DNA from: a virus | Taxonomy: Duplodnaviria; Caudoviricetes | Strand: one strand, 5' to 3' | DNA length: 64,000 nt | IMG/VR virus record: IMGVR_UViG_3300045015_000053 | Shown here: piece by piece, positions 1 to 64,000 of the stretch | Layout of the letters: every line of letters begins with the position of its first letter | How positions within the stretch are numbered: position 1 is the stretch's first letter | Made by a program: the position numbers and the translations under genes | The notes under the pieces: model-generated | Seen by the model: the letters and a program-made list of their open reading frames with translations, nothing else | What the model was told of the DNA's origin: nothing | The model's database searches: none

Positions 1-56
1 CCGGCGACTTCGACTTCGCCGAGAGCAACGGGCAGATCGTCGTCACCCACAAATGA
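1..56 (+). CDS. 3' end of a hypothetical protein (partial)
   Basis: Frame from nt 3 reads GDFDFAESNGQIVVTHK* with phage-like codon usage; TGA at 54-56. Confidence 0.6.
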   Translation, partial: GDFDFAESNGQIVVTHK

Positions 57-58
57 CG

Positions 59-74
59 GCGCAATTTCGGAGAC
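59..74 (+). promoter_or_regulatory. 16-bp repeated motif GCGCAATTTCGGAGAC, copy 1
   Basis: Exact or near-exact copies at 7191, 47229, 48869, 50061 and 51228. Confidence 0.7.
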
Positions 75-82
75 TCGTCAAC

Positions 83-120
83 TAGAGGCGTGTGCCTGAT
101 GGACACGCCTCTAATCTTTT
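83..120 (+). terminator. Rho-independent terminator
   Basis: 11-bp stem TAGAGGCGTGT/ACACGCCTCTA followed by ATCTTTT. Confidence 0.7.
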
Positions 121-132
121 GGAGTTCCTGCC

Positions 133-372
133 ATGATGTTCGACGGACAACGATGGGTGATCAGTCACAAGGTCGTTCCTCTTCCACACGACATGTGGCA
201 GGGCGACTCGAAGAACTACGTCACCTTCGGGCGAATTGTCGCTCGGAACACCCCCGGCGCGATCAAGACGACCCGCGTTTACCGACACTCGTACCCCCGA
301 AACCTCTGGGGTGCGGATACTCAACCGGAGCCGGACGGGTACGAGGAGAAGACCGGCGTACTGGAGATCTGA
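133..372 (+). CDS. hypothetical protein
   Basis: GGAG upstream of ATG; codon usage matches neighbours. Confidence 0.7.
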   Translation: MMFDGQRWVISHKVVPLPHDMWQGDSKNYVTFGRIVARNTPGAIKTTRVYRHSYPRNLWGADTQPEPDGYEEKTGVLEI

Positions 373-442
373 CCTATATTGAAAGCTGTCTACTGAAGGC
401 TCGCACTCGCGAGCCGGGTCAACCCCTGATCTTGGAGAAGCG

Positions 443-712
443 ATGAACGGTCTGCCCCAACAAGCCGAAGCCGTGATCGGCCAGATTACCGACGAGAACG
501 CCAAGAAGTCGGAGCCGATTATTCTGTCTTGGAAGGGAACCAAGACGCCGCGAGGACTGTCCATCAACGGTGTCCAGATTGCGTGGGCGAAAAACGGCAT
601 CGTCACCGGCGTGAACGGTGAGATGCTCGGCACCTACGCCCGCACCAAAGAGTTTGCCGGTCCAAACAGGGATGAACACGCGATGATCGTCATCCCCCGT
701 CCAGCAAAATAG
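443..712 (+). CDS. hypothetical protein
   Basis: GGAGAAG RBS; ends in TAG, in frame with the ligase ATG at 722. Confidence 0.75.
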   Translation: MNGLPQQAEAVIGQITDENAKKSEPIILSWKGTKTPRGLSINGVQIAWAKNGIVTGVNGEMLGTYARTKEFAGPNRDEHAMIVIPRPAK

Positions 713-721
713 GAGAAGTCC

Positions 722-1811
722 ATGTTCACTCTCGCCGAAGCGATGAAGGCTCTGGAAGGACGTGAGGAGTTCGCCGTCAAGAAGAAGGACGGTCTGACCG
801 TGATCAACTATCTGATCACGCTGCCCGATTCGTTCGTTGGCATCCGCGAGAACTTCCGTGGCGTCGTGTTCGATGACGCGACCGGCGAGATCGTCTCTTT
901 GCCGCTCCATAAGTTCTACAACGTAAACCAAAAGGAACACACCCAGATCGGGCTGATCGGGGAACAAGAATGTCGCGTCCTCGAAAAGTTCGACGGAACG
1001 ATGTGCCACGCGCTGAAGGTCGGCGACCAAATCGTTCTGGCAAGTCGCATGGGGTGGGATAGCTCCCAAGCAATTGCGGCGACAAAGCTGATGTCGCGGC
1101 TGCCACGCCTGTCCGCAGGTGTTGCACGCGAAGTCAACGAGGGTCGAACGCCGATCTTCGAGTACGTCGGGCCTAACAACCCGGTGGTGCTACACTACAA
1201 GACCGAGGATCTCGTTTACCTGTGGTCACGCGACCGTAAGACCGGGGAGTACACGCGCAACGAAGAGATCATGAAGACGCAATCGTCCCCCACAGAACGC
1301 CGCATGCTCATCAAGGACGTGATGGCCGAAGTCGCGGTGCTGAAGGACAAGGAAGGGTTCGTGTGCGTTCTGCCGGGGATGTGGGTGAAGGCGAAGTGTC
1401 CGTGGTACTTGGACCGTCATCAGGCGTTCGACATGCTGATGACGGTCCAAGTACCGGCTCTACGAGGTCGGGTTGCAAGGGAAGCTGGACGACCTGATCG
1501 CGCAGTGTGCGGACCTGTACAAGCCGAAGTTGGAGAAGATTTTGGTTGAAGTCGGTCGCGACCAAATTCGTCTTCACCGCGAGCTTCGCAGCGAGTATGA
1601 TGCGTTGGTCGAGCAAGTTCCTCCGGTCGAAACGGAACACGAGCGTCGTAAGACGTTTGTGTTTCTGGCGAAGCCCAGTCCGAATTTCGGCGGGCTTATG
1701 ACGCTGTACAGCGGCCGGGAGATCGACGGGTGGGTGAACGCCCGCTTGTTCGACCAATACAAGGCGACTTATACGGGTCGCCTGTTCGCCGATCTCTCTG
1801 ACGATTCGTGA
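722..1811 (+). CDS. T4 Rnl1-like RNA ligase, split by a +1 frameshift at about 1442-1470
   Basis: Motif I EKFDGT, PLHKFYN, IFEYVGP, EGFV, KAKCPWY. ORF 1473-1811 resembles the Rnl1 C-terminal helical domain (LDDL...RKTF...LMTLYSG). Confidence 0.85.
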
Positions 1812-1818
1812 GGCTCGC

Positions 1819-2640
1819 ATGAAATCCAAATTCTCTGTCGAAAGCGGTGAGCTTTCGATAACCGTAGAGGATGTCGGCCACGAAGAGGCCGCGAAGCAAG
1901 CCCTGAAAATCTGGCAAGCCGCCGAGGAACGCCTTTGTCTCGGCGGCTTGCTCACCGTTAAGGGCAAACCCAAGAAACTCGGAGAACGTATCTTCTCGAC
2001 AGCCACCGTTTTGGCCGAACTGGGCATCAACTTTTTCAAGAACGCCGAAGACCTGATGACCATGCCCCCGGCCAAGCCCAAGATCACGAAGACCGAAGAC
2101 ATCGCCACCGAGAAGTGGCTCGCCCTCAAGCGGCTGCACTACAAGTGGCCCGGCGGCAAGAACATGGTCTGGGACTTCGTCACGCGGCCCACCCGCAAGG
2201 GCAAGCACGATGCCGTGGTCGTCGTCCCGTTTCTCAAGAACCCGAACCGGCTGGTAGTCACCCGCGAGTTCAGGCTGCCGATCAACGACTTCGAGATCGG
2301 CTTCTGCGCGGGCCTGATCGACGGGACTGAAACACCGGAGCAGGCCGCGCGACGGGAACTGAAAGAAGAAACCGGACTCGAACTGAAGAAGGTGTTGTCC
2401 GTCAGCCCGCCACTGTTCAGTTCGCCCGGCATGACGAACGAGAACGTGGTGATGGTCTTCTGCGAGGCGGAAGGCCAGTTAGTCGGCGTAGACTCGGACG
2501 AAGAACACATCGAGGCTTTTGTCCTCGATCTCAAGGGCGTAGAAGAAGTTCTCAGGAAACCACCATGCTCCATGAGCCAGAAGCTCTGGCCCGTGCTGTG
2601 CATGATGAAACAACAAGGATTCATCGGATGGAAAGCTTGA
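1819..2640 (+). CDS. Nudix hydrolase (ADP-ribose pyrophosphatase-like) with an N-terminal extension of about 80 aa
   Basis: Nudix box AGLIDGTETPEQAARRELKEETGL, REFRLP, SPG; possible second start MTMPP near 2056. Confidence 0.9.
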   Translation: MKSKFSVESGELSITVEDVGHEEAAKQALKIWQAAEERLCLGGLLTVKGKPKKLGERIFSTATVLAELGINFFKNAEDLMTMPPAKPKITKTEDIATEKWLALKRLHYKWPGGKNMVWDFVTRPTRKGKHDAVVVVPFLKNPNRLVVTREFRLPINDFEIGFCAGLIDGTETPEQAARRELKEETGLELKKVLSVSPPLFSSPGMTNENVVMVFCEAEGQLVGVDSDEEHIEAFVLDLKGVEEVLRKPPCSMSQKLWPVLCMMKQQGFIGWKA

Positions 2641-3614
2641 AATCAAAGGTCAAGGGGATGCTGTACGGGGTAGCTGTGGGTGACGCCCTCGGTCAGCCCC
2701 ACGAAATGAAGCCGCCCCTCGGTCATCCCGTCACGGATTACCCGGACACGGGAGGTCGCACGACCGACGACTGGCAGTTGACGCGGGCGATGGCTCGCGG
2801 TCTGATCGTCGGTCGCGGGTTCGACATGCCGACCTTGATCAAAGAACACGTCGCGGCCTACAAGACGACGACACGCGGGTGGGGCGGCGCACACCGGAAC
2901 GCCTGCGAAGGTCTGAGTAAGGGTGTGTCGCCGAAGGAAACCGGCAAACTCGCGCTCGATCCGGCGAAGCCGTATCGCGGACGCGGCAACGGTATGTGCA
3001 TGAAGATCTCCCCGCTCGCGGCCTACCACTTCGTCAAGAAGCAGAGCCTCGAACAACGAATGCCGACAGTGGCCGAACTCACCATGATGACCCACGCCAC
3101 CGGCATGGGCTTGGCGAGCGCAGCCGCGATGGAGGCCGCACTGTTCTACTGTCTCGGCGTGTCACCGCAGGACTTCGACCGGAACGACTTCCTCGCTATG
3201 GCTTCGGCAAGTGCGGGGTACGCCGAGTCGTGGGTGGTCAACGAGGAGAACCCGCCCGCAGAGAAGTTGTCCGAACGCCTTAGTCAGTTGGCGAAGATCG
3301 ACTGGAACAATTTCGGGCCGGAAGAAATCATCGCCGAGTACAAGGGCGGCGGGTACGTCTACGAGAGCCTGCCGTTCTCGCTGGCCTTCTTCTGTTTGGG
3401 GAAGCAAGACCTGAACTGCGTTTACGACTGCGTCGGCAGCGGCGGCGACACCGACACCAACGGCTCGATGGTGGCGGCTCTGGTCGGCGCACTTCAAGGC
3501 GAAGGAATTTTTCCCGAAAAGCTGCTTTACAAACTCAACGACTTTGTCGATATTGACCAAGTCACTGAGGCGTTCGCCGACTGGTGCAAGATCCAGACGC
3601 CTCCAGTCAACTGA
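2628..3614 (+). CDS. ADP-ribosylglycohydrolase (DraG/ARH family)
   Basis: GMLYGVAVGDALG, TTDDWQLT, GNGMCMK, GGDTDTNGSMVAALVGA; start overlaps the end of the Nudix gene. Confidence 0.92.
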   Translation: MESLKSKVKGMLYGVAVGDALGQPHEMKPPLGHPVTDYPDTGGRTTDDWQLTRAMARGLIVGRGFDMPTLIKEHVAAYKTTTRGWGGAHRNACEGLSKGVSPKETGKLALDPAKPYRGRGNGMCMKISPLAAYHFVKKQSLEQRMPTVAELTMMTHATGMGLASAAAMEAALFYCLGVSPQDFDRNDFLAMASASAGYAESWVVNEENPPAEKLSERLSQLAKIDWNNFGPEEIIAEYKGGGYVYESLPFSLAFFCLGKQDLNCVYDCVGSGGDTDTNGSMVAALVGALQGEGIFPEKLLYKLNDFVDIDQVTEAFADWCKIQTPPVN

Positions 3615-3665
3615 CTGTTCGGTAATGAAATGCGGTTCAATCCGGCTCCACTACAAGGGAAAGTC

Positions 3666-4283
3666 ATGAACGAGAACATCCGCCCCACCCAGAACGAGAT
3701 CGACACCGTCGTCGCGGGCATCGCGTACAACCAGATGGGCTACAACAGCCAACTGGCCGACGCGCGACTGGTCGATCTGGCCCTCGCCAAGCCCACCGCT
3801 GAAACCGCCCTCGCCACCGAGACGAACGGCGCGGACGGCGACGAGTACGACCCGGCGACCGCCGCGAAGAAGGCCGCGATCAACGCGGCAGACGCGGCGG
3901 CGGTCAAGCTGCACGCGGCAGCGGCCGAGACGATCAAGAAGCACCCGGAGCGGACGCTGCTCGCGAGCCGCCTCAACGTCAAGTTGCTCACCGGGAAGCC
4001 GGGCAACTTCTCCTTCACGAAGGAAGAAACGGACTTCATCGTCACCGGGCTTCGCGGCGTCGAACACTTCGACATCGAAGGCTCCCGCTACACCGAAGTG
4101 GTCATGAACGCGGTGGTCGGCACCCCCACCCACCTCGGTTCGGCCTACTCGCAACGTCAGTCGCAGGCCGAACGCGCCCGGCTCCAGACCGTCCGCGACG
4201 ACTTCCTCGCCCTGTTCTCGAAGTTCATCCAGTACCAGCGGGCCTTCGCCGCGACCCCGGAAACCAACAACAACGACCAGTGA
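3666..4283 (+). CDS. hypothetical protein (Ala-rich)
   Basis: GGGAAAG RBS; strong codon bias. Confidence 0.8.
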   Translation: MNENIRPTQNEIDTVVAGIAYNQMGYNSQLADARLVDLALAKPTAETALATETNGADGDEYDPATAAKKAAINAADAAAVKLHAAAAETIKKHPERTLLASRLNVKLLTGKPGNFSFTKEETDFIVTGLRGVEHFDIEGSRYTEVVMNAVVGTPTHLGSAYSQRQSQAERARLQTVRDDFLALFSKFIQYQRAFAATPETNNNDQ

Positions 4284-4291
4284 GTTCCGCC

Positions 4292-4321
4292 GAGGGGCGA
4301 CGGACAGTCCGTCGCCCCCTC
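4292..4321. terminator. GC-rich hairpin after a stop codon
   Basis: GAGGGGCGACGGA-cag-TCCGTCGCCCCCTC; no clear U tract. Confidence 0.5.
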
Positions 4322-4352
4322 ATCCCCCAACCCCTTGAACATTGAGACTGCC

Positions 4353-4628
4353 ATGAACGAGACGATCTACCTGAACGCGACTGGTGCGCAGAAACTGTTC
4401 GGCCACACCAACGTGATCGGCCTCCCCTGCCGCGTCACCAACCCCGGCGACGGCAACGTGTACCACGAGGTCGTGGAAGCCTCGACCGGCGCGAAGATCG
4501 GCGGCTTCATCAGCGCGGACGACTTCTCGAAACAAGACCCCGGCGAAGGCGTGCGTAACTACGCCGTCTCGGAGTACCACGCTCACACCAAGTGGCTGAA
4601 CGAAAAGTACGGCCGGACGACCTACTGA
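4353..4628 (+). CDS. hypothetical protein
   Basis: Clean ORF with biased codons. Confidence 0.75.
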   Translation: MNETIYLNATGAQKLFGHTNVIGLPCRVTNPGDGNVYHEVVEASTGAKIGGFISADDFSKQDPGEGVRNYAVSEYHAHTKWLNEKYGRTTY

Positions 4629-4658
4629 TCACACACCATCGCCCATTCGGAGAACAAG

Positions 4659-4934
4659 ATGTCTTTCTCGCTCACATGGGTAGAAGGGGTGGGGCTGGTA
4701 GTCCTCTTCCTCTTCGCCGTCCTGATGATCTGGAAACTCGGCTACCGCATCTGCATGCGGCACTACCTCGGCCTGTCGCTCGCCCTCGCCGGACTGGTGA
4801 TCGTCCTCACGAAGCAGAAACTGCTCGGACTCAACGTCGAGGGCGAGGAACGCGAATCGGTCGGCTTCATGGTGTCACTGGCCGGGGTGCTGTTGCTCTC
4901 GGCCTACAAGAAAGAACCGCCCGCAAAGACCTGA
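4659..4934 (+). CDS. small membrane protein (about 3 TM)
   Basis: GGAG RBS; three hydrophobic segments. Confidence 0.8.
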   Translation: MSFSLTWVEGVGLVVLFLFAVLMIWKLGYRICMRHYLGLSLALAGLVIVLTKQKLLGLNVEGEERESVGFMVSLAGVLLLSAYKKEPPAKT

Positions 4935-5003
4935 ACACGAGGGAACCCTGCCAACCTAAAGCCGTCCGAGGATTTGGGCGGCTTGTTTTTTTGGAGATCG
5001 CCA

Positions 5004-5486
5004 ATGTCCTACAAGTTGCTCATCACGGTTCACGCCCGCCAGCGGTGGGTGGAACGCATCCTCTGTCCCGACCGCTACGTCCATTTGCGAACTTGCAAAC
5101 GTCCCAAGCAGTGCGTCACCTGCATCGCGCAAATGGCCGAGATCAACGCCATGATTGATCGCTCCTGCCGCGAGATCGACCGGAACATCATTCGGCGTTA
5201 CTTCGCTGCTAAGGAAGCGGAGAGCTACGTTCTTGATCCCAATTTCCACGCTGCCATTCGTCAACGCTTCGGCGACGAAGAGTTCACGTTCTTGAAGGAT
5301 CACAGCGCGGTCTTCGCGATCTCGCACCCGCCGAACGAGCCGATCCCGGTGCTGAAGACGGTCATGAGCCTCGACATGATCGAAGGCATGGTGTTCCAAG
5401 TCTTCGGCAACGACCGGGAGGCGATCCAGACCGTCTTCGAGCGGTGGCGGCACGAGCGGCGTCAAGGGATTATCAGCAAGGTCTAA
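5004..5486 (+). CDS. hypothetical protein
   Basis: GGAG RBS before ATG 5004. Confidence 0.75.
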   Translation: MSYKLLITVHARQRWVERILCPDRYVHLRTCKRPKQCVTCIAQMAEINAMIDRSCREIDRNIIRRYFAAKEAESYVLDPNFHAAIRQRFGDEEFTFLKDHSAVFAISHPPNEPIPVLKTVMSLDMIEGMVFQVFGNDREAIQTVFERWRHERRQGIISKV

Positions 5487-5518
5487 TTTACAAACTTGAT
5501 CTTGCCGTCTATAGTGAC
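5487..5518 (+). promoter_or_regulatory. sigma70-type promoter TTTACA-N17-TATAGT with a GTCTATAGTGAC box
   Basis: Canonical spacing; the -10 context recurs across the window. Confidence 0.85.
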
Positions 5519-5550
5519 ATCGTGTTCAACTAGCCCTCTGGAGTTCGGTC

Positions 5551-5889
5551 ATGGCACGCAACGACGATGATTCACCGGGTGCGATTGGTGTGGGATGTGT
5601 CGCGATCATCCTGTTGATCCCGGTCGGCATCCTGATGACGGGGTTCGTCATCTCGCGACTGTGGGAGTGGTTCATGGTGCCGCTCGGAGTGTCCGCGATC
5701 ACCCTGCCGCACGCCTACGGTCTGACGATTCTGGTCGGTCTGCTGAGTATGCGGGGCATGTCGTCCGACATGAAATCACAAGAAGACACCAGCATGGCGA
5801 AGTCGGTCTTCCTGATGGTTTGGATGGCCGTGATCATGCCGCTACTCGCGTGGTTCGGCGGCTGGCTGTGCCACCTCTGGATGACGTGA
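5551..5889 (+). CDS. membrane protein (3 TM)
   Basis: GGAG RBS; hydrophobic helices. Confidence 0.8.
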   Translation: MARNDDDSPGAIGVGCVAIILLIPVGILMTGFVISRLWEWFMVPLGVSAITLPHAYGLTILVGLLSMRGMSSDMKSQEDTSMAKSVFLMVWMAVIMPLLAWFGGWLCHLWMT

Positions 5890-5909
5890 TCCGAGGCGAA
5901 GTGAAAGAC

Positions 5910-5952
5910 GAAAACACCCGGTTTACAACCGGGTGTTTTCGTCTATAGTGAC
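5910..5952 (+). promoter_or_regulatory. Perfect 14-bp inverted repeat overlapping a TTTACA-N16-TATAGT promoter
   Basis: GAAAACACCCGGTT-tac-AACCGGGTGTTTTC followed by GTCTATAGTGAC. Confidence 0.75.
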
Positions 5953-6026
5953 TTTGGCCCCTACGACCGGACGACGCGATCCCCGCGTCGGGTCGAACAG
6001 TGCCTAACCAAGAAGGAATGGCTCCC

Positions 6027-6971
6027 ATGTCCACGACCACCGACCCCAAGACCCAAGTTCAGACTACGGCCGACGCGATCCCGGCCATCAGCATCCCCGG
6101 CGCAGTCCTGCCCGGCACCACCCCGCCGGCCGCGAAGCCGAACCTCAAGGATCGGATGAAGGGTCTGAAGTCCGCGCCGAAGACGGACAAGCCCGCCGCC
6201 TCGAAGCGGCCGGAATACGACGCCCCGAAGGAAGCGGTCGAAGCCATCCGCCGGTTCATCCCGGCCGACACCATCCGTAAGATCGCCGAGAAGCGGGCCG
6301 AGAACGCCAACGCCGAGGCCAGCGAGATCCTGTTCAAAGCGTTCTGTGCCGCGCTGTGGAAGAACAAGGCGGTGCCGGCCAACCCGAAGGTCGTAGTCCG
6401 CGACGGGAACGACCAGCCGGAAATGTCGGCCATCTTCCAAGTCCAAGACCGTTTCAGCCCCAACGCGATGAAGCTGCCGGAAATCAAGCCGGAAATGGAA
6501 GAGGAAGACGCGGTCGCGGTCATCATCGCCACGCTGGTCGAAGCAGGACTGGAGAAGGCCGACGCCGAGAAGTTCGTCGCCGCTGAAGTGGAAACCACCA
6601 AGAAGCGGAACATCCGCTCGCTCAATGAACTCGCCCTCGGCCACTACGGGGCCGACAAGCAGTGGGTGGAGGCGTCCCCGGAGGAACAGTCCGTCGCCGC
6701 CAAGCTCATGGACTTCCTCGATACCCTGACGGACGCCGAGCAAGCCCTCATCCGGCGCGACGAGATGCGGATCTCCGTCAAAAAGGACACACTCGCTCGC
6801 GTCTGCCAGTACGCCCACTGCGCACCGCAGGTGGAAGCGATCCTGAAGGTGTTCCAGCCGGTGAACTTCATCAGCCACAGCGTCCTCGGCATCGCGGAAG
6901 ACGAGGCGACCAAGATCAAGAAACTCCAAGACGCGGCCAACGAGATGATCGGGAGCGTCGAGGTCAAGTAG
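6027..6971 (+). CDS. hypothetical protein (strong codon bias, likely highly expressed)
   Basis: GAAGGA RBS; long ORF with high GC3. Confidence 0.85.
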   Translation: MSTTTDPKTQVQTTADAIPAISIPGAVLPGTTPPAAKPNLKDRMKGLKSAPKTDKPAASKRPEYDAPKEAVEAIRRFIPADTIRKIAEKRAENANAEASEILFKAFCAALWKNKAVPANPKVVVRDGNDQPEMSAIFQVQDRFSPNAMKLPEIKPEMEEEDAVAVIIATLVEAGLEKADAEKFVAAEVETTKKRNIRSLNELALGHYGADKQWVEASPEEQSVAAKLMDFLDTLTDAEQALIRRDEMRISVKKDTLARVCQYAHCAPQVEAILKVFQPVNFISHSVLGIAEDEATKIKKLQDAANEMIGSVEVK

Positions 6972-6981
6972 GAGTCCGACG

Positions 6982-7191
6982 ATGGGCATGAGCGAAGACG
7001 ACTACCTCTACGAGCGATTGGAGAGGGAGTGGGAGCAATCGGGGCGACCATGCCCCGATTGCTCCACGCAAATGGTTGACGACCACGAAGAGAACAACAA
7101 GCTCACGCGACCGATCCCCGGAAACATCTACGGCACACGCGAACCCGTGTGCCGCCACTACAAATGCCCCAAGTGCGGGCGGAAAAAGTAG
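6982..7191 (+). CDS. small zinc-ribbon protein
   Basis: CPDC and CPKC pairs; AGGAG RBS. Confidence 0.75.
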   Translation: MGMSEDDYLYERLEREWEQSGRPCPDCSTQMVDDHEENNKLTRPIPGNIYGTREPVCRHYKCPKCGRKK

Positions 7192-7206
7192 CGCAGTTTC
7201 GGAGAC
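7191..7206 (+). promoter_or_regulatory. 16-bp motif, copy 2 (GCGCAGTTTCGGAGAC)
   Basis: One mismatch to consensus; starts at a stop codon. Confidence 0.7.
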
Positions 7207-7230
7207 AGTGGCACCTGCCGCTTTTACAAG

Positions 7231-7515
7231 TTGAAGTCCCAACCAACAGGTGCCGCCGTGGTCAACGACAACCTCAAGTTCTTCGTCAACACCGACAACA
7301 AAGCCAGTTTCCAGATCTGTCTGAGCGACGTTAACCGGCCGCGATCCAAGCCGGGCAAGGCGGTCGTTCTGGTGCGGTGTGATCGCCTTGACACTGAGGA
7401 TAACGAACGCGGCCTCAAGTTGGCGCAGAAGATTGTCGATAATCTCAACACCTTGACTCAGGACGAGATCAAGGCTCTGGTGGCGGATGAGTCGATTCCG
7501 CCGCTTTTTAGTTGA
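7231..7515 (+). CDS. hypothetical protein (start uncertain)
   Basis: ORF with phage-like codon usage. Confidence 0.65.
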   Translation: MKSQPTGAAVVNDNLKFFVNTDNKASFQICLSDVNRPRSKPGKAVVLVRCDRLDTEDNERGLKLAQKIVDNLNTLTQDEIKALVADESIPPLFS

Positions 7516-7541
7516 ACCTTTAGCCCACGGAAGGGTCTAAA

Positions 7542-7682
7542 ATGAAGAAGTTGATTCTTTTCGCGATGGCCGTGCTATTCCTCTGTTCGGGTTGTACGGT
7601 CATGAACCAAGAGATCCACACGTCGTTCTCCGTCAACGTGAGTGAACCGTGTGGACACCGGCACCATCGGGGTCACAGGTGA
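7542..7682 (+). CDS. 46-aa predicted lipoprotein (absent from the ORF track)
   Basis: MKKLILFAMAVLFLCSGC signal with lipobox-like SGC; GAAGGG RBS. Confidence 0.7.
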   Translation: MKKLILFAMAVLFLCSGCTVMNQEIHTSFSVNVSEPCGHRHHRGHR

Positions 7683-7921
7683 AAGTCTGGCAAGCCGCAA
7701 TTGCAGTCCTTCGCGAAACGAACAACCCTGCGGTAATGTTCGGCGACGAGGGACTGTGTCACCTGATCGCCGCGAAGCTCGGCTGGAAGCACGAAGCGTG
7801 GAAGACGAGCGAGCGGGTACTGGCGGCACTGGCGCGGACTCCGGGTGAACTGGTCAAGAAGAAAACAAGAACCGGCGGCGGAAGATTGGTTAACATCTTC
7901 CGACTGCCAGAGGACGTGTGA
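7649..7921 (+). CDS. hypothetical protein, possibly winged helix
   Basis: ORF whose stop overlaps the next ATG. Confidence 0.6.
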   Translation: MWTPAPSGSQVKVWQAAIAVLRETNNPAVMFGDEGLCHLIAAKLGWKHEAWKTSERVLAALARTPGELVKKKTRTGGGRLVNIFRLPEDV

Positions 7922-8049
7922 TGACACTCTTTGCTGAACAAGTATCCGGCCTCCAACTGTTTTTGGCGGTCGTTGTGGGTTCCTTCTGTGTCATGGGATT
8001 TTCCGCCCTGATCTTGGGGCTGGCGAAATGGATTCAAGGTAAGTCATGA
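7921..8049 (+). CDS. 42-aa single-pass membrane protein (absent from the ORF track)
   Basis: MTLFAEQVSGLQLFLAVVVGSFCVMGFSALILGLAKWIQGKS*; coupled to both neighbours. Confidence 0.7.
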   Translation: MTLFAEQVSGLQLFLAVVVGSFCVMGFSALILGLAKWIQGKS

Positions 8050-8768
8050 AAGAATATCCAAGCATCCTCGGTGTAAACGCACATGGTTGCCCCGGATTGG
8101 GACAATCTGCAATCGCTTTCAAGAAATATGACGGTTCCAACCTCCGCTTCGAGTGGAACCCGAAGAAGGGTTGGCACTTGTTTGGCACTCGGCGTCGTCT
8201 CTTCGACAAGGCCGACCCAGAGTACGGCGCGGCCATCGACATCTTCCTGAACAAGTACGGCAGCGGTCTTGAAGCCGTCATCAAGAAGGACAAGCACCTG
8301 CGGCAAGCCCGCGAGATCATCGTCTACGGCGAGTTCTTCGGGCCGTGGAGCTTCGCCGGGCAGCACGATCCGCAACACCCCGCCATGCACCCGAAGTGGA
8401 CGGCCGGGGACCACCTTCCTTACAACGGCGGGCCAAACGAACCGCTGGACGTAGTCATCTTCGATGTCAACGTCCACAAGAAGGGGCTGATGTCCCCGCG
8501 AGAATTCGTCAACACGTTCGGCCATCTGCCTATCGCCGAGATCGTGTATCAGGGGAACATGAATCAATCCTTCATCAAGGACGTGAGGGAAGGGACACGC
8601 ACCTGTCTCGGATGGGACATGAACATCCCGATCTTCGAGGGCGTGGTTTGCAAGGGGCTGACCGGGAAAGCGCCGCATGGGATTTGGATGGCGAAAATCA
8701 AAACCAACCATTACCTTTCCGAACTCAAGCGGCGGTTCGAGAAGGATTGGGAACAGTTCGGGGAGTGA
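8046..8768 (+). CDS. Rnl2-like RNA ligase / nucleotidyltransferase
   Basis: Motif I KYDGSN, VYGEFFG, IFDV, FEGVVCK, KIKT. Confidence 0.85.
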   Translation: MKEYPSILGVNAHGCPGLGQSAIAFKKYDGSNLRFEWNPKKGWHLFGTRRRLFDKADPEYGAAIDIFLNKYGSGLEAVIKKDKHLRQAREIIVYGEFFGPWSFAGQHDPQHPAMHPKWTAGDHLPYNGGPNEPLDVVIFDVNVHKKGLMSPREFVNTFGHLPIAEIVYQGNMNQSFIKDVREGTRTCLGWDMNIPIFEGVVCKGLTGKAPHGIWMAKIKTNHYLSELKRRFEKDWEQFGE

Positions 8769-8770
8769 CC

Positions 8771-9265
8771 GTGGAACACATCAACGTGGTACTCGACGGC
8801 GACCAGAAGGCGGCTCTCGTCGCCAAGTACGCGGTGGAACTCGGTGTCGTCTTCATGTTCTCGAAGAACGGAGGGATGCCGCAGTTCCAATTGCTCAAGT
8901 CGGATTACCCGCAGTTCCAGAAAGCTCTGAACCGCGCCGAGCGTGAACTGCACCCGACCCCGTGCCGCTTCAAGAAGGGGGACAAGGTCGTCGTTCGTGG
9001 GTTCGACATGGCTCTCGTATTCGACCACTACTCCGCAGACGGCAAGTTGGCGAGGGTCTTCATCGAGGGCGAAAGTTGGGACACGAAACACTCGATCCTG
9101 TTCGCGCGGCCGTTGGTTCTGGCTCCCAACGACACGCAAACGATGAATGAAGAAGGGTGGGTTCCCGATTTGACGGCCTACCAACCACTCACCGAAGAGT
9201 TCAAGAAAGCGGCCGACATCGAGGCGAACACGCCGATCACTGCCGGCCGTGAATTGATTGGCTGA
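8771..9265 (+). CDS. hypothetical protein
   Basis: GTG start after GGGAG. Confidence 0.7.
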   Translation: MEHINVVLDGDQKAALVAKYAVELGVVFMFSKNGGMPQFQLLKSDYPQFQKALNRAERELHPTPCRFKKGDKVVVRGFDMALVFDHYSADGKLARVFIEGESWDTKHSILFARPLVLAPNDTQTMNEEGWVPDLTAYQPLTEEFKKAADIEANTPITAGRELIG

Positions 9266-9297
9266 ATTCGGACGGGAACCACAAAGGTGCGTTAGTC

Positions 9298-9567
9298 ATG
9301 ATGGACGGTCCTCGCTATGTCGTCGGCCTTCGCGATCCGAAACAGAGCAATCTGTACAAGGACATGATCGAGGGCGAGAAAGAGGGCGAGGCCAAGCAAC
9401 AGGCCGAGGAACTGGCGGCGAAGGAAGGCCGCGCCACGATAGTCTGGGATCGCAAGAACCACGAAGTGATTCACAGGGTCGCGGGCAAGGACGATCCTGT
9501 TGAGAAACAAGAAACCAAGCCCGAACCGAAAAAACGGGGAAGGCGTAAACAAGAGGACGCTTCCTGA
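9298..9567 (+). CDS. hypothetical protein with a basic C-terminus
   Basis: Clean ORF. Confidence 0.75.
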   Translation: MMDGPRYVVGLRDPKQSNLYKDMIEGEKEGEAKQQAEELAAKEGRATIVWDRKNHEVIHRVAGKDDPVEKQETKPEPKKRGRRKQEDAS

Positions 9568-9582
9568 CCCTATAATACCTTG

Positions 9583-9916
9583 CCTCTGAAACTTATGAGG
9601 AACATTCGGGAGCCGAAGGAGAGACAGTTGCTGGTGACCGGACTGATCCGAGGGTAGATTTCCCCGGATCGGGTTGAAGGGCATATGGGTCTGGTGTGGA
9701 TGGGCTGTTCCCCTACCGGCGGCTTGCCGCCAACGCACATGACCCAGAGCAGCAGCGCTACCCCGTCCAAGAGTCCCAGATGTTTTGGGTTGAGGACGCG
9801 CCAACTTACCATGTTGTAAGTAGCGTTGTGGCTACCGCTAACGTGGCGGTAGGATCGAACCAACCCTTGCCGAATGGGGGTCAACACCAGCAGGAAACTG
9901 CTGGTGTTTCCTTTTT
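9583..9916 (+). ncRNA. candidate structured ncRNA, about 330 nt
   Basis: TATAAT at 9571-9576, terminator at 9883-9916, several hairpins, long-range complement CATTCGG (9603) / CCGAATG (9870), no convincing ORF. Confidence 0.4.
9883..9916 (+). terminator. Rho-independent terminator
   Basis: AACACCAGCAG-gaaa-CTGCTGGTGTT then TCCTTTTT. Confidence 0.8.
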
Positions 9917-9917
9917 G

Positions 9918-9929
9918 GTCTATACTGAC
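9918..9929 (+). promoter_or_regulatory. GTCTATACTGAC promoter box
   Basis: Exact motif upstream of the RBS and ATG 9951. Confidence 0.75.
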
Positions 9930-9950
9930 CCCAACACACAGGAGAACAAG

Positions 9951-10541
9951 ATGCTTTCTTTACAAATGGCCGGTTACGGGATGGGGATGGTCGGGGTCGC
10001 GAATAACGCGAACCTCAACGCATTGTCCTACGGGATCAGCCAGTTGATCAGTTGGGGTTTGGGCTGTGGCGCACACCGTCTGACCTTCAAGGCCGACAAG
10101 AACCGCGTCGGGATTTCGGTCTTCATGGACCCCGAAGTCGAGCCGCAGGTGATTTCGGCGGCAGGGTGCTGCACGATGCAGGGCTTGCACGAGATGGGGC
10201 TGCTGCCGCAAGACATCCCCCAGTTTGAGCGGATGAACATGGACGGCGCGACCAACACGGCGAAGGACGGGCAGTCGCGGTTCTCGTTCAAACAGGGCGA
10301 GGGAATCCTGATCCAGAACTACAACGTGAGGCCAGAACTCTCGCTCGCGACGTGGGCGTTCGCCCACGCCGACCACATCACCGGCTTCATCTGGCGGGGT
10401 GCGAGGGAAATCAAGGTCTTTCACAGCATGAAGCTGACTCAGATCTACATGAGTCCGGCGATTGCCGATGACGTGGCGAAGACCGCGATGGCGGGCGAGC
10501 AGAACTATCCGCAGGACACGCTGATCTCCAGCATCAAGTGA
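9951..10541 (+). CDS. hypothetical protein
   Basis: AGGAG RBS; the ORF-track start at 9696 is upstream of the promoter and terminator. Confidence 0.8.
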   Translation: MLSLQMAGYGMGMVGVANNANLNALSYGISQLISWGLGCGAHRLTFKADKNRVGISVFMDPEVEPQVISAAGCCTMQGLHEMGLLPQDIPQFERMNMDGATNTAKDGQSRFSFKQGEGILIQNYNVRPELSLATWAFAHADHITGFIWRGAREIKVFHSMKLTQIYMSPAIADDVAKTAMAGEQNYPQDTLISSIK

Positions 10542-10554
10542 AACGAATTCCTAT

Positions 10555-10598
10555 AACGCAGAAAGCCGCGAGTTTTTTCGCGGCTTTCTGCGTTTTTT
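10555..10598. terminator. Rho-independent terminator
   Basis: 17-bp stem AACGCAGAAAGCCGCGA / TCGCGGCTTTCTGCGTT plus T tract. Confidence 0.8.
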
Positions 10599-10729
10599 GT
10601 GTCCTGAAAATCTGCCGATTGGTGTCTTCTTTTTGTCATAAATCCGGGGACTGTGTGCGTTCTCAATGTGCGAGTCGAAAAACTCGCCGCCGGGAGCGTA
10701 GTCCTTCTGAAGACCCCAAGAGGTGACCC

Positions 10730-11140
10730 ATGCGTAAGAAACTGACCAAGACGACGACCGAGGCAATCGGCTATCTGACGCAGCAGGACGCACTGGATAA
10801 GTGCTACACGCAGGAGAACAACGCCTTCTTCGACGGGCGTTACGGTCGGCCGGACGATCTCCGCAAGGTGCGGTGCGTGATCAACAACATGAAACCCGGC
10901 ACCGAGATCCGCGCCCTCATCTACAAGTACAACTACCACGGGACGGTTTTGGGGTTCCGCTACACGCCCCGACGCGGCTGGACGATGGGGATGCTGCTCA
11001 AGAGTGGCAGCGTCAAGGACGTGAGCATCGACCCCCGCGACTGGTTCGACGGGGAGAAGACGGTCTTCGTTTACTGCGGGAAGACCGTCTACGCGATCTA
11101 CAGACACGGCTACCGACTCGCACTCGAACCCGTCGCTTAA
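10730..11140 (+). CDS. hypothetical protein
   Basis: GAGGTG RBS. Confidence 0.8.
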   Translation: MRKKLTKTTTEAIGYLTQQDALDKCYTQENNAFFDGRYGRPDDLRKVRCVINNMKPGTEIRALIYKYNYHGTVLGFRYTPRRGWTMGMLLKSGSVKDVSIDPRDWFDGEKTVFVYCGKTVYAIYRHGYRLALEPVA

Positions 11141-13503
11141 TCGCAACACAGATCCAAGATGTCGCTCAGATACGGGTTGGTTGATTCTGCGGCGACCACA
11201 CGACGTTTCTTCTTCTTAGGCACCACCGCTCCGACTGGCTTCGTCGCCGGCCCGGACCCCGCACCGCCACCGATTGCGGCAGCGTACTCGTCGTCAAACG
11301 CCTTCCGTCTCGGACCAATGTGTTGGTCCAGGGCGGAAGGGGCAGTAGTCATCGGCAGCGGAATGCGGCCGGACAGTTGGTCGTTCGGCGCACGCCCCTT
11401 GTCAGTCGCCAAGTAGTGGGGCGAACGGTCGTCCCGCTTGAACGGCGTAAGCCCGTCAAAATCTTCATCTTGGTACTTCTTGGCGACGGCGGCGTGGTAG
11501 GCGTCCTTGTCGGCGTCTTCCCACTTGATCGCCCGACGTTTTTCGGTCGGCTTGACACCTTTCATCAGTTCTTCGCGGGTGATGCCGGCACGCTCTGCGT
11601 CACGGATCTCACGGTTAATACGATTGGACAGGTCGCGTCTCGCTTGCGCTTGGAACACACTTCGGGTGAGTTCCATTGGAGACAGACCGTCCGGGTTTTC
11701 GTCACTCTTGGAATCCGGCGTTTGCGCGAGGTCATATATTGCGTTCGACCGACGCCGTTGAGCGTTCGGGCCGAAGTAGTTCACAATCCCCTGTTCGATC
11801 CTATCGGCACGAGCCAGTAGTTCTTCTTTCTCCTCGCCCGTTGCTGTAGCCGCTTTAGCACGCAGTTCAGCCACCAGTTTGGTGTCTTTTGCCTGACGAG
11901 CCGCAACGGTCTTCAAACGCTGTGGGTGGGCTTTAGATGCCGCGATGACCCATCCCTTGTTCTCCTCTTCGTATCGCAGGTGCGGGTCGTCGGGCTGGAC
12001 GACGAACACTTGCTTGCCCTGTCCGTTCGATTGAACGTACTTGGCGTCACCCTTTGCGGCCAGACCGATGATCACGCCGGTCTTGTTCTTGCCCTTTTGC
12101 ATGTCGTCAATGAACCGCAAGTCGTGAATGTCGCCGCTCACGATGCGGTAAAGCTTGCCGTTCTCACCACGCCACACCTTCGGCAGCTTGTACGGGCCGT
12201 TTTCGGCTCCGCTATTCGGATCAACGGCGTACTCTTTTCCCTTTGGGTCTTCTTTGAACTCAGGGGCGACGTACTCGGTGTTGCTTTTCCTGGCCCGCGT
12301 TTGGGCGCGAGCTTCCATAGCCCTCTTCGCTTTGGCGGGGTCGTAGTTCTTCTCCGCGAACGCGAACACCATAGCGACGTTGCCGCCGTTGTCCAGCAGT
12401 TCTTCCATCTGGTGCAGGTTGGTCTTCTCGGAATAAGAAAACGTGAGGTGGTAGTTCGCCGGCCACTTGCCGCCGCCCGACTTCATGGCCTCGGCGTGCT
12501 TCATGGCGCGGCCGATGACCTTCGTGTAGTCGTAGAACTGCACCTCTGGGAAGTGACAGAAGATCGACTTCTTCTCGTTGGGGTCGGGCGGGCAGTTCAT
12601 TGCACGAGCTTTCGGGCTGCGTTCCACAGCCCCCTCGTACCCCGGCAGTTCTTTGCCTTTGGTCTTCGGGTTCTTGCGTTGGTAGGTGAACCAGTATTTT
12701 TCGGTTTCCCACGGAATGTCGGACGTGCCGTTCAGTCTGAGGCCGAAGTTGAAGCCCTGACTGTGCGATTCCGCTGCGGCGTGTTCGACTTCTTGGGCGA
12801 GCCTCGTGAGGGCCGCGTTCTTGTTATAGGCGAACATGAACGTGCGCCGCATACGACCGGACGTTTTGACGCCCATGAAGCCGGGGTTGCCGGCCACGTC
12901 GAGACAGGACGCTGCACATTCTGGGGTGTGAGCGGAGCAGGTGTTGCACCCTGAGAAGCCGGCCGGCAACAAGTGCATGACGGCGTTCTTCATCGGCCGC
13001 ATCATGCCGTGGTGCGGGTTTGCGACGGCGTGCGGGTATCCCTTTTCGGTCTTCGGGTTGTTGTCGCCGGGGGAAACCAGAGACAAGCCGGCGTGCGGAT
13101 TCTTCAGACGCCGCTTTTTATCCCTACGCGGGCGGAACATGTCTTTGATGTCGTCTTGGTGCTGGTCCCACTGTTGACGGGTGAAATTGACTAGCTTGTT
13201 TTTCTCGTCATCCTTCTTGGTTTTTGACGTGCCGACATCAACATCGGCGTCCACCGAGTCGTCATCTTCGTCGTCCTCGACTTCGACCGGCTCCTCTCGC
13301 TTCGCTTTCTTCCTCTTCGATTCGACAACGAGGTTGCCGGCCATACTTGCAAATTCTGGCAGGTTTTCCATAACGTCATCATAGTCGGTGGAAATGCCGA
13401 GTTGCTCGTTGAACGAGAGGTGATAGGCCCACTCCTCGTCGGTCAAACGAAGATCATCGGCCCAGTCTGTTTCGCGGAAGAAGTCTCTGAAGTTCATTTT
13501 CAT
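11137..13503 (-). CDS. GP88-domain protein with an N-terminal capsid-targeting-like peptide
   Basis: CSAHTPECAASCLDVAG, LRLNGTSDIPWE, FPEVQFYDYTK, YHLTFSYSE, GDIHDLRF, IIGLAAKG; N-terminus MKMNFRDFFRE. Confidence 0.75.
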   Translation of the reverse strand: MKMNFRDFFRETDWADDLRLTDEEWAYHLSFNEQLGISTDYDDVMENLPEFASMAGNLVVESKRKKAKREEPVEVEDDEDDDSVDADVDVGTSKTKKDDEKNKLVNFTRQQWDQHQDDIKDMFRPRRDKKRRLKNPHAGLSLVSPGDNNPKTEKGYPHAVANPHHGMMRPMKNAVMHLLPAGFSGCNTCSAHTPECAASCLDVAGNPGFMGVKTSGRMRRTFMFAYNKNAALTRLAQEVEHAAAESHSQGFNFGLRLNGTSDIPWETEKYWFTYQRKNPKTKGKELPGYEGAVERSPKARAMNCPPDPNEKKSIFCHFPEVQFYDYTKVIGRAMKHAEAMKSGGGKWPANYHLTFSYSEKTNLHQMEELLDNGGNVAMVFAFAEKNYDPAKAKRAMEARAQTRARKSNTEYVAPEFKEDPKGKEYAVDPNSGAENGPYKLPKVWRGENGKLYRIVSGDIHDLRFIDDMQKGKNKTGVIIGLAAKGDAKYVQSNGQGKQVFVVQPDDPHLRYEEENKGWVIAASKAHPQRLKTVAARQAKDTKLVAELRAKAATATGEEKEELLARADRIEQGIVNYFGPNAQRRRSNAIYDLAQTPDSKSDENPDGLSPMELTRSVFQAQARRDLSNRINREIRDAERAGITREELMKGVKPTEKRRAIKWEDADKDAYHAAVAKKYQDEDFDGLTPFKRDDRSPHYLATDKGRAPNDQLSGRIPLPMTTAPSALDQHIGPRRKAFDDEYAAAIGGGAGSGPATKPVGAVVPKKKKRRVVAAESTNPYLSDILDLCCD

Positions 13504-13532
13504 CTATCTGGCTCCTCGGTTGTCTTTTCGGG

Positions 13533-13539
13533 TATATAG
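13533..13539 (-). promoter_or_regulatory. late-promoter-like box CTATATA
   Basis: Upstream of the minus-strand 13503 gene; same family as the CTAAATA copies. Confidence 0.5.
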
Positions 13540-13600
13540 CCATAAGAATTCCTCTTCTGATTTGCCGTTTTTGGTTTATCGTGAAAGTGGAGGAGTTGCG

Positions 13601-14236
13601 ATGCAGCAGTATTACACTTTCGACAAGTGCCGACTGATCAACGGGCAGCACCGTTCTCTTGACGCGCAAGTCAACATCGAAATCGACATCCAGAACAGCG
13701 ACCCTTACGGCCCACCGCCGCCGAAGGGCTACTATAATCCCTACGGCTTCGCGTGCAGGGGGGAACTCTCCGTAGAGTGGGCTTCTGACGGGCCGTCTCA
13801 CCTCAAGAAGATGTTGGAAGTCGAGCTTGTTCTCCGAGAGGAAGACCTTTCCACCAAGCTCAAAGTCGTTCTAATGGAATTCATCGGTTCCGACGTGGTG
13901 TTGCCCGGTGCCAGACCGGGGCAGCCCGCTCGGATCAAGCGGCACATGTGGTCCTTCATCTGCATCCAGCGTCCGATCAGCGACGGTCTGCAACTGTTCC
14001 CAGAGGCTTTGAAGAGAACCGTGATGAAAGTGTTCTTGTTTACCGGCTTCCTCGGCGTCTGGAACAACACCAAGACATCGGCGGTGATCGTAGCTTCGGG
14101 CAAGGCCGAAGCAATCGCGCAGATGAAAGAGGAATTGAAACAAAGAGGTCTTGCCGACTTGGAAGAGAGCGATTACTCTTTGGTTGAGATCGATCCAACT
14201 CGTCCCTGCCGCGTGATGGTCGCGGACGGGGACTAA
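13601..14236 (+). CDS. hypothetical protein; possibly two genes, with a second start at the GTGATG junction near 14021-14024
   Basis: GGAGGAG RBS; internal TGATG coupling-like signature. Confidence 0.65.
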   Translation: MQQYYTFDKCRLINGQHRSLDAQVNIEIDIQNSDPYGPPPPKGYYNPYGFACRGELSVEWASDGPSHLKKMLEVELVLREEDLSTKLKVVLMEFIGSDVVLPGARPGQPARIKRHMWSFICIQRPISDGLQLFPEALKRTVMKVFLFTGFLGVWNNTKTSAVIVASGKAEAIAQMKEELKQRGLADLEESDYSLVEIDPTRPCRVMVADGD

Positions 14237-14257
14237 TTTCACACAAGGAACACGGTC

Positions 14258-16261
14258 ATGGGAAACAAACTCACGGTTTACTCGAACGGCATCACCCACG
14301 TCCAGAAGGTCGTCGCCCTCGACGGCAGGACCACGGTTTCGATCCCCGTGCGGAAGAAGTACGTCGCCGACGTACTCGCTACCGTGGCGGTGTTCGGCAA
14401 GGTCAAGCTCGTGGAGCCGCCGTCCTACACCAACGACGCCTCGAAGAACGCGCTGACGCTCGATCCGAGCAACGTCCACTTCGCGCTCGTCACCAAGCTC
14501 TCCGGTGCGGCCGTCAAGATCAACCAATCGGGGGTCAACTACGAGGGCCGGCTGCTCGGCGCACACTCCGAAGAAGTCGCCTCCGCGAACGGCACGACCA
14601 GCGTCAAGTACCACGTCCAGATCATCGACAAGAGCGGGGTCGTCCGTCAGTTCGCTCAGGGAACTTACGCGACCCTCGAATTCACCGAGCCGGAAGTCCA
14701 GCGGCTGATCGACACCGCGATCTCCAAGAACTTCGAGAGCGTTCGGCCCGACTCCGTACTCGTCAAGCTGGTCCTCGAACCGACCGAAGGCAAGACCGGC
14801 GAGGCCAGAGTGGAGTACGCGACCCCGACCGCCGCGTGGCAGTCGATCTACCAACTGCGGTTGGGTAAGTCGGCCACACTGGAATACAACGCCAAGATCG
14901 ACAACCCGACCGACGAGGACTGGCTCAACTCGAAGGTGAGCGTCGTGGTCGGCGAGCCGATCACGCTGGAAACCACCCTCGGTGAAGTGCGGACGCCGAG
15001 CCGGTCGAAGGTCGATCTCGTCGCGAGCAAGGCGGTGGGTCCGATCCGCGATCAGAGTGCTGTGTCCCGGTCGATGACGAAGGGTGGCGGGCAGATGTAC
15101 GCCCTCTCCGCGATGCGGGGCGCACCGGAATCCATCGGTGCGGCACTGGGCGACTACGAAGTCGATGCGTGCTATGCCGAGAACAGTTTCGGCGGGGCGG
15201 CACAGGTGGCCGGCGCGACGGCCGAAGAGGTGGGGGACTTCGCCATCTTCACCTCGACCGACGAGATCGACGTGAAGGGCGGGTCGAGTGGCGTGGTGCG
15301 GCTGTTCAACGAGACGGTGGACGCAGAAGAGGTTCTGTTCTTCGACAAGAAGCAGGACGCCAACCGCGCCTACCGTGGCGTCCGGTTCAAGAACACCACC
15401 CCGAACTCGCTCGGTCAGGGCATCTGCACCGTGTACCTCGGCAACACCTTCGCGGGGCAGTCCGAGTTCAAGGCGTGCAAACCGGGCCAGAAGAAGACCA
15501 TCGTGTTCGCCCGCGAGAACGGCGTGAACGCCCACTCGACATCCGACAGCAAGAACAGTCGGATCGCGGTCGGCGTGGCGTCCGGCAAGCTGTGGGTGCG
15601 TTCGCGGTCCACGGTGGAGACGACGTATAAGTTCAACAACCTGTACAAAGACACCGCGTTCGAGGTCGAAGTCGATCACGAGTACAGCCTCGGCGAACAG
15701 GTCGATCTGGCGGTCACCAACGGCGTGAAACTCGAAAAGACCAAGACGGGCGTCAAACTGACGGCCAAGATGCCCGCGAACAGTGAAACGTCCTTCACGC
15801 TGACGGAAACGAAGGTCGTTCCGCAGGAGTGGAACGTCGTGGGGGCGAACGGTCTGGACTCGGTCCTCCGCATCTTCGGCGACGACAAGAAGCTGATCGC
15901 GAAGCTCGAAGCGTCGGCGTCGTACCAGAAGGTTCGCAAGCTGGCCGACGAACTGGACGCGATCAAGGTCGAAATCGGTGACATCAACGCCAAAGTCACC
16001 GAGTTCAACCAAGAGGCGGCTTCGCTCAAGGAAGAACAGAAGCGGCTCCTGTCGCTGGTGCAGGTGGGCAGCGCGGCCTCGCAACTCAGCAAGTGGCAGG
16101 GTGAACTGGACAAGACCGAAGACCGGATCAAGGAAATCGACAAGACTCTCGTCCCGAACACCAAGAAGGACGTGAAGGCCAAAGAGAAGGACGCTCGCGC
16201 GAAGGAAAAGGAAATCGAGGCCGCGATGAAGGAGTTCGTGTTCGAGTCCGAAGGCGTCTGA
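14258..16261 (+). CDS. DUF4139/DUF4140-like protein with a C-terminal coiled coil
   Basis: LTVYSNG N-terminus, VEYATPTAAWQSIYQL, KIDNPTDEDW, long heptad-rich C-terminus. Confidence 0.7.
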   Translation: MGNKLTVYSNGITHVQKVVALDGRTTVSIPVRKKYVADVLATVAVFGKVKLVEPPSYTNDASKNALTLDPSNVHFALVTKLSGAAVKINQSGVNYEGRLLGAHSEEVASANGTTSVKYHVQIIDKSGVVRQFAQGTYATLEFTEPEVQRLIDTAISKNFESVRPDSVLVKLVLEPTEGKTGEARVEYATPTAAWQSIYQLRLGKSATLEYNAKIDNPTDEDWLNSKVSVVVGEPITLETTLGEVRTPSRSKVDLVASKAVGPIRDQSAVSRSMTKGGGQMYALSAMRGAPESIGAALGDYEVDACYAENSFGGAAQVAGATAEEVGDFAIFTSTDEIDVKGGSSGVVRLFNETVDAEEVLFFDKKQDANRAYRGVRFKNTTPNSLGQGICTVYLGNTFAGQSEFKACKPGQKKTIVFARENGVNAHSTSDSKNSRIAVGVASGKLWVRSRSTVETTYKFNNLYKDTAFEVEVDHEYSLGEQVDLAVTNGVKLEKTKTGVKLTAKMPANSETSFTLTETKVVPQEWNVVGANGLDSVLRIFGDDKKLIAKLEASASYQKVRKLADELDAIKVEIGDINAKVTEFNQEAASLKEEQKRLLSLVQVGSAASQLSKWQGELDKTEDRIKEIDKTLVPNTKKDVKAKEKDARAKEKEIEAAMKEFVFESEGV

Positions 16262-16268
16262 TTCTCGC

Positions 16269-16304
16269 AAAAACGGGACGCGGACCTAACCGCGTCCCGT
16301 TTTT
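16269..16304. terminator. bidirectional terminator abutting a promoter box
   Basis: AAAAACGGGACGCGG / CCGCGTCCCGTTTTT, then GTTTATAGTGTC at 16305-16316. Confidence 0.8.
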
Positions 16305-16336
16305 GTTTATAGTGTCCTTTCAACGACGAGGGTGTC

Positions 16337-17029
16337 ATGGTGGAAATCACACAAGGCAAGCTGATTTCGTTCGAGATGACGCCCACAAACAAGGGCGTCG
16401 GCCGCGTCTGCGGCATCGCATACGTCGGGCAAGTCATGAACTCCGAAGACGTGGTGATGGCGTTTGGCGCTCACAGGGGCAAGAAACTGTCCCAAGTGCC
16501 GCACGACTACCTGAAGTGGATGGAAAAGGCCATTCAGGACAAACCCGAACTCATTGCGCACGTCAAAGCGGTTCTCGCCGCCAACAAACCCGTTCAAACG
16601 GTCGATCCGAACGATGTCGCCAAAGTGAAAGCGGAACTGGATCGTGAGAAGAGGAAGCCACGCCCACGGTTCACCTTAACGTCGAAGAACATCGACGCGG
16701 TACTGTCGTTGGGCGAAGCCCTCCCGCCAGAGGTTTACATCAACGCTCCATCCAAGACCGAGATGGAAGCGATCCTGATGAAGTGCGAAGAGTACACGGG
16801 CTGCATGGTCAAAACCCGTTGGGCGGCGCAAGGCCGGGTACTGCTTCCAGAGGCGACACACTCTTACGTTTTCAACTGGCTAAAAAGCGATCATCAAGGA
16901 AGGCCGATCCCCGTTTACGTCTACAACATGGACCAGACCATCTTCGACGCGGACGAAGAGGAGCGGTTGAAATGCTTGGACGCTTTGAACGCCCTCGCCA
17001 GAGGGTCAACCACTACTGAGGAAGAGTGA
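16337..17029 (+). CDS. hypothetical protein with a DUF3820/QSregVF_b-like motif
   Basis: FGAHRGKKLSQVPHDYLKW. Confidence 0.7.
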   Translation: MVEITQGKLISFEMTPTNKGVGRVCGIAYVGQVMNSEDVVMAFGAHRGKKLSQVPHDYLKWMEKAIQDKPELIAHVKAVLAANKPVQTVDPNDVAKVKAELDREKRKPRPRFTLTSKNIDAVLSLGEALPPEVYINAPSKTEMEAILMKCEEYTGCMVKTRWAAQGRVLLPEATHSYVFNWLKSDHQGRPIPVYVYNMDQTIFDADEEERLKCLDALNALARGSTTTEEE

Positions 17030-17175
17030 TGCAGAACTTCATTCTGGGACTGGCCGTTGGAGCTTTTTTGACATCGATCCTGTTCGCGCTTCTCAATCGC
17101 TCGTCCAGAGCGGAGAAGAAAGAAGATCCCGCCGACTGGTGGAAGAACGGCGGCGAACCGCCGAACCCGTTTTGA
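17029..17175 (+). CDS. 48-aa membrane-anchored peptide (absent from the ORF track)
   Basis: MQNFILGLAVGAFLTSILFALLNRSS...; TGATG coupling. Confidence 0.7.
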   Translation: MQNFILGLAVGAFLTSILFALLNRSSRAEKKEDPADWWKNGGEPPNPF

Positions 17176-17206
17176 AAAAAGCCCCGGTTCGACACCGGGG
17201 CTTTTT
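17176..17206. terminator. bidirectional terminator between convergent genes
   Basis: AAAAAGCCCCGGT-tcgac-ACCGGGGCTTTTT. Confidence 0.85.
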
Positions 17207-17517
17207 CACGCGACCGCTGTTATTAGCGACACGATGATGGAAACTATCTGAAGGATCTGCGGGAGGTTCTTCTGAAGCCAGTCGAAGAATCCGCCTTTGG
17301 ATGGTGGCGGCGGTTCGGCCCCAACCTCCATTGCGGCGAGCGCCACGGTCTTGTTGTCGAGGTCGTCAACCGCGTCGGCCGCTTGTTTGCGGCTGAAGCC
17401 GTGCTGACGCCGCAAACGGGCTTCCACGCGGTTGCGGATGACGTGTTGGAAAAGCGGGTGGTTCGAGTAGGCGTCCAGCGGGCTGGCGGCGACTTGAACA
17501 ATTTCGGTGTCTGACAT
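17206..17517 (-). CDS. hypothetical protein with a C-terminal amphipathic/TM helix
   Basis: GGFFDWLQKNLPQILQIVSIIVSLITAVA; ATAAATA box upstream. Confidence 0.75.
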   Translation of the reverse strand: MSDTEIVQVAASPLDAYSNHPLFQHVIRNRVEARLRRQHGFSRKQAADAVDDLDNKTVALAAMEVGAEPPPPSKGGFFDWLQKNLPQILQIVSIIVSLITAVA

Positions 17518-17548
17518 AATGCCTTTCGATTGGAGTTATGGGACACCG

Positions 17549-17555
17549 TATTTAT
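17549..17555 (-). promoter_or_regulatory. T4-late-like box ATAAATA
   Basis: One mismatch to T4 TATAAATA; upstream of the 17517 gene. Confidence 0.55.
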
Positions 17556-18124
17556 TACTCTCGGAAGTAAATTGCCATCCCCTCGCCGTGTCCTTCGAGC
17601 TTGCGGGCGTACCACCCCGGCAAGTTACACGTCCGGTCGAACGACCAGCCTGGGCCGTGATCGAGACTCGTTTCCGCCACGTCGTGAACCAAAATGTACC
17701 CGTGTTTCGACAGACGCAACATGGCCTGTGTCATGTCCAAGTGCGACGGTAGATCCCCGTGGTCGCCATCGACGTAGATCAGGTCGAACACGTCGTCTTT
17801 GCTCAACGATTTCCAGAAGTCCCAACTCGATGATTCGACAAACCTGAACGGGCAGTCCAAATCTTTGAGTCCTTTGGGCCGATCTTTCAGCTTGATGTCA
17901 ACGCCCGTGTAGTCGCCGAACACGTCGTGGCAGTACAGTAGCACGTCGGCCGAATCGACCCCGATTTCCAGTACGCGGGGCTTCTCGAACATCTCGGCTA
18001 CCGCCCGAATGCAGTGGCGGCGGTCCCAGAATTCGAGACGCGATTGCGGCCAGTTCAATTCGGGTTTCTTGTTCCAAAATTTGGCTCGGTCCATTTTGTC
18101 TTTCTCAAGCCATTTGCTTGGCAT
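17555..18124 (-). CDS. class I SAM-dependent methyltransferase (Methyltransf_24-like)
   Basis: VLEIGVD, GVDI, FDLIYVDGDH, GYILVHD. Confidence 0.85.
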   Translation of the reverse strand: MPSKWLEKDKMDRAKFWNKKPELNWPQSRLEFWDRRHCIRAVAEMFEKPRVLEIGVDSADVLLYCHDVFGDYTGVDIKLKDRPKGLKDLDCPFRFVESSSWDFWKSLSKDDVFDLIYVDGDHGDLPSHLDMTQAMLRLSKHGYILVHDVAETSLDHGPGWSFDRTCNLPGWYARKLEGHGEGMAIYFRE

Positions 18125-19051
18125 TAGTGTTCTTGTTCTGGACGACGTTATCTATGTTGTCTTTCAGATGGAGGAGGAATTCTTTCTGCTTGCCGTTTTT
18201 GATCGCCAAGTTCAAAGAAGCAAGAAGCTCCAGGGCGTCTTTGCTGTATTGTTCTTTGTTTTTCATCGCGTGTTTCAAGACTTCGCCCAGATTGTCTTCG
18301 GTAGCCAACTCCCCGGTCAGCCTCGCGTAGTCCCTCTTCAAAGCGGCCAGACGGACACCGATCTCTTCAAAATCGAAATAATAGTTCTCCGTATCCGAAG
18401 CCTTCTTCCCTCCGAGGACGCCGCCGGCCGCGAAGCTCATCATCCTGTCCTGGGTGGAGTGTGACAGTTCGTGAGCCAGAGTGTGGATTTTGCTAACGTC
18501 GGACACAACGCAGTATTTCTGCGATTTGCCGTTTACTGTCACAACGCCACAGAATCCGTTGACCTGTTTCTTCCCCGCGTTAGAGTTCCATCCGGCCTTT
18601 TGGAAAATTCGTTGGGATCAATTCCGACAACAACTGGCACCGGCTTGTCCAGTAGTTTCGCGTCCATCGCCGTCCCGTCGAGCCGAAAGGTTTGTTTGGA
18701 CGCGCGGTCTACCGAAGCCTTGTATAGCTTGTCGTTACCATAAAGGGGTTGGATTATTTGTGATGGGGTAATCATCTTGATGTTGTTTCTGCCGATGTTG
18801 ACATGCGGGTACTCTTTCTTCAAAGCGACAAGTATGTAATCGACTTCTTGCTCCCCGCTTTTCACCATTTGTTGTTTCGGTTCGGCAGATTGTTGTGCTT
18901 GAGGTGCGTGAGGTGACAGAGACATACCCAAACCCGTCGCTCCCAGTGTCGCAAGTCTGGCAGCGTTTTTGAAAAAACCCTCTTCAAGCGTGAAGTACTC
19001 TAAAGTAATTTCCGCGTTGACGAATTTGCTGAACTCTTTGGCACCTATCAC
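18105..19051 (-). CDS. putative HExxH metallopeptidase with a capsid-targeting-like N-terminus, split by a -1 frameshift near 18600
   Basis: ORF 19051-18539 (MIGAKEFSKFVNAE..., hydrophobic stretch) continues in the -1 frame as FQKAGWNS...HTLAHELSH. Confidence 0.65.
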
Positions 19052-22000
19052 TCTTCTCCTCCCGGCGGTCGATACCCAGGCTGGCCCTTCAGCTTCACGA
19101 TGTGCAGTTGGTCCATAGCCCGCGTGTAGGCGACGTAGCGTGCGTTCTCCTCTTGGAGTTTGTCGGCTTCCTTCGTGGCTCGCGGGTGCGGGAACTGGTC
19201 GTCACGCAGAATGTAGACGCGAGAGAACTCCAAGCCCTTCGACTTGTGAGCCGTCGTCAACACCACCGGGTGTTCCTTCTTCACCTTCTCGTTGAATGCT
19301 CTCAGGTCGGCCTCGTTGTCCTGAACGTCGAAACCGCCCAGGCGAGCCTTGAGCCACTTCTTGAAGTCTTTGACGGTCGGCATCGGTTTGGCCGCGACCG
19401 CCCGCATCATCGCGTCGTGCGCCCGGTCGTCCATCTCCTCCACGTCACGCGACATCCCGGTGAACGCCGCCAGTGCGGAGTAAAGAGCTTCCGAGGTGGC
19501 GTTCATTTCCTGTAGGTACGCCTTCTTGGAGTTCATCGAACTGAACCGCTCGTTTTCTTTCTTCTGGTACTCTTCGAGCTTCACGCCGAGGTTCGGCCGA
19601 CCGCCCGCTCGCGGGTGCGGGATCGCCGGGGAATCGTCCCTCATCTTGGCCCCCTTCAAGACCTTGCCGATGTGACGCATCAATTCGTTTGACACGTCGC
19701 GACCCACGATGATGAACGGCACGCCGTCGCCCAACATCTTCAACGCGGCCTGAACCAGCGGTTCGTTGGTACGGGCGATGAACGCCGTTTCCGGCATTTT
19801 CGGCCCGCCCTTTTTCGAGTCCTCGTGTTCCTTCTTGAGCGTGGTGAAGACCTCGCCATATTCCTTGTCTTGGTTTGTGACTTCGCCACCACCGCCGTTC
19901 GGGTACTTGCTCTCACTGTGTTTGAGGCCGGTAACGTGGCCCATGTTGTTGACGTGGTCGAGAATGCCCTTCCGCGAGCGGTAGTTCGTCGTCAGCGTGT
20001 GTTCCGTGTCCTTGTCGCCCGAAAGCTCTTTCAGGGTCCGGCCGAGGCTGTGGAAGGCGTCACCGTCAGCGCCACGGAAGCGGTAAATGGCTTGGTTCGG
20101 GTCGCCTACCGCCACGATCTTCGCGCCGGCACCGTGCAACTTCTCCAGCATCAGCTTTTGGCACGGGTTGAAGTCCTGCACCTCGTCGGCGAGGACCACG
20201 TCGTAGTGCGGCCAGTGCATGTCGTGGGCGTTGATCGCGGCGAACCAGATGTCGTCCGAGAAGTCGCGCATGCTGCCCAGGTCGTATTCCATGCCCTTGA
20301 AACTGAGGGTCTGCGTCGTTCCCTTCGGCAGACTAGCCTTCAGCAGCCACTCGGCTGCCTCAGCGATCTCGTCCTTAAAGTTCTTGCCCATGAAGTCGAA
20401 GCCGTAGACCTTCTTCAGAGCGGCCAGAACTTCCGTGACCATGCTGCTCGAACGGTACTTCCTGATGCGTTCTTTGATTTCGGCCAGCCCGGTATCGAGG
20501 TCGTAACCCTTGAACAGCTTTTCGAGTTCGGCCTTGACGTGGTTGCCGTCTTTTCGCGGATCGACGCCGTAAGCTTTCGCCAAGTCAGCGACCTTCTGCG
20601 AGACTTCCTTGAACATATAGCGGATGGAGTGTGCGCAGCTTTTCGCGGCCGTCGTTGAGTATTCCCCAATCGGCATCTTCTCGATGATGGCGTCGGCGGT
20701 CGCGTCTTCAACGATGCCTAGTTTCTTCAGCACCTCGTTGAACTGCGATCCGTCCACGATTTCGCCCATTTTGCTTCGCGGCATCGGCGACTTTTCTTCC
20801 TCGTCCTCGTCTTCCGAAGCCTTGTTCCGCTTCTTGTTGAGTACCTCGATCATCCGCTCGGTCTGGTCGATCCGGCTGACATTCTCGTTCGACTTCAGCA
20901 AGTTGCCGAGGAAGCCGTTCGTGGTGCGAACGTCAACCCAGGAGGTTGGGAACTTCTCTTGAGCCTCGACCTTGTTCTTGGTGTTGAACACCAGATACAG
21001 CCAGCGTTCGCCCGGCTTGCCGTATTTCCACGCCAAGTGCTTCAACATCGTCGTGTTGTGTGTTACGACGCAGTTTTCTGTGACGTACAAGTTGTCTTTC
21101 GCGTCAACCGCAATGCATTGACACGGTTTTTTGCCAATCGAAGTGATTGACTTGATGACCCTAGACGGCTGATACTTTGTTTTGGGAGTGTACTTCTCCT
21201 GTTTCCTTTTCAAAGAAAAGGGATTGCCAGAGATTTTGATGTACACTCGGTAGCAAGGCTTGCCTGATTTTTTGACCCCTTTGTATGTGTAACTCGTTTT
21301 CTTGTGGGTGATTTTCCCGGTTCCGCCCAGTGACTCAACGAGGAATTTAATGTCTTTGGCAAGACGATACGAAGCGGTAGGGTAGAAAATCGTGTGGGTT
21401 CCGACTTCTCCATCTGTGTCGAGAAGTCCGCTCAACACTTTCGCTCTTGTCTCAACTGTATTGAATTTGTAAATGTCTGGAACAAATTTATTGTCGGACC
21501 CCATTCTCCACAAGCCTAGTTTTTTGATCTCTGCCACAATTTCGTTCTTCCGGCCTTTGATGCCGCTTGAAATACGATAATCGCAGCCATATCCTGTCGG
21601 CCGGCTTTTCAAAGCAGGAGGCAGTAACCGATCAACGCTTTCGACTATTTCTTTGTCTTCCGATGAGTAGGACACGCAGCCGGTTCTGAAACTCCCGTCA
21701 CCCAGAAGCACGCCCATTAAATACGGATCAATGATTGTCAGTTGCGAAGCAAACTCGACGTTTTCGACCATTGGAACATAGTGTTTTGGTTGTTTTCTGT
21801 AGAGCAAATCGCCAGCAATTTCTTTGGTAGTTAGGACTTTGCCATAAGAGAAAAGAGGTATTCCCTTTTGTTGACAGTAGACTCTTTCTCGTTTGCATTC
21901 TGTCAGCCAAAGGTGATCTTCAGAGCATTCCACAATGGACCCGTCCATAAATCCGACTTCGACCACTTCTTGCATCCCTTGAGGGAAGACTCCAATAACT

Positions 22001-23019
22001 TTGTGTGGTTTGCCGTCACGTCCAATGACCAGATTATTGACTTTAATGTCGCCCATCCTGATCCAGCCTTTTGGGGTCAAGATTTTGGAATCAAGTGGTT
22101 GAGCTTTGCCCGACCCGGCCAGAGCGTTGATCATCATGTGATCCTGGCTCTTGCTGGACATCATCTGCTCGAACCGCGCGTCGATCCGTCGCTGTTCGTC
22201 CGACAATTTCTCGTGTTCGAGGACGTGCTTTTTCTTGTCCGCGTCGTTCGGCTTGCCCTTCGACAACTTGCCCTCGACCAAATCGTGCAACTCGGCCAGA
22301 CTCGGCGCGGAGTAGATGCTCTTGCCGTCATCCTGTTTGACCGACTGCACCACGTTCGGGAGGTCGGACTTGGTAGTCGCGGCCATACGCTGGCCGCCGA
22401 ACGTCCAGATCTCCCAAGCGCCGTTCTCGGCCTCGACAACGCCCACGTCTTCGTCGGCCTTGATCGTTTCGATGTCCTGCTTGGTTTTGGCGTAGATCCA
22501 CTTCTGGCCCTTAGCAGGTGCGGCCGATGGCTTTGCTTGAGTTTGAGCTTGTTGTGGTTGTTGCGGCTGTGTGGCTCTGTGGGTGGCGGCGACTTGTCGG
22601 AGAGCTTCGATGGAGTCGGCCATTACCGGGGTGTTCCCGTCGCGGACGGACTTGACGTAGTTCGCCAGTTCTTTTTCAGACACGAAGGCGCGGGCGTTCG
22701 TGTCGAGGTGGACGACTTCCCACGTCCCTTCACGGGGTTTTGAAACGCCCACGTCATCGCCGGCCTTCAATTGACCGACCGGCTTGATGATTCGACTGTA
22801 GATCCAGCGACCCGTGGGCTGTTTGTTGGTTTCCAAGAGGCACCTTGAGAGGATTTCGTCCTGAATTTCCAGATAAAATGCGTCACCCAGGTCGCTGCGG
22901 TGGTAGTTTTCAGCGATCCATTTTAGGTCGGAAACTGACGTTTCGCTGCCGAAATAGAAGTTCTTGTAGAACCGCGAGCGGCATTCTGAAACGAGCCAGT
23001 TTTTGAAGTCGAGTTTCAT
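19048..23019 (-). CDS. SF1 UvrD/Rep-like helicase with intein and a capsid-targeting-like N-terminus
   Basis: ALAGSGK|TT, ADEVQD, AVGDPNQAIYRFRGAD, NYRS, TAHKSKGLEF, YVAYTRA; N-terminus MKLDFKNWLVSE (alternative start 23043). Confidence 0.92.
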   Translation of the reverse strand: MKLDFKNWLVSECRSRFYKNFYFGSETSVSDLKWIAENYHRSDLGDAFYLEIQDEILSRCLLETNKQPTGRWIYSRIIKPVGQLKAGDDVGVSKPREGTWEVVHLDTNARAFVSEKELANYVKSVRDGNTPVMADSIEALRQVAATHRATQPQQPQQAQTQAKPSAAPAKGQKWIYAKTKQDIETIKADEDVGVVEAENGAWEIWTFGGQRMAATTKSDLPNVVQSVKQDDGKSIYSAPSLAELHDLVEGKLSKGKPNDADKKKHVLEHEKLSDEQRRIDARFEQMMSSKSQDHMMINALAGSGKAQPLDSKILTPKGWIRMGDIKVNNLVIGRDGKPHKVIGVFPQGMQEVVEVGFMDGSIVECSEDHLWLTECKRERVYCQQKGIPLFSYGKVLTTKEIAGDLLYRKQPKHYVPMVENVEFASQLTIIDPYLMGVLLGDGSFRTGCVSYSSEDKEIVESVDRLLPPALKSRPTGYGCDYRISSGIKGRKNEIVAEIKKLGLWRMGSDNKFVPDIYKFNTVETRAKVLSGLLDTDGEVGTHTIFYPTASYRLAKDIKFLVESLGGTGKITHKKTSYTYKGVKKSGKPCYRVYIKISGNPFSLKRKQEKYTPKTKYQPSRVIKSITSIGKKPCQCIAVDAKDNLYVTENCVVTHNTTMLKHLAWKYGKPGERWLYLVFNTKNKVEAQEKFPTSWVDVRTTNGFLGNLLKSNENVSRIDQTERMIEVLNKKRNKASEDEDEEEKSPMPRSKMGEIVDGSQFNEVLKKLGIVEDATADAIIEKMPIGEYSTTAAKSCAHSIRYMFKEVSQKVADLAKAYGVDPRKDGNHVKAELEKLFKGYDLDTGLAEIKERIRKYRSSSMVTEVLAALKKVYGFDFMGKNFKDEIAEAAEWLLKASLPKGTTQTLSFKGMEYDLGSMRDFSDDIWFAAINAHDMHWPHYDVVLADEVQDFNPCQKLMLEKLHGAGAKIVAVGDPNQAIYRFRGADGDAFHSLGRTLKELSGDKDTEHTLTTNYRSRKGILDHVNNMGHVTGLKHSESKYPNGGGGEVTNQDKEYGEVFTTLKKEHEDSKKGGPKMPETAFIARTNEPLVQAALKMLGDGVPFIIVGRDVSNELMRHIGKVLKGAKMRDDSPAIPHPRAGGRPNLGVKLEEYQKKENERFSSMNSKKAYLQEMNATSEALYSALAAFTGMSRDVEEMDDRAHDAMMRAVAAKPMPTVKDFKKWLKARLGGFDVQDNEADLRAFNEKVKKEHPVVLTTAHKSKGLEFSRVYILRDDQFPHPRATKEADKLQEENARYVAYTRAMDQLHIVKLKGQPGYRPPGGEE
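21055..22104 (-). mobile_element. class 3 intein (350 aa) with a LAGLIDADG endonuclease, inserted in Walker A
   Basis: Starts AQPLDSKILTP, ends VVTHN before Thr; HLW, CQCIAV and THN give the W-C-T triplet; LLGDG and LLDTDG motifs; lower GC. Confidence 0.92.
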
Positions 23020-23049
23020 GTTGTCCTTGTTCTGCTTTCCCATCACGGT

Positions 23050-23056
23050 TATGTAG
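23050..23056 (-). promoter_or_regulatory. late-promoter-like box CTACATA
   Basis: 6 nt upstream of the ATG at 23043. Confidence 0.5.
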
Positions 23057-23150
23057 TTACGCGGAACCGAACTCAAACTGGCAGTTTTTCGATCTCGGCA
23101 TTGTCACAATCGAGCGTTTCGGTTACGCTTTCTCGAAACGGAGGTTTACG

Positions 23151-23682
23151 ATGTGGCCCGAAGACATGGTGGTCGATTCCCCCGACTACATCCCCCTTCA
23201 GCCGAACATCGAGCCGAGGGAAATCGTCCGTAAAGTTTACAATTCCTACTACTTCGCACGCGATTGCGAAATGACGGACAGGTGTTACCGGATCGGCGTC
23301 CGCATTCGCGGGGCCGACAACGTTTCCTACGTCACCCGCAAGGAGTTCCAGAAGCACTCCATCGACCCGGTCGGCTATCTGGCCGGCAAAACCAAATTGG
23401 TTGACGTGGGCGTTTCCGACCACACGAAGACCATCATCTTCTTCTTCGTGGGACGAGCTTCATGCCGCGACACTCACGAGGGAGCAAATCTTCTACGTCG
23501 CGTGCTGTTTGTCGGGCGGCGAGAAGGGAACGTATATCCCAGAGTGGCAGTTGCGACTCTGGGAGATCAAGACACTGGTTCTCTGCGGCGTCAAATACGA
23601 GTTCGCCATCTACGAGCGCCCGCCGCTCAACTGGTGGCAGTTTCCAGACATCATGATGTACCTGAAGAGGGTCGAGCCGTGA
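23151..23682 (+). CDS. hypothetical protein, split by a +1 frameshift at about 23440
   Basis: Frame switches in the TTCTTCTTC run from ...KTIIF to SSWDELHAATL...KRVEP*. Confidence 0.6.
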
Positions 23683-24031
23683 ACTACCTGATCGAACACA
23701 AAGAACTGGCGATCTGCTCGCTGATCGTCGGGCTGTTCCTGCCGATGGTCGTGCGAAAGATCTACTCGACGTTCTGCTGGTGCGGGGAGAAGGCCGTCGC
23801 GTTCTTCGACAACCCCTACGGCACTGGCATACTGACTGCGATTCTGGTGGCGGGCCAGTTTTTCTGGCTCCAGCAGTGGATTTTCGCCTATAACGAGGTT
23901 ACACAACACGACCGTACAACAGGTTCGTATACACGCCGATCACGGTGGCGATTCCGATGTTCTTCGCGAACATCGCGTTCATCATCATGGCGGCACTTCG
24001 GACGGTCGGCGCAATCGACGCGAGAAAGTGA
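23679..24031 (+). CDS. membrane protein, split by a -1 frameshift at about 23895
   Basis: GTGA coupling; hydrophobic segments continue in the -1 frame (YTPITVAIPMFFANIAFIIMAAL...RK*). Confidence 0.6.
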
Positions 24032-24381
24032 TGAAAGTCATCGACCGCTACGAAGATGACATGAAGCTCGGCGAGCCTGTTCGCAGCAAGCTCGCCGAGG
24101 CTTATCGCATTTTGAATGACACCAAGACCCGGCTCCGCGAACACGCCGCCGCCAACAGGGTTGACATTTCTTTCTACATGCGGGCGTTGAACACCGCCTT
24201 CCAAATCACTCGTTCCGCCATTGTCGCGGGACGCGATAGGGATCGGATGAATCTCCTTTTCAGCTTGTACAAGGCCGAAATGATGTTGAAGTTTCGGTCG
24301 TCGCCGCGACTCGAAAAGCTGCTCAAGTGTGAAGAACTCGCCAAACAAATCGCCGTCGAACTTTTCGGGGGACTTCTGTGA
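24028..24381 (+). CDS. hypothetical protein
   Basis: Translationally coupled ORF. Confidence 0.75.
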   Translation: MMKVIDRYEDDMKLGEPVRSKLAEAYRILNDTKTRLREHAAANRVDISFYMRALNTAFQITRSAIVAGRDRDRMNLLFSLYKAEMMLKFRSSPRLEKLLKCEELAKQIAVELFGGLL

Positions 24382-25106
24382 TCATCGCCACTAACATGAG
24401 CAAGAAAAACCCGATCCACGACGTGATCGCTTACTCGCCCGTCGAACGACAGGTCTACGACCTTTTCAGGCCGAAAGCCAAAGTCGGCTACCGGATCGAA
24501 GATTTCTTAGTTCTTGAAATCAACGGAGTCAGTTGCGGCGTCGAAAGCAGTTACAAGAACGCAAAGTTGTCTGTGATCCGTGGTTACGACCCCGACGAGC
24601 CAAACTTCCACGGCCAGTACCCCTCGGCCATCCTGCCTTACAACAAGGACGTGTCGAAAGACGTGACGAAGTTCATCGCCGCCCTGTCGAAGATCAACGA
24701 CCTTCACGCCCGCGCCAAAGCCCTCGTGAGGAAATTGCCCGCGTCCGATAAGGTCGAAGACTTCTTGAAACAAAAACTTGCCGGGGACGGCCTCACCGTT
24801 CGTTACTGGCACGCGATTGGTGAAATCAGCGGGTTGGAACTTATGTTCCACGTCATGCCCGAAGGTCAAGCTCCTGCTCAGGGCGTGATGCTATGTTTTG
24901 AACACAACACGCACAAGATCAATCCGTTCTGGAACGGTTTCACCAAGCGTCGTTCCAAGCATTACGGGCCGGTCGATACCGTCGATCTGGCGGCGGGGCC
25001 GTGTGGCACGGGCGTTGACGCCATGAAACGCCACGTTCGGGTAATTGAAAACCTCAACAAGCGGATCGCCGCGTTCGAGATCGGGCGGTCAGGTCAACGT
25101 GGTTGA
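24378..25106 (+). CDS. hypothetical protein
   Basis: Translationally coupled ORF. Confidence 0.75.
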   Translation: MIIATNMSKKNPIHDVIAYSPVERQVYDLFRPKAKVGYRIEDFLVLEINGVSCGVESSYKNAKLSVIRGYDPDEPNFHGQYPSAILPYNKDVSKDVTKFIAALSKINDLHARAKALVRKLPASDKVEDFLKQKLAGDGLTVRYWHAIGEISGLELMFHVMPEGQAPAQGVMLCFEHNTHKINPFWNGFTKRRSKHYGPVDTVDLAAGPCGTGVDAMKRHVRVIENLNKRIAAFEIGRSGQRG

Positions 25107-25668
25107 CGCTACCCCGGAAGAAGAAGTCGCCTACTTAAAGGAACGTGGCATGTTGAACGTCGAGATCAAAGCACGCTGTGCGAAGGAACTTCACGCCGAG
25201 TTCGAGAAGACAGTTCTGGGACGCGGCGGCGAATTCCACGGCTGCGACCACCAGATCGACACCTACTTCAACGTTCCGATGGGCCGGCTGAAGCTGCGAG
25301 AGGGGAACATCGAGAACTTCCTCGTGCAGTATAGCCGCCCCGACCAAGCCGGGCCAAAGATCAGCCAGTTCCGGTTGGTGAAGAACCCAAAGGACTCTGG
25401 GCTGAAAGAGGCTCTGACGGCTGCTCTCGGTGTGCTGGCGGTCGTGGATAAGTGGCGTGACATCTACTGGATCGGCAACGTCAAGATCCACTTCGATTCG
25501 GTGGATAGCCTCGGCACGTTTGTCGAGATCGAGGCTCAGGACAAAGACGGTACAATGACAGTGGATCGGCTCCGCGAACAGACCGATGAACTGATCGCTG
25601 CTTTCGGGATCAAGCCGGAAGACCTGATCTCCGAGAGCTACAGCGACATGATCCTGAAAGGCGTGTAA
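25099..25668 (+). CDS. CYTH-domain protein (class IV adenylate cyclase CyaB-like)
   Basis: NVEIKAR, QIDTYF, RLKLRE, VVDKWRDIY, IHFDSVDSLGTFVEIEA; alternative start 25150. Confidence 0.9.
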   Translation: MVDATPEEEVAYLKERGMLNVEIKARCAKELHAEFEKTVLGRGGEFHGCDHQIDTYFNVPMGRLKLREGNIENFLVQYSRPDQAGPKISQFRLVKNPKDSGLKEALTAALGVLAVVDKWRDIYWIGNVKIHFDSVDSLGTFVEIEAQDKDGTMTVDRLREQTDELIAAFGIKPEDLISESYSDMILKGV

Positions 25669-25729
25669 GAAAAAGACATCAGAATTTCTTAGCTCGGTGT
25701 GGTGAAATGAACTGCGTGAAGGTGGTACT

Positions 25730-25930
25730 ATGACTCTGAAGCAACTGCGGGCGCGTATTGCGGCCAAGAAAGCCGCCAAAGAGCCGCATAATCTCGCCGG
25801 CATCCGTAACGGCGGCGAGTTGTACATCAACGACCAGACGGGTAAAACCGTCTTCGGGCCGATGCACATGGAACGCGACTTCGCGAAAAAGTTCTGCGAA
25901 GAACTGGGGATTCCTTTTACCGAGGACTGA
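25730..25930 (+). CDS. hypothetical protein
   Basis: GAAGGTGG RBS. Confidence 0.7.
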   Translation: MTLKQLRARIAAKKAAKEPHNLAGIRNGGELYINDQTGKTVFGPMHMERDFAKKFCEELGIPFTED

Positions 25931-25931
25931 G

Positions 25932-26186
25932 ATGAAGGTCTGGTTTACTAAAGAGGCCAACTCGGACAATCTGCACGAGGGCTTCTTGATCAGTGACGGC
26001 CCTCGGCGTTTGCGAGTCATCGCGATGGGCAGCGTCAATGACAGCATTGTCGTTCTCGATCCGCAAATCGAGTTCTTCAGCAGCATGATGGTGATCAAGG
26101 GGTTCGAGGAGGCGGGCGCACTCCTGAACGACAAGGACGTGTTCCATTTGGTCAGCGTCATGGCTTTGTACGAAAACCCCAAATAG
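25932..26186 (+). CDS. hypothetical protein
   Basis: GAGGA RBS; ends in TAG. Confidence 0.7.
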   Translation: MKVWFTKEANSDNLHEGFLISDGPRRLRVIAMGSVNDSIVVLDPQIEFFSSMMVIKGFEEAGALLNDKDVFHLVSVMALYENPK

Positions 26187-26193
26187 GTGCAAA

Positions 26194-26385
26194 ATGGACG
26201 AACTCATCAAGGCGGCAGACATCGTTACCACCGTTCTCTGGAACGAGATGGAGCGAAACGAACTGTCGCCTGACAAGCCCACGCTGGAACGGGTCAATCG
26301 AATCGGACCAAACACGACCGAAATCGAGATCCGGTTCCCCGGCCGCAAGTTCAAGAAGTTCGTGCTGACTATTGACCCGCAATAG
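26194..26385 (+). CDS. hypothetical protein
   Basis: AGGTG RBS; ends in TAG. Confidence 0.7.
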   Translation: MDELIKAADIVTTVLWNEMERNELSPDKPTLERVNRIGPNTTEIEIRFPGRKFKKFVLTIDPQ

Positions 26386-26392
26386 CCAACCC

Positions 26393-26463
26393 CCACCTTT
26401 GGGCCAGTGGCTGGCCAGCGATCTCTAAAATCGCGCACATCGGTTCGATTCCGATAAGGTGGG
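26393..26463 (+). tRNA. amber-suppressor tRNA, anticodon CUA
   Basis: Full cloverleaf: acceptor CCACCTT/AAGGTGG, D stem GGCC/GGCC with GG in the loop, anticodon stem GCGAT/ATCGC with loop CT-CTA-AA, 4-nt variable loop, T arm ATCGG-TTCGATT-CCGAT, G73; CCA not encoded. Confidence 0.9.
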
Positions 26464-26528
26464 CTGAATCTAAAACAAAATTTGCATTGGTCAGAACGAC
26501 AATCGGTTCGATCCCCACAAGGTGGGCT
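26464..26528 (+). pseudogene. degenerate tandem copy of the tRNA 3' half
   Basis: ATCGGTTCGATCCCCACAAGGTGGGCT vs ATCGGTTCGATTCCGATAAGGTGGGCT, plus a TCTAAAA remnant. Confidence 0.6.
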
Positions 26529-26542
26529 GGAGGAAAACAAAA

Positions 26543-27100
26543 ATGAACGCTAATGATCTCGTCAACGTATTGTCCGGCACGACCACTCGCAGGGGCTTCC
26601 TCGCCGAGACAATGGGTGTTGTGACCGCTCCGTTCTTCGCCACTGACAACCTGCTGGCGGATGTCCCTCTCGTTCAGGAACACATCGTCGCCCGCGCCGA
26701 CCGCCCGAACGGGAACAAACGGATCTACCCGCTCTCCGTGCTGCAAAGAGTTGTCGCAGATTCGGCCGACGCGGTCGCGCACAGACAGATGATCGGTCAG
26801 TTGGGGATGCCCGCCGACAGCATCATCCACTTCAGTCAGGCGAGCCACATTGTTAGGTCGCTCAAACTGAGTGACTTCGGCCCGCAGATCGGGTGGCAGT
26901 TGATCGCCGAAATCGAACTGCTCGCCACCCCCTGCGGCGTCATCCTGAAGAAGCTGTTGGCATCGCCCGGACAGGTGGCGTTCAGGACGGCCGGGGTGGG
27001 CCACGGCAAGATCAACGATGACGGCATTCTGGTGATTGACGATTCTTACAAGCTGGTCGGCGTTCACGCTGTTCCGGCAAAAGACGCCGTGTGGATTTGA
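26543..27100 (+). CDS. T4 gp21-like prohead protease homologue with catalytic residues replaced and a Tat-like signal
   Basis: ADRPNGNKRIYP, GQLGMP (vs GELDHP), SQASHIV, IELLATPCG, VAFRTAG (vs GVSSRG); N-terminal TRRGFL. Confidence 0.75.
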   Translation: MNANDLVNVLSGTTTRRGFLAETMGVVTAPFFATDNLLADVPLVQEHIVARADRPNGNKRIYPLSVLQRVVADSADAVAHRQMIGQLGMPADSIIHFSQASHIVRSLKLSDFGPQIGWQLIAEIELLATPCGVILKKLLASPGQVAFRTAGVGHGKINDDGILVIDDSYKLVGVHAVPAKDAVWI

Positions 27101-27101
27101 C

Positions 27102-27308
27102 ATGAAAGACAAGCCCCTGCCGCCGCTCAAACTGGTTGACGCCTCGCTTGACAAGCAGAACGCGGCGGCACTATACTTCACGCTCGTTTTCGAGGACGCG
27201 GCCGGTCGCAAGTGGACGACTTGGGGCGGCAAGTTCTTCGATGATCTCAAACCCGTGGGTGAACCGTGCCAGCAGACAGAATGTCCCGCAAATACGCCGA
27301 AGGCGTAG
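27102..27308 (+). CDS. hypothetical protein; may be the 5' part of a frameshifted gene with 27281-27466
   Basis: 28-nt overlap with the next ORF. Confidence 0.6.
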   Translation: MKDKPLPPLKLVDASLDKQNAAALYFTLVFEDAAGRKWTTWGGKFFDDLKPVGEPCQQTECPANTPKA

Positions 27309-27466
27309 TGAAAACCCTCGGCGAGTGCGTCGAGAAGATCGACGCCGTGATCGAACACGAACTGGCGCACAACAACTTCGAGGCGGTCGCCACGATGAAG
27401 GAGATGCGCGGCCGGTGGGAAACAAAAATCGAAGAAGCCGAAAAACGCCTGAAGGAAGACGACTAA
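27281..27466 (+). CDS. hypothetical helical protein
   Basis: MSRKYAEGVVKTLGECVEK... Confidence 0.65.
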   Translation: MSRKYAEGVVKTLGECVEKIDAVIEHELAHNNFEAVATMKEMRGRWETKIEEAEKRLKEDD

Positions 27467-27469
27467 ACG

Positions 27470-27481
27470 GTCTATACTGGC
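27470..27481 (+). promoter_or_regulatory. GTCTATACTGGC promoter box
   Basis: Motif copy immediately after a stop codon. Confidence 0.65.
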
Positions 27482-27542
27482 AAGGCGAAAGGGGGCAAGT
27501 CGCCCCCTCAAACGAAACGAAAACCCTGACCGAGTTGCGACA

Positions 27543-27893
27543 ATGTCCACCAACGATCTGGATCGCCTGAACAACACCGCGCCGCACATGCACGGCAAGA
27601 AGCTCGCCGACGTGAACCTCGAACAACTCTGCACCGCCATCGAAGTGTGGAACTACACGAACGCCGGCAAGAAGTCCAACGGCACGCAGACCTTCGACAT
27701 GCGGGACATCATCGAGGGTGCCGCCCTGTTCGCCTCGCCCGATACGCCGTGGGTGGTGATCGAGAGCGGCCCGCTCACCGGCCACCGCTACTGCAAGACG
27801 CAGCACGGGCTGGTCCTGCAAGCCCCCAAGCCCTCGAACGAGATGAGCCTGCTGGCCGAGGCGACCGCGCGGACCCTCGGCGTCAAGGTCTAA
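27543..27893 (+). CDS. hypothetical protein
   Basis: Clean ORF with biased codons. Confidence 0.75.
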   Translation: MSTNDLDRLNNTAPHMHGKKLADVNLEQLCTAIEVWNYTNAGKKSNGTQTFDMRDIIEGAALFASPDTPWVVIESGPLTGHRYCKTQHGLVLQAPKPSNEMSLLAEATARTLGVKV

Positions 27894-27906
27894 ACCGGAG
27901 TGAGCA

Positions 27907-28179
27907 ATGGCGACGTTACGGGAACTACGGACGAACGCGGGCCTCAGCCAGTTCCGATTGGCCGAACTAGCTGGTGTTCCGTTCCGCGAAGCGAGCCGAC
28001 TGGAACACGGTCGGCCCGTCCCGCCCGAAACGAAGGCCAAACTGCTCGCCTACTTCGGCGTGACCGAGTTCGATGATCCTCCGATGGACGCGCCGGCCGA
28101 CAACCCGGCGCGTCCATTCCCAGACGATGATGACGACCTCTACCGTTGTCAGTGGCCTTTACCCATTCCGAGGCTGTAA
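27907..28179 (+). CDS. XRE/Cro-family HTH regulator
   Basis: LRELRTNAGLSQFRLAELAGV...SRLEHG. Confidence 0.85.
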   Translation: MATLRELRTNAGLSQFRLAELAGVPFREASRLEHGRPVPPETKAKLLAYFGVTEFDDPPMDAPADNPARPFPDDDDDLYRCQWPLPIPRL

Positions 28180-28181
28180 AC

Positions 28182-28382
28182 ATGATCGGTGCTTTCATCG
28201 GGTTCGTCATCAGTTTGCCGTTCGTGATCGCGGTCGATAGCGTCAGCAACTGGTGGATGCTGTGGGCCGCTCTGATCGGCTTCTTCTTTGAACTCGTCGT
28301 CCGGCTCGGCGGCGGGGAAGGATTCGGTGACGCCCTCTTACACTTCGGAGCATGGTCATGGGTCGCAAGCGAGACAACGTGA
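28182..28382 (+). CDS. small membrane protein
   Basis: Two hydrophobic segments; GAGG RBS. Confidence 0.7.
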   Translation: MIGAFIGFVISLPFVIAVDSVSNWWMLWAALIGFFFELVVRLGGGEGFGDALLHFGAWSWVASETT

Positions 28383-28702
28383 AAGCTCTCGAAAAGTTCA
28401 GCACCGCCGAACTCGAAGGGGAGATCGTCAGACGCAAACAGGGCAGCAGCGAGTGGGGCTATGTCGTCATGACCAATGACGAGGACTATGACGACAAGCG
28501 CCCACGATTCGGCATCGTTAACGTCAAATACTGGCAGAAAAACGAGGGACTCGAAGATCGCTGCCTCGGCCACGACGTTCGTCTCCCTCGCGGGTTTCAC
28601 GAGTCGCAAGAGTCCCAGTATACATACAGCGGCACTCTGAAGGACGGGAAGACGGCACTTGATAGTGCCGGTTTCAAGTACCTCGGCGAGTGTGACGATT
28701 AA
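28352..28702 (+). CDS. hypothetical protein
   Basis: GGAG RBS. Confidence 0.7.
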   Translation: MVMGRKRDNVKALEKFSTAELEGEIVRRKQGSSEWGYVVMTNDEDYDDKRPRFGIVNVKYWQKNEGLEDRCLGHDVRLPRGFHESQESQYTYSGTLKDGKTALDSAGFKYLGECDD

Positions 28703-28711
28703 GGTGCAATC

Positions 28712-28918
28712 ATGGCAGAAGAACGGAACAAGAAGTGTCCGGCGTGCGGTGGGACGGGAGAACTCGCCACCTCTCACCGCTTTACCTGCTACGAGTGTAA
28801 CGGCCACGGCAAAGTCACCGACTCCGAACACGCGAGGATCGCCAAGAGCGAGGCCGAAATCGGCCGTGCCTTTGACGCCAGACTGACCGCGAGTGAATAC
28901 CGACAGATGGGTGGATGA
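28712..28918 (+). CDS. DnaJ-type zinc-finger small protein
   Basis: CPACGGTG and CYECNGHG (CxxCxGxG twice). Confidence 0.8.
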   Translation: MAEERNKKCPACGGTGELATSHRFTCYECNGHGKVTDSEHARIAKSEAEIGRAFDARLTASEYRQMGG

Positions 28919-29337
28919 TGTTCGCGGTTCTTGTTTCTGACGGCACGCTGGAAAACAAGTGGGGACTGGACATGTTCGCCGTACTCTGTTCGGACGGTGC
29001 CATAACCGTCGAAGACGTGACCGGAGCCTGCCGCCGCGAGCAGTGGGTTCCTTTGGCAGTCACCCGGCCGCGAGGTCAGCCCGAAGCCAACCCCACCCTT
29101 CTGCTGTTCGACAACGAGCGAACCGCGCGGAAGTTCGCGATGAAGAACTTCCCGAAGGACTGGCTCGTCTCGGTCGTACAACTCGCCGACGCCGACCACG
29201 AGTGGGTGAAAAACAGGGGCTGGCTGACGGAGAAAATCGACTATCCACGCACCATGAACTCACACCCGGACTACGAATTGACATACGCCGTCCTCGAATT
29301 TAGGAACGTCCCCGATGTCGGCATCATCCGAATGTGA
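28915..29337 (+). CDS. hypothetical protein
   Basis: Coupled ORF. Confidence 0.75.
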   Translation: MMFAVLVSDGTLENKWGLDMFAVLCSDGAITVEDVTGACRREQWVPLAVTRPRGQPEANPTLLLFDNERTARKFAMKNFPKDWLVSVVQLADADHEWVKNRGWLTEKIDYPRTMNSHPDYELTYAVLEFRNVPDVGIIRM

Positions 29338-30286
29338 CAACGATCTCGATGCCAAAAGCCGAGTGGCCAGAGAGGTTTTCGACCAACTGCCTCTCCGCAA
29401 GAAGGTCGAGTTTGTCCTGCTTTACGGGGAGTGGCAGTACCGCCCCGCAGAGTCAATCGCGGCCGAACTCGGCGTCACGGTGAAAGAGGTCCAGTGGATT
29501 CTGGGCGAGTTGGTGTTCGACGGTATTGCAGTGCTTCACTCTCACAGCGATTCATACAGACACGTTGAGAGGACGAACGTGGAAATGAGCCGCGAAGAGA
29601 AGTCGCTCAAAGAAGCGATGTTGTGGGAGAAAGCTCGGCCAATCGATCCGAACACATTCCTGCCGATAGACGATCTTGCTTCGGGCGAATCCGTACTCGA
29701 TACGGATCAAGATGAGATGTGTGAAACCGCAAACGCTGGATTCTCTATGTCAGCGAATCCACGACCGCAAAGACAAAAACATCGCCGACACATGAGGGAC
29801 TTGGTCATGTTGACTGGATACCTGCCGGAAAACCTGATCGTCAAGGCGATCACGGACGCCATGATGCACGCCCGCGAGGTGTCCGAGCGGGAACACATCA
29901 AGGCCGACCGCATCGAGCGTGTCAACCAGTTCATCGTCAGCCTGCGCCGTCAACTCGGCTACATGGACGACAAGTACCGTACCGAACGTGAGTACCTGTC
30001 CGCGAAGCTCACGAACAAGGAAGTCTGGTACGACATTGGCGTGTTGAACCCGGAACGCATCTGGGGCATCCACGACATGCCGTACACCACCGTTCAGCGG
30101 TGGGTTCTCCAAGCTCAAGCCGGAATTTCTGTCACCGGCAACCTTCAGCAAGCCATTGATGGTAGCCTGATGAACCTGAAGGGTACGATCTTGGTGGCGC
30201 AGGGTTGCAACCTTGTCACCGACCAACTCAACAAGGACGCGGACAAGGTGGTTTCTGAAATGGCGGCAATCGCCGCCAATCTCTAA
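29315..30286 (+). CDS. protein with an N-terminal HTH (start uncertain)
   Basis: PAESIAAELGVTVKEVQWILGEL. Confidence 0.65.
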   Translation: MSASSECDNDLDAKSRVAREVFDQLPLRKKVEFVLLYGEWQYRPAESIAAELGVTVKEVQWILGELVFDGIAVLHSHSDSYRHVERTNVEMSREEKSLKEAMLWEKARPIDPNTFLPIDDLASGESVLDTDQDEMCETANAGFSMSANPRPQRQKHRRHMRDLVMLTGYLPENLIVKAITDAMMHAREVSEREHIKADRIERVNQFIVSLRRQLGYMDDKYRTEREYLSAKLTNKEVWYDIGVLNPERIWGIHDMPYTTVQRWVLQAQAGISVTGNLQQAIDGSLMNLKGTILVAQGCNLVTDQLNKDADKVVSEMAAIAANL

Positions 30287-30300
30287 GAGGACCGAACGTC

Positions 30301-31035
30301 ATGGGCAACGATCCGCAGACACAACAGCCGACCAACTTCGACCGCTTCTTCGCCGTTCTCGGATTCGATCCGGGGAAGGAAACGGGTCCGAAGGAAGAGG
30401 TCAAGGGACTCGGTCTGTTCGCCGAGGCGATGCGTGAAGTCGTCAAGGAACGCACCGAGGCCAACAAGGTCAAGGCGGTCGCCGCGATCCGTCAGGTGAT
30501 CGACCTGAAGACCAAGTGGGACGACGAGGAACGCAAGTTCCTCGTGAGCAAGAACAAGTTCTTCAACGACTTTGGCAAGGTCGTCGCGAAGATCGAAGCC
30601 ATGTCCCGTGGTGAAAGCCTCACCAGCATCGAAGCGTCCGAAGCCCGCGAGAAGGAAGGCGTCGAGAACGTCGTGCCACAAACGGCCGGCGCGGAGTTCG
30701 ACCGCCTGTTCAAGACGCTCGGTTTCGATCCGAGCCGCGAGGTCGGGCCGAAGGAAGAGGTCAGTGGTTCCGGCCTGTTCGCCGAGGCGATGAAGGAAGT
30801 CGTCAAGGAGCGGACGGAGGCGAACAAGGTCAAGGCCGTGGCGGTCATCCGTCAGGTGATCGACCTGAAAGCCAAGTGGGACGAAGAGGAACGCAAGTTC
30901 AACTCCGCGAAGAAGAAGTTCTTCAAGGAGTTCGACAAGGCGCTCAAGCGGATCGAGGGGATGGCTCGCGGGGAGAACCTCGCGAGCGTCGAAGCGAAAG
31001 AGAAGGAAGAAGAAGGCGGCAAGAAGGACGAGTAA
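30301..31035 (+). CDS. hypothetical protein made of two tandem repeats of about 120 aa
   Basis: FDR.F..LGFDP..E.GPKEEV.G.GLFAEAM.EVVKERTEANKVKAV occurs twice. Confidence 0.85.
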   Translation: MGNDPQTQQPTNFDRFFAVLGFDPGKETGPKEEVKGLGLFAEAMREVVKERTEANKVKAVAAIRQVIDLKTKWDDEERKFLVSKNKFFNDFGKVVAKIEAMSRGESLTSIEASEAREKEGVENVVPQTAGAEFDRLFKTLGFDPSREVGPKEEVSGSGLFAEAMKEVVKERTEANKVKAVAVIRQVIDLKAKWDEEERKFNSAKKKFFKEFDKALKRIEGMARGENLASVEAKEKEEEGGKKDE

Positions 31036-32115
31036 TCAGTCCGAATCGGCGATCACGACCCACGCATTGTGGGTCGTGTCCCATTTCGGCAGTTCGGCGA
31101 TGCCACTCTGTTCGTAGCCGAAGCTGATCTTGAAGTCGTCCCCGTACCGGCCTTTGGTCTTGGTGTTAACCTTGCCCATGAGCCGGACATTTCTTTTCAT
31201 GTACTCCGAATACCCGTAGTTGCTTATGCCATTGTAAAAATCATCGATGTAGTCAGGTACGTCGAGTTCGATCACGCCCTGGCTCCAGCCGTGGTATTGC
31301 ACCATCGCTCTGTCGCCGTCCCGCATCAGTTTCGGCCATTTTACATCGGCCATAAACCGTTTCACGAATTGCGGTTTGGTCATCTTTGTTTCGTCGGCCA
31401 GATCTTCGTGTACTTCCGGTGGTTGGAACTCGGCCATCGCCTCTGCCACTTCGGGTTCGCGTAGGAAGTCGATCTTCTGGGCCTTCTCGCCACGCAGTTT
31501 GTTGATGGCGTCTTTCATCTCGTCAACTTTGCCGCCCATCCTCTGAACCCACTCCTTGATCACCTCGGCCATAACCGCCGCGAAGATCTTGTCGGCGATG
31601 TTGTCGTAGCCGTTCGCGAGGCCGGCGACGAACCGCTTGGTCCCTTCCGCCCAAGCCGCACTGCCCACGTCGTCAAAGAGTTCTCCGTCAACCTCGAAGA
31701 CGGCGTCAATGATCGCTTCCGTCGTCTCGTCGTCCAGTTCTTCTTTTTCTTTGAGGTGCTTCCGCAGTTCTTCCATGTGCTTGTTGACTTCGAGGACGTA
31801 AGCCGCTGTTTTACCGGCACGCCACACCTTCGACCCACCCGACACAGCCCCGGATACGATCTTCCAGATACTTGTTGCCGCGCCTACAACGTTGCCCGTC
31901 GCCGCACTAGCCGCCAACCCGGTGACGCCTTTGGCGAGGCTCCAGGCGTCACCTGCGGCACCGGCCACGTCTTTGTTCCTCATCGCGTGTGCGGTCGCCA
32001 CACTCGAAGTCGATGGCTTGCCCAAGATCTTGTCCTTCAAGTCTTTCAGCCTGCCCTCGTCAATGAGCGGATCGCGGTTCTGAACGTATTCGTTGAATGA
32101 TAGTGGTCACGCCAT
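31036..32115 (-). CDS. putative capsid-internal protein; natural start at 32115 is interrupted by TGA at codon 3
   Basis: GGAGG-ctaa-ATG GCG TGA CCA CTA TCA TTC AAC GAA... is in frame with ORF 31036-32040. Confidence 0.65.
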
Positions 32116-32179
32116 TTAGCCTCCGTTTTTAGTTAGACTTGGTTGGTGAACTTTGCCGACCCGCGACTATAATTTCATC

Positions 32180-32692
32180 ATGAGCAAAGAACAAACAATT
32201 CAGCACATCAACCGCGTCCGCAAGCTGATGAGCCGGGCCGTCTCCAGCCTCGTCGTTCGCGCCGTCAAACACGATGAGAGCAAGCTCAAGTCGCCCGAAG
32301 TCGAGATCTTCGAGGAATACACACCAAAACTTGCCGGAAGCACATACGGCAGCGAAGAATACGAGAGCTTCCGCAAGGCGATGAAACCGGGCCTTGACCA
32401 TCACTACGCACACAATTCTCATCATCCTGAGCATTTCGCCGATGGCGTTCACGGGATGAGTCTTTTGGACCTTTTGGAAATGGTGTGCGACTGGAAGGCC
32501 GCGACCGAACGACACAACGACGGGGACATCCTCAAGAGCCTCGAAATCAACCAGAAGCGGTTCGGCTACGACGACAATCTGAAGAAGATCTTCTTCAACA
32601 CCGTCAAGGAACTCGGTTTTCTGAACGAAGTGCCTACAGAACAACCGAAGCCGAACCCGGATCGTCCGGTATACCCGCGAAAAGAGGGATAA
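32180..32692 (+). CDS. DUF5662-like HD-type protein
   Basis: HDESKL, HHYAHNSHHPEH, MSLLDLLEMVCDWKAA; TATAAT at 32168. Confidence 0.75.
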   Translation: MSKEQTIQHINRVRKLMSRAVSSLVVRAVKHDESKLKSPEVEIFEEYTPKLAGSTYGSEEYESFRKAMKPGLDHHYAHNSHHPEHFADGVHGMSLLDLLEMVCDWKAATERHNDGDILKSLEINQKRFGYDDNLKKIFFNTVKELGFLNEVPTEQPKPNPDRPVYPRKEG

Positions 32693-33072
32693 TGTCAGCC
32701 TACGAACTTGCAGAAACACTCAAAGAGTTGTTACTCGAAGATGGCCGCGAAAATCCCTTCTACATGTCAAGCGACGACAAGGGTGACAGGTACAAAGCGG
32801 CCGTTACCGAAGTCATCAAAAGACTTCAACACAGATTCGACAAAAACATGCCCAAAGAGGTTGTCACCGTTGGCGATCTCCGCGCCGCGTTGAGCTATTC
32901 GGAGGACGAAGAACCCGTCGTCTTCGATCTCAAGGAAGACACAGTTTACGGGCAGAAGACCGTTCCGCTCAAATGCAGCGGCGTCGGTTCCAGTGGCGGC
33001 GGCAGGATCACGGTCCTCTGGCTCGACAAGAAAAACTACCCAAAAGACTACCTCCCGAAGAATGATGACTGA
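32692..33072 (+). CDS. hypothetical protein
   Basis: TAATG coupling. Confidence 0.75.
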   Translation: MSAYELAETLKELLLEDGRENPFYMSSDDKGDRYKAAVTEVIKRLQHRFDKNMPKEVVTVGDLRAALSYSEDEEPVVFDLKEDTVYGQKTVPLKCSGVGSSGGGRITVLWLDKKNYPKDYLPKNDD

Positions 33073-33077
33073 ATCCG

Positions 33078-33089
33078 GTCTATACTGAC
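33078..33089 (+). promoter_or_regulatory. GTCTATACTGAC promoter box
   Basis: Exact motif. Confidence 0.75.
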
Positions 33090-33118
33090 CCGGATTCCAT
33101 ACTCAACCAGAGGCTGTC

Positions 33119-33718
33119 ATGGAAAGCGCCATTTATGGCAAAGGCATGGCCGGCAAGGGAGTTACGCCGTCCATCGCCCTTTGCAATCCGAAGTACGCTC
33201 ACAACGTGGGTACGATTGTCCGCGCCGCTTCTTGTTTCGGAGCGAAGCAAGTTTGGTTTTCCGGCAACCGGGTGTCGCTCGACCCGAAGAAGGGGGAGCG
33301 GTTGCCGCGAGAGGAGCGGATGAAGGGCTACAAGAACGTCGAACTGCGTCAGTACGACTACTTCTTCGACATGTTCGAGAAGGACGTGGTTCCGGTGGCG
33401 ATTGAGCTTCGCCCCGGCAGCGAGTTGTTGACGGACTTCGTCCACCCGGAGAAGGCGTTGTACGTCTTCGGGCCGGAAGACGGCAGCATCCCGCAAGTCA
33501 TGATGCGTCACTGCCATCGGTTCGTCGTGATCCCCACACACCACTGCGTCAACCTCGCGGCGGCGGTCTACATGATCCTGTACGACCGCATGTTGAAGCG
33601 GCACCAGACCGGCGAGGAACCGATCACCTCGATGGACGAAATCCTGAAAGAGAATCGGGGCTGGTCGTCGCCCGACAACAACGGCGAAACCCGTGACTTG
33701 CTGGAAACGATGAAGTAA
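33119..33718 (+). CDS. SpoU/TrmH-family SPOUT RNA 2'-O-methyltransferase
   Basis: NPKYAHNVGTIVRAASCFG, YVFGPEDG, IPTHHCVNLAAA. Confidence 0.9.
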   Translation: MESAIYGKGMAGKGVTPSIALCNPKYAHNVGTIVRAASCFGAKQVWFSGNRVSLDPKKGERLPREERMKGYKNVELRQYDYFFDMFEKDVVPVAIELRPGSELLTDFVHPEKALYVFGPEDGSIPQVMMRHCHRFVVIPTHHCVNLAAAVYMILYDRMLKRHQTGEEPITSMDEILKENRGWSSPDNNGETRDLLETMK

Positions 33719-33774
33719 AAGGCTCCCCGTGGCACAAACCACGGGGGGTTTTGCTAAAAATGGCCTATAGTGAC
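33717..33774 (+). terminator. terminator followed by a GCCTATAGTGAC promoter box
   Basis: CTCCCCGTGG/CCACGGGGGG stem plus TTTT; box at 33763-33774. Confidence 0.7.
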
Positions 33775-33802
33775 GGTGTTTCCACAAGAAGGGGATGTTG
33801 CC

Positions 33803-34315
33803 GTGAACTATGCTCGTAAGCTTCTCGCTTGGACGAACCGCTCCGAGAAGCCGTATGCGACTCACTCGGTCGTTTTGGTCGTAGAAGACAACAAGCGGAA
33901 AGGCACCTTCGGGCTGTGCATCAACCGCCCCGCGCCGATCCTGCCGTGTACCTGTGGTCAGTGTCCGGTTCCGCCCGTGCCTCTGTACCTCGGCGGGCCG
34001 AAGCATCTTGACAACCGATACTTTCTTCTCCATGATCAACCGCTGGCTGCGGACAAGCGTGACCGCGTCATCGAAAAGGTGTACGTCTCATGCCCATACG
34101 CTCTGAAGGAACTTCAGGGTGAAGGCAAGGACCGGGGCAAGATGATCACCGGGTACTTCCACTGGCTTCCCGGCGAACTCGAAGAAGAGGTCGCGATGGG
34201 CTGGTGGGAGGTCAATGACAAGCCCACGCACGAACAGGTTCTTGTTTCGGAACCGCGCCACGTTTGGGGGAAACTGGTCCCCCTGACCGAACGGATCTAT
34301 CCGAGTGCGAACTGA
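33803..34315 (+). CDS. YqgE/AlgH (DUF179) family protein
   Basis: SVVLVV...GTFGLCINRP, YLGGP, GYFHWLPGELEEE...W. Confidence 0.85.
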   Translation: MNYARKLLAWTNRSEKPYATHSVVLVVEDNKRKGTFGLCINRPAPILPCTCGQCPVPPVPLYLGGPKHLDNRYFLLHDQPLAADKRDRVIEKVYVSCPYALKELQGEGKDRGKMITGYFHWLPGELEEEVAMGWWEVNDKPTHEQVLVSEPRHVWGKLVPLTERIYPSAN

Positions 34316-35379
34316 TGCTCACCTGTCCCGAATGCGGCGCGGAAATGATTCTCCGCGAGACGACGAAGTACACCTACAAGAACGGCGACCCTCGCAAGTT
34401 CTACGGGTGCAGCAGATGGCCGGATTGTAACGCCACGCACGGCGCACACCCCAACGGTTCGCCGTTGGGTGTTCCGGCCAACAAGGAAACGAAAGACGCT
34501 CGAATCGCCGCACACGCGGCCTTCGACGGCCACTGGCAGGAACTCGGCCTTCAACGCAACGAGGGCTACCGGCTGCTCAGGGACATCATGGGTATGAGCA
34601 AAGAAGAAGCTCATATCGCCAACTTCAACAAGGAACAGTGCCAAACATTGATCGACAAGATCAAGCAACGCAGGGAGAATCCGATGGTCAGGGGCTTCAA
34701 AGGCGTCACCTTTTCTGGCGCGGACTGTGACACCGAGATCGGGACTCTCGTTGAGCTTCAGGGGCGGTTTCCGTACATGGAGGTTGGCGTTCTCTGGTCG
34801 CTGACGAAAGCCGGTACTCCGCGTTACCCACACCGAGATTGGATCGAAAAGGCCACCGAGCGTGGTCTGCGGTTCTCGCTGCACCTGTGCGGCAAGGTCG
34901 CGCGGACGATGGTAGAAGGCACCGAAACACCGGAAATCCCCGGCAAGCCGAAACGCATCCAGATCAACTGTAACGGGATGCGGGGGATGACGGGCTGGTT
35001 CCGGGCGTTCCACTCGATCATCCAAAAGAACACGGAACTGGACAGCGACCTTCAGTTCATCATTCAGGCCGGCGAAGCGGCGGGTGCGTACTGGGTCGGC
35101 CGTGCCGAGGGCGAAGGTCACAACGTCGCGCCGCTGTTCGACAAGAGCGGCGGGCGTGGTGTGGAGACGGACGACTGGCCCGCCCCGCTCGCGGTCAGTT
35201 ACAACGGGTACGCGGGCGGCATCGGCCCGGACAACGTGCAGGCGGTCGTGAAGAAGATCGGGACGTTCAAGACCGACTTCTGGATCGACATGGAGTCTCG
35301 CATCAGGACGGGGGACAAGTTCGACTTGGACAAAGTCGTCCACGTCCTCAATCTCGTGGACACAATGATCGAACGGTGA
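34315..35379 (+). CDS. zinc-finger (topoisomerase C4/DUF3268-like) fused to a PRAI-like TIM barrel; probable internal start near 34683
   Basis: CPECG, FYGCSRWPDC, HPNGSPLG, AHAAFD; C-terminal PLFDKSGGRG, GYAGGIGPDNV, FWIDMESRIR. Confidence 0.75.
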   Translation: MLTCPECGAEMILRETTKYTYKNGDPRKFYGCSRWPDCNATHGAHPNGSPLGVPANKETKDARIAAHAAFDGHWQELGLQRNEGYRLLRDIMGMSKEEAHIANFNKEQCQTLIDKIKQRRENPMVRGFKGVTFSGADCDTEIGTLVELQGRFPYMEVGVLWSLTKAGTPRYPHRDWIEKATERGLRFSLHLCGKVARTMVEGTETPEIPGKPKRIQINCNGMRGMTGWFRAFHSIIQKNTELDSDLQFIIQAGEAAGAYWVGRAEGEGHNVAPLFDKSGGRGVETDDWPAPLAVSYNGYAGGIGPDNVQAVVKKIGTFKTDFWIDMESRIRTGDKFDLDKVVHVLNLVDTMIER

Positions 35380-35382
35380 CAA

Positions 35383-35607
35383 ATGACTCTCGAAGAACTG
35401 AAAGAAATCGTGATCGAGAAGTTCAAGGCGTCTTTGATTCAACGCAATCAGTGGTCAAAGGTGATCATTGATTCCCCAGACGTTTTGCGAGCCGCCATTC
35501 TTCAAGAGGACGGGATGATTATCGCTTACGGCGACATCATCAAAACGATTGACCCGGATTGGGAACTGGACCCCAATTTCAAAGCATACGAAGTACAAAC
35601 AGGGTGA
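35383..35607 (+). CDS. hypothetical protein
   Basis: ORF in operon context. Confidence 0.7.
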   Translation: MTLEELKEIVIEKFKASLIQRNQWSKVIIDSPDVLRAAILQEDGMIIAYGDIIKTIDPDWELDPNFKAYEVQTG

Positions 35608-35614
35608 GGAAGTC

Positions 35615-35923
35615 ATGACGCTTCAAGAGATCTATGCGATCATCTGGAAAGAAGGCGTGAATTCGCCTTCTTTGCCGCGAGGGTGGCTTCTTCCGCAAAA
35701 CCTGAAACCGGCCCAGATCAACGAACATTTCCCGGTCGATGCTTTGGTCATGGTTATGGCCGATTCTTACGGGGAACGCGATTTCGTTTACCCGAATCTG
35801 AGAAAGAGATCGTGGTGGTTCGGTCGTGTCGAGGCAGCAACAAGTGACAGGAACGTTCGTGTCAGAAGTACGTTTTCGGGAGCAGTTCGTTCGGTTCCGT
35901 ACAATAAGATCAGGATTTACTAA
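35615..35923 (+). CDS. hypothetical protein
   Basis: GAGGAA RBS. Confidence 0.7.
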   Translation: MTLQEIYAIIWKEGVNSPSLPRGWLLPQNLKPAQINEHFPVDALVMVMADSYGERDFVYPNLRKRSWWFGRVEAATSDRNVRVRSTFSGAVRSVPYNKIRIY

Positions 35924-35924
35924 C

Positions 35925-36362
35925 ATGACCGTCGTCTGCCAGAACCGCAAAGCCCGCTTCGATTATGAGGTTGTCGAAACCGTCGAAGCGGGTATTGTGC
36001 TGAAAGGCACGGAAATCAAATCCGTGCGAAACCACCGCGTTTCTCTCGACGGAGCGTATGCCAGCGTGGACGCCGGAAACGTTACGCTAGTCGGCTGCAA
36101 CATCGAGCCGTATTCGCACGGCAATGTTCACAATCACGAAGCCAAGCGTGACCGACGCCTGTTGCTCAACCGGAGCGAGATCGACAAGATCGCGAGCAAA
36201 GCGGCGGTGAGGGGGTTCACGTTGATCCCGCTGTCGATGTACATCAAGGACGGTCGCGCCAAGATCGAACTGGCCGTCTGTCGCGGTCGGCAGACGCACG
36301 ACAAGCGGCACGCCATCAAGGACCGCGAAGTGAAGAAGGCGATGAAACGGGGAAAATTCTGA
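35925..36362 (+). CDS. smpB: SsrA-binding protein SmpB
   Basis: NRKARFDY, EAGIVLKGTEIKSVR, RRLLL, GFTLIPL, HDKR. Confidence 0.97.
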   Translation: MTVVCQNRKARFDYEVVETVEAGIVLKGTEIKSVRNHRVSLDGAYASVDAGNVTLVGCNIEPYSHGNVHNHEAKRDRRLLLNRSEIDKIASKAAVRGFTLIPLSMYIKDGRAKIELAVCRGRQTHDKRHAIKDREVKKAMKRGKF

Positions 36363-36432
36363 TTTTTCATGCCCGCGCAGGCGGTCGAGGCGACATACCT
36401 CTATAGAAGACCGCTCCCACATGAGGTGTATC

Positions 36433-36915
36433 ATGACGAATCTGGCAAAGCTCCATCAGGCGGCTCGGTTAATCGCCGAGGTCAACGCAACCCTCAACAA
36501 CACCAGTCGCAAGTGCGACTGCTGCGGGTTGACGGTCTACGAGAAACCCGACGAGTGGGATCTGAAACAGATGCTCTCGGCCGCGTTGAGCAGAGTCGAA
36601 AAGGTCGTCGGCAAGATGAAAAACAACGACAAAAAAGACCAGCGGGTCACGCCCGCTGCGATGATTCTGGATGTGGACGGGGTCGCCATCGTCAACAAAA
36701 AAGATGGCGTCAACCCGGATCAAGATCCGGCCAACATGCTGTTGTTCGACCGCTTCGGTGACGGGCGGTGGTACATCGCCTATCTTTCCAAAAAGACTTT
36801 GGGGGATAGTTGGGTTATGGTGACCGTGTATTCCACCGAAAACGGCAAGCGTGTCTCGTGTGATTACGGAGTTTCACCCGAAAACCAACTCACACGCATC
36901 CGTAAGGTTTCGTAA
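36433..36915 (+). CDS. hypothetical protein (possibly two fused ORFs)
   Basis: GAGGTG RBS; CDCC motif. Confidence 0.7.
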   Translation: MTNLAKLHQAARLIAEVNATLNNTSRKCDCCGLTVYEKPDEWDLKQMLSAALSRVEKVVGKMKNNDKKDQRVTPAAMILDVDGVAIVNKKDGVNPDQDPANMLLFDRFGDGRWYIAYLSKKTLGDSWVMVTVYSTENGKRVSCDYGVSPENQLTRIRKVS

Positions 36916-36948
36916 GAAAAGAAACCCGAAATTCCTATCAACTGCGTG

Positions 36949-36956
36949 TATTTATA
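36949..36956 (-). promoter_or_regulatory. exact T4 late promoter consensus TATAAATA with no obvious downstream gene
   Basis: The + strand reads TATTTATA. Confidence 0.4.
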
Positions 36957-37008
36957 GGAACGGCGGCGCGAATCCCACGCCGCAAACTTTTCCAAGTAAA
37001 AGAGGAAT

Positions 37009-37515
37009 ATGGGTTCCAAACCACACAGCAGGCCGTGGCACAACGGCACAATCGAAGACTGCGAAATCAAAGAGCCGAGGCTCTACAATCGCGAAGAAGT
37101 CGATCAGCCGATGCTCGACATTCGCGAAGAGGCCAACAAAGCTCGCGAGAGCGGGATCATCGGCGAGTCCGGCGCGGAAGCATTCTTCTGCAACACCACC
37201 GTCTGCATCAAAGAGAAGAATGACGCCTTGAAGTTGTCGGGCCTCCAGTGCCACGACGACCTCATCATGGATCTGTTCAAAGAGAAGTGCGAGCAGTACA
37301 AACGCGGTCACGACCGCATCAAAGACATCCGCGAGGAACAGGTGCAGCAAGAAAAGCTGCTCGAAGCTCTCGCTTTGAAGATCGGTTACGACGCGGTTTC
37401 CTTCTCGGAGTACGGCGTCAAAGTCAGTCGCGGGTTGTTGAAGCAGAACTTCCCCTCGATTTACGACAATCGCGGGCGTAGAATCGAAAACTACGGTGAC
37501 GGTTGGGATGCCTGA
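37009..37515 (+). CDS. hypothetical protein
   Basis: GAGGA RBS. Confidence 0.8.
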   Translation: MGSKPHSRPWHNGTIEDCEIKEPRLYNREEVDQPMLDIREEANKARESGIIGESGAEAFFCNTTVCIKEKNDALKLSGLQCHDDLIMDLFKEKCEQYKRGHDRIKDIREEQVQQEKLLEALALKIGYDAVSFSEYGVKVSRGLLKQNFPSIYDNRGRRIENYGDGWDA

Positions 37516-37524
37516 GATTTTTGG

Positions 37525-37553
37525 TTGACAACGGTGCGAAACTGGCCTACATT
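37525..37553 (+). promoter_or_regulatory. sigma70 promoter TTGACA-N17-TACATT
   Basis: Perfect -35 and canonical spacing. Confidence 0.85.
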
Positions 37554-37590
37554 GATTTCATCAGGCCGCAGCACCACCCGTGGGCCGCAA

Positions 37591-37620
37591 CCCCGGAGCG
37601 AGCCAAAATTCGCTCCGGGG
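37591..37620 (+). other. 11-bp GC-rich hairpin in the 5' leader of the Pth2-like gene
   Basis: CCCCGGAGCGA-gccaaaat-TCGCTCCGGGG. Confidence 0.75.
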
Positions 37621-37645
37621 CATTTAACTCAAACTGGATACTACG

Positions 37646-38026
37646 ATGAAGACTCAGATCACTGCCGAACACCTGTAGGTTTCTGAAGAGAACACTCCGT
37701 ACTGTTACCTCTTCTTGCGGGAAGATCTTCCCCGCGTCTACAGTGCGGTCCAAGCGTGCCATGCCGCCATCGGCGGCGGGCAGTTCTTGATCCCCCAAAA
37801 CATCCCACACCCGCACCTCGTTCTGCTCAGGGCTTCCTCCGAGCAGGAGCTTCGCAACATCGCGTCCCGTTTGGAACGCGACGGGGTACGTCATTACGTT
37901 TTCACCGAGCCAGACATCGGTAATCAAACTACTGCGTTGATTACCGAGCCGGTATATGGTGACAAGCGTCGAGCGTTCCGTCGTTATCGCTGTGTGAACG
38001 AACCGCCGAAATTAGATAGCGGATAA
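37646..38026 (+). CDS. peptidyl-tRNA hydrolase II (Pth2)-like protein with an in-frame TAG at codon 11
   Basis: MKTQITAEHL*VSEENTPYCYLFLREDL...AVQACHAA...LVLLRA..E.EL...F.EPDIGNQTTAL; TAG at 37676-37678. Confidence 0.75.
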
Positions 38027-38064
38027 TTGTATGGAAACACATATGTGTTTCCATACATGGCGGC

Positions 38065-38544
38065 ATGGAAACAATCACTTGTATTCGATGCCGCCAATCC
38101 AAACCTCCAGAAGCTTTTCGTTTTAGAAACAAGTCTCTGGGGAAACGAGACACGCGATGTCGCGAATGTTTTTGCGACTATCACAAGCTGGTTTACGACC
38201 GGCTAACACCAGAACAAAAACAACAAAAAACGAAGTCTTCAACCGACTGTCGGAGGCGACTTAGGGCGAAGCTACATGCGGTGGTGTGGAATTACCTGTC
38301 TACGCACCCATGTGTGGATTGCGGTGAAAACGACCCGGTCGTTCTGGAGTTCGATCACCGCGATCCTGAGCAAAAAGTAGAAACGATCTGCGGCTTGCTC
38401 AGAAATCTGGCTGACAACCACACGCTGCTGACTGAAATTGCAAAATGCGACGTAAGGTGTGCCAATTGCCACCGACGCAAAACAGCAAAGCAATTTGGTT
38501 GGCACGCATTACGAGAGACTTATTATGAACACGAAAACGAATGA
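38065..38544 (+). CDS. HNH homing endonuclease
   Basis: CIRC, CRECF, HPCVDCGE, LEFDHRDP, CANCHRRKT; lower GC than flanking genes. Confidence 0.9.
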   Translation: METITCIRCRQSKPPEAFRFRNKSLGKRDTRCRECFCDYHKLVYDRLTPEQKQQKTKSSTDCRRRLRAKLHAVVWNYLSTHPCVDCGENDPVVLEFDHRDPEQKVETICGLLRNLADNHTLLTEIAKCDVRCANCHRRKTAKQFGWHALRETYYEHENE

Positions 38545-39016
38545 AAAGGGTGCCTTCGAGGGTCGATTTGGTTGGCACCCGTGCGACCGGGAAACCTACC
38601 TCAAGCTGAAGCTGATCCACAAGGTCTTCTGGGAGTCGATCTTCCGGTCGGCCCAGTGGTATCGGTGGGACCGCAAGGAACCCCAGAACCGCGTACAGCG
38701 GTTCCATCGGGTCGAGGGCAAGCGGGAGAAGCTGTTTCCGCCGAAGCCGCTGCCCGAACCGAAGCTTCCGCCGTACCTGCTGAAGATCGAACACAAGAAG
38801 ATCCACCGGACGTACACCGGGGACTACAAGCAGTGGATCGACCACGAGAAAGAAGTGGTCTGGTACACGCTGAAGATGAACCCGGACCTGTACGCGGCCG
38901 TCGCGGACTTCCAGAACGCGCGGACGCCGGTGATCGAAAGTCAGGTTCGGCCGCTGTCCTGCACGGCCGAAAAGATCGAAACCCTGTACCAGCAAGCCGT
39001 GGAGTGGCTTCGCTGA
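38525..39016 (+). CDS. hypothetical phage protein (FGWHPCD..TYLKLK motif)
   Basis: Clean ORF with high GC3. Confidence 0.8.
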   Translation: MNTKTNEKGAFEGRFGWHPCDRETYLKLKLIHKVFWESIFRSAQWYRWDRKEPQNRVQRFHRVEGKREKLFPPKPLPEPKLPPYLLKIEHKKIHRTYTGDYKQWIDHEKEVVWYTLKMNPDLYAAVADFQNARTPVIESQVRPLSCTAEKIETLYQQAVEWLR

Positions 39017-39021
39017 GAAAC

Positions 39022-39063
39022 AAGAAGCCCGGTAGTCAAAAAGACTACCGGGCTTCTTACATA
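39022..39063 (+). terminator. terminator hairpin running into a late-like box TTACATA
   Basis: AAGAAGCCCGGTAGTC-aaaaa-GACTACCGGGCTTCTT; box at 39057-39063, ATG at 39068. Confidence 0.7.
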
Positions 39064-39067
39064 ACGT

Positions 39068-39652
39068 ATGCAAACGTCTTTCCTTTTGTGGATCGAAAAC
39101 AAAGATCCCGAACTCGCCCGTCTGTTGGAAGCGGAATGGGGCCGACGCGACCGCAAGGGCCGCGTGGGACTCATCGCCGGTTCCGCCGCCGCTGCCGCCG
39201 CTGCTCTGGCTGGAGCTTGGTGGATGGGCGGCAGCGATGCAAAACCCACTTCCCACGCCGCGCCCCTGCCCGCACAAGTTGCTAAGAAAGAAGCCTCTCC
39301 GAAGCCGGTTTCGACGGAATTAGACTGGTACACGGGGCCGGACAAAGAGTATATTTTCAAGTACGCTTGTGACCCGTCGAACAACGGAAACACTTACTTC
39401 CGTTACTATGGTAGAGACGGGGCGACACAAGAGGGTTGGATCGCCAGAGTTCAGATGCCGGCTTCCGACACACAACCTCTGCGAGACGAAGACCTCGAAG
39501 CCCGGTTCAAGAGGCTCGCCCACGACGCCACGGACAAGATGAAGGACGTAAAGTGGCAGATCATAGCAAAAGGCCGAAAGAATCCGTACCCCAGAGAGGC
39601 GGGGACGGTGGAGATCGTGCTGTACGCCAAAAAACCAGTCGGAGAAAGATGA
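39068..39652 (+). CDS. putative capsid-internal protein with a TM segment
   Basis: MQTSFLLWIENKDPELARLLEAE; Ala-rich hydrophobic stretch. Confidence 0.7.
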   Translation: MQTSFLLWIENKDPELARLLEAEWGRRDRKGRVGLIAGSAAAAAAALAGAWWMGGSDAKPTSHAAPLPAQVAKKEASPKPVSTELDWYTGPDKEYIFKYACDPSNNGNTYFRYYGRDGATQEGWIARVQMPASDTQPLRDEDLEARFKRLAHDATDKMKDVKWQIIAKGRKNPYPREAGTVEIVLYAKKPVGER

Positions 39653-40650
39653 GCGAGACTGAAACCCAGTCGCCCGCCCGTTACCGTATTCAAGTAATTG
39701 TGAACCGCGAGATCATCTGCTCGCCCGCGAACGTGGACGAAACCGTGTCCTTCGAGTTGGGACGGCTCGCCAGTATGGGCTGCACATGCGTCGGCCACAA
39801 CGTCACCAAGATCAAAGAAAAGCCCCAGAAAAAGCGGCTCGGCGAGTTCACGCTCGATGACGTGATCCCCTACATCGCTACCTGCTCCCAACGAAACTAC
39901 GTCGCCAACGGCCACACCTACACCGTGCGAATGAACTCGCAGCGGTACTTCGTGTTCCGCGACAGTCCGAGTTGCGTGGCGTGCGGCTTGACCGGCACCA
40001 AGATGATCTTGGAACAGCATCCCGGTGACAAAACCGCTCACTTCAACCTGTACGCCGAAGAGAACGGCGAACTGGTGCTGATGACGAAGGACCACATCCG
40101 CGCCAGGAGTGCCGGCGGCGAGGACCGCCACAGCAACTACCAGACGATGTGCAGTATCTGCAACAACATCAAGGCACACGAGTCGGTCGCACTGGAAGAC
40201 CTCAGAAATCTGAGAGCGATCTACAACCGGCACGTCAACACGATGGCGAAGCGGGAATTGCACAAGGTTCTCGAAGAGGCCAAGAGACAGGTCGTCAGGA
40301 AGTCACTGCAAGAGGCGAAATGGGACGCAACTTACATTACGCAGCAGGATCTGAACGTTTTTGTCTATACTGACGGGGAACTGGAAGCGGTCAGCGTTTA
40401 CGCGCCGCTCGACGGCGAACACGTCTCTTGCATCTGCAAGGGGTGTCCGATGTCGGGAACGGTAGTCAACGGCTGGTTCGTGGCCGAACTCGTGGACGGC
40501 ACCAAAGTGCGTATGCCGTCTCGGTTCGTCAGACTCCTCGAAAAGAGTGGCGACGATGAAACGGGACTGTCGGACTCTGGAACTGCGTGTAATGACTTCG
40601 CCGAAGACTTGGGAGAAGTTCAAGCAGAAGGTGCGGGAAGCACGTCCTGA
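39649..40650 (+). CDS. HNH-domain protein
   Basis: CVACG, MTKDHIRARSAGGED, NYQTMCSICNNIKA. Confidence 0.85.
   Translation: MSETETQSPARYRIQVIVNREIICSPANVDETVSFELGRLASMGCTCVGHNVTKIKEKPQKKRLGEFTLDDVIPYIATCSQRNYVANGHTYTVRMNSQRYFVFRDSPSCVACGLTGTKMILEQHPGDKTAHFNLYAEENGELVLMTKDHIRARSAGGEDRHSNYQTMCSICNNIKAHESVALEDLRNLRAIYNRHVNTMAKRELHKVLEEAKRQVVRKSLQEAKWDATYITQQDLNVFVYTDGELEAVSVYAPLDGEHVSCICKGCPMSGTVVNGWFVAELVDGTKVRMPSRFVRLLEKSGDDETGLSDSGTACNDFAEDLGEVQAEGAGSTS
40363..40374 (+). promoter_or_regulatory. GTCTATACTGAC box inside coding sequence
   Basis: Exact motif about 220 nt upstream of ATG 40592. Confidence 0.5.
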
Positions 40651-41023
40651 TTTCCCGCCCTACGCCCGCGCCTTCTGTGCCATGCTCCTGTACGTCTTGG
40701 AGAACGCCGACGAAGGCGTCTTCAAAAGCAACCAGACCGCCATTCTCGCCCGCCTTCCCTTCACTCAGTACAACATGATGGTTGGGCCTGAGCGGGACAG
40801 GCAGCTTTTCTTCTACACCCCGTTCGGCGACACGATCTTCGTGACGGACGAAAAGCACTTTTTGGACGAAACGACCTCAAGTGACGCACTTCTGGAGCCG
40901 ATCCAGATTGTGTACCCCGATTGCCTCGACCGCGACGAACTGAAATGGACGCGATTCCCGCTCCCGTTCGGTTCACACGGCCAGAACGCGATCAACCTGA
41001 ACTCATTCGGAAAATGGTCATGA
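40592..41023 (+). CDS. hypothetical protein
   Basis: ORF coupled to the downstream gene. Confidence 0.7.
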   Translation: MTSPKTWEKFKQKVREARPDFPPYARAFCAMLLYVLENADEGVFKSNQTAILARLPFTQYNMMVGPERDRQLFFYTPFGDTIFVTDEKHFLDETTSSDALLEPIQIVYPDCLDRDELKWTRFPLPFGSHGQNAINLNSFGKWS

Positions 41024-41466
41024 AAGATCTTCTTCGCAATCTGCATGTCGTCACCACGCACCAAACGTGGAGCCTGTTCGTGAAACAGGTTTCTGCAATC
41101 CCAGAGGCCACGCCAGAAACCGCCTTCCGTCAGATTCTGAAAATGGCAATTCAGACCTTCCCCGCAGCACGGTATTCTGACAACATGAAGGCACTGCGCA
41201 AAAGATGGGAAGGGAAAGCGGCCAGCGTCAAGGCGTGGACTGCCAGCATCGGTCTGCCTAGCGAGGCCGAAACCTTCCAGATCATCCCGGCCGAAAATAG
41301 GCTTGTGTTTTCCGCCGAGAAGTGTGGTGTGCCGTTTTTGGAAGACATGATCCAGATCGCATATCCTGAGTGCATGTACAAGCCGTTTAACTGGATGCCG
41401 TTTAGCCGTCAAGTAGTTTTTGAAGGTCAAAACAAGTCCGGCATTAACATTGGAGACGTGAAGTGA
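41020..41466 (+). CDS. hypothetical protein
   Basis: ATGA coupling. Confidence 0.75.
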   Translation: MKDLLRNLHVVTTHQTWSLFVKQVSAIPEATPETAFRQILKMAIQTFPAARYSDNMKALRKRWEGKAASVKAWTASIGLPSEAETFQIIPAENRLVFSAEKCGVPFLEDMIQIAYPECMYKPFNWMPFSRQVVFEGQNKSGINIGDVK

Positions 41467-42740
41467 ACCCCAACATCCGCCCACTCCCCGACAAAATCGG
41501 CGTCGGCTTCCTGAGTCCTGAAAAGATCGGCGCGAGCGATTACCGCGAGGAGCGGGCCGCTCACGTCTGGCACTACTTCTTCACACCAGAACGTTGGACT
41601 TGGCCGCTGTGGGACTCGGCCGATCAAGAGAAACCCGGCCCGTCGTTCAAGATCGACGCCTTCTCGCCCAATCTCAACAAGAGCCTGCACTTCGGCCATT
41701 TGCGTCAACTCGCACTGGCCCATTGCATCGGCCGTCTACTGCCACGCACGCAATTCGTTTCGCTGTTGGGATGCACCGGCATCCTTCAGTCGGCACAAGA
41801 CGAACTGAAGGACTGGCTCGATTTCCTCAACATGCGTCCGAAACTGTACTACGACGCCCTGATGCCGCACGACCCGACCATCGTGGAGCGTCACGATGGA
41901 GAAGGCGACAAGGCCGGCGCGATGGTGTGGGACGGACCACTCGGCCCGGTCGTCGTCATGCGGAAGCCGGACGAATCGGGTCACCGCCGTCCGACTTATG
42001 CCTTCCACGATCTCGCTTTTGCGAAGATCGTGGGACCGGACTATTACATCACCGGCGCGGAACAAGTTGAACACTTCCGCAGTCTGGGGTTGGGCAACAA
42101 GCACCTGCCGATGGGCCTCGTCGTTGACGCCGAGGGCAAAAAGCTGAAGAGTCGTTCCGGTGACGCGATGACGGCCAAAGAGGGCTTCGAGGCGGTCGAA
42201 CTCGCCATGAAGCCGGTTCCAGATCCGAAGAAGATCGTCTGGAACATCGTGGCGTGGAACATGCTGTCGGTCGGCCGCAGCACGAACGTCAAGTTCGAGC
42301 CGGAAAAGTGGGTGAAGCCGGAAGCTCCGGGGATGTACTGCTCGTACACATGGGCGCGGCTGTACTCCGCTCTGGGCGGGCTGTACCGTGGCGACGGCAG
42401 TGACATGACCCAGAGCGATGCGGAACTGGCGGGGTATTCTCAGTACCGCCACTACTACATCGCGAAGGCTCGCCAGAGCATGGACCCGGCTCCGCTGGCG
42501 AACTACCTGTACGATCTGTGCCGCCGCGCTACGAAGGCGTACCACAGCGAGCGTATTCGTGACGGTCGTCGCGGGTTCCAGTTCGCGGTGAGCCACGCGA
42601 TGAACGGCATCTACGACTGCATGAACGCCCTCGGCCTGTTCCCAATCAAGATGCGGGAGGAAGACGATGTTCGAGACAACGGGGCCGCATTACTGCCCGA
42701 ACTGCGAGCCGATACTGAACAAGAAAGACCGTCGTGTTGA
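41463..42740 (+). CDS. argS: minimal arginyl-tRNA synthetase-like protein
   Basis: SPNLNKSLHFGHLR (HIGH), TYAFHDLA, YITGAEQVEHF, KKLKSRSG (KMSKS), YCSYTWARLYS and YLYDLCRRATKAYH (DALR domain), LGLFPIKM. Confidence 0.85.
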   Translation: MNPNIRPLPDKIGVGFLSPEKIGASDYREERAAHVWHYFFTPERWTWPLWDSADQEKPGPSFKIDAFSPNLNKSLHFGHLRQLALAHCIGRLLPRTQFVSLLGCTGILQSAQDELKDWLDFLNMRPKLYYDALMPHDPTIVERHDGEGDKAGAMVWDGPLGPVVVMRKPDESGHRRPTYAFHDLAFAKIVGPDYYITGAEQVEHFRSLGLGNKHLPMGLVVDAEGKKLKSRSGDAMTAKEGFEAVELAMKPVPDPKKIVWNIVAWNMLSVGRSTNVKFEPEKWVKPEAPGMYCSYTWARLYSALGGLYRGDGSDMTQSDAELAGYSQYRHYYIAKARQSMDPAPLANYLYDLCRRATKAYHSERIRDGRRGFQFAVSHAMNGIYDCMNALGLFPIKMREEDDVRDNGAALLPELRADTEQERPSC

Positions 42741-42936
42741 CGAGCCGCTGAAGCTGGTCGTCAAGAACTACTCAGGGTGCGCCGTGGACATCGCCGTGTG
42801 TCCCCGGTGCAATCACCGCTTCCAGATCTCGTACAAGGTCGATAAGGTTTTGGACGTGGAAGAAGAGTTTCGCAAGATCGAGAGGTCTTACGAAGAACAG
42901 TACGCAAACATTCGAGACAAAAAGAAGAAGAAATGA
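42667..42936 (+). CDS. zinc-ribbon protein
   Basis: CPNC and CPRC; GGGAGG RBS. Confidence 0.75.
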   Translation: MFETTGPHYCPNCEPILNKKDRRVDEPLKLVVKNYSGCAVDIAVCPRCNHRFQISYKVDKVLDVEEEFRKIERSYEEQYANIRDKKKKK

Positions 42937-43316
42937 CACTCGAAGAGTTCCTCGCCGCACCGTATCCCACCAACGCATTCATCGACCGCGAGGGGTGGGA
43001 CACGTTGTACGTCCGCAAGGCTCCCATTGGCGTCAAGATCAACGGCAAAGTCCACCGCGTGAACAAGGTCTTCACGTTCGCGAACATCGGCGTGGACGAG
43101 CCGGGGCAAGGACTGTTCACTAAGTTGGTTGAGGAGTTGGTGGCACAAGGGTGGGCGATCTACGTCGAGTGCGTCCACGACTTGAACCCGCGATTCCAAG
43201 ACGGGTTGCGGCGGCGCGGTTATCTGGAGTTGAGGGAAGAGGGCGGGCGGTCCTCGAACTTTCTGTTCAACTACGAGGGACACACCCACGAATGGGTGTA
43301 TCACGGCGGAATTTAG
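42933..43316 (+). CDS. GNAT-like N-acetyltransferase
   Basis: FANIGVDEPGQGLFTKLV, IYVECV..LNPRF...L.RRGY. Confidence 0.65.
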   Translation: MTLEEFLAAPYPTNAFIDREGWDTLYVRKAPIGVKINGKVHRVNKVFTFANIGVDEPGQGLFTKLVEELVAQGWAIYVECVHDLNPRFQDGLRRRGYLELREEGGRSSNFLFNYEGHTHEWVYHGGI

Positions 43317-43990
43317 AGTTCGCGGGGCGACATAATCTTGTCGTACTTGTCGTAGTTGATGTAATCCCTCATCGCCGAACACAGGTATTCGGCCGTCAGT
43401 TCAGAGATGCCCCGGTCGTTCCTGATGTTGCGGGACAGTTCGATCTGCATGCTCGACACTTTGTTGTCGTACTTGTGCTTGCGGAAGAATTGGTTCATGT
43501 TGTTTCTGGCCCACCCACTGTACATGCCGCCGGACTTCCCGACCCACACGTCCATGCCTTCGTTCTGCAACAGCGTGTAGAACAGGTTCTTCCTCCACGG
43601 TTCGCAACTGAAGCTGTTGGGCGACCCCGCGCCGTAGCCGATCACGGCGTCAACGCCGGGTTGAGCGGCCATACCGTGGATGAAGAAGATGTGGCAGAAG
43701 GGGTTCTTTTTCAGTATCTCGTTCTTGAGCGTCCAGAGCGGAATCAAGAACTCGTCAAACACCACATCGACCATGTGGGTCTGGTTATTACAGTCGGCCG
43801 TTTCGGTCGCGTAATCGTAAGCACTGCCCCGTCGCCAGCCGTGGTTGATCACCGCGCTGCACTGCAACAGATCGACCAGATGGTGGGCGACGATGTCCGT
43901 GTTCACGTCGTCGCCTTTGGCCGCGTGAGGAGCGACGATCAGAATGGGCGACTTGCGTCCCCGGTGAATGCCAACTCGTTCCAAATACAT
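43313..43990 (-). CDS. N-formylglutamate amidohydrolase / poly-gamma-glutamate hydrolase-like zinc hydrolase
   Basis: IVAPHA..DD..TD, FFIHGM, MQIELSRNIR. Confidence 0.7.
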   Translation of the reverse strand: MYLERVGIHRGRKSPILIVAPHAAKGDDVNTDIVAHHLVDLLQCSAVINHGWRRGSAYDYATETADCNNQTHMVDVVFDEFLIPLWTLKNEILKKNPFCHIFFIHGMAAQPGVDAVIGYGAGSPNSFSCEPWRKNLFYTLLQNEGMDVWVGKSGGMYSGWARNNMNQFFRKHKYDNKVSSMQIELSRNIRNDRGISELTAEYLCSAMRDYINYDKYDKIMSPREL

Positions 43991-44007
43991 TGTACCCCTC
44001 TGGTATT

Positions 44008-45591
44008 CTAGCCCTTTTTCCTTACCGCGAACCAGTCCCAGTCGTATTTGTTGAGGTAGCTACAAACGTGGCTCCCCAGTTCTTTTGAGTAGCTCTCTTT
44101 GCAGTCTTCCCAACCGGCCAGCCTCAACATGCTCGCCCACCACTCCATTGATCTTATGCAGAGGTGGGTCGGATCTTCGTTTTCATTCGCACGCTTCTGT
44201 CTGTCAAATGAGTTGGCCGTATCTAGTACCGCAAAGAAAGTAGCTCCAGACCGACAGACGCGATTCAACTCTTTCAACACGAACGGAACCAGTTCCGGCC
44301 TCATGTGTTCGAGTACCTGTTGCGAGTGAACGCCTGCGAACTTTTGATCCTCGAACATGTGCATGTTAGCGCCGTCGCCAACGTAAAGTGGGATTTCGGG
44401 CCATTTCTCTCGGCCCAGTTTGACGGTGTATTCGTTCAGGTCGATTCCAGACGGTTTGCAGCCGTTTTCTTGAAGTCCCTTCGCAATCGCGCCGCACGCA
44501 CAACCGAACTCAAGTACCTCTTTGCCTCTCCACTTCATGCAGTCGGCGATCCATCGGCCGTACTCTCGCTGCCAATCTCCGTAGGCGGCATAATCACACC
44601 CCGCCTCTTTGTGCTGTTCGTAGTAGGCTCGGTCATACGCGGTGGACCTGAGCAGTTTGGACTGTTGCATCGGGTTGCCGCAGTACGGAGCCGTTTTCAG
44701 CTTCTCGACAACCGTTTCCAGCAGCGTTGATCTGAAGTCGGCGTAGCGGCGGTATTGGTACTTTCGCTCGAAGTATTCGATGCCGAACGGACGGTTCTTG
44801 GCCTTCATGAACTTGCCGGCGTCGGACGGGATCAGGTGCAGAACGTCGCTCAACTCGAAGAAGTGAATCGGGTGGTGCCTGACCCAAATGCCGATTGACG
44901 GCGTTTGAGTAGCGCCGGCGACGTGTAACGGCCCGCTGTCAACTCCGATGAACAGTTTCGACTTCGAGATCAACGCGGCGATTGTCGCCATGCAGCCGGT
45001 GCTGGTGCCGCCCCACATCGGGTGAAGTTTGTCCGGGTTGAAGATGGTGCGTTGATCGGGGAGCGGGCTTCTCCGGTCCCAGTCGAGGATTACCGGCGTG
45101 TAGTCGTTCCGAACGAGGTGTCTGCACACTTCGCCGACATCATCGTGGTTGATGTTCTTCTTGTCCTGGCTGCTCGTACCCTGATAGTGGATCGTGACGA
45201 TTCCCTTCGACGGCGGCAACGACTTCAGGTAATCGTCAACGAGACTGAGGTGTTGTCGTTCGGGGTCGATCTGATACCTGAACAGCGACTCGTCGGGAGC
45301 GATTTTGAACTCTTCCAGAAGAGATCTGGTGACTTTGCCGCTCGGCAGGTTTTCGTAGCACTGTTGCGGCTCGAACCATTTTGTCGATACGATCTGGTCG
45401 AACGTGAGTTTGGGTGGCCGCGAGCCGCGAACGAACGAGTTTTCGCAAAGTTGTCTGAGGCCGGTGTGTTTGCCAACGGGGATCTCCGTAAACACCTTCC
45501 AGTCGGGTCGGTATTTACGGAGGTGTTTGAGTACGATGGAGAACTGAGCGGTGTCGCCGAGGCCGTGGTTGTGGCTGATAAGTACGTTCAT
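44008..45591 (-). CDS. GT9 (heptosyltransferase-like) glycosyltransferase fused to a class I SAM methyltransferase
   Basis: HGLGD, FIGVDSGPLHVAGAT; VLEFGCACG, GIDLN, QVLEH. Confidence 0.88.
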   Translation of the reverse strand: MNVLISHNHGLGDTAQFSIVLKHLRKYRPDWKVFTEIPVGKHTGLRQLCENSFVRGSRPPKLTFDQIVSTKWFEPQQCYENLPSGKVTRSLLEEFKIAPDESLFRYQIDPERQHLSLVDDYLKSLPPSKGIVTIHYQGTSSQDKKNINHDDVGEVCRHLVRNDYTPVILDWDRRSPLPDQRTIFNPDKLHPMWGGTSTGCMATIAALISKSKLFIGVDSGPLHVAGATQTPSIGIWVRHHPIHFFELSDVLHLIPSDAGKFMKAKNRPFGIEYFERKYQYRRYADFRSTLLETVVEKLKTAPYCGNPMQQSKLLRSTAYDRAYYEQHKEAGCDYAAYGDWQREYGRWIADCMKWRGKEVLEFGCACGAIAKGLQENGCKPSGIDLNEYTVKLGREKWPEIPLYVGDGANMHMFEDQKFAGVHSQQVLEHMRPELVPFVLKELNRVCRSGATFFAVLDTANSFDRQKRANENEDPTHLCIRSMEWWASMLRLAGWEDCKESYSKELGSHVCSYLNKYDWDWFAVRKKG

Positions 45592-45596
45592 CCGCC

Positions 45597-45603
45597 TATT
45601 TAG
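45597..45603 (-). promoter_or_regulatory. late-promoter-like box CTAAATA
   Basis: 5 nt before ATG 45591, the same spacing as at 57555. Confidence 0.65.
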
Positions 45604-45691
45604 CCGCGTCCCAGAACTCTTCCGCTTTCGTCATGGCGGCGATGATGTTGTCCGCGCCGGTGGCCATGCCAGTCGGCAGTCAACCACGTCT

Positions 45692-46066
45692 TCATTTGAC
45701 TTCTCTGTGTTCGTGACCAATGGGGACGCTCATAACCCCGTGTTCGCGACAGGATCGGATCTCGTTCGGATCGTTGTCGTAGTGAAGGCTGACGCCAAGT
45801 TCTTTGGCGAACGGGCCTTTCGGCATGTGGGCAGTATAGACCACTTTGAGGTGATCCAGCCCCAGAATCTTGAGATGCTCGATCAGTACGATTCGGTCTG
45901 GTTTATTAACCCTGTACCACTCTTCTTTGTCGTGCGACGGATCGCGGGCGGTGAGGATTATTACCTCGTCTCCGAAAGCGATGTGATTGTGCAGGATCTC
46001 GCAGATGTGTTCGACGTGGTCGTGGACGCCGGAAATCGTGTCATCGAAGTCGAAACTAACCTTCAT
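45692..46066 (-). CDS. HAD-superfamily phosphatase-like protein
   Basis: MKVSFDFDDT (DxDxT), IILTAR, K, LHYDND. Confidence 0.8.
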   Translation of the reverse strand: MKVSFDFDDTISGVHDHVEHICEILHNHIAFGDEVIILTARDPSHDKEEWYRVNKPDRIVLIEHLKILGLDHLKVVYTAHMPKGPFAKELGVSLHYDNDPNEIRSCREHGVMSVPIGHEHREVK

Positions 46067-46731
46067 GCGTAACTCCTGTTTAGATTCCCTTCGTATTTTA
46101 CACCATTCACAATTCTTGTTGTAGCCCAAAGAGGGCGAAGATTGGACAAAGCGTTTACTACAGATGGCGGGGTGTTTTGATGGAAGGCTGCGACGGGGAT
46201 GATATGGTCAACGTGCCATTCTCCGTGGTTATCCCAAGACATTCCTTCAGTCCAAAGGGACTCTAAGTGCTTTCGGAGTTCCTTCGCCGAATAGCCCAAC
46301 ATGTTTATCGTTCGGTCGTTTTTCTTTGTGTTCATCCTTCGCAAAGATCCCGACAACAACGAACGCCAGACAACAATTGGCTTGTTCTTTTTACGCCATT
46401 TGCGTGCATAATTTGCAGCCCGTTTTTTCGATGACGGTTTGGCCCAGTACGCGGGGTAGTTTGCATTTGTCCTGGCTTTGATTGATTCTTTGTTTTTCTG
46501 GTAGTGGGCTTTTTTGTACTCTTTGACACAAGGCAGTTTCTGTCGCTCGCACATGCGAGCTATTACCGATTTGCGATTTGCGGCGTACCAGTTTTTCTTT
46601 CGCTCGCTATTTTGTGGATAGGTTTTGCGGCAGTCGCGGCAATAAGGTTGCAGGCCGTCTTTTCGAGAGGCATCCTTCCCAAAAGCGACTGCCGGCTTTA
46701 GCACGGAACATTTGGCACAAAGTTTGTTCAT
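46063..46731 (-). CDS. HNH homing endonuclease
   Basis: CAKC..CRDC, WDNHGEWHVDHIIP, NLRPLWA; low GC. Confidence 0.9.
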   Translation of the reverse strand: MNKLCAKCSVLKPAVAFGKDASRKDGLQPYCRDCRKTYPQNSERKKNWYAANRKSVIARMCERQKLPCVKEYKKAHYQKNKESIKARTNANYPAYWAKPSSKKRAANYARKWRKKNKPIVVWRSLLSGSLRRMNTKKNDRTINMLGYSAKELRKHLESLWTEGMSWDNHGEWHVDHIIPVAAFHQNTPPSVVNALSNLRPLWATTRIVNGVKYEGNLNRSYA

Positions 46732-46933
46732 GTTGGCTCCTAAATACGGAATCCTATGCAGCAAATCGAGATTAACATTGTTGACCTGACCTCTGCCATT
46801 CTAGAGGTTCGTTCTTATTTCGCAAAGCGCGGAATTCGAGTGAACCTTGCCAAGAAAAAAGCGCAGCACAACTTTACAAGTGGCCCACTTTTGCCTATCC
46901 TGATAAAACCAACTGAACCGGGAGGGAGCAACA

Positions 46934-47257
46934 ATGGGCCACGTCTTTTTGAAAGAAGACGAGTTTCTGGCGGCGTCGGCCGAGATTCGGCGTAACCGCC
47001 ACGGCTACCGAGTCCAGCACGGCTCCCAAACCTATTACGTCTGGGCTTCCACTTCTACCCACGCGATGGGCCTCGTCGCCAAGCACACTCAGGCGATGAC
47101 TTCCGAGGTCTACACCCAACGCGAAATCAAACACAACGTCTCGGCCCCGTCAACCATTGACGCCAAGCTCGTTTCCTACGTTTCCGCGATGACTCCCGAC
47201 CAGCAGCAGAAACTTCGCGAAATCCTTCGCGCAATTCCAGAGACTCCGCAGTCCTGA
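46934..47257 (+). CDS. hypothetical protein
   Basis: GGAGGGAG RBS. Confidence 0.75.
   Translation: MGHVFLKEDEFLAASAEIRRNRHGYRVQHGSQTYYVWASTSTHAMGLVAKHTQAMTSEVYTQREIKHNVSAPSTIDAKLVSYVSAMTPDQQQKLREILRAIPETPQS
47229..47244 (+). promoter_or_regulatory. 16-bp motif, copy 3 (GCGCAATTCCAGAGAC)
   Basis: Identical to the copy at 51228; lies in the 3' end of a CDS. Confidence 0.65.
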
Positions 47258-47296
47258 ACTTGTCAGGGGTGTGGCGTCTCTCATTCGAGGTGATTT

Positions 47297-47542
47297 ATGG
47301 GTGTCGCCAACTACGCGATCCTCGAAAACCGGAGCAACGACAAGGTTCTCGTGATCGAGGATCGCGGCCCGTGGCACAGGTACAAAACTGTGACCAACGC
47401 GGCCGAAGAGGTGGTCGCCGAGTTGCACGCCTCCGGGCGGCTCGGCACCCGTCGCCTGTTCTACTACGACAGCGACGGGCGGAAAGACGAACTCACACAC
47501 AACGGGAACGGCGTGTTCACCGGCTTCGCTCCCGGCAGTTGA
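47297..47542 (+). CDS. hypothetical phage protein
   Basis: GAGGTG RBS; VTNAAEEVV and YYDSDG motifs. Confidence 0.8.
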   Translation: MGVANYAILENRSNDKVLVIEDRGPWHRYKTVTNAAEEVVAELHASGRLGTRRLFYYDSDGRKDELTHNGNGVFTGFAPGS

Positions 47543-47550
47543 GGACGATC

Positions 47551-47796
47551 ATGCCACAGGTCGATTTTGCCGCGAACCACCGAGAGATCTTGGCCTCTCT
47601 GTGGATTACGGAAAACCAGAAGAAATTGGTCGAGATGGACACGCCCGGCAGCAACGAGGCGTGGCGTGCGTTGGCCGCAATCATCCTGACCGAAAAGCAC
47701 GCGATGTACCTCGCGCGGCACGAACCCAGACTCCTCGAACAGTGTCAAAAGGCACTGCTCTCGAAGGGCGAACCCAAACAGGAACCCAAGTCATGA
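47551..47796 (+). CDS. hypothetical protein
   Basis: GAGGA RBS. Confidence 0.75.
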   Translation: MPQVDFAANHREILASLWITENQKKLVEMDTPGSNEAWRALAAIILTEKHAMYLARHEPRLLEQCQKALLSKGEPKQEPKS

Positions 47797-48173
47797 CCAT
47801 CTGGGAAGCAGAGATCGGTTTCCGTCGCGTTGTTCAGACGCCCGGCAACACCATCGAAAAGATCAGTGCGGCAGCGGAACAGGAGTTCCAGCGGCTGACC
47901 GGAACCGACTCGGATTTCTTGTTTTGCAAAGTCGGGGATCTCGACCCCATTCAGAGGAAGATCCAACATATCGGCAACGAGCCGATCACTGTGTTCGAGA
48001 TCAAGATCGGCGTCGAGGACAACGTGAAACTCCCAGACGGCGCGGACCTCCCCATGCGTCTGGCGGTCGGAGCAGCGTTCGCGAAAGTGACCGGCTTCGG
48101 CCAAGACTACTTGTACAGCGGGTGGGGTGCGAGCCTGACGCCCGACGAACTCAACCGACTGGAGAGCAAGTGA
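47793..48173 (+). CDS. hypothetical protein
   Basis: ATGA coupling. Confidence 0.75.
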   Translation: MTIWEAEIGFRRVVQTPGNTIEKISAAAEQEFQRLTGTDSDFLFCKVGDLDPIQRKIQHIGNEPITVFEIKIGVEDNVKLPDGADLPMRLAVGAAFAKVTGFGQDYLYSGWGASLTPDELNRLESK

Positions 48174-48799
48174 TGCGTCGTGCCGTCAAGATCACCAACA
48201 AGACCGAATTCTGCACGCGGGCCATCCGCAGCATGATTCTGGCGGTGGCCCGGCGGGAACTCAAGAAGGGCGAATACAAAAACTTCGTCGTCAATGTCGG
48301 GACGCCCAAGAGCGCATTCGTGACCGGGAACGCCATGATCTCCCGGCACGGTGCGACGGCCAGCTTCTCACTGTTCATCCCGAAGGCCCAGACCGACATG
48401 GTTGAAGTCGCCAACCGCGTCAAGACGTGCCTCGATTACGTTCGCGGGCGGTTCGGGTACAAGGACGGAACGCTGTTCCGCGACTGGTACGAACGCAAGG
48501 GCAAAGCCGAAGACTTTCAGTACCTGCCATCCCAGACGCTCCCGAAGGCCGCGCCGAAGCCGCCGAAGGCCAAAGGTGCCGCAGCCGCTCTGGAAGGCAT
48601 GGCGAAGGCTCAAGAGCGTGTGACGCATTGGGAAGGCCGGTTGCGGTCGGCCGAGACTCGCCTCAAGAAGTGGAGACGACGGTTGCGGTACTACGAAAAC
48701 CGCAGCCACGATCTCGGCAAGTCCGAGGCGGCGGCGAAGGAAGCCAACAGCATGACGGCTTCGGAGTTCAGCAAGATGACACCCGTCAACGAGCAATGA
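48173..48799 (+). CDS. hypothetical basic protein with a C-terminal coiled coil
   Basis: TGATG coupling. Confidence 0.75.
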   Translation: MRRAVKITNKTEFCTRAIRSMILAVARRELKKGEYKNFVVNVGTPKSAFVTGNAMISRHGATASFSLFIPKAQTDMVEVANRVKTCLDYVRGRFGYKDGTLFRDWYERKGKAEDFQYLPSQTLPKAAPKPPKAKGAAAALEGMAKAQERVTHWEGRLRSAETRLKKWRRRLRYYENRSHDLGKSEAAAKEANSMTASEFSKMTPVNEQ

Positions 48800-48868
48800 T
48801 TTCTGGAAACAAGAGCGGCGTTTTACGCCGCTCTTGTCATGTCTTTTCTTGGGTCGGGAAAAACTTTG

Positions 48869-48912
48869 GCGCAATTTCGGAGACGGCGGATTCCTGTGCG
48901 TATCGGTAGTGT
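48869..48912 (+). promoter_or_regulatory. 16-bp motif, copy 4, plus N22 and TAGTGT
   Basis: Upstream of the ParB-like gene. Confidence 0.7.
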
Positions 48913-48946
48913 GGACACGACGATCACAACCCAAACGGAGCGAGCC

Positions 48947-50059
48947 ATGAGCCGCACGACCACTTTCCGCAACCAGAGCTACAACGTCATCGCCTACCCG
49001 TTGAGCCAGATCATCGGCACCGACAACTGCCGTCGTCCCTGCCCGATGCTGTGGAACCTCGGCCTCGATCCGTGGGAGGCGTACCGCCAAGTCATCAGTG
49101 ACGACCTTGCCGAAGTGCGGAAGGGCGTGGCGGTTCTGGAACAGTCGCCCCGGTTCTGCGAGATGGCGGCGACCCTCAAAGACGACACCCAACTTCAGGC
49201 CATCGGCCTTCGCAGCTACCGCGCCCGCGCCGGCAAGGTGGAAGGCGAGCAGCAGTACGAAGACCGCGCGGCCCTCTCGTTCGGCAACGGCCGGTTGTTC
49301 GGAATGGCGTTGCTGGAAGGGCGGCGGAAGCTGGCCCTCGCGGACGGCGAGAAGGTCAGCAAGACCCCGCTCACCATCGACGCGATCCTGATGCGTCTGA
49401 CGCGGGAAGAGAGCTACGAGTTGAGCATCATCGAGAACGACAAGCGTTCCGAGATGGATGACCTCGACTGGGGTCTGCTGTTCGACCGCGACCTCAAGAC
49501 GGTCAACCCGCAAACCAAGAAGCTGCACACGATCAAGGAAGTCGCGGAGAAGCGGGGCAAGAACTACCACTGGGTTCGCGGCCGTGCGGCTCTGCCGTAC
49601 CTGCCGGCCGAAATGCTCGCCGAGATCACCGACTGGGACAAGGTGAACATTGACGCCCTCTGCCAAACGGCGTTGACGTACAAGGCGGGCGCGAAGCAGG
49701 ACGCGGTCGTGGATCAGGGCGAAGCCCCCGCGACTAGCACCGTGCCGACCAACAAGACTTCCGATGCGGTCGCGATCCTGTCGATGGACTCGGACGGCGA
49801 AGAAACGCCCTCGACCGGGACCGGGAACGAGCCGAAGAACGAAGGCGAAGGCGACAAGGAAACCGTCGTCCAGACCCCGGAGCGGAAGTCGCGGTTGCCG
49901 CGTTCGGTTCAGCCGAAGAAGCGTCGGACGGTGATGACGATGAAGGAAATGGGCGAGTTCTTCGCCGAACAGGAAGACGACGCGGCGAAGGCGATCATCG
50001 CGCAGTGCATGAAGATGACCGTCGAAGAGGCGAAAGCTTACGCCGAAACGCTGAACTGA
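48947..50059 (+). CDS. ParB/Spo0J-like protein
   Basis: MAATLK..TQLQAI, FGNGRL (cf. AGERR), LSIIENDKRSEM (cf. IENLQREDL), HTH TIKEVAEKRGKNYHWV. Confidence 0.75.
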   Translation: MSRTTTFRNQSYNVIAYPLSQIIGTDNCRRPCPMLWNLGLDPWEAYRQVISDDLAEVRKGVAVLEQSPRFCEMAATLKDDTQLQAIGLRSYRARAGKVEGEQQYEDRAALSFGNGRLFGMALLEGRRKLALADGEKVSKTPLTIDAILMRLTREESYELSIIENDKRSEMDDLDWGLLFDRDLKTVNPQTKKLHTIKEVAEKRGKNYHWVRGRAALPYLPAEMLAEITDWDKVNIDALCQTALTYKAGAKQDAVVDQGEAPATSTVPTNKTSDAVAILSMDSDGEETPSTGTGNEPKNEGEGDKETVVQTPERKSRLPRSVQPKKRRTVMTMKEMGEFFAEQEDDAAKAIIAQCMKMTVEEAKAYAETLN

Positions 50060-50060
50060 C

Positions 50061-50104
50061 ACGCAATTTCGGAGACAAGCGGAAACCCCGCTTGTCTCTA
50101 GTGT
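50061..50104 (+). promoter_or_regulatory. 16-bp motif, copy 5, plus hairpin and TAGTGT at N22
   Basis: ACGCAATTTCGGAGAC; hairpin GAGACAAGCGG/CCGCTTGTCTC. Confidence 0.7.
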
Positions 50105-50139
50105 TGCCCAAAGAATCGCCCGGCTCTCGCGTATCACTC

Positions 50140-50168
50140 TTGACGGCACTAAGCTGTCCGCGTAAACT
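50140..50168 (+). promoter_or_regulatory. sigma70 promoter TTGACG-N17-TAAACT
   Basis: Canonical spacing upstream of the sigma gene. Confidence 0.75.
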
Positions 50169-50203
50169 GGGTCAGTTGTAAAGACTACAAACCGGAGAAT
50201 GCC

Positions 50204-51205
50204 ATGACGGACTTCGACGTGATCGTCCCGCACAAGTCGGTCAGCAGCGAACGCCTCGGCGAGTGCTGTGAGATCATGATTCGCGGCAACGACGCTTACC
50301 GCAAGTGGATGCCGAACATCACCCGGCGTCGGAGTCGCGAGTGCCGCGACCTGATCGTCAAGGGCAAGAGCGACGAGGTTCTGAAGTACATTCCGGCCGA
50401 GCGGCACGCCGAGTTCAAGGCCGATCTGCCGGTGATCTGCAACGTCGAGTCCGTGATGAACGACTTGCTCGGCCACCACGTCAGGATGATCGTCAAACTC
50501 GCAACCCGCTGGTCAAAGACCAACGAGGGCGAGAAGTCGGCGAAGCGGTCCTACTACGACGGCGGCGATCTGGCGAGCGAAGGGTTCATCGCCATGTTCG
50601 ACGCCATCCGCAACTACAACCGGGACCACATCAAGTTCGTGACCTACGCTTGGACCACTGTGAACCGCCGGATGTTCGCCTCCCTCATGGCGACTTCCCC
50701 CATGTCTTGCTTCACGCGGCAAGAGCAGAAGATGCTCAAGAACGCCGTCAAGAAGCAGTTGGAAACCGGGAACCGCAATCTGGCGGATGCGGTCGCGGGC
50801 GGTGTCGTGACGGGCGACCAAGCCGCGCTGGTGCGGGAAATGCTCACGATCAAGGTGGTTCTGGCGTCCCGTCTGGAAGAGTCGATGGGACCGGACAGCG
50901 AGGGGTTCGACTTCACCAGCATGCGGGAAGGCGTCTCTACCGACCGTTCGGGGCAGCCCAACGATGCTTGGGGGTTGTACGACTTCATGGAACGTGCGGA
51001 ACTGGACGACTGCGAGCAGGACGTGCTGTTGTCGAGCCTCACGCCCTTCCGGGGCTGGCAGGCCGAATGCTCCACGCGGCACAACCTGTCGCGAACCTCC
51101 GTCCACAACATTCTGCAACGGGCGTGCAACAAGATTCGGCACGTTGCCGGTCTGCGCGAAACCGACGCCAACATCGCCCAGTTGATGGTGTCGATGTCTG
51201 ACTAA
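50204..51205 (+). CDS. sigma70-family RNA polymerase sigma factor
   Basis: Region 2: HHVRMIVKLATRW, DLASEGFIAMFDAIRNYN, KFVTYAW; region 4: LDDCEQDVL...NLSRTSVHNILQRACNKIR. Confidence 0.9.
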   Translation: MTDFDVIVPHKSVSSERLGECCEIMIRGNDAYRKWMPNITRRRSRECRDLIVKGKSDEVLKYIPAERHAEFKADLPVICNVESVMNDLLGHHVRMIVKLATRWSKTNEGEKSAKRSYYDGGDLASEGFIAMFDAIRNYNRDHIKFVTYAWTTVNRRMFASLMATSPMSCFTRQEQKMLKNAVKKQLETGNRNLADAVAGGVVTGDQAALVREMLTIKVVLASRLEESMGPDSEGFDFTSMREGVSTDRSGQPNDAWGLYDFMERAELDDCEQDVLLSSLTPFRGWQAECSTRHNLSRTSVHNILQRACNKIRHVAGLRETDANIAQLMVSMSD

Positions 51206-51227
51206 GAAATTGTCTCATGGAATGAGG

Positions 51228-51271
51228 GCGCAATTCCAGAGACTTCGCCCTAGACTGTTTGTTAGTAGCGT
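51228..51271 (+). promoter_or_regulatory. 16-bp motif, copy 6, plus N22 and TAGCGT
   Basis: Downstream of the sigma gene; same spacing as copies 4 and 5. Confidence 0.7.
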
Positions 51272-51296
51272 CGGCATACCCTAACAGGAGTTCGAG

Positions 51297-51743
51297 ATGA
51301 ACGAGCAACCCTACTTCGGCTGGTACTCTCAAGAAGCGGCCGAAAACTACGGTAGCGTGATCTACGTCAAAGACGGTGTCAACATCGAATGCACTACCGT
51401 CGCCAAAGACCCGAACTATCAGTACGGGTTCAAGGACGCCGTGTTCCTCGGCGAAGTCGGCCAGTACAGCCACAAGGGGCGGCACGGCACCAACGAACCA
51501 CGCCAGTTCACGCCGCTACGCGAATTCGATCCCCCGTTCACGCTCAAGAGCCACCTCAACTACCCGGTTATCGCGCCGGAAAAGGTTCAGGAGTTCATCG
51601 ACAAGCTCAACGCGAGCGGCTTCACCTTCGACAAGTCGCTCGCCGACGTGAAGAAGGTACAGGTTCAAGAAGAATGCGATCAGCCGACCGTTCTGGCGGT
51701 CGAGGCCAACGGCGACACGGTCGTCGTTTCGGGAGGCAAGTGA
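51297..51743 (+). CDS. hypothetical protein
   Basis: AGGAG RBS. Confidence 0.8.
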   Translation: MNEQPYFGWYSQEAAENYGSVIYVKDGVNIECTTVAKDPNYQYGFKDAVFLGEVGQYSHKGRHGTNEPRQFTPLREFDPPFTLKSHLNYPVIAPEKVQEFIDKLNASGFTFDKSLADVKKVQVQEECDQPTVLAVEANGDTVVVSGGK

Positions 51744-52249
51744 TGAACCTCGCCGACCTTCGAGCCGCCCGCGACGAAACAGCCGTCGCACACACGCTGC
51801 TCCGCGACCAGATGAGTAACGAGATTAGCCAGCGGCTCGAAGAGGCGAAAAGACAGATCAGCAGGGAAGTTCACGACAAGTACAACGTCGAACTGGAACG
51901 GGCCTTCAAAGCCCGAACAGAAGCGTTCACGGCCTGCCAGAAGGCCGAGGTCGCGGCTGCTGCGGAAAACGCCCCGGTTCCGGTCGGCACCAAGCTGATC
52001 GGTTGGGGATACCCCAAGTACGCCGGCTACGGGGCCAAGCGTGAGGCTCAGGTTACTGGTGTGCTGGAGGTATATTCCAACAGCACACAGGTGCAGGCCA
52101 ACGCCCGCCGGAAGATGATGCTGTCGCCCGGCGTTTACATTGTTCGGTTGCTCAAGAAGGACAACACGCCCGGCGCGATTGTCGAACGCTACGGCGTCGG
52201 CAAATACGTCTGGCTCCCCGAAGGCGAAACCCCGAAAGAGGGCAAGTGA
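51743..52249 (+). CDS. hypothetical protein with an N-terminal coiled coil
   Basis: TGATG coupling. Confidence 0.8.
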   Translation: MNLADLRAARDETAVAHTLLRDQMSNEISQRLEEAKRQISREVHDKYNVELERAFKARTEAFTACQKAEVAAAAENAPVPVGTKLIGWGYPKYAGYGAKREAQVTGVLEVYSNSTQVQANARRKMMLSPGVYIVRLLKKDNTPGAIVERYGVGKYVWLPEGETPKEGK

Positions 52250-52827
52250 TGGTTCGCACACTGGCACAAGAAGGCCGCGCACCGACAGAGGCTCACTACC
52301 TCTCCGACCACGGCAAACCGCTCGAAATGTCGAACGGGTTGTACAAGCGGGTGATCCCGTTGAAAGAGGTCGCGGCGACCGGCCACTACTCCGATATGGC
52401 GAAGCTTGCCAAGATCTTCAATCACGAAGTCTTGGAAGACAATCACGGGACGTGGCGGTGGCGGCGGAACCTCCTGACGACATGGGTTTTTGAACACGGG
52501 CCGTTCCACACGCCCTCAAACACGTCCGACGCCACCGACCACAAAGAGCCGTGGGCGCGGCCCACGAAGCAGTATCGCGGGACCATCGACCTCAACAACC
52601 TGTGGACCGACTTCCACAACGGAATGTTCTCGCTCGAAGAGATGATGAAGTTCTACATGGAGATCGGGTACTCGCTCTGTGGTTACGCGGAGGTCTTCGG
52701 CCAACGCGAGGCGTTCGAGTTCGGACTGCCCGACGCCAAGAAGCCGAAAGGGAACCGCGACAGTTACACCGAAACGCTGATCGACTACGTCGCTCGCGTC
52801 CACAAGGGGAAGGTACTCAGTCTGTGA
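52246..52827 (+). CDS. hypothetical protein
   Basis: Coupled ORF. Confidence 0.8.
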   Translation: MMVRTLAQEGRAPTEAHYLSDHGKPLEMSNGLYKRVIPLKEVAATGHYSDMAKLAKIFNHEVLEDNHGTWRWRRNLLTTWVFEHGPFHTPSNTSDATDHKEPWARPTKQYRGTIDLNNLWTDFHNGMFSLEEMMKFYMEIGYSLCGYAEVFGQREAFEFGLPDAKKPKGNRDSYTETLIDYVARVHKGKVLSL

Positions 52828-52831
52828 CGCC

Positions 52832-53359
52832 ATGAACGAATTCATCTACGACAAGATCTTCATTTTGAATGGAGATCAAACCCTCCCCGACGATCTGGCG
52901 GCGTTGACGGTCGCTGCTGTCAACGCCGCCTCTGATTTGAAGCTGACCCAAGTTCCCAGTTTCGATGACGTGAAGCGAGAAGACGATGGCGACTTCTACA
53001 CGGCAGCCAACTCCGCGAAGGAAGAAAACCTGTATGTCGCGACTGTCGGCGTGGCGTGGTTCAAAGACCGGCGCGGCCTCAAGCACGTTCGTGTGATCGG
53101 TGCGACGGTGAAGTCCAAGTCGTGGAAGTCGAACCGCCTGTGGCCCGCCCACCTCGTGCCGGCCGAGGTCGTCTACCCAGGAGTTCGTTGGGACGGCAGC
53201 GGGTACACCCTCCACTGCAAGTGCGGCCGACAAATGGCGTGCGAAGCCCCGCGTTGGAACGGCCGGACCTGTGAAATCTGTCAGGAGTTGGAGCAGTATG
53301 CGAAGGACAACGACGGGGCCGAGGTGTATTTGCCCGCGCAAAAGCGGAGACAGAAATAG
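52832..53359 (+). CDS. hypothetical protein with a C-terminal zinc ribbon
   Basis: CKCG and CEIC. Confidence 0.8.
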   Translation: MNEFIYDKIFILNGDQTLPDDLAALTVAAVNAASDLKLTQVPSFDDVKREDDGDFYTAANSAKEENLYVATVGVAWFKDRRGLKHVRVIGATVKSKSWKSNRLWPAHLVPAEVVYPGVRWDGSGYTLHCKCGRQMACEAPRWNGRTCEICQELEQYAKDNDGAEVYLPAQKRRQK

Positions 53360-53395
53360 GTGTGCTTGTTATGGGTGTCCCCATGAGGTAGAGAG

Positions 53396-53803
53396 ATGTC
53401 TGCTGTAAACAAGAACGTCCTGACGATCCGCTACATCGGCCCCGACGACGCACACGAGTACGTCGTTCAACGCGGCGATAAAATGTTCTGGAGCGGCTTC
53501 AACTGGGTGAAAACCATTGACTCCGCGAAGGTGTTCACCGACCACAAGGCGGCGCAAGCCACGGTCGCGGCCCTGATGCACCAGCGGCACAAGGGTAAGC
53601 CGAGCCGCAAGTTCAAGTTGAACGTCACCGTCACCCTGACCGACGAAAACGTTCAGAACATTCCGGCCTCCTCGCTCGCCGCGTGGTTGCACGCCGCGCT
53701 GCGGCTGGACATCGAGAACTTGATCTACGGCGACGGCCCGACCGCCGACAGCTACGTCAAGGCACGGATCGAGATGTCCTCGTTCCAAGAAACCCCGGAG
53801 TGA
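53396..53803 (+). CDS. hypothetical protein
   Basis: GAGGTAG RBS. Confidence 0.8.
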   Translation: MSAVNKNVLTIRYIGPDDAHEYVVQRGDKMFWSGFNWVKTIDSAKVFTDHKAAQATVAALMHQRHKGKPSRKFKLNVTVTLTDENVQNIPASSLAAWLHAALRLDIENLIYGDGPTADSYVKARIEMSSFQETPE

Positions 53804-53806
53804 GCA

Positions 53807-54031
53807 ATGGTTGCCGTCAACATGTCCAATTTCGGGTTCGACGGCGACCGGCCGTTCACGAAGGAAGACGCCCTCAACTTCGAGGGCGAGAACGTGGCTG
53901 TCAAACTGTTTGATTCGGGGCTTTCTCGCATCTGCGAGGGCGTCCTGAGCGAAGTCACTGACACGACGATCAAGGTCGGTGACGAAGTCCTCCTCAACGA
54001 GTGCGTCCGCAAAGTCACCTTCAAGGATTAA
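53807..54031 (+). CDS. hypothetical protein (small beta-rich, Sm/SH3-like size)
   Basis: GGAG RBS. Confidence 0.7.
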   Translation: MVAVNMSNFGFDGDRPFTKEDALNFEGENVAVKLFDSGLSRICEGVLSEVTDTTIKVGDEVLLNECVRKVTFKD

Positions 54032-54034
54032 GTC

Positions 54035-54835
54035 ATGCCCGCCAAGAAGCCCGCCAAAGAAGTCGATCCGCTGGACGATTTCCGCAAGAAGATGAACCGT
54101 GAAAACCGCGCCAACAAGAAAGCGTTGGATGGCCTGAAGGCCAACAAGCACTTCAATGCTGAGACGGTCATGGCCGAGCTTTTCGCCGGTCTGGAATGCG
54201 GCTCCCTTCACATCGGTTGGGCGTTAGACAAGTTCTGGGGTCTGAAGGTCGCGGAGACGATGCCCAAGCTGCAAAAGATCTACGACGAGGCCGTGAAGCG
54301 GAACTACACCCGCGAGAACAACCTGTCCTTCAACGACATGGACGACAAGCTGTTCGTCATGCCGCACGACCAGTATTGTGTCCTCTGCCACGAGTTGCAG
54401 AGTTCCAACTACGTCTACGTCTGGGAACGGAACGCGCCGTCCAAGTTCCAGAAACTGCACGTCCGGCGTTACTTCGACGTACTGAAGGTCGAAGACAAGT
54501 TCGACAAGCAGGAAGAAGCCGAGTTCAAGAAAAAGGTTCGTGAGAAGGGCAAGCGTGCGGGGATCATCGCCGCGCAACGGTTCGTTGAGAACTACGCCGA
54601 CGACTACCCGGAAAATCCGTACCCGAAGCGGCTCTCGCTGGACAGCTACATCAAGGCCGGCTTCGAGATGAAGTACGGCGACTGCCGTGACGAGGGCTAC
54701 ATCCTGACGTGGGACCAGTTCCGCGACTCGGTTGATCGGTCGTACTACGAACACAGTCGGATCGAAGCAGTCCTCGACTGCTACATTCCGAGCATCGAAT
54801 ACGCACTCTTTGAAGAAGGGCGGGAAGAAGAATGA
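54035..54835 (+). CDS. hypothetical protein
   Basis: Long ORF with high GC3. Confidence 0.8.
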   Translation: MPAKKPAKEVDPLDDFRKKMNRENRANKKALDGLKANKHFNAETVMAELFAGLECGSLHIGWALDKFWGLKVAETMPKLQKIYDEAVKRNYTRENNLSFNDMDDKLFVMPHDQYCVLCHELQSSNYVYVWERNAPSKFQKLHVRRYFDVLKVEDKFDKQEEAEFKKKVREKGKRAGIIAAQRFVENYADDYPENPYPKRLSLDSYIKAGFEMKYGDCRDEGYILTWDQFRDSVDRSYYEHSRIEAVLDCYIPSIEYALFEEGREEE

Positions 54836-55605
54836 AGCTCACATTCGCCGGTGTCGGTTCGGCCTTCACCGACAGCCGTTACTGGCAATCGAACATGTTC
54901 TTCACCTCGAAGCAGGGGAAGAGATTGATGATCGATTGCGGCGGTGATGCCCGGTTCAGTTTCGGCGAACACGGCGCTACCAACCGCAACATCGGGGATT
55001 GGTCGGATGGCGTTTACATCAGCCACCTTCACGCCGACCACATCGGCGGGCTGGAGTGGTACGCCTTCTGCACCTACTTCAATCCCAACGTGTCGCGGCC
55101 CAAGTTGTTCATCGTGGACGAACTGGTCGATCCGCTGTGGGAGAGCTTGAAGGGCGGGCTGGCCTCGCTGGAAGGCAAGGTCATGACGCTCGAAGACTTC
55201 TTCGACGTGCGTGAGTTGCACATCAACAGCAGCTTCGTCTGGGAGGAACTGAACTTCACCCCGATTCAGACCGTTCACATTATGAACGGCATGGGGATCG
55301 TGCCTTCTTACGGGTTGCTCGTCAAAGAAAACGGCAACCCCGCGACCGCGTTCATCACCACGGACACGCAATACTGTCCGCGCCAGATCGAGCGATTCTA
55401 CGAACGCTCCAGCATCATCTTCCACGACGCCGAAACCGGCGCGAGACGGAGCGGCATTCACGCATACTACGACGACCTCAAGACGTTGCAAGCCGAACAC
55501 AAGGCGAAGATGTGGTTGTATCACTACAACCCCGACCCGACCCAAGAAGCCGAGGCAGACGGGTTCAAAGGGTTTGTGAAAAAGGGACAAACCTTCGAGA
55601 TCTAA
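54832..55605 (+). CDS. MBL-fold metallohydrolase, Apyc1 (anti-Pycsar)-like
   Basis: GVGSAF, LMIDCG, SHLHADHIGGLE, LWESLKGGL, TTDT, IFHD, GIHA, LYHY. Confidence 0.85.
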   Translation: MKLTFAGVGSAFTDSRYWQSNMFFTSKQGKRLMIDCGGDARFSFGEHGATNRNIGDWSDGVYISHLHADHIGGLEWYAFCTYFNPNVSRPKLFIVDELVDPLWESLKGGLASLEGKVMTLEDFFDVRELHINSSFVWEELNFTPIQTVHIMNGMGIVPSYGLLVKENGNPATAFITTDTQYCPRQIERFYERSSIIFHDAETGARRSGIHAYYDDLKTLQAEHKAKMWLYHYNPDPTQEAEADGFKGFVKKGQTFEI

Positions 55606-55615
55606 AGTCTTCTCG

Positions 55616-55627
55616 GTCTATACTGAC
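55616..55627 (+). promoter_or_regulatory. GTCTATACTGAC promoter box
   Basis: Exact motif. Confidence 0.75.
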
Positions 55628-55650
55628 GGTGAAGAAAGAGGACTCAAAAC

Positions 55651-56046
55651 ATGATCAGCCCAAAAGAACTCCGCAAACTGACTGACGAAGCTCTGGTCAA
55701 CGCCGAGAAGGAACGAACTCGGCAGGCCGAGGAGCAGTTGCGGATTGCCGAAGAGAACAAAAAGAAACGCGAGAACCGCGCCGCGACGATTCTGGCCGAG
55801 ATCCCCGCAAAAGCTCGCGAGGCGGCGGTGAAGGGGAGTTGTTCGGTCGCCATCATGCGACTAGAATACCCTGAGTTCGACAAACCGTCCGGCACCCACT
55901 TCGCCCTTTGCGAACCGCAATGGTTGAAGGGCGCGGCCAAGATCGTGTGGGATCACTGCGTCGAGGCCAATCTGAAGCCGAGGCTGGAACACTGGCACGA
56001 CGGCGTGGGCATCCACGAGAGCTTCGACATCATCGTACAATGGTAG
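55651..56046 (+). CDS. hypothetical protein with an N-terminal coiled coil
   Basis: GAGGA RBS. Confidence 0.8.
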   Translation: MISPKELRKLTDEALVNAEKERTRQAEEQLRIAEENKKKRENRAATILAEIPAKAREAAVKGSCSVAIMRLEYPEFDKPSGTHFALCEPQWLKGAAKIVWDHCVEANLKPRLEHWHDGVGIHESFDIIVQW

Positions 56047-56387
56047 TCTTCTTGAAGGGTAGGCCACAACCAAAGGGTGGCCGGCTCGGTAAGAGCCGCA
56101 GTCGGGAATCTTGCCCGGTCTGGCATACATCGTGATAGACATAGTATGCCCACGAGGAGCCGCGCGAAAACTGGTGTATAACACTGGTGGCCTAGACGAA
56201 TCCAAAGTCGAGAAATTGGGACGGTGGTAACGTCGTAAGCGTTACCGCACCAACGCGAAAAATGGCCCGGTCGCTCTGGGGAACAGGGCGGCGACGAGCA
56301 AAGGTCGAAAACGCCGTCCGTGGTTGACGTAAAACTAGCCCTTCCTGGCGCGAAGTGAAACTCGTTGTGTTTTCTGGTTGTCGCTAC

Positions 56388-56479
56388 AACCGGCCCCATT
56401 TCAACAGTTGGGGGCAAATTAACTGGCCCTTTTCAATGGTTGGGGTAACTAACTAGCCCTTTTAAGCGGGTTGGGGCAA
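56388..56479. repeat. three imperfect 28-30 bp direct repeats AACYRGCCC(N7-9)RGTTGGGGYAA
   Basis: Units at 56388-56417, 56421-56448 and 56451-56479; partial copy AACTAGCCCTT near 56332. Confidence 0.85.
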
Positions 56480-56654
56480 GCTCAGGAATCTGAGCGGACT
56501 AACTGCCGATCTTGTCAGTTCTCCGTAACTGAACTGACCCGATGACGCCGGATCGTGAAGCCGTCCAGCTAGAAAACCCGTCATGCGTGTGGTTCGCCAT
56601 TGCATGGGGATGCTGGCCCTTGAAATAGATCGTTCCGGCGTTTGACGCACTCAT

Positions 56655-56687
56655 CGCCCCGGTCAGAAATGGCCGGGGCGTTTTCTT
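56655..56687 (+). terminator. Rho-independent terminator
   Basis: CGCCCCGGTCA-gaaa-TGGCCGGGGCG then TTTTCTT. Confidence 0.8.
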
Positions 56688-56759
56688 GTTCCAAAAAACT
56701 CGGACAGCCGCCCGTAGTCACCGTTAAGAACCAACGTCGCCCCCAACAAGGTACTCAAG

Positions 56760-57512
56760 ATGAGCAGCATCCACATCACGAGCTTCGTTCGCCGCCAAAC
56801 CCCGCAGAGCGGTTTCTCGCACTGGACGATCAGTGACGACGAACTGATCTCTCGCGTGGTGGCGGGCCTCCCCAACGCCAAGCGGGGCTACCGCGACGGC
56901 GTGTTACTCGTGCCGGTCAAGCCGGACGGGTTCTTCGCCGGCCTCGTCAAACTCAAGGACGGGGACAAGCTCGTCGGCGAGTACAAAGCACGCAGACCCG
57001 GCGAAGACCCACGCAAGTCAACATACGCCCTCGACGGCGTCAAGATGCCCGCCGTGAGCGTGTACGTCGTCCTCTACGCTCACGACGTGTTGGCCGAGAA
57101 GAACGAAAACGAAACCGACGCGGCGTTCGAGGTCGTGTCCGTCAACGCGAACGTGACGGAAGAGGAAGCTCCGATTCCGACCGGCGCTCTCATCGCCAAC
57201 CACTTCGGGCTGTCCGGTGGCACGAACACCAACATGACGGACAGCGAGTTCGTCGCGTTGCTCCGCAAGAGCGTGGAGTTCTGGAAGGACAAGGCTTTGG
57301 CCTGTCCGCAGGAACTGAAGCCCGACGCAGTCGCAGTTGATATTTTCAACTGCATGTTCCGTGGGTGGGCTGCTGGCGACTTCCGCCTCGCGTCCGGCAT
57401 CAGCTATGGGCAAGTGATCGAGTGGACGAAGTCGCAGGGCGGCGATCCCACACCGCTACTCAGGCGAATGGCGGAACTCGAAGAGTTGGCTAAGAACTAC
57501 AAAGACAGCTAA
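56760..57512 (+). CDS. DUF3228-like protein
   Basis: GYRDGVLLV, YKARRPGE, VVLYAHDVL, EVVS, EAPI..L.ANHFG..GG resemble the family pattern. Confidence 0.55.
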   Translation: MSSIHITSFVRRQTPQSGFSHWTISDDELISRVVAGLPNAKRGYRDGVLLVPVKPDGFFAGLVKLKDGDKLVGEYKARRPGEDPRKSTYALDGVKMPAVSVYVVLYAHDVLAEKNENETDAAFEVVSVNANVTEEEAPIPTGALIANHFGLSGGTNTNMTDSEFVALLRKSVEFWKDKALACPQELKPDAVAVDIFNCMFRGWAAGDFRLASGISYGQVIEWTKSQGGDPTPLLRRMAELEELAKNYKDS

Positions 57513-57526
57513 AAGACGGCTCGACA

Positions 57527-57561
57527 ATTTAGCCGCAGGAAACACATCCTGCGGCTAAATA
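57527..57561. promoter_or_regulatory. 14-bp inverted repeat whose right arm carries the CTAAATA late-like box
   Basis: ATTTAGCCGCAGGA-aacaca-TCCTGCGGCTAAAT; ATG 5 nt after the box. Confidence 0.7.
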
Positions 57562-57566
57562 GTTTC

Positions 57567-58142
57567 ATGAAAACCTTCGCAGAGTGGCTCGCCGTGGAAG
57601 CTCGCGCACCCAAGAACGAGTTGTTGCAATACGCACCCAACAAGAAGTATTTCACCATTTCTCCGCAATGGCACGACTTCTCTATTTGGTTTGAAAAGCA
57701 ACCGCCGTCCGACGCCGAACTCAGGATGATGGCCGAAATCATCAGCGGTCACGGATTCCCGACCAGAGTTGCCAAGACGGGCGAGCAATGGCCCTACAGC
57801 GGTGACAGGCGGTACGACGATCTGGCTGACGAAATCCGTCACAAGTGGGACGTTGCAGTTGATGACGCCGTCGAGGGCGTCCGAAAGTATCGCGCCGTTG
57901 TCGGCAGGAAGATCTCACACGGCACTCACCACGACGGCGGCGAGCGGATGCCATTCTATAACGACCAGATCGCCACCATCGTACACAACCTGCGATACGT
58001 CAAAGACGACCCCGAAAAAGCCAAGAAGATGTTCGACGCAATGGACCGCAACACCAAGTTCATTCTCGTTCACGACGCCGGTATGTTCACCTCGGACGGC
58101 GCATTGACTCCAGTCGCATCACAGTACCTCCGAGGCTACTAA
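57567..58142 (+). CDS. putative capsid-internal protein
   Basis: MKTFAEWLAVE closely resembles the T4 internal protein targeting sequence MKTYQEFIAE. Confidence 0.75.
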   Translation: MKTFAEWLAVEARAPKNELLQYAPNKKYFTISPQWHDFSIWFEKQPPSDAELRMMAEIISGHGFPTRVAKTGEQWPYSGDRRYDDLADEIRHKWDVAVDDAVEGVRKYRAVVGRKISHGTHHDGGERMPFYNDQIATIVHNLRYVKDDPEKAKKMFDAMDRNTKFILVHDAGMFTSDGALTPVASQYLRGY

Positions 58143-59098
58143 CTAAGATGAGGGATTGCCTTCTCGCCCACCCACGCGAGAATCTTGGTATCACCACGCT
58201 CTACCGCCTCGATCCAGCGGTGTTTGCCTTCGATAACGACCACCGGCCCTTTCACTGTGTAGGTGGGGTGTTTGCTCAACACTTCGTTCGCTTCCACGAT
58301 GATCGGCCCTAAGCTTTGGCTGCACGGCAGGTACTGCGGTCCTGTCGGTTTGAGTTTGGCGGTTTCCACTTCCATCAACTTGAACTTCTTGCTCACCACC
58401 AGATCAATCGGCACCGGGTCCAGCATTCCACGCACCTGATGCTCGTCAACTTCGGCTGCGTACTGGAAGAAACCCCACGAAACGGCTTGTTTGAAGAAGT
58501 CCTTCATCTTCCCGAACATCACGAACTTCTGGTCGTCGTCCTCCACGATTCCGTCTTTGGCCGCGAACGCGGTCATGGGATTCTTGTTTTCCGATTTTAG
58601 CAGCCGGCTCAGGTACGGGAAAACGGCGGGCGGCACCAGTGATCGCGCCGCTTCGTAGCCTTTGTTGATGCACACGTCTTTGACGGTACTGGATCGGATG
58701 TTCCTGATCTTGTCCGGGCCGAAGACGTAGTAGAAGTTGAGTTGCGGGCCGTGCGCCCGCATGTTCCGCTCGATGGCCTGCTCGTACACCAGATCGCGAG
58801 CATCGCGAACCCCACGAACGAGACAGATGTCGTTAAAATGAATGCCGCGTTCTGCGACCTGTTTCTTGCACCAGTCAACTGTCGTGGGGGTGTCAAGTAT
58901 CTGGACGTAGGCTTTGGTGTGGGAGATTGATAGGGAGAGCATGTCCGCGCGTTCGCGGAGGGTGAAGGTGTAGTGCTTGGCGGGGTTGGGGCCAATGACC
59001 GCCTGAACCTCGTCGGCCATCTTGCAGGCTTGTTCGATGAGGTAAACGTGGCCGAGTTGTACGGGATCGTAACTGCCGGCGACGACAGCGATTTTCAT
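58139..59098 (-). CDS. coaD: phosphopantetheine adenylyltransferase (CoaD)-like domain fused to a ParB-N/sulfiredoxin-like domain
   Basis: AVVAGSYDPVQLGH, NPAK, FTLRER, LVRGVRD...YE, IRSSTVK; C-terminal PVVVIEGKHRWIEAVERG. Confidence 0.8.
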   Translation of the reverse strand: MKIAVVAGSYDPVQLGHVYLIEQACKMADEVQAVIGPNPAKHYTFTLRERADMLSLSISHTKAYVQILDTPTTVDWCKKQVAERGIHFNDICLVRGVRDARDLVYEQAIERNMRAHGPQLNFYYVFGPDKIRNIRSSTVKDVCINKGYEAARSLVPPAVFPYLSRLLKSENKNPMTAFAAKDGIVEDDDQKFVMFGKMKDFFKQAVSWGFFQYAAEVDEHQVRGMLDPVPIDLVVSKKFKLMEVETAKLKPTGPQYLPCSQSLGPIIVEANEVLSKHPTYTVKGPVVVIEGKHRWIEAVERGDTKILAWVGEKAIPHLS

Positions 59099-59169
59099 CT
59101 TATTCCTCGAACTGGTTTACAATGTGACCTAGCCGGCCTATTTTGATTTTACCACGAACGGGGGTTCCC

Positions 59170-59523
59170 ATGACGACGACTGACGCGATTCGGAAGGCTC
59201 TCACCGACTATCGTCGGGATCAAGTAGCGGTCATTCACCAGATGGCCCGCGAACGCGGCATGGACGAACGCGACCTCTCCGTCGCGCAGTACCGCTACTT
59301 GATTCTCGAAGAGGCGTCGTGGTCCGAGAAGGCGTCCCGCGCCACCTGCCTCCCGGCAGACGAGCGGGAGATGGAGAGCCGCTACGCCGCGAAACTTCGC
59401 TCCATCGCCTCCAACATCACAACCAGCGAGAAGGATCATGGGCTTCAACACGACGGTGGTCGTTCTGAACGACGTTCTGGGCGAAATCGAGAAGGACGAA
59501 AAGTTCGGCGAGAAGCTCGCTGA
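59170..59523 (+). CDS. hypothetical protein (3' end overlaps the next gene)
   Basis: GGGG RBS-like; ORF. Confidence 0.6.
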   Translation: MTTTDAIRKALTDYRRDQVAVIHQMARERGMDERDLSVAQYRYLILEEASWSEKASRATCLPADEREMESRYAAKLRSIASNITTSEKDHGLQHDGGRSERRSGRNREGRKVRREAR

Positions 59524-59752
59524 CGCGATCAAGTCGTTGTCCGGCCCCGACCCCGTTTCCATGTTGGGTGGCGGGGTCAAGGTGCTGGCAACGCACCACA
59601 ACAGCAACGTAGCTGTTGTGGCGGTCGGCGGCAACTACGGAACGGTTCTCGCGTGGGGACCGGACGTTTCACACCACACCTACGAAGGTCAAGAAAAGCT
59701 TCTCAAGGCTCTGGCCGAGAAGCTCGGATACCGCCTTACCAAGAAGCCATGA
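59438..59752 (+). CDS. hypothetical phage protein
   Basis: GAAGGA RBS. Confidence 0.8.
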   Translation: MGFNTTVVVLNDVLGEIEKDEKFGEKLADAIKSLSGPDPVSMLGGGVKVLATHHNSNVAVVAVGGNYGTVLAWGPDVSHHTYEGQEKLLKALAEKLGYRLTKKP

Positions 59753-60003
59753 AATACATCGTCTGGGATCTGATTTCTGACTACGACGGCTTCTGGCAAA
59801 CCGAGTGCGCCACTTGGGAAGAAGCTGTCGCGTGCGTCCGTGCGGCCTGCAAAGAAAACAAAAAGGCTCTCGCCCAGTTCAAGAAGTGGCAAGAGGGCAA
59901 GATCGCCGAAATCCGCGTCATGGGCAAGGGGTTCGGCAAGTCCGAAGCCACCGAAGTCAACGTCTTCGTCACCAGCAAAAAACTCACCGAGCCGCAAGAA
60001 TGA
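59749..60003 (+). CDS. hypothetical protein
   Basis: ATGA coupling. Confidence 0.75.
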   Translation: MKYIVWDLISDYDGFWQTECATWEEAVACVRAACKENKKALAQFKKWQEGKIAEIRVMGKGFGKSEATEVNVFVTSKKLTEPQE

Positions 60004-60371
60004 ATCTCGCGTTCTTCAACTTCTCCGTCAAGATGACCGACGCCGACATTCGGCGCTCGGTCTACGAGGCAGCCGTCATCACCCAGAAGATGGGCGAAGG
60101 CGTACTCGTCAGCATCGACGGATACGACAACGACCCCCGCGACCTCTGGAACATCCCCGAAGTCGTCGTCTTTGCCAAGCGATTGGTCGCCAACGGCGTG
60201 TGCAGCGTAGCCGTCGTTTCGACCATCCTCGACCCGAAGTTCGACGGGCCGGGTGGCAGACCGTTCGGCGGCTTCGAGGTCTGGTTGCTGCTGGTGGCCG
60301 AGAAGGTGGGCGTCCCGTACAACGCGGCACCCCCATCGGTCCCGCTGCCGGTCGCCAACGGCAAGAAGTAA
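60000..60371 (+). CDS. hypothetical protein
   Basis: ATGA coupling; DPRDLWNIPEV motif. Confidence 0.75.
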   Translation: MNLAFFNFSVKMTDADIRRSVYEAAVITQKMGEGVLVSIDGYDNDPRDLWNIPEVVVFAKRLVANGVCSVAVVSTILDPKFDGPGGRPFGGFEVWLLLVAEKVGVPYNAAPPSVPLPVANGKK

Positions 60372-60441
60372 AATGACCGCTGACGTGCGGACATATCATT
60401 GTGTCCGCACGTCCTTTGTCACATTTACATGGGTGCCAATC

Positions 60442-61578
60442 ATGCCTGCTTCAGTCAAGCCCCCGTTGGTTTCCGAGCTTCAATACTTCAGCCGCATTTG
60501 CGCCCAAGCAATCGGTCGCGTCAAGCCGGAAAACCTGTTCTTCTTCTCGATCCAGAACATCAACCAGATCCACCGCGATGCACTGCTCAACACGAGCGTG
60601 TTGCTGGACACGTTGCCGCTCGGCGAGAACTGTGCCACGGTTCTGTCCACGTCAATTCGCAAGTCCCCCTTCAATCAGCTTTCGATCAGGCTGATGTATC
60701 AGAAAGACACGGGCGTCAAGTATGCTCTGCTCTACTACCTGAACAACTTCGGACAGGCCCAATACTATCTGGTCGTCCAACAAACCAAGTTCAGGAAACT
60801 TTACCAGTACGCAATCAGGACCGGGCGGAACAACCTGAAGTTGGAGCCGCCGGTTCTTTACGACAACGTGATCGACAAGATCAACGACCTCGTCATGGGC
60901 GTCAAGAAGGACCGGGTCTTCAAAGACTACGGCATCCGCCTGAATCGCGGTCTGATCTTCTACGGCCCACCGGGTAACGGCAAGACGTTCGCGAGCAGGT
61001 ACATTCAACAGCTTTGCGCCAAACACCTGATACCCTGCGGCGTGTACAAGACCGTTGACATCGAAGTCGCGTACAAGGAAAACAGACTGGCCCACGTTTT
61101 CAACGTGGCACACGTTCAAATCTTCGATGACGTGGACATCAACCTGTTCGTTCGTCGGGGTGCGAACACGGTAACGTCTTCGATCCTGTCCGCAATGGAC
61201 GGCGTGACGACCAGCCAGAAAGCGTGTCTTCGGTTCTTCACGACCAACGAAGACATCGACAGCATGGACTACGCTTTCCTTCGCCCCGGACGCATCGACA
61301 CCTGCGTCAAGATTGACAAGCCCGACCAGAAGTTGACGGCCATCTTTTGGGAGCGGTGGAAGAAGAAACCGAAAGAACTGGTGGTCGAAAAGCTGGTGAA
61401 GGCTTCGGCCGATATGTCCTTCGCGCAGATGGAGTTTCTGAAGATCATCCTCGTTCAGAACTTCCAGCAGAACAAGCAGTGGGACATTACGAAAGCGGTC
61501 GAGATGCTGAAGGCGTCTTATTCGAGGCGGCGCGGCAAGAACGCCGGGTTCCGCCCCGACACCTGTGTGGAAGAATAA
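60442..61578 (+). CDS. AAA+ ATPase (classical clade)
   Basis: GLIFYGPPGNGKT, IFDDVD, FTTN, LRPGRID. Confidence 0.9.
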   Translation: MPASVKPPLVSELQYFSRICAQAIGRVKPENLFFFSIQNINQIHRDALLNTSVLLDTLPLGENCATVLSTSIRKSPFNQLSIRLMYQKDTGVKYALLYYLNNFGQAQYYLVVQQTKFRKLYQYAIRTGRNNLKLEPPVLYDNVIDKINDLVMGVKKDRVFKDYGIRLNRGLIFYGPPGNGKTFASRYIQQLCAKHLIPCGVYKTVDIEVAYKENRLAHVFNVAHVQIFDDVDINLFVRRGANTVTSSILSAMDGVTTSQKACLRFFTTNEDIDSMDYAFLRPGRIDTCVKIDKPDQKLTAIFWERWKKKPKELVVEKLVKASADMSFAQMEFLKIILVQNFQQNKQWDITKAVEMLKASYSRRRGKNAGFRPDTCVEE

Positions 61579-61653
61579 AACCGCCGCTTCCCTATCACGA
61601 TTTTTTTTGATATGATAGGGTGGGGTTGAAGGCGGTTTACACAAAGGTGTGTT

Positions 61654-61842
61654 ATGAAGATGTCATGGGACGATTTCCGTTATCTGGGTTACATCCTCTT
61701 CGGCGTGGGCATCGCCACGCTCGCCAAGTCGGGCGGCATGGCCTGCGCGGGCTACGAGATCTCGCCCACTCAAACAGGCATCTTCGGTGCTGTCTGTTTG
61801 ATCTTCGGTAGCTCGTGGTTGTCTCGTACCGACAAGAAGTGA
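61654..61842 (+). CDS. small 2-TM membrane protein
   Basis: Two hydrophobic helices. Confidence 0.7.
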   Translation: MKMSWDDFRYLGYILFGVGIATLAKSGGMACAGYEISPTQTGIFGAVCLIFGSSWLSRTDKK

Positions 61843-61846
61843 GATC

Positions 61847-62053
61847 ATGAGCAAGCACAAGAAAAAGTTCGGCGTCTACCACTGGGACACGTTCGACAAC
61901 ACGAGCCTGTTCCTAAAGGACTTCGACACCGAAGAAGAGGCCGAAGCGTTCGTCCACGAACGGTATGCCGGTCGCATCCGAAGTACCGGCGCGGATCGCG
62001 TGGACATCGTTGAAGGTCCGGGGCATGTGGTTCAATCTTTTTCTGTAAGTTGA
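61847..62053 (+). CDS. hypothetical protein
   Basis: Clean ORF. Confidence 0.75.
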   Translation: MSKHKKKFGVYHWDTFDNTSLFLKDFDTEEEAEAFVHERYAGRIRSTGADRVDIVEGPGHVVQSFSVS

Positions 62054-62142
62054 TCCTGAAAAATTACTGCGAATTCAATTTCGCATCTTTACAACAGGCG
62101 CAGGAAACTTTAGACTCTAAGAACACTCAACGGAGGTTCGTC

Positions 62143-62628
62143 ATGAGTTTCGAGGAAGTCCTGCGGCAGAAGATCAGCGGCACCAAGTCCAAAGTCGGCC
62201 GCAGCGTGCTGAAGGTCGCTCTGGGCGAGTTCCAGCAGAAGAACGCCAACGGAAAGGCTACCGAACAGGACGGCCTTTCCGTTGTCGAGAAGATCATCAA
62301 CGGCAACCGCGAAACGCTCGCCGTTTTGAAACAAGAAGACGCCCGTCGCGCCGACCTCGAAGAAGAGATCGTTACCCTCTCGTCGCTCCTCCCGACCTAC
62401 CTGACGGCGGATGAGGTGTTGGAGAAGGTCCGCGCCGACAGTTCGCTGTTCGGGGAAGTCAATACAGTGCTGAGTCAAGGCGACAAAACCCGTCCGGTCG
62501 AAGACCCTGCGAACGCCAAGCTGGTCGGTCGCGCGACGGGTTCGGTCGTCAAGTTCTTCAAGTCGGCAAACATTGCCGTGAAGGGCGACACCGTCAAAGA
62601 AGCCCTGTCGCGGTTGTTTCGTGAATAG
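62143..62628 (+). CDS. GatB/YqeY-domain protein
   Basis: SVLKVALGEFQQK, VVEKII...RE, EEEIVTLSSLLPTYLTADE; GGAGG RBS. Confidence 0.75.
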   Translation: MSFEEVLRQKISGTKSKVGRSVLKVALGEFQQKNANGKATEQDGLSVVEKIINGNRETLAVLKQEDARRADLEEEIVTLSSLLPTYLTADEVLEKVRADSSLFGEVNTVLSQGDKTRPVEDPANAKLVGRATGSVVKFFKSANIAVKGDTVKEALSRLFRE

Positions 62629-62636
62629 GAGCTAAC

Positions 62637-63029
62637 ATGTCCACCATCGCTGACACGACCGAGTTCTCTCTCGACATCGGTGTCAACCCCGGTTTCTTCC
62701 ACGACAACGCGGTTAAAGACCCGTTGAAGGTGGTCGCAGACCTGTGGCAGAAGTTCGCGGAAGAGATCTTCAAGGACTGTAACGTCTACGTCGCGGCGGT
62801 GATCTGCCCCACGAAAACCGTGTACAACACGGCGTGGGGCTGCCCGGCCGGTGGCGAAGACACCATCACCATCCACGGCGTTCGGAACCCGGAATTCACT
62901 CCGAACGAGGACGTGTGGAAGGTGACGGTGGGCCGCGTGGCGATTCGGTTGGCGAAAGAACTTCAACAATCTACGGCCTACTTGGTGTTCAGGAAGGTCG
63001 AGTTGTTGTACCTCAAGGCGAGTGCCTAG
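62637..63029 (+). CDS. hypothetical protein
   Basis: AGGAG RBS. Confidence 0.8.
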   Translation: MSTIADTTEFSLDIGVNPGFFHDNAVKDPLKVVADLWQKFAEEIFKDCNVYVAAVICPTKTVYNTAWGCPAGGEDTITIHGVRNPEFTPNEDVWKVTVGRVAIRLAKELQQSTAYLVFRKVELLYLKASA

Positions 63030-63031
63030 TC

Positions 63032-63370
63032 ATGCCGAAGCCGAACCCGCTGAACGAGATCCCCATCGCGCAGATCCTGTACCTGCACAAGATGTTCGGG
63101 GTCCAGCAAAAGGCAGAAAATCACGTTTCAATCGATTTTCTGCCCTATACTGTGCAGATCAAGTGGCTCGTCGCGGAGATGCTGAAGCGTTTCCCGAAGA
63201 GTCCGTGGACCGAAAAGCTCGTTTACCGTACCCTCATCCGGCTGCGGAAAGCGGACTTGGTCGGGAAGACCGAACGCGGCGGCAACGAACAGCCCCCGCA
63301 GTTCCCCGACGATAACGACCACGGCGGCGAGAACGAAAAACTCGTCTTCCAAGAAGAAGGCGAAGTCTAA
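63032..63370 (+). CDS. hypothetical protein, possibly winged helix
   Basis: LVYRTLIRLRKADLV. Confidence 0.7.
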   Translation: MPKPNPLNEIPIAQILYLHKMFGVQQKAENHVSIDFLPYTVQIKWLVAEMLKRFPKSPWTEKLVYRTLIRLRKADLVGKTERGGNEQPPQFPDDNDHGGENEKLVFQEEGEV

Positions 63371-63385
63371 CCAAGAAGGTGTCCC

Positions 63386-64000
63386 ATGTTCAAGTGGCTC
63401 AAGCGATGGTTCGGTATGGACGACGAACCCGTCCGAAGCGACGAGTTCGTCCGTCAAAAACAAGAATTCGACAAGCACAAGGCTCGCGTTGTCGAAACCT
63501 CAAGGACCGTCTCGAAGCCGGTTTCCATCCCGACGATTTCAACCGCCCCGAAGCCGCAATTACAGCCCTACGTCGGCCACGACGAAGCTGTCATCGTGGC
63601 CTGCTTCTTCAACCCCCAGAACTCGCCGTACCGCCTTCTGGCCTTCCAGAAGTGGTACAGCAGCATCAAGCACCTGAACCACCGCATCATCGAGTGCCTC
63701 ATCGGTGACGCCGAGAGCCAACTGCCGGAAAGCCCGTACATCACGCAGGTGACGACGGACTCCCTGCTGTGGCACAAGGAATCGCTGCTGAACAAGGTGA
63801 TCTCCGAACTGCCCTTCCAGTACAAGTACGTCTTCTGGCTGGACACGGACGTACTTTTCACCAACCCGAACTGGTTGGTCGAGGGGGTCGAGAAGCTCCA
63901 GACGGCCAAGATCATTCAGCCGTTCGAGTATTGCGTCCACCTCCAGAAGAACCAGACGGCTCCCGACTTCGATGTCAACCAGTACCGCTCGCTGGTCAAC
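63386..64000 (+). CDS. GT-A-fold glycosyltransferase-like protein (partial; runs off the window; absent from the ORF track)
   Basis: MFKWLKRWFG...; LWHKESLLN, YVFWLDTDVLF (DxD), IIQPF. Confidence 0.8.
   Translation, partial: MFKWLKRWFGMDDEPVRSDEFVRQKQEFDKHKARVVETSRTVSKPVSIPTISTAPKPQLQPYVGHDEAVIVACFFNPQNSPYRLLAFQKWYSSIKHLNHRIIECLIGDAESQLPESPYITQVTTDSLLWHKESLLNKVISELPFQYKYVFWLDTDVLFTNPNWLVEGVEKLQTAKIIQPFEYCVHLQKNQTAPDFDVNQYRSLVN

Follow-up and report, generated by a model that had tools for sequence, protein, structure and literature searches.

The gene for release factor 2, prfB, is autoregulated via an early in-frame UGA and a +1 frameshift and thereby senses its own product. Recoding of stop codons is also found in phages, as in the Lak and crAss-like phages where TAG is read as Gln, i.e., "code 15" (bioRxiv 10.1101/2021.08.26.457843, PMC9523058); the text of bioRxiv 10.1101/2021.08.26.457843 contains no mention of a hydrolase. 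XacN1 carries two tRNA-CUA genes while using the standard code, and its authors could not identify target genes for them (PMC5852040). Among engineered systems, amber codons have served as a gate in a feed-forward loop (PMC7969014). Full-text literature searches turned up no account of a Pth2-like gene that is stop-gated and has a suppressor tRNA as its partner.

The locus considered here lies in a 64,000-nucleotide stretch of Caudoviricetes DNA (IMGVR_UViG_3300045015_000053), referred to below in its entirety as the window. It consists of a Pth2-like gene whose frame is interrupted near its beginning by a TAG, with an amber-suppressor tRNA gene further upstream. Comparison with related loci makes it probable that the Pth2-like gene is translated only when the phage suppressor tRNA reads this leader stop. 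The parts of the locus, with the means by which each was recognized, are as follows.

26393..26464, plus strand: amber-suppressor tRNA gene, anticodon CUA (ARAGORN; Rfam tRNA model)
37525..37553, plus strand: promoter of the sigma-70 type, TTGACA, 17 nt, TACATT (scan, 10/12 consensus positions)
37591..37620, plus strand: hairpin in the 5' leader RNA, 12-bp stem and 6-nt loop (fold and alignments)
37636..37638, plus strand: weak Shine-Dalgarno core GGA, 7 nt 5' of ATG 37646 (sequence and alignment)
37646..37675, plus strand: ten-codon leader, MKTQITAEHL (sequence and alignments)
37676..37678, plus strand: in-frame TAG, the putative gate, codon 11, the next base being a purine, G (sequence, alignments, and four runs)
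37679..38026, plus strand: Pth2-fold gene body, 115 codons and TAA (translation, AlphaFold2, Foldseek, and profile matches)
38028..38057, plus strand: perfect 13-bp palindrome directly 3' of the stop codon, without a T-run (sequence)

The read-through frame starts at ATG 37646-37648 and runs through nine more codons to TAG 37676-37678, from where it resumes at GTT 37679. Translation gives an uninterrupted frame from this GTT to TAA 38024-38026, in phase with ATG 37646, the frame downstream of the TAG being the zero frame; both the coordinates and the phase of the ten-codon open reading frame ending in TAG are those claimed in the initial annotation. ATG 37646 is the only start of the Pth2-like gene with a Shine-Dalgarno (SD) sequence. 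No ATG, GTG, or TTG is found between the TAG and TTG 37715, the latter has no SD and corresponds to codon 24 of the read-through product, and no start led by a ribosome-binding site exists downstream of the TAG. Four metagenome runs from lake water, possibly including the one from which the window itself derives, have yielded contigs that are letter-identical over positions 37400-38100.

Upstream of the frame, the promoter proposed in the initial annotation is borne out, both of its hexamers being conserved in three relatives (L004, L005, and L124). The SD of the relatives is GGA, GGAG, or AAGGAG and lies at the same distance from the ATG as in the window. Regarding the leader hairpin, the proposed structure does fold, with a stem of 12 bp where 11 bp had been given, but its sequence is not conserved: the hairpin is missing in L001, L004, and L005, and L124 has a different one at this position. 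For this lack of conservation, the hairpin was rejected as a component of the mechanism. The palindrome at the other end of the gene may serve as the 3' boundary of the transcript or as a site bound by a protein; near it, a terminator scan reports only an adjoining stem on the minus strand.

The 126-residue read-through product is modeled by AlphaFold2 with a pLDDT of 92.7 (98 aligned sequences), residues 1-13 being disordered and the first strand, beta-1, spanning residues 19-25. When compared with known structures, the model shows a confident Pth2 fold: the top 13 Foldseek matches in the PDB are all Pth2, with a probability of 1.0 and a TM of ~0.6-0.7, and profile searches match the Pth2 chains 24bt, 1rzw, 2zv3, 1wn2, and 1q7s. 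The alignment with Pth2 includes V-R-x-D-L (beta-1), Q-x-x-H-A (helix 1), and the region around the D-A-G aspartate. Q36 and H39, which are invariant in the 98 sequences, belong to a near-invariant family set made up of R25, D27, Q36, H39, E88, D90, T96, and R108, of which D90 is conserved in at least 90% and aligns with the D-A-G region of Pth2. In Pth2, the catalytic residues are a Lys in the Gly-Lys loop and the D-A-G aspartate. The window protein has, ahead of the Q-x-x-H-A helix, a Gly-Lys loop that is shortened by two residues and lacks a conserved Lys. The score against PF01981 is 20.3 bits (E = 6.8e-4), below the gathering cut-off of 23, while some relatives carry precomputed PF01981 matches; no NCBIfam model matches the window protein. 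Because of the sub-cut-off Pfam score, the lack of an NCBIfam match, and the missing Gly-Lys loop, the protein is only labeled Pth2-like: in fold and motifs it appears to resemble Pth2 while falling outside canonical Pth2, and its hydrolase activity is uncertain.

The closest relatives of the locus form, together with the window, a clade of seven members (the window, L124, L001, L004, L005, L002/L003, and L040) sharing 70-82% identity. In all seven, an ATG and nine codons precede an in-frame TAG, and the codons flanking this TAG differ synonymously (ACT/ACC, GCC/GCT, CTG/CTC, and CAC/CAT). Upstream of the stop, the leader pattern (I/L/M)-T-A-x-H-(L/T) is kept through synonymous changes; downstream of it, the protein sequence leading up to beta-1 is kept as well, with codons that again differ synonymously. 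The codons on both sides of the TAG are thus, as judged from these substitutions, evidently translated. The codon that directly follows the TAG is GTT, GTA, or GTG in the clade and appears to behave as a sense Val codon, not as a start. With regard to the conserved leader residues adjoining the stop, they would fit a tuning of the stop context. The leader peptide might also act in termination arrest or as a sensor, as proposed in the initial annotation.

This pattern bears on the simplest reading of the gene, namely that the protein starts at TTG 37715, as in the ORF track, with the frame upstream untranslated or irrelevant. Downstream of the TAG, TTG 37715 is the earliest canonical start, and gene callers start the products of L001, L004, and L005 at the equivalent internal ATG, as they mostly do, at an internal Met, for the relatives found by protein search; in L124, the closest relative, the gene caller predicts no gene at all at this locus. 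However, the codon equivalent to TTG 37715 is ATG in only three clade members and CTA (L124), GTT, or GTC (L002 and L040) in three others, and since all of these occur there, the position is, by alignment, evidently that of a hydrophobic beta-strand residue rather than a start. As the initial annotation had pointed out, the TTG lies within the first conserved beta-strand (residue 24 in the model); a start there would leave only two residues of beta-1. The 12 codons upstream of the TTG are furthermore conserved as protein and, as mentioned above, no SD precedes it. A start at TTG 37715 is therefore regarded as extremely unlikely, and the earlier claim that a full-length product of 126 amino acids requires read-through of the TAG, the annotated start truncating the fold, is supported.

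The same observations argue against a pseudogene or an assembly error. Decay would admittedly begin with one early nonsense codon, but the stop is found at the same codon in the seven clade members, with purifying selection on both sides of it, the sequence is identical in the four runs, and the family keeps its stop down to 31% identity. An error or a decaying gene can thus be practically dismissed as an explanation, and TAG 37676-37678 is best read, from its conservation, as an element under selection. Absence of the TAG from reads or homologues had been named at the outset as a finding that would refute the claim; the TAG is present in both, including every homologue of the clade.

The window contains a single tRNA gene by ARAGORN, located at 26393-26464 on the plus strand with the anticodon CUA, i.e., 11.3 kb upstream of the Pth2-like gene and on the same strand. 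It folds into a canonical cloverleaf with a short variable loop, and its anticodon loop, C-U-CUA-A-A, has 7 nt, with U33 and a purine at 37. The label "Pyl" assigned by ARAGORN comes solely from the anticodon. RF00005 matches the gene over its full length with 53.9 bits (gathering score 29) when a 500-nt region is searched, while an Rfam search over the whole window at gathering thresholds listed nothing. A nearest-neighbor comparison with 140 typed phage tRNAs gave identities of 62-79% with mixed isotypes. At the homologous place, L001 has a diverged tRNA-CUA. Both this tRNA gene and the sharing of the stop-gated design across the family had been overlooked in the initial annotation.

A tRNA-CUA could also point to a genome-wide reassignment of TAG similar to code 15, the Pth2-like gene being one recoded gene among many, and tRNAs of this kind do occur in known recoded phages (bioRxiv 10.1101/2021.08.26.457843). 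The window looks like a part of a huge phage: it encodes an UvrD-type helicase with a LAGLIDADG insert, a GP88-family protein, a T4-type RNA ligase, a SpoU methylase, SmpB, HNH endonucleases, and a short ArgRS-like protein, and a syntenic region is present on a 586-kb contig. Yet TAG terminates ~10 of the 75 confidently coding ORFs of the window (~13%), in some cases directly before an SD and the next start, as verified by eye for TAG 710 and TAG 7189. Nowhere else in the window is a TAG flanked by coding sequence in such a way that read-through is needed, the Pth2-like gene being alone in this respect among ~75. TAGs 710, 6969, 7189, 13506, 16310, and 39412, as well as 44010, 44062, 56715, 60208, and others, were considered as gates and rejected, being ordinary stops or lying in spacers or non-coding frames. 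Because TAG ends ~10/75 of its genes, the phage is taken to use the standard genetic code, and a genome-wide reassignment is very unlikely. An efficient suppressor would extend the ~10 proteins that end in TAG, which implies that suppression would have to be partial or timed.

Two neighbors of the gene in the window were also considered. SmpB, encoded 1.3 kb upstream of the gated gene, is found near it solely in the window's clade, and three other members have tmRNA genes nearby; a linkage with SmpB/tmRNA was rejected as a rule, being too sparse. The ArgRS-like gene is linked solely in the window's clade and in L016, and with a linkage so limited, its protein is not claimed to charge the suppressor.

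Beyond the clade, ~130 related loci were collected from scans of viral, metagenome, and genome collections and from GenBank phages. A locus was called gated when a leader of 1-12 codons preceded by an SD runs into an in-frame stop and no canonical start is found between that stop and beta-1. Of the ~130, 73 distinct loci are gated in this sense, a recurrence beyond chance, and the window locus is one of them, with leader, stop, lack of a start, and a cognate tRNA on the same strand. The stop lies at codon 11 in the window and at codons 2-13 across the family, beta-1 begins 2-13 codons after it, and it is conserved in frame down to the identity of 31% given above. It is TAG in 69 cases, TAA in two, and TGA in two. 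The common stop context is TTC ACG TAG GTN (CAC CTG TAG GTT in the window), and a purine directly follows the stop in 71/73 gated loci.

For 44 of the 73 gated loci, a suppressor tRNA is present in the available DNA, and in every one of these cases the anticodon is cognate to the stop (TAG/CUA 41, TAA/UUA 2, and TGA/UCA 1). The permutation probability of such a perfect match is ~2.5e-5, a figure that is not corrected for relatedness. All 84 suppressor tRNAs found share the strand of the gene, at a median distance of 0.87 kb; because no other locus of the set reaches its 11.3 kb, the linkage is weaker in the window than at most loci. In the other 29 gated loci no suppressor tRNA was seen, most of these pieces being 1-6 kb long and three 15-20 kb. 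According to the tree, the cases with TAA and those with TGA arose separately. L097, which is TAA-gated, is nested in a TAG-gated clade with a support of 100/98, and its tRNA-UUA has the same acceptor stem as the tRNA-CUA of that clade, from which it follows that stop and anticodon would have switched together. At the level of sequence, the family thus indicates that stop identity and suppressor anticodon change together.

These data can be set against two explanations in which the suppressor tRNA does not act on the gene. In the first, the leader is an upstream ORF ending at the TAG, and the Pth2-like frame is reached by reinitiation or from a non-canonical start directly after the stop. The leader does have its own SD and a conserved peptide, a start codon follows the stop directly in some members (GTG in L002; ATG in L113, L114, and L034), and XacN1 and Xoo-sp13 have an ATG four codons after it. 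However, the post-stop codon is mostly GTT, GTA, GTC, GGC, ATC, AAC, or similar, which are not starts, and reinitiation does not account for the strict in-frame layout at 73 distinct loci. Moreover, any stop would do for reinitiation, yet the stop always matches the neighboring anticodon, including the TAA/UUA and TGA/UCA pairs. An upstream ORF is thus an unlikely explanation.

In the second, read-through is programmed by the context of the stop and carried out by near-cognate tRNAs of the host, the phage tRNA-CUA having other purposes. The strong conservation of the stop context, with its purine after the stop, agrees with such a scheme, as does the large distance between tRNA and gene in the window. 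Against it stand the covariation of stop and anticodon without exception, the co-orientation of every suppressor found, and a median distance of <1 kb. Members in phages without a suppressor tRNA, furthermore, have no gate: in L029, L031, L032, and L036, for which no suppressor tRNA is in view, the start is an ordinary one. Context-programmed read-through by the host is accordingly judged improbable, to about the same degree as reinitiation. Given that the stop is selected, that both of its sides appear to be translated, and that it tracks the anticodon, decoding by the phage suppressor would be the simplest mechanism.

Gated members also occur in complete phages and in cultured jumbo phages, the latter being GAP32, CBB, ME3, and RsoM2USA. 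GAP32 and CBB have a MAQ-TAG leader and ME3 a MT-TAG leader, each with a tRNA-CUA within 10 kb, as do two uncultured phages of 595 kb (MTH-TAG) and 735 kb (MS-TAG). In RsoM2USA, the leader is ML-TAG, and no suppressor tRNA was seen up to 10 kb away. RaK2 starts at an ordinary ATG and, in the 3 kb examined, has no suppressor tRNA in view. In several deposited records, e.g., those of GAP32, CBB, ME3, and RsoM2USA, the gene is unannotated or truncated. A different architecture is found in XacN1 (ORF364) and Xoo-sp13 (Xoosp13_327), where an HD domain is fused ahead of the Pth2-like domain. The fusion is preceded in frame by an SD and ATG-AAG-TAG or ATG-AAG-AAG-TAG, the TAG lying four codons upstream of the annotated ATG. 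ORF364 is a candidate target of the XacN1 suppressors, one that lies beyond the reach of in-silico extension past annotated gene ends.

The family is not restricted to phage genomes. Assemblies of Planctomycetota contain 12 loci, including one on an 8.3-Mb chromosome and one on a 2.0-Mb contig. A tRNA-CUA is present at 9/12, mostly ~0.85 kb downstream of the gene and, in L139, ~130 nt upstream of it. The in-frame stop is found at 11/12, the piece L138 starting inside the gene, and a short leader started by Met at ten; L139 has no evident leader Met.

For the preferred reading, in which the phage suppressor tRNA decodes the leader stop, the following course of events can be proposed. Ribosomes would start only at ATG 37646 and reach TAG 37676 after ten codons. 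Whenever release factor 1 prevails there, a peptide of 10 residues would be released and no enzyme made; when the tRNA-CUA (26393-26464), presumably expressed and charged, decodes it, translation would continue in frame to yield the Pth2-like protein of 126 residues. How release factor and tRNA compete at the stop may be tuned by the conserved residues adjoining it. The Pth2-like gene would in this way be both gated by the activity of its cognate suppressor tRNA and a reporter of it. As for the purpose, a tRNA-ester hydrolase might be made only when, and in proportion as, stops are read through, which would amount to feed-forward damage control or to feedback on suppression. The need created by read-through could consist of drop-off or stalled-ribosome products.

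A more specific version, which is put forward tentatively and is rather doubtful at present, is that the cassette acts as a nonsense-suppression homeostat. The enzyme would then hydrolyze either the ester bond in the charged or peptidyl form of the suppressor tRNA on which its own translation depends or the products of the read-through due to that tRNA, and the gate would close a feedback loop setting the strength of stop override in the infected cell. Such a device would be a tRNA-based analogue of the autoregulation of release factor 2, mobile between giant phages and bacterial chromosomes.

If suppressor decoding of the leader stop is confirmed, natural genomes would use a stop codon and a suppressor tRNA as a gene-specific translational gate. 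Many large phages with the standard code carry suppressor tRNAs of unexplained purpose, and the Pth2-like family would offer them a concrete and conserved client. A stop gate would also explain why the Pth2-like gene is missed or truncated in deposited annotations, and the cassette may represent a first step toward full reassignment of a stop codon. With cultured phages of laboratory hosts carrying the cassette, the idea is directly testable.

Compared with the systems mentioned at the beginning, the locus shares with recoded phages that a phage in a standard-code host supplies its own stop-reading tRNA, on which genes with in-frame stops would depend. Unlike in recoded phages, TAG still ends ~13% of the genes of the window, a single gene in 64 kb has an in-frame stop, and the gated stop invariably falls among the first codons of its gene, with all such genes belonging to one protein family. 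As for XacN1, the likeness lies in a standard-code jumbo phage with tRNA-CUA and a leader TAG, and the difference in its nearby ATG. Regarding Pth2 itself (PF01981; 3erj, 2zv3, 1q7s, 1wn2, and 1xty), the same alpha/beta fold is found, with TM values of ~0.6-0.7. In contrast to archaeal and eukaryotic Pth2, identity to which is 12-23%, the window protein scores below the Pfam cut-off, and the family has its own near-invariant residue set. As in synthetic amber gates, an early amber codon combined with a separately expressed suppressor tRNA would make an AND gate or a delay, but the phage cassette would be natural and widely conserved. With prfB, finally, the locus has in common that a translation-related gene carries a conserved in-frame stop near its beginning and that its yield would depend on the reading of that stop, which would thus serve as an internal sensor of termination efficiency; unlike prfB, the Pth2-like gene keeps the zero frame, and its reader would be the product of a dedicated tRNA gene.

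Immediately 3' of the window's amber-suppressor tRNA gene (tRNA-CUA, 26393-26464, plus strand), proposed to read the in-frame TAG that gates the Pth2-like gene, the stretch 26465-26530 resembles part of a tRNA but does not make up a full one. In it the tRNA-CUA's T-arm and 3' acceptor half recur, with about 22 of 26 bases shared; it may be the remnant of a second tRNA that has decayed, or a scar left by an insertion. In L001, one of the close relatives of the window's locus, the corresponding place is occupied by a tRNA-Arg(UCU).

Several genes of the neighborhood, together with one structural element, can be located relative to the gated gene:
35826-36362, SmpB gene (Pfam E = 3.6e-54), 1.3 kb upstream of the gated gene
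38028-38057, perfect 13-bp palindrome with a 4-nt center and without a T-run, immediately 3' of the TAA of the gated gene
38065-38544 and 39436-40650, several HNH endonuclease genes flanking the gated gene
41463-42740, gene of a 425-aa protein with weak matches to the arginyl-tRNA synthetase (ArgRS) catalytic domain and to the DALR anticodon-binding domain

The position of the SmpB gene is syntenic in the close relatives L001, L004, and L005. No tmRNA gene was found within the window; tmRNA genes lie near the Pth2-like gene in three other loci of the family (L031, L036, and L037). The 425-aa protein belongs to a large family of ArgRS-like proteins of about 400 aa encoded on big phage contigs, and linkage of such a gene to the gated gene is found in the window's clade and in one further family locus, L016.

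Other TAG stops of the window can be considered individually. Within 443-1549, an 89-codon ORF ends at TAG 710 in frame with a T4-type RNA ligase gene starting at ATG 722, and suppression of this stop would fuse the product of the ORF to the ligase. The junction consists, in order, of TAG 710, GGAG, and ATG 722; it looks like a normal terminator, with a Shine-Dalgarno (SD) sequence and a start codon after it. The gene at 58139-59098 (minus strand) terminates with two TAGs in tandem (58136-58141), and such a doubled stop of the same kind would reduce its read-through by a suppressor tRNA. Elsewhere on the minus strand (19048-23076), a 1342-aa UvrD-type helicase is split by a LAGLIDADG domain, which is probably an intein.

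Two in-frame TAGs separate the leader ATG from the first β-strand of the Pth2-like fold in L008/L009 and L107/L109, in the layouts M-R-P-F-Q-stop-7 codons-stop and M-P-F-K-stop-7 codons-stop, with tRNA-CUA 0.46-0.49 kb upstream. These paired TAGs are a predicted double gate. Assemblies from the bacterial families Pirellulaceae and Planctomycetaceae of the Planctomycetota (L131-L142), among them an 8.3-Mb Rubripirellula chromosome, carry the cassette as well; in most of these loci the layout is M-x-G-F-T-stop-V, with tRNA-CUA about 0.85 kb downstream.

Among cultured phages, the Xanthomonas phages XacN1 (L120, 2440-3312) and Xoo-sp13 (L130, 9440-10315) harbor the Pth2-like domain C-terminal to an HD-type phosphohydrolase domain in a single fused protein, preceded in frame by an SD-led ATG-AAG-TAG or ATG-AAG-AAG-TAG. 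This association with an HD domain hints at a role at tRNA 3' ends. Phage CBB (L126) has two Pth2-type genes (3848-4276 and about 9990-10315), of which the first bears the annotation peptidyl-tRNA hydrolase (PF01981) and has no gate, and the second, 6 kb further on, is amber-gated; according to its annotation notes, GAP32 likewise combines an ungated and an amber-gated Pth2-type gene.

Follow-up and report, generated by a model that had tools for sequence, protein, structure and literature searches.

A compact, divergent arginyl-tRNA synthetase homologue of huge phages

The gene at positions 41463–42740 (plus strand) of a 64,000-nucleotide window of viral DNA, the whole stretch that was analysed, encodes a real but divergent homologue of arginyl-tRNA synthetase (ArgRS; class Ia, EC 6.1.1.19) that is unusually small, with approximately 400 residues against approximately 580 in the canonical enzyme. 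The body of the protein is under purifying selection, and its family is conserved and almost confined to huge phages with tRNA sets of their own. We consider it probable that the gene encodes a working, minimised class I ArgRS that belongs to a huge phage's set of translation genes and makes Arg-tRNA-Arg; we infer its activity, its substrate and its benefit to the phage.

ArgRS is among the few synthetases unable to activate their amino acid without tRNA, and its hallmark is generally regarded to be the Add1 domain, which reads A20 of the D-loop. An earlier note on this DNA had recognized an ArgRS homologue in a phage, far smaller than any canonical ArgRS, and sequence profiles together with an AlphaFold model uphold that identification.

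Reading frame, homology and catalytic core

The open reading frame encodes 425 amino acids, ending at a TGA stop, and its GTG start overlaps the stop codon of the upstream gene (GTGA). The L054 orthologue (86% identical) starts at the same codon, which there is ATG. Over aa 1–398 dN/dS is 0.066 against L054, and it is 0.109 against L001, a relative 71% identical.

Scored as a single sequence, the protein falls below the curated models. It reaches 42.2 bits with TIGR00456, whose equivalog cut-off is 261.65, 16 bits with PF00750 and 18.9 bits with PF05746 (cut-off 22.3). The HMM search suggested in the earlier note locates the DALR_1 domain at aa 318–367, yet both Pfam scores stay sub-threshold. 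A PHROGs search gave no useful family. Sequence profiles match ArgRS only: the family profile finds ArgRS in the PDB at E 6.6e-24, and global hhalign against six canonical ArgRS gives a probability of 100% (E 5e-54). Structure prediction, also suggested earlier, yielded an AlphaFold model of pLDDT 92. Foldseek against the PDB returned ArgRS for all top 20 matches. VIA-align placed ArgRS entries at ranks 1–15, with Z 28 to yeast ArgRS (1bs2) over 376 residues at 2.9 Å, and CysRS behind them at Z 21.6. Given these profile, hhalign, Foldseek and VIA-align results, ArgRS homology stands far above chance.

The Rossmann-fold catalytic domain occupies aa 61–250 (41643–42212), as placed by hhalign to E. 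coli ArgS and by family conservation. Both of its signature motifs, as well as DALR, are where the earlier note saw them. The HIGH signature is LHFGH at aa 75–79 (41685–41699), preceded by K73 in SPNLNK; across 60 family members K73 and H79 are invariant, and H76 and G78 are each kept in 59. In ArgRS a lysine upstream of HIGH is reported to have a compensating role at the KMSKS site (Sekine et al. 2001). The KMSKS-like loop is KLKSR at aa 227–231 (42141–42155), which hhalign aligns to E. coli KPFKTR; S230 and R231 are found in 60/60 members and K227 in 59/60.

In E. coli ArgRS arginine is contacted through its guanidinium group by D118, Y313 and D317 and through its main chain by N123, H132 and Q341 (PMC3956977). 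The hhalign equivalents of D118, N123, H132, Y313, D317 and Q341 are D65, N70, H79, Y179, D183 and Q201. D65, N70, H79 and Y179 are each present in all 60 sequences, position 183 is acidic in all (49 D and 11 E), and Q201 is kept in 59/60; S68 is also listed among the pocket residues. The sole named pocket residue to be lost is E. coli R324, which braces D118 and is V190 here. Altogether 14 columns, catalytic and arginine-pocket residues included, are invariant across the 60 sequences, whose identity to the window protein extends down to 27%.

Reduced domains and chain end

We took the boundaries of the two insertions of the E. coli catalytic domain from PMC3956977 (Ins1 = 164–221). The helical insertion after HIGH had been thought lost, and indeed Ins1 has no counterpart in the hhalign alignment to E. 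coli ArgS: approximately 46 residues separate G103 from D149, where the corresponding positions in E. coli lie approximately 120 apart. Ins2 is roughly halved, and only its hairpin part aligns.

The N-terminal domain had likewise seemed absent. It appears to be reduced rather than absent, for a conserved beta mini-domain of approximately 60 residues (aa 1–60, 41463–41642) remains in place of the approximately 112 residues of E. coli Add1. In AF2 models it has three strands, at aa 15–18, 28–32 and 35–39, and no helices, and the family conserves P7, P9, G13, G15, F16, Y27, G33, [YF]35, N37, Y38, T41, W47 and P48. With low confidence, hhalign puts aa 33–41, which hold the [YF]-x-N motif, on E. 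coli GPGFINIFL. The Pfam Add1 model PF03485 is matched at E<=1 by 0/60 family members. When the N-terminal 66 residues were folded alone and compared with 48,161 PDB chains, nothing exceeded Z 2.7, and Add1 of Klebsiella ArgRS (3gdz) scored Z 2.4, which is at noise level. The mini-domain is probably a vestigial Add1, with the low-confidence hhalign register as the sole basis of this assignment, and in most family members it may retain the A20-pocket motif. In the subclade of the window the putative pocket residues are V35 and H37 (V-x-H) in place of [YF]35 and N37.

The helical anticodon-binding domain (Add2, DALR) follows at aa 251–398 (42213–42656). PF05746 (DALR_1) is matched by 54/60 members (best E 2e-12), the hhalign alignment of this region covers E. 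coli 383–577, the VIA-align range of the model runs to aa 398, and the Omega-loop region PEAPGMY..Y..AR is retained. The body ends, at aa 398, in the aligned column of the canonical C-terminal Met. Fifty of the 60 members stop there and eight others are 2–10 residues longer; only two (P0001 and P0002) have a long tail.

In the window that tail comprises aa 399–425 and the stop codon (42657–42740). Its 27 residues are acidic and disordered (pLDDT 45–50), and a dN/dS of 0.99 marks them as unconstrained. The 74-nt overlap with the next gene, pointed out earlier, is real: that gene (42667–42936, plus strand) encodes an 89-aa zinc ribbon with four cysteines (CPNC...CPRC), is kept on L054, where it begins at the same ATG, and has its GGAGG ribosome-binding site within synthetase codons 398–401. 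Within the overlap the zinc-ribbon frame is better conserved against L054 than the synthetase tail is. L001 is without the zinc-ribbon gene. The sequence after ...FPIKM(R) is an add-on, as had been proposed, since most members lack it, it is disordered and evolves at a dN/dS of approximately 1, and its frame enters the conserved gene downstream. It is best seen as a by-product. In appearance the tail resembles the outcome of a lost stop.

Family distribution, genomic setting and phage tRNAs

Family members are approximately 385–450 aa long. Sequence search gave 170 relatives, and a separate search gave 240 clusters at 50% identity. In IMG/VR the gene occurs on 44 viral contigs, the longest of 675 kb, and two GenBank uncultured-phage records of approximately 635 kb each, LR745206 and LR756504, contain distant members. 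Cellular genomes of 185,579 species yielded eight loci, all on MAG contigs. The names that members bear at present are automatic annotations only. A literature search found no paper describing this compact phage architecture; a text search of a paper on metazoan mitochondrial tRNA-Arg identity found truncated ArgRS unmentioned, and a search for a nematode mitochondrial ArgRS turned up nothing of relevance.

In the window SpoU, AlgH, SmpB and a Pth2-like gene are found 3–8 kb upstream, and the L003 member is adjoined by MetRS, PTH2 and an RF-1-like gene. Each of five sister phage genomes has the compact gene as its sole ArgRS-like match, scoring 26–66 bits with TIGR00456 and always below the cut-off, which 14/14 control genomes pass; no full-length second ArgRS was found in these five.

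Four of the five were also surveyed for tRNAs and have 47–64 each. Their 14 tRNA-Arg look ordinary, with C35 in 14/14, A20 in 12/14 and A or G at position 73 in all. We also considered an atypical core as a sign of co-evolution with the enzyme. Pooled, 8/14 tRNA-Arg lack U8, against 33/205 other tRNAs (Fisher p = 0.001). We rejected this as a general feature, for most of the excess is due to one genome (G002), where six tRNA-Arg have D-arms that are nearly identical, and another genome (G005, 4/4 canonical) shows none of it.

The window itself has a single tRNA, a tRNA(CUA) at 26393–26464, 15 kb from the synthetase gene. Its D-loop is AGTGGCT, as reported earlier, with C instead of A after GG and hence no A20; it carries U35 and discriminator G73. 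Among 219 phage tRNAs its nearest-neighbour identity was uninformative (best 76%, to tRNA-Tyr).

Function, rival readings and known relatives

The substrate of the enzyme is most likely tRNA-Arg, not the amber suppressor tRNA. L-arginine would be bound in the canonical pocket, with HIGH and KLKSR serving ATP chemistry. Add2, reading C35, would hold tRNA-Arg, possibly aided by the vestigial Add1 sheet. Arg-tRNA-Arg would be made from phage-encoded tRNA-Arg, host tRNA-Arg or both, and phage protein synthesis could be sustained when the charging capacity or the tRNA-Arg of the host is limiting or attacked. The canonical enzyme requires tRNA contacts, the D-loop included, for arginine activation (PMC9976931), and so activity could be weakened or altered by the loss of Ins1, of half of Ins2 and of most of Add1. 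Counting against a working ArgRS are also the scores below all curated ArgRS thresholds, the change of R324 to V190 and, in the window's subclade, V35/H37 with an extended chain end.

A repurposed paralogue, binding arginine, ATP and a tRNA-like RNA in a non-translational role, is unlikely in our judgement. Such a protein might supply Arg-tRNA to an aminoacyl-transferase, sequester tRNA-Arg or protect it from a host anticodon nuclease, or arginylate some other acceptor. Its extreme divergence (42 bits where TIGR00456 demands 262) and its missing Ins1 and Add1 parts would fit a new role; new-role synthetase paralogues are common (review PMC9437257), and the fold neighbours include MshC, a CysRS-like ligase (Z 19.3). 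However, the whole family keeps an intact anticodon-binding domain, the Omega-loop region and the canonical chain end, no transferase or biosynthetic partner adjoins the gene in four contexts, and the sister phages have tRNA-Arg sets and ordinary synthetases such as MetRS. The earlier suggestion of a repurposed aminoacyl-adenylate enzyme is not supported, since the elements that face the tRNA are all retained.

Far less probable is an enzyme of relaxed or altered specificity that pairs with the phage tRNA(CUA) and places arginine at amber codons, the pairing put forward in the earlier note. What invites it is that the window's one tRNA reads amber and has no A20, that the subclade is without the [YF]-x-N motif placed on the A20 pocket by hhalign, and that G73 is compatible with arginine identity (PMC9976931). 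The anticodon argues otherwise, as C35 is a near-universal arginine determinant read by Add2 (PMC9976931), which is conserved here, whereas the amber tRNA has U35. The two genes are also far apart, the tRNA-Arg sets of the sisters are ordinary, and TAG still terminates several genes of the window. Nor is the co-occurrence of enzyme and amber tRNA informative, since tRNA(CUA) genes are present, amid 47–64 other tRNAs, in sister phages whose enzymes keep Y-x-N. No result of the analysis ties the compact ArgRS to tRNA(CUA), and the pairing is not supported. Equally improbable is a non-functional relic, an ArgRS in decay that drifts after the loss of domains. Sub-threshold scores, the domain losses themselves and the unconstrained tail with its lost-stop appearance would suit a relic, but the selection data, with a low dN/dS over aa 1–398, speak strongly against one. 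The family also has 14 invariant columns and keeps a single compact architecture throughout, and the AF2 model of the window protein is of high confidence.

Against these readings we prefer a working, tRNA-Arg-charging synthetase, and its place among known enzymes can be described. Canonical E. coli ArgS (577 aa; PDB 4oby, 5b63; TIGR00456; PF03485, PF00750 and PF05746) shares the Rossmann core, HIGH with its upstream lysine, a loop at the KMSKS site (K-x-K-S-R in the compact form), the D, N, H, Y, D and Q of the arginine pocket, the Omega-loop region, the helical Add2 and a chain end at one aligned column. The compact protein differs in being approximately 180 residues shorter and only approximately 18% identical, in having no Ins1, a roughly halved Ins2, an Add1 apparently cut from 112 to approximately 60 residues without helices and no R324 equivalent, and, in the window lineage, in its 27-aa disordered tail. 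CysRS and MshC (class Ia, with a DALR-type helical domain) are similar in size and compactness and are the second-best fold neighbours (Z 19–21.6 over approximately 300 residues), but the pocket residues match those of ArgRS, as do the profiles, exclusively.

Among viral proteins A0A8D9CCB2 (UniProt/BFVD), named 'Arginine--tRNA ligase [uncultured marine phage]', has 385 aa and shares the compact fold (TM by target 0.75) at 26% identity. The ArgRS of giant viruses (Mimivirus, Klosneuvirus, Yasminevirus; BFVD ranks 2–4) are virus-encoded and have the same fold. They come from eukaryotic viruses, however, are 443–658 aa long, align with large gaps over 452–579 columns and are only 14–17% identical, and therefore represent another clade. 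Huge phages of >200 kb have been described with as many as 67 tRNAs and 15 aminoacyl-tRNA synthetases, proposed to charge their own tRNAs (Al-Shayeb et al. 2020; PMC7162821). The biological setting is the same, but those synthetases were confirmed by TIGRFAM models, and the compact family would fail TIGR00456.

A bolder reading, which we hold only tentatively and think improbable, is that no natural ArgRS has a smaller architecture than this one, working without Ins1 and with a sliver of Add1, and that the window's subclade may read tRNA-Arg outside the A20 and C35 scheme, forming a naturally orthogonal phage ArgRS/tRNA pair. Other tRNA-Arg rules are conceivable for the subclade because both putative A20-pocket residues are replaced and the C-terminus is extended.

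A selected family that manages with approximately 400 residues, no Ins1 and little of Add1 would set the minimal parts list of an ArgRS, and it would offer a small engineering scaffold, possibly an orthogonal pair. Translation-gene inventories of huge phages made with curated HMM cut-offs undercount divergent synthetases of this kind. For phage biology, arginine charging would join the host functions that huge phages take over.

Homology, fold and catalytic residues

The compact arginyl-tRNA synthetase (ArgRS) of the window (GC about 57%) is encoded by an ORF of 425 codons at 41463-42740 (+). Its GTG start shares GTGA with the stop of the gene upstream, and the orthologue on contig L054 (86% identical) has ATG at the same position. 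The HIGH-like (LHFGH, aa 75-79), KMSKS-like (KLKSR, aa 227-231) and DALR motifs claimed by an earlier note were all found. In the HMM check suggested there, DALR_1 (aa 318-367, E 0.0016) and tRNA-synt_1d (over the HIGH region, E 0.005) were matched, but taken alone the protein falls below all curated Pfam and NCBIfam thresholds, including that of TIGR00456 (argS; E 3.5e-11, 42 bits, cut-off 262).

The protein is nevertheless a true ArgRS homologue. A word-index search yielded 170 relatives, mostly of 385-450 aa, and an exhaustive HMMER search yielded 240 clusters (50% identity), of which 70 had E <1e-30. A family profile (A1) was prepared from 60 members, down to 27% identity with the window protein; its sole matches in the PDB were ArgRS (E 6.6e-24 to 2.9e-11). 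Global hhalign of the family with six canonical ArgRS (E. coli and five 535-576 aa proteins matching most or all of PF00750) gave a probability of 100% and E 5e-54, placing aa 1-398 on E. coli 15-577. The AlphaFold2 model (pLDDT 92.4, pTM 0.89) found ArgRS as all 20 of its best Foldseek matches in the PDB. VIA-align superposed it on yeast ArgRS 1bs2 with Z 28.0 (376 residues, 2.9 A) and on other ArgRS entries with Z 21.7-27.4; CysRS came next (Z 21.6), with MshC and MetRS below 20.

The chemistry of the active site is conserved. In E. coli the guanidinium group is contacted by D118, Y313 and D317, and the main chain of arginine by A121, N123, H132 and Q341 (PMC3956977); hhalign equates these with D65, Y179 and D183, and with S68, N70, H79 and Q201, respectively. 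D65, N70, H79 and Y179 are kept in 60/60 family members and Q201 in 59, while position 183 is D in 49 and E in 11. All 60 share K73, which precedes HIGH, and two residues of the KMSKS-like loop, S230 and R231; H76 and K227 each occur in 59. The Omega-loop switch FEGNTAPY..Y..TR of E. coli aligns with PEAPGMY..Y..AR. The sole loss among these positions is R324, which braces D118 in E. coli and is V190 here.

Domain reduction and the C-terminal tail

Boundaries in E. coli ArgRS are 1-112 for the N-terminal domain Add1, 164-221 and 258-311 for the catalytic-domain insertions Ins1 and Ins2, and 383-577 for the anticodon-binding domain Add2 (PMC3956977). To the earlier note both the N-terminal domain and the insertion after HIGH seemed absent, which holds for the insertion only: the G103-D149 interval has about 46 residues against about 120 in E. 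coli, and hhalign with canonical ArgRS found no counterpart of Ins1. Of Ins2 the hairpin part alone aligns, and after the KMSKS loop the family profile is about 38 residues short of PDB ArgRS. Add1 is instead cut to about 60 residues, modeled as a three-stranded sheet (aa 15-18, 28-32 and 35-39).

This mini-domain is under purifying selection (dN/dS 0.074) and has conserved residues throughout the family (P7, P9, G13, G15, F16, Y27, G33, [YF]35, N37, Y38, T41, W47 and P48). PF03485 (Add1) matched none of the 60 members, and a fold search with the isolated mini-domain gave no clear match (top Z 2.7; a Klebsiella ArgRS Add1 fragment, Z 2.4). In hhalign the family motif G-R-[YF]-x-N-Y lands with low confidence on E. 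coli G-P-G-F-I-N, whose strand provides the A20 pocket with its ‘Tyr/Phe-Asn/Gln’ motif (PMC3956977). On this low-confidence register, we regard the mini-domain as a probable but unproven Add1 vestige. The window protein and its two nearest relatives have A-H-V-W-H-Y in place of the motif, so that both candidate A20-pocket residues are altered in them.

At the other terminus, 50 of the 60 chains end exactly at the aa 398 column, the counterpart in the alignment of Met577 at the C-terminus of E. coli ArgRS; those of the window's subclade end in ...MR plus 2-10 residues. A tail of 27-28 aa is confined to two members (P0001 and P0002). It is predicted to be disordered (pLDDT 45-50), and dN/dS rises from 0.066 in the body to 0.99 in the tail. 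The 74-nt overlap with the next gene, reported earlier, is real: the tail runs into an 89-aa ORF (42667-42936, +) for a four-cysteine (CPNC...CPRC) zinc ribbon with a lysine-rich C-terminus and no Pfam match. This ORF recurs on L054 with identical ATG, has a GGAGG site directly upstream, and in the 24 overlapping codons shows 5 replacements against 10 in the tail frame. L001, a contig whose member is 71% identical, lacks the zinc-ribbon gene and has another gene downstream; its synthetase stops 5 codons past MR. The lineage limits, disorder and dN/dS of the tail, together with its run into a conserved gene absent at L001, support the earlier idea of a lost stop, for which a rearrangement bringing in the zinc-ribbon gene seems the likeliest cause.

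Phage distribution and co-occurring tRNAs

The family is all but restricted to phages. Contigs with relatives span 300-693 kb, carry phage-type genes (gp32, HNH endonucleases, SmpB, ADP-ribosylglycohydrolase) and are rich in small ORFs that match no Pfam family. In IMG/VR, 44 loci lie on viral contigs, the longest of 675 kb, and two uncultured-phage records of about 635 kb in GenBank, LR745206 and LR756504, contain distant members. A single-peptide-pattern scan of 185,579 species genomes found 8 loci, all on MAG contigs and none in an isolate genome. The AlphaFold cluster library contains no equally compact cellular ArgRS cluster; BFVD contains one such entry, A0A8D9CCB2 (385 aa, uncultured marine phage), whose name ‘arginine--tRNA ligase’ is an automatic annotation. 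In one member, P0139 (1077 aa), the compact ArgRS part (aa 685-1074) follows about 684 residues without Pfam match. The window shares synteny with L001 and L054: HNH lies upstream and, next to the synthetase on its downstream side, all three have a family 9 glycosyltransferase (heptosyltransferase-like) fused to a class I SAM methyltransferase (window 44008-45591, -). Elsewhere in the window, the replicative primase-helicase of the phage is probably encoded by a 1342-aa ORF (19048-23076, -), whose PHROG matches are of the DNA helicase and primase/helicase-loader-like kinds.

Translation genes lie 3-8 kb upstream of the synthetase, in a translation and ribosome-rescue block spanning 33119-38026: a SpoU-type methyltransferase (33119-33718), an AlgH-like DUF179 protein (33770-34315), SmpB (35826-36362, E 3.6e-54) and a weak Pth2-like ORF below the Pfam cut-off (37715-38026). 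L001 has a matching SmpB/DUF179 neighbourhood, and the member on contig L003 has MetRS, PTH2 and an RF-1-like gene nearby.

Sister genomes, which are huge phages carrying the compact ArgRS, also carry many tRNA genes (55-62 Rfam matches per genome in three). ARAGORN found 219 distinct tRNAs in four of them, 14 being tRNA-Arg (anticodons ACG, GCG, TCG, CCG, TCT and CCT); all 14 have C35 and A/G at 73, and 12 have A20 (A directly after G18G19). One 533-kb phage (G002, the IMG/VR record behind contig L005) has six tRNA-Arg genes (L052:11811-12916 and L053:4567-7580) that are nearly identical in the D-arm and unusual in the core, where U8 is replaced by G or A, and A14 mostly by G. The four of another such phage, G005, have a canonical core, so the unusual core is confined to G002. 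The compact gene is the sole ArgRS-like match in five sister genomes, three at least 97% complete; none of the five reaches the TIGR00456 cut-off, versus 14 of 14 control genomes.

Candidate roles

The earlier note proposed pairing with the amber tRNA(CUA) (26393-26464), the only tRNA in the window, and rightly described it as without A20: its D-loop AGTGGCT has C20, alongside U35, A36, G73 and a short variable loop. We find no evidence for this partnership and consider it very improbable. Arginine identity elements are A20, C35, U/G36 and A/G73, with C35 prominent even where A20 is unused (PMC9976931), whereas this tRNA has U35; moreover, the anticodon-reading Add2 is conserved, 15 kb separate the two genes, and sister phages whose enzymes retain Y-x-N also have tRNA(CUA) genes. 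Similarity to the 219 sister-phage tRNAs gave no inference of its amino-acid identity. TAG still ends several likely window genes, e.g. 44008-45591 (-) and 42933-43316 (+). A decaying relic is just as hard to credit, being contradicted by the low dN/dS of the body. That the protein is a repurposed tRNA-binding paralogue has a better but still small chance.

We favour, with fair assurance, an active minimal enzyme that would make Arg-tRNA-Arg for the phage; its activity, substrate and benefit are what we infer, beside the observed homology, conserved chemistry, selection, phage restriction and tRNA-Arg co-occurrence. Phage-encoded aminoacyl-tRNA synthetases in general are already known, as are automatic ArgRS names on family members; our literature search found no published description of this compact architecture. 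The compact enzymes of this family and the accompanying tRNA-Arg sets fit the proposal of Al-Shayeb et al. 2020 (PMC7162821) that the tRNAs of huge phages are charged by the phages themselves; the family itself would probably have escaped the TIGRFAM confirmation step of that study.

Follow-up and report, generated by a model that had tools for sequence, protein, structure and literature searches.

A probable new family of large structured noncoding RNAs carried by some huge uncultured phages

What occupies a long gap between two genes of a huge phage, where no protein appears to be encoded? The gap in question lies in the window, by which we mean the whole 64-kb stretch of DNA that was analysed and to which all coordinates refer. 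The window belongs to a huge phage-like genome, with the same protein occurring also on a 475,914-bp contig, and its other genes include an Apyc1-like hydrolase, SmpB, and a tRNA(CUA). Between the end of one ORF at 56046 and the start of the next at 56760 lie 713 bp, and the view of the first-pass annotation that this region is gene-free held up, as it contains no credible ORF. The presence of the tRNA(CUA) prompted us to consider recoding; reading TAG as sense opened zero ORFs, leaving the gap as empty as before. That annotation had taken the region for a candidate large RNA, possibly of a new class, with a replication origin as the alternative. We conclude, with a probability of roughly 0.88, that positions 56047-56690 on the plus strand are a conserved structured noncoding RNA gene of a new family, members of which occur in some huge uncultured phages of 0.45-0.6 Mb.

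The RNA gene as delimited here begins where conservation sets in, directly past the stop codon of the upstream ORF, and ends with the T-run of the terminator. Upstream lies a gene of 131 aa without an assigned family (55651-56046, plus strand), whose stop codon adjoins the RNA; downstream, on the same strand, is a DUF3228-like gene (56760-57512). Homologues of the 131-aa gene (31-37% identity) stand 5' of the RNA at three related loci, L003, L006, and L059, where the DUF3228-like gene is also syntenic. By tracing the neighbours of homologues of both flanking proteins, together with scans for conserved words, we recovered six further distinct copies—these three (L007 being identical to L006), L065, and a more distant branch made up of L011 and L012—such that at least seven distinct members are known, in three lineages. 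The L003 copy lies on a 586-kb contig; that of L065 belongs to G002, an IMG/VR entry of 532,729 bp with a completeness rating of 100%. When the core was searched for with a covariance model (R1), the window and the complete genome G002 each gave exactly one match, and the related 459-kb phage G001 gave none. Searches of other collections returned little: blastn against 50,697 GenBank phage records gave zero DNA matches, and five patterns scanned against viral contigs gave 0 matches, with a sixth recovering G002, the sole member there. A pattern scan of metagenomes yielded 45 matches, 43 of them unrelated coding sequences (including one for an AKVEKAV peptide) and the remaining two the genuine copies L011 and L012. 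The single match in a scan of genome contigs was discarded as a chance occurrence inside a Pseudomonas gene.

Conservation of the element exceeds that of its surroundings. In three of the six relatives the core attains 84-86% DNA identity—83.6% over 152 nt and 86.3% over 80 nt between L003 and the window, and 85.5% over 145 nt between L006 and the window—whereas the flanking proteins of L003 and L006 are only 31-34% (upstream) and 62-66% (downstream) identical to those of the window. Noncoding blocks that are better conserved than the proteins beside them are the opposite of what would be expected for neutral spacer DNA. At the same time, two close relatives, L060 and L113, have the same flanking genes and lack the element (for L113, the absence covers a 6.4-kb stretch around the syntenic upstream gene), indicating that the element is an accessory, dispensable gene.

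Several lines of evidence indicate that the conserved product is an RNA read from the plus strand. The minimum free energy of that strand in the window is -255 kcal/mol (z = -5.1 against dinucleotide shuffles, with 0 of 20 shuffles equalling it), as compared to z = -2.5 for the minus strand, and the plus strand folds to the lower energy in all seven members, although L011 and L065 fold no significantly better than their shuffles. More directly, about ten helices stay paired among the homologues through compensatory changes. Of the alignment cells in the 3' domain (A7), 85.5% form standard pairs, and both sides are altered at 12 of 21 pairs; none of 500 shuffles scored as high, and controls in which the partners were slid by 1-3 columns left 29-46% paired. 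For the core, alignment A6 gives 88.8% of cells paired, with changes to both partners at 8 of 25 pairs. Among the pairs of the model, 24 are G.U; on the opposite strand they would turn into A.C mismatches, and they thus fit the plus strand only. Covariation across seven homologues is therefore strong in the 3' domain and the core, plus-strand folding agrees with it, and the initial proposal of a large noncoding RNA is supported. The stems on which that proposal was built are all present where it had placed them, and relatives retain most of them, in several cases with compensatory substitutions.

A protein-coding gene, by contrast, was rejected as an explanation. Among the homologues there is no phase-conserved frame, the longest open frames varying in both strand and phase from member to member, and substitutions show no excess at third positions and no 3-periodicity (24/23/24 and 21/19/20). 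One small ORF, beginning at the AUG in AAAAUGGCCC, was also dismissed, as its frame is interrupted by a stop codon in L003 and lost through a frame shift in L006.

We also considered whether conservation might act on the DNA itself, for instance as an iteron replication origin or another protein-binding repeat region. Three direct repeats in the middle of the element, spaced at 30-32 bp, or about three helical turns, would suit such a reading, but they are merely 73-84% alike, and the units of relatives differ in ways that preserve hairpin complementarity rather than sequence. There is no AT-rich stretch or turn in GC skew nearby (GC content is 0.57, and the cumulative skew is flat over 54-58 kb) and no adjacent initiator gene, while G.U pairs, tetraloop swaps, and one-strand terminators are inexplicable at the level of DNA. 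With the skew check showing no turn and the conservation pattern being that of an RNA, the origin alternative did not survive, and we assign a DNA-level element next to no probability.

The RNA is laid out as a 5' hairpin domain, an invariant junction core, a pseudoknot-like array, a 3' multi-helix domain, and a terminator. It opens with a conserved (near-)palindromic motif, UCUUCUUGAAGGGU (56047-56060), which appears as CUUCAUGAAG in three relatives and as UUUGCAAG in L012 and is unique within the window at 0-1 mismatches. Candidate roles for this motif include a 5' end, a dimerisation site, or an operator. Next comes the P1 hairpin (56062-56082), in which the stem GGCCAC/GUGGCC covaries beneath the loop AACCAAAGG; the stems of relatives read GGCAAC/GUUGCC, CCAAC/GUUGG, GACAC/GUGUC, and CAACG/CGUUG, amounting to five different stem sequences beneath a conserved loop of the ACCAAAG type. 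A series of variable hairpins, P2-P6 (56083-56187), follows in the window, at 56083-56097 (P2), 56103-56117 (P3), 56122-56150 (P4), 56151-56164 (P5), and 56171-56187 (P6). The equivalents of P2 and P6 in relatives are of other sequence and still form hairpins. P5 carries a Shine-Dalgarno-like loop, AGGAGCC, and its stem, which includes one A.C mismatch in the window copy, covaries in relatives (CGCA/UGCG, CGCC/GGCG, CGCAU/AUGCG, and CGUU/GACG around an (A)GGAGUC loop). After these hairpins comes a conserved block, CCUAGACGAAUCCA..GUCGA..GGGACG (56191-56223), that is near-invariant in four members, recognisable in L012, and absent from L065.

The 5' palindrome bears on the main rival to an RNA that binds a partner in trans, namely that the element forms an RNA-only multimer—a cage or lattice like those of ROOL, GOLLD, or OLE—with no dedicated protein partner. 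A palindrome that is unable to fold on itself, and that is palindromic in L012 with a different sequence (CUUCAUGAAG as compared to CUUUGCAAGG), would suit such assembly, and the size (580-720 nt), the phage origin, and the adjacency of tRNAs in some members resemble ROOL and GOLLD. However, the window's copy of the palindrome is imperfect, L011 and L065 have none, and the element shows no sequence or covariance-model similarity to any of the three families; we regard multimerisation as unlikely, albeit worth keeping in view.

Downstream of the 5' domain, the PT helix pairs GUGGUAACG with CGUUACCGC around a 7-nt loop, UCGUAAG, and leads into the invariant CGCACCAAC, the whole spanning 56224-56254 and the helix proper 56224-56248. 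Compensatory changes (GGCUACG/CGUGGCC and GGUUACG/CGUGACC) support the helix, which ends in an invariant GCACCAA; CGCACCAA is unchanged in all seven members. The junction core (56255-56317) consists of GCGAAAAAUGGCCC, the PG hairpin (56272-56290), and the GGCGACGAGCAAAGGUCGAAAACGCCGU strand (56290-56317), in blocks that are invariant or nearly invariant across the seven members. Its strands GCG.AAA.UGGCCC and GGCGAC.AGCA.AGGUCGAAAA.GCCGU are invariant, whereas the enclosed PG hairpin, with its GGGAA loop, covaries (4 of 9 stem pairs). At this hairpin the original reading needs amending: the GTCGC/GCGAC stem it had listed does exist, but CGCUCUG/CAGGGCG is the better register, with the conserved GGGAA loop on top. 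RNAalifold pairs AUGGC with GCCGU and GAC with GUC to give a three-way junction, which is a prediction only, as the bases involved are invariant; with seven members in just three lineages, the invariant core lies beyond covariation testing. Next is the PH hairpin (CGUC/GACG, 56315-56329), which does covary: L011 and L012 have CGUG/CACG, and in L006 and L059 the stem lengthens to CGUCC/GGACG.

It is in this core that a resemblance to tmRNA (RF00023; permuted forms RF01849-51 and RF04321) must be weighed. The invariant block opens with GCA and can be read as GCA AAG GUC GAA AAC GCC GU.., giving AKVENAV.. or AQVENAV.., as though the element were a tmRNA-related, message-like RNA working with the phage SmpB. 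In five of the seven members a stop codon lies in or just past the next hairpin, tandem pseudoknot-like units follow (tmRNA likewise being rich in pseudoknots), the PT helix ends in ..GC-ACCA in all members, and the best local match of L011 to Escherichia coli ssrA falls on exactly the tag region, at chance level (E = 1.1). The element also occurs in phages that encode SmpB: G002 has SmpB and no tmRNA by the RF00023, alpha, beta, and cyano models or by ARAGORN over the whole genome, and G001 lacks both SmpB and the element. ARAGORN misses the genuine tmRNA of G001, however, and its silence therefore counts little. Against this reading, the element has no tRNA-like domain, with no aminoacylatable free CCA end, T-loop, or G3:U70 pair. 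The sole GGUUCG, the candidate T-loop, belongs to a UUCG tetraloop that is GCAA in L006 and L059 and gives way to other loops elsewhere; the invariant ACCA is internal, and in the window branch the helix before it, counted from its end, has G:C, U.G, and G:C, with no G3:U70. No tmRNA model, tmRNA_permuted included, matches the element. As for the putative tag, the GCA-initiated frame is conserved for 7 codons and then runs to unrelated ends, at lengths of 9, 9, 9, 11, 12, 20, and 75 codons, such that tag ends are neither conserved (unlike the C-terminus of tmRNA tags) nor hydrophobic, L011 lacks a nearby stop, and L006 reaches 20 codons. Moreover, the block does not vary even in its nucleotides, and its bases are predicted to pair. 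Taken together, these observations make a tmRNA relationship very improbable. We would give still less credence to a split form of trans-translation, in which the element would supply only the message half, with phage SmpB and a separate alanine-type tRNA-like RNA loading ribosomes onto GCA AAG GUC GAA AAC.., even though this would explain why G002 has SmpB and the element yet no detectable tmRNA.

Returning to the architecture of the noncoding RNA, its variable middle part holds the UUGUCGCUACAA hairpin and three tandem units. The hairpin (CUGGUUG-UCGCUA-CAACCGG, 56374-56393) recurs in relatives, as UUGUCG(C/G)UACAA with differing stem ends in L003, L059 (twice), and L065. The three units (56393-56477), each of about 30 nt, comprise a GCCC(C)/GGGG(C) stem and a UUUCAAYNGUU loop. 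Units 1 and 2 allow a second pairing, between the 3' portion of the loop and the next linker (CAGUU/AACUG and UGGUU/AACUA), a topology corresponding to an H-type pseudoknot; we infer this second stem from one compensatory difference between the two units. The loop motif, as UUUCARCAGG, recurs on other stems in L059, L065, L011, and L012 (for example, CUAGAG/CUCUAG and CCUC/GAGG). Two further hairpins, GCUCAG/CUGAGC and AACUG/CAGUU (56480-56536), are specific to the window and cannot be aligned to relatives.

The 3' domain (56545-56641) is enclosed by a closing helix (56545-56555 with 56631-56641) that is followed by GUGAAGCCGU. Always flanking the same conserved single strands, this helix differs in sequence across five members and is complementary in each: ACGCCGGAUCG/CGUUCCGGCGU in the window, GGUCUAAG/CUUGGACC in L003, GAUUUUGAGUCG/CGACUCAAAGUC in L006, GGACCG/CGGUUC in L059, and GGCCG/CGGUC in L065. 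Within it lie the helix CCAGC/GCUGG (56565-56569 with 56612-56616), replaced elsewhere by UCGGC/GUCGA or GUUGC/GCAAC, CCUUGAAAUAGAU, and the hairpin CAUGC..UGG-UUCG-CCA..GCAUG (56582-56606), in which the apical UGG-UUCG-CCA becomes UC-GCAA-GA in L006 and L059—one stable tetraloop exchanged for another. A conserved tail, (U/A)GUCGCA(C/A)UCAU (56643-56654, alignment A7), leads to the end of the RNA. There, a terminator scan identified an intrinsic terminator (56655-56690) with an 11-bp stem, a GAAA loop, and UUUUCUUGUU; the scan places the hairpin at 56655-56680, followed by the T-run, in agreement with the terminator first proposed at 56655-56687. At the corresponding position, L003, L006, and L059 carry terminators whose sequences are unrelated, and none is found in L011, L012, or L065. 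The earlier remark that no tRNA-like end is visible is likewise true for the window. In L012, a tRNA-Val gene takes the terminator's place, and in L011 a tRNA-like acceptor/T-arm minihelix does so, which suggests that the 3' end of these copies is made by tRNA-processing enzymes.

At the other end, all seven copies begin no more than about 40 nt past the stop codon of a same-strand gene. No terminator separates that gene from the RNA at any of the seven loci, the window with its 131-aa gene included, and we found no convincing promoter, the upstream boxes being merely weak and -10-like. Given the constant position behind a stop codon and the missing terminator, co-transcription followed by processing is plausible. 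The same arrangement raises the possibility that the element acts in cis, as a leader or 3' UTR serving as a long attenuator or stability element for the neighbouring genes: it adjoins the upstream stop codon in all seven members, and four members end in a terminator just 5' of a same-strand gene. Yet the neighbours differ among lineages—the 131-aa family and DUF3228 in one, bL12 in another, and unrelated genes or tRNAs elsewhere. In addition, L065 lacks a terminator, relatives keep both flanking genes without the element, and some 600 nt with an invariant core is far above any known attenuator. A cis-acting role is thus improbable.

We then asked how the trans-acting noncoding RNA favoured here relates to known families. 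The proposal of a new class agrees with our searches of Rfam 15, in which the 64-kb window gave 0 matches at gathering scores; under relaxed settings, only terminator-driven matches appeared, at 13-25 bits against thresholds of 39-112. The relatives returned tRNAs only, and ARAGORN detected no tRNA or tmRNA at the element. The closest likeness is to ROOL (RF03087) and GOLLD (RF01998), large "ornate" RNAs of phages and bacteria, which are also several hundred nt long and phage-borne, with many covarying helices, sometimes adjacent to tRNA genes, dispensable, and without an assigned function; cryo-EM work has been reported (bioRxiv 10.1101/2024.12.08.627333). The present RNA differs from them in having no covariance-model match, in its carriers, which are huge phages of freshwater, soil, or sediment, and in its architecture of an invariant junction core joined to a pseudoknot-like array. 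Consecutive small pseudoknots are likewise found in the upstream pseudoknot domain of tobamovirus 3' UTRs (for example, RF01080), and the tRNA-like structure that follows there has a counterpart of sorts in the minihelix or tRNA downstream of L011 and L012. Those sequences, however, are cis elements of an RNA virus genome, whereas the window has a terminator and no tRNA-like end, and the one Rfam match of tobamovirus type was at chance level (17.6 bits, E = 3). A survey of structured RNAs in IMG/VR viruses followed the same logic as ours, seeking conserved intergenic regions with covariation, and reported motifs of 29-151 nt present in at least three IMG/VR regions (PMC10690425); an RNA of about 640 nt would escape a survey with those motif sizes and that three-region rule. 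We found no published description of this RNA in the literature searched. It is best placed as a new family within a known kind, the large orphan structured RNAs of phages.

As for function, the sequence itself fixes none, and the genomic context leans towards translation. In G002, the copy directly follows the gene for bL12, with a YqeY-like gene nearby; tRNA genes flank L012; and both the window phage and G002 encode SmpB. The link thus comprises gene neighbourhoods at three of the seven loci together with SmpB, which is common in such phages. The co-occurrence of SmpB was rejected as a functional link in its own right. It fits the window, G002, and G001 (which lacks SmpB and the element, yet has a canonical tmRNA), but counter-cases exist: no SmpB of the 586-kb L003 contig appears among the 120 of 2,108 matches listed, and L113 encodes SmpB with no element in the 6.4 kb searched.

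Other candidate roles were tried and set aside. Comparison with E. coli 16S, 23S, and 5S rRNA, tmRNA, and RNase P RNA in both orientations gave only short matches (E of 0.1-4), and we accordingly dropped the notions that the element mimics an rRNA domain, resembles RNase P RNA, or is an antisense to rRNA. A sponge for CsrA/Rsm was rejected because the GGA in the P5 loop varies (UGAGUC in L003), and a T-box because Rfam detects none and the T-box-like GGUGGUA..ACCGC belongs to a simple hairpin. Pairing with the oversized anticodon loop of a tRNA-Ala-like RNA in G002 amounted to one 7-nt match found by eye and, lying in a non-conserved part, is at chance level. Finally, a type III toxin-antitoxin system of the ToxI kind does not fit: the downstream gene is DUF3228-like, outside the ToxN family, and widespread without the RNA, and the repeats are one module of a far larger conserved RNA.

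We therefore propose a working model in which the RNA would be co-transcribed with the upstream same-strand gene, or started just inside it, and then released as a stable molecule, through the terminator in one branch and, in the other, through processing of the RNase P/Z type where a tRNA or minihelix follows. Once folded, it might act in trans as a scaffold or decoy, with the invariant junction core as the predicted binding site and the repeat array as a variable, possibly multivalent spacer. That its partners belong to the translation and tRNA machinery re-equipped by these phages is a guess, and a tentative one.

Beyond ribosomes, RNase P, tmRNA, and introns, structured noncoding RNAs of more than about 500 nt are, to our knowledge, rare, and we know of no such large RNA to date—OLE, GOLLD, ROOL, HEARO, and raiA among them—that has not turned out to be structurally or mechanistically unusual. 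The locus described here adds a new large RNA carried by phages that bring parts of their own for translation, including SmpB, bL12, and dozens of tRNAs, and it defines a sequence family that can now be used for cryo-EM, for pull-downs of partners, and for studying the roles of large RNAs in huge phages. More broadly, the gene-free gaps of huge phage genomes, on which gene callers sometimes place spurious ORFs (as at L006), are not junk.

Two protein genes on the plus strand precede the RNA, the ~640-nt structured non-coding RNA gene. The nearer (window 55651-56046) encodes a 131-aa protein with no Pfam or PHROG family match and ~50 metagenome relatives, some in apparently bacterial contexts; a C-terminal motif, W-x2-G-A-x-K-x-V-W..W-H-D-G, is conserved across this group. 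The second gene upstream (window 54832-55605) encodes a protein with a metallo-beta-lactamase fold; it matches Apyc1, an anti-Pycsar family (PF23023, E = 8.6e-22). On L006, a contig with another copy of the RNA, gene callers placed two ORFs atop the RNA itself, one of 131 aa (L006:1740-2135, minus strand) and one of 60 aa (L006:2265-2447, plus strand); because their frames are absent from the window copy, both calls look spurious. A different intergenic arrangement recurs in G001, a related 459-kb phage without the RNA, where each of four consecutive small genes (L001:3040-3990) terminates in TGATACCAACTAG and a GGGGGACAC..GUGUCCCCC-type hairpin comes next, forming a stop-plus-hairpin module repeated between genes.

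In G002, a complete 532-kb phage record (IMG/VR 3300049215_000771) that carries one copy of the RNA, a tRNA-shaped molecule (L068:1501-1585; G002 55504-55588) has an alanine-type acceptor stem with G3:U70, a normal T-arm and an anticodon loop that is ~18 nt larger than usual, and ARAGORN calls it as a tRNA with a 4-base anticodon. L011, from a more distant branch of RNA-bearing contigs, has an acceptor-stem plus T-arm “minihelix” (L011:855-905; GGGCGG..GUAGG-UUCGACU-CCUAC-ACCGCCC) without D and anticodon arms, at the position occupied by a full tRNA-Val gene in L012, a contig of the same branch.

G002 also has 56 tRNA genes; the anticodon is CUA in four of these and UCA in one. It encodes a bL12 ribosomal protein (L095:7545-8012) in which the dimerisation domain and the C-terminal domain are both present, and a YqeY-like gene lies ~1 kb upstream of the bL12 gene. 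The window also encodes an amber-reading tRNA with anticodon CUA (26393-26464, plus strand); TAG is nonetheless still used as a gene stop in this genome, for example by the ORF ending at 56046. G002 encodes SmpB, and across its whole record no tmRNA was found by the RF00023, alpha, beta or cyano models, or by ARAGORN. G001 has a canonical tmRNA (L067:1501-1835; G001 122834-123168; 82.7 bits, above threshold), which ARAGORN misses, and its record contains no SmpB gene. The window phage has a bona fide SmpB gene at 35826-36362 on the plus strand (PF01668, E = 3.6e-54); the protein has >2,000 relatives and, among the matches listed, many of its nearest ones come from contigs several hundred kb long.
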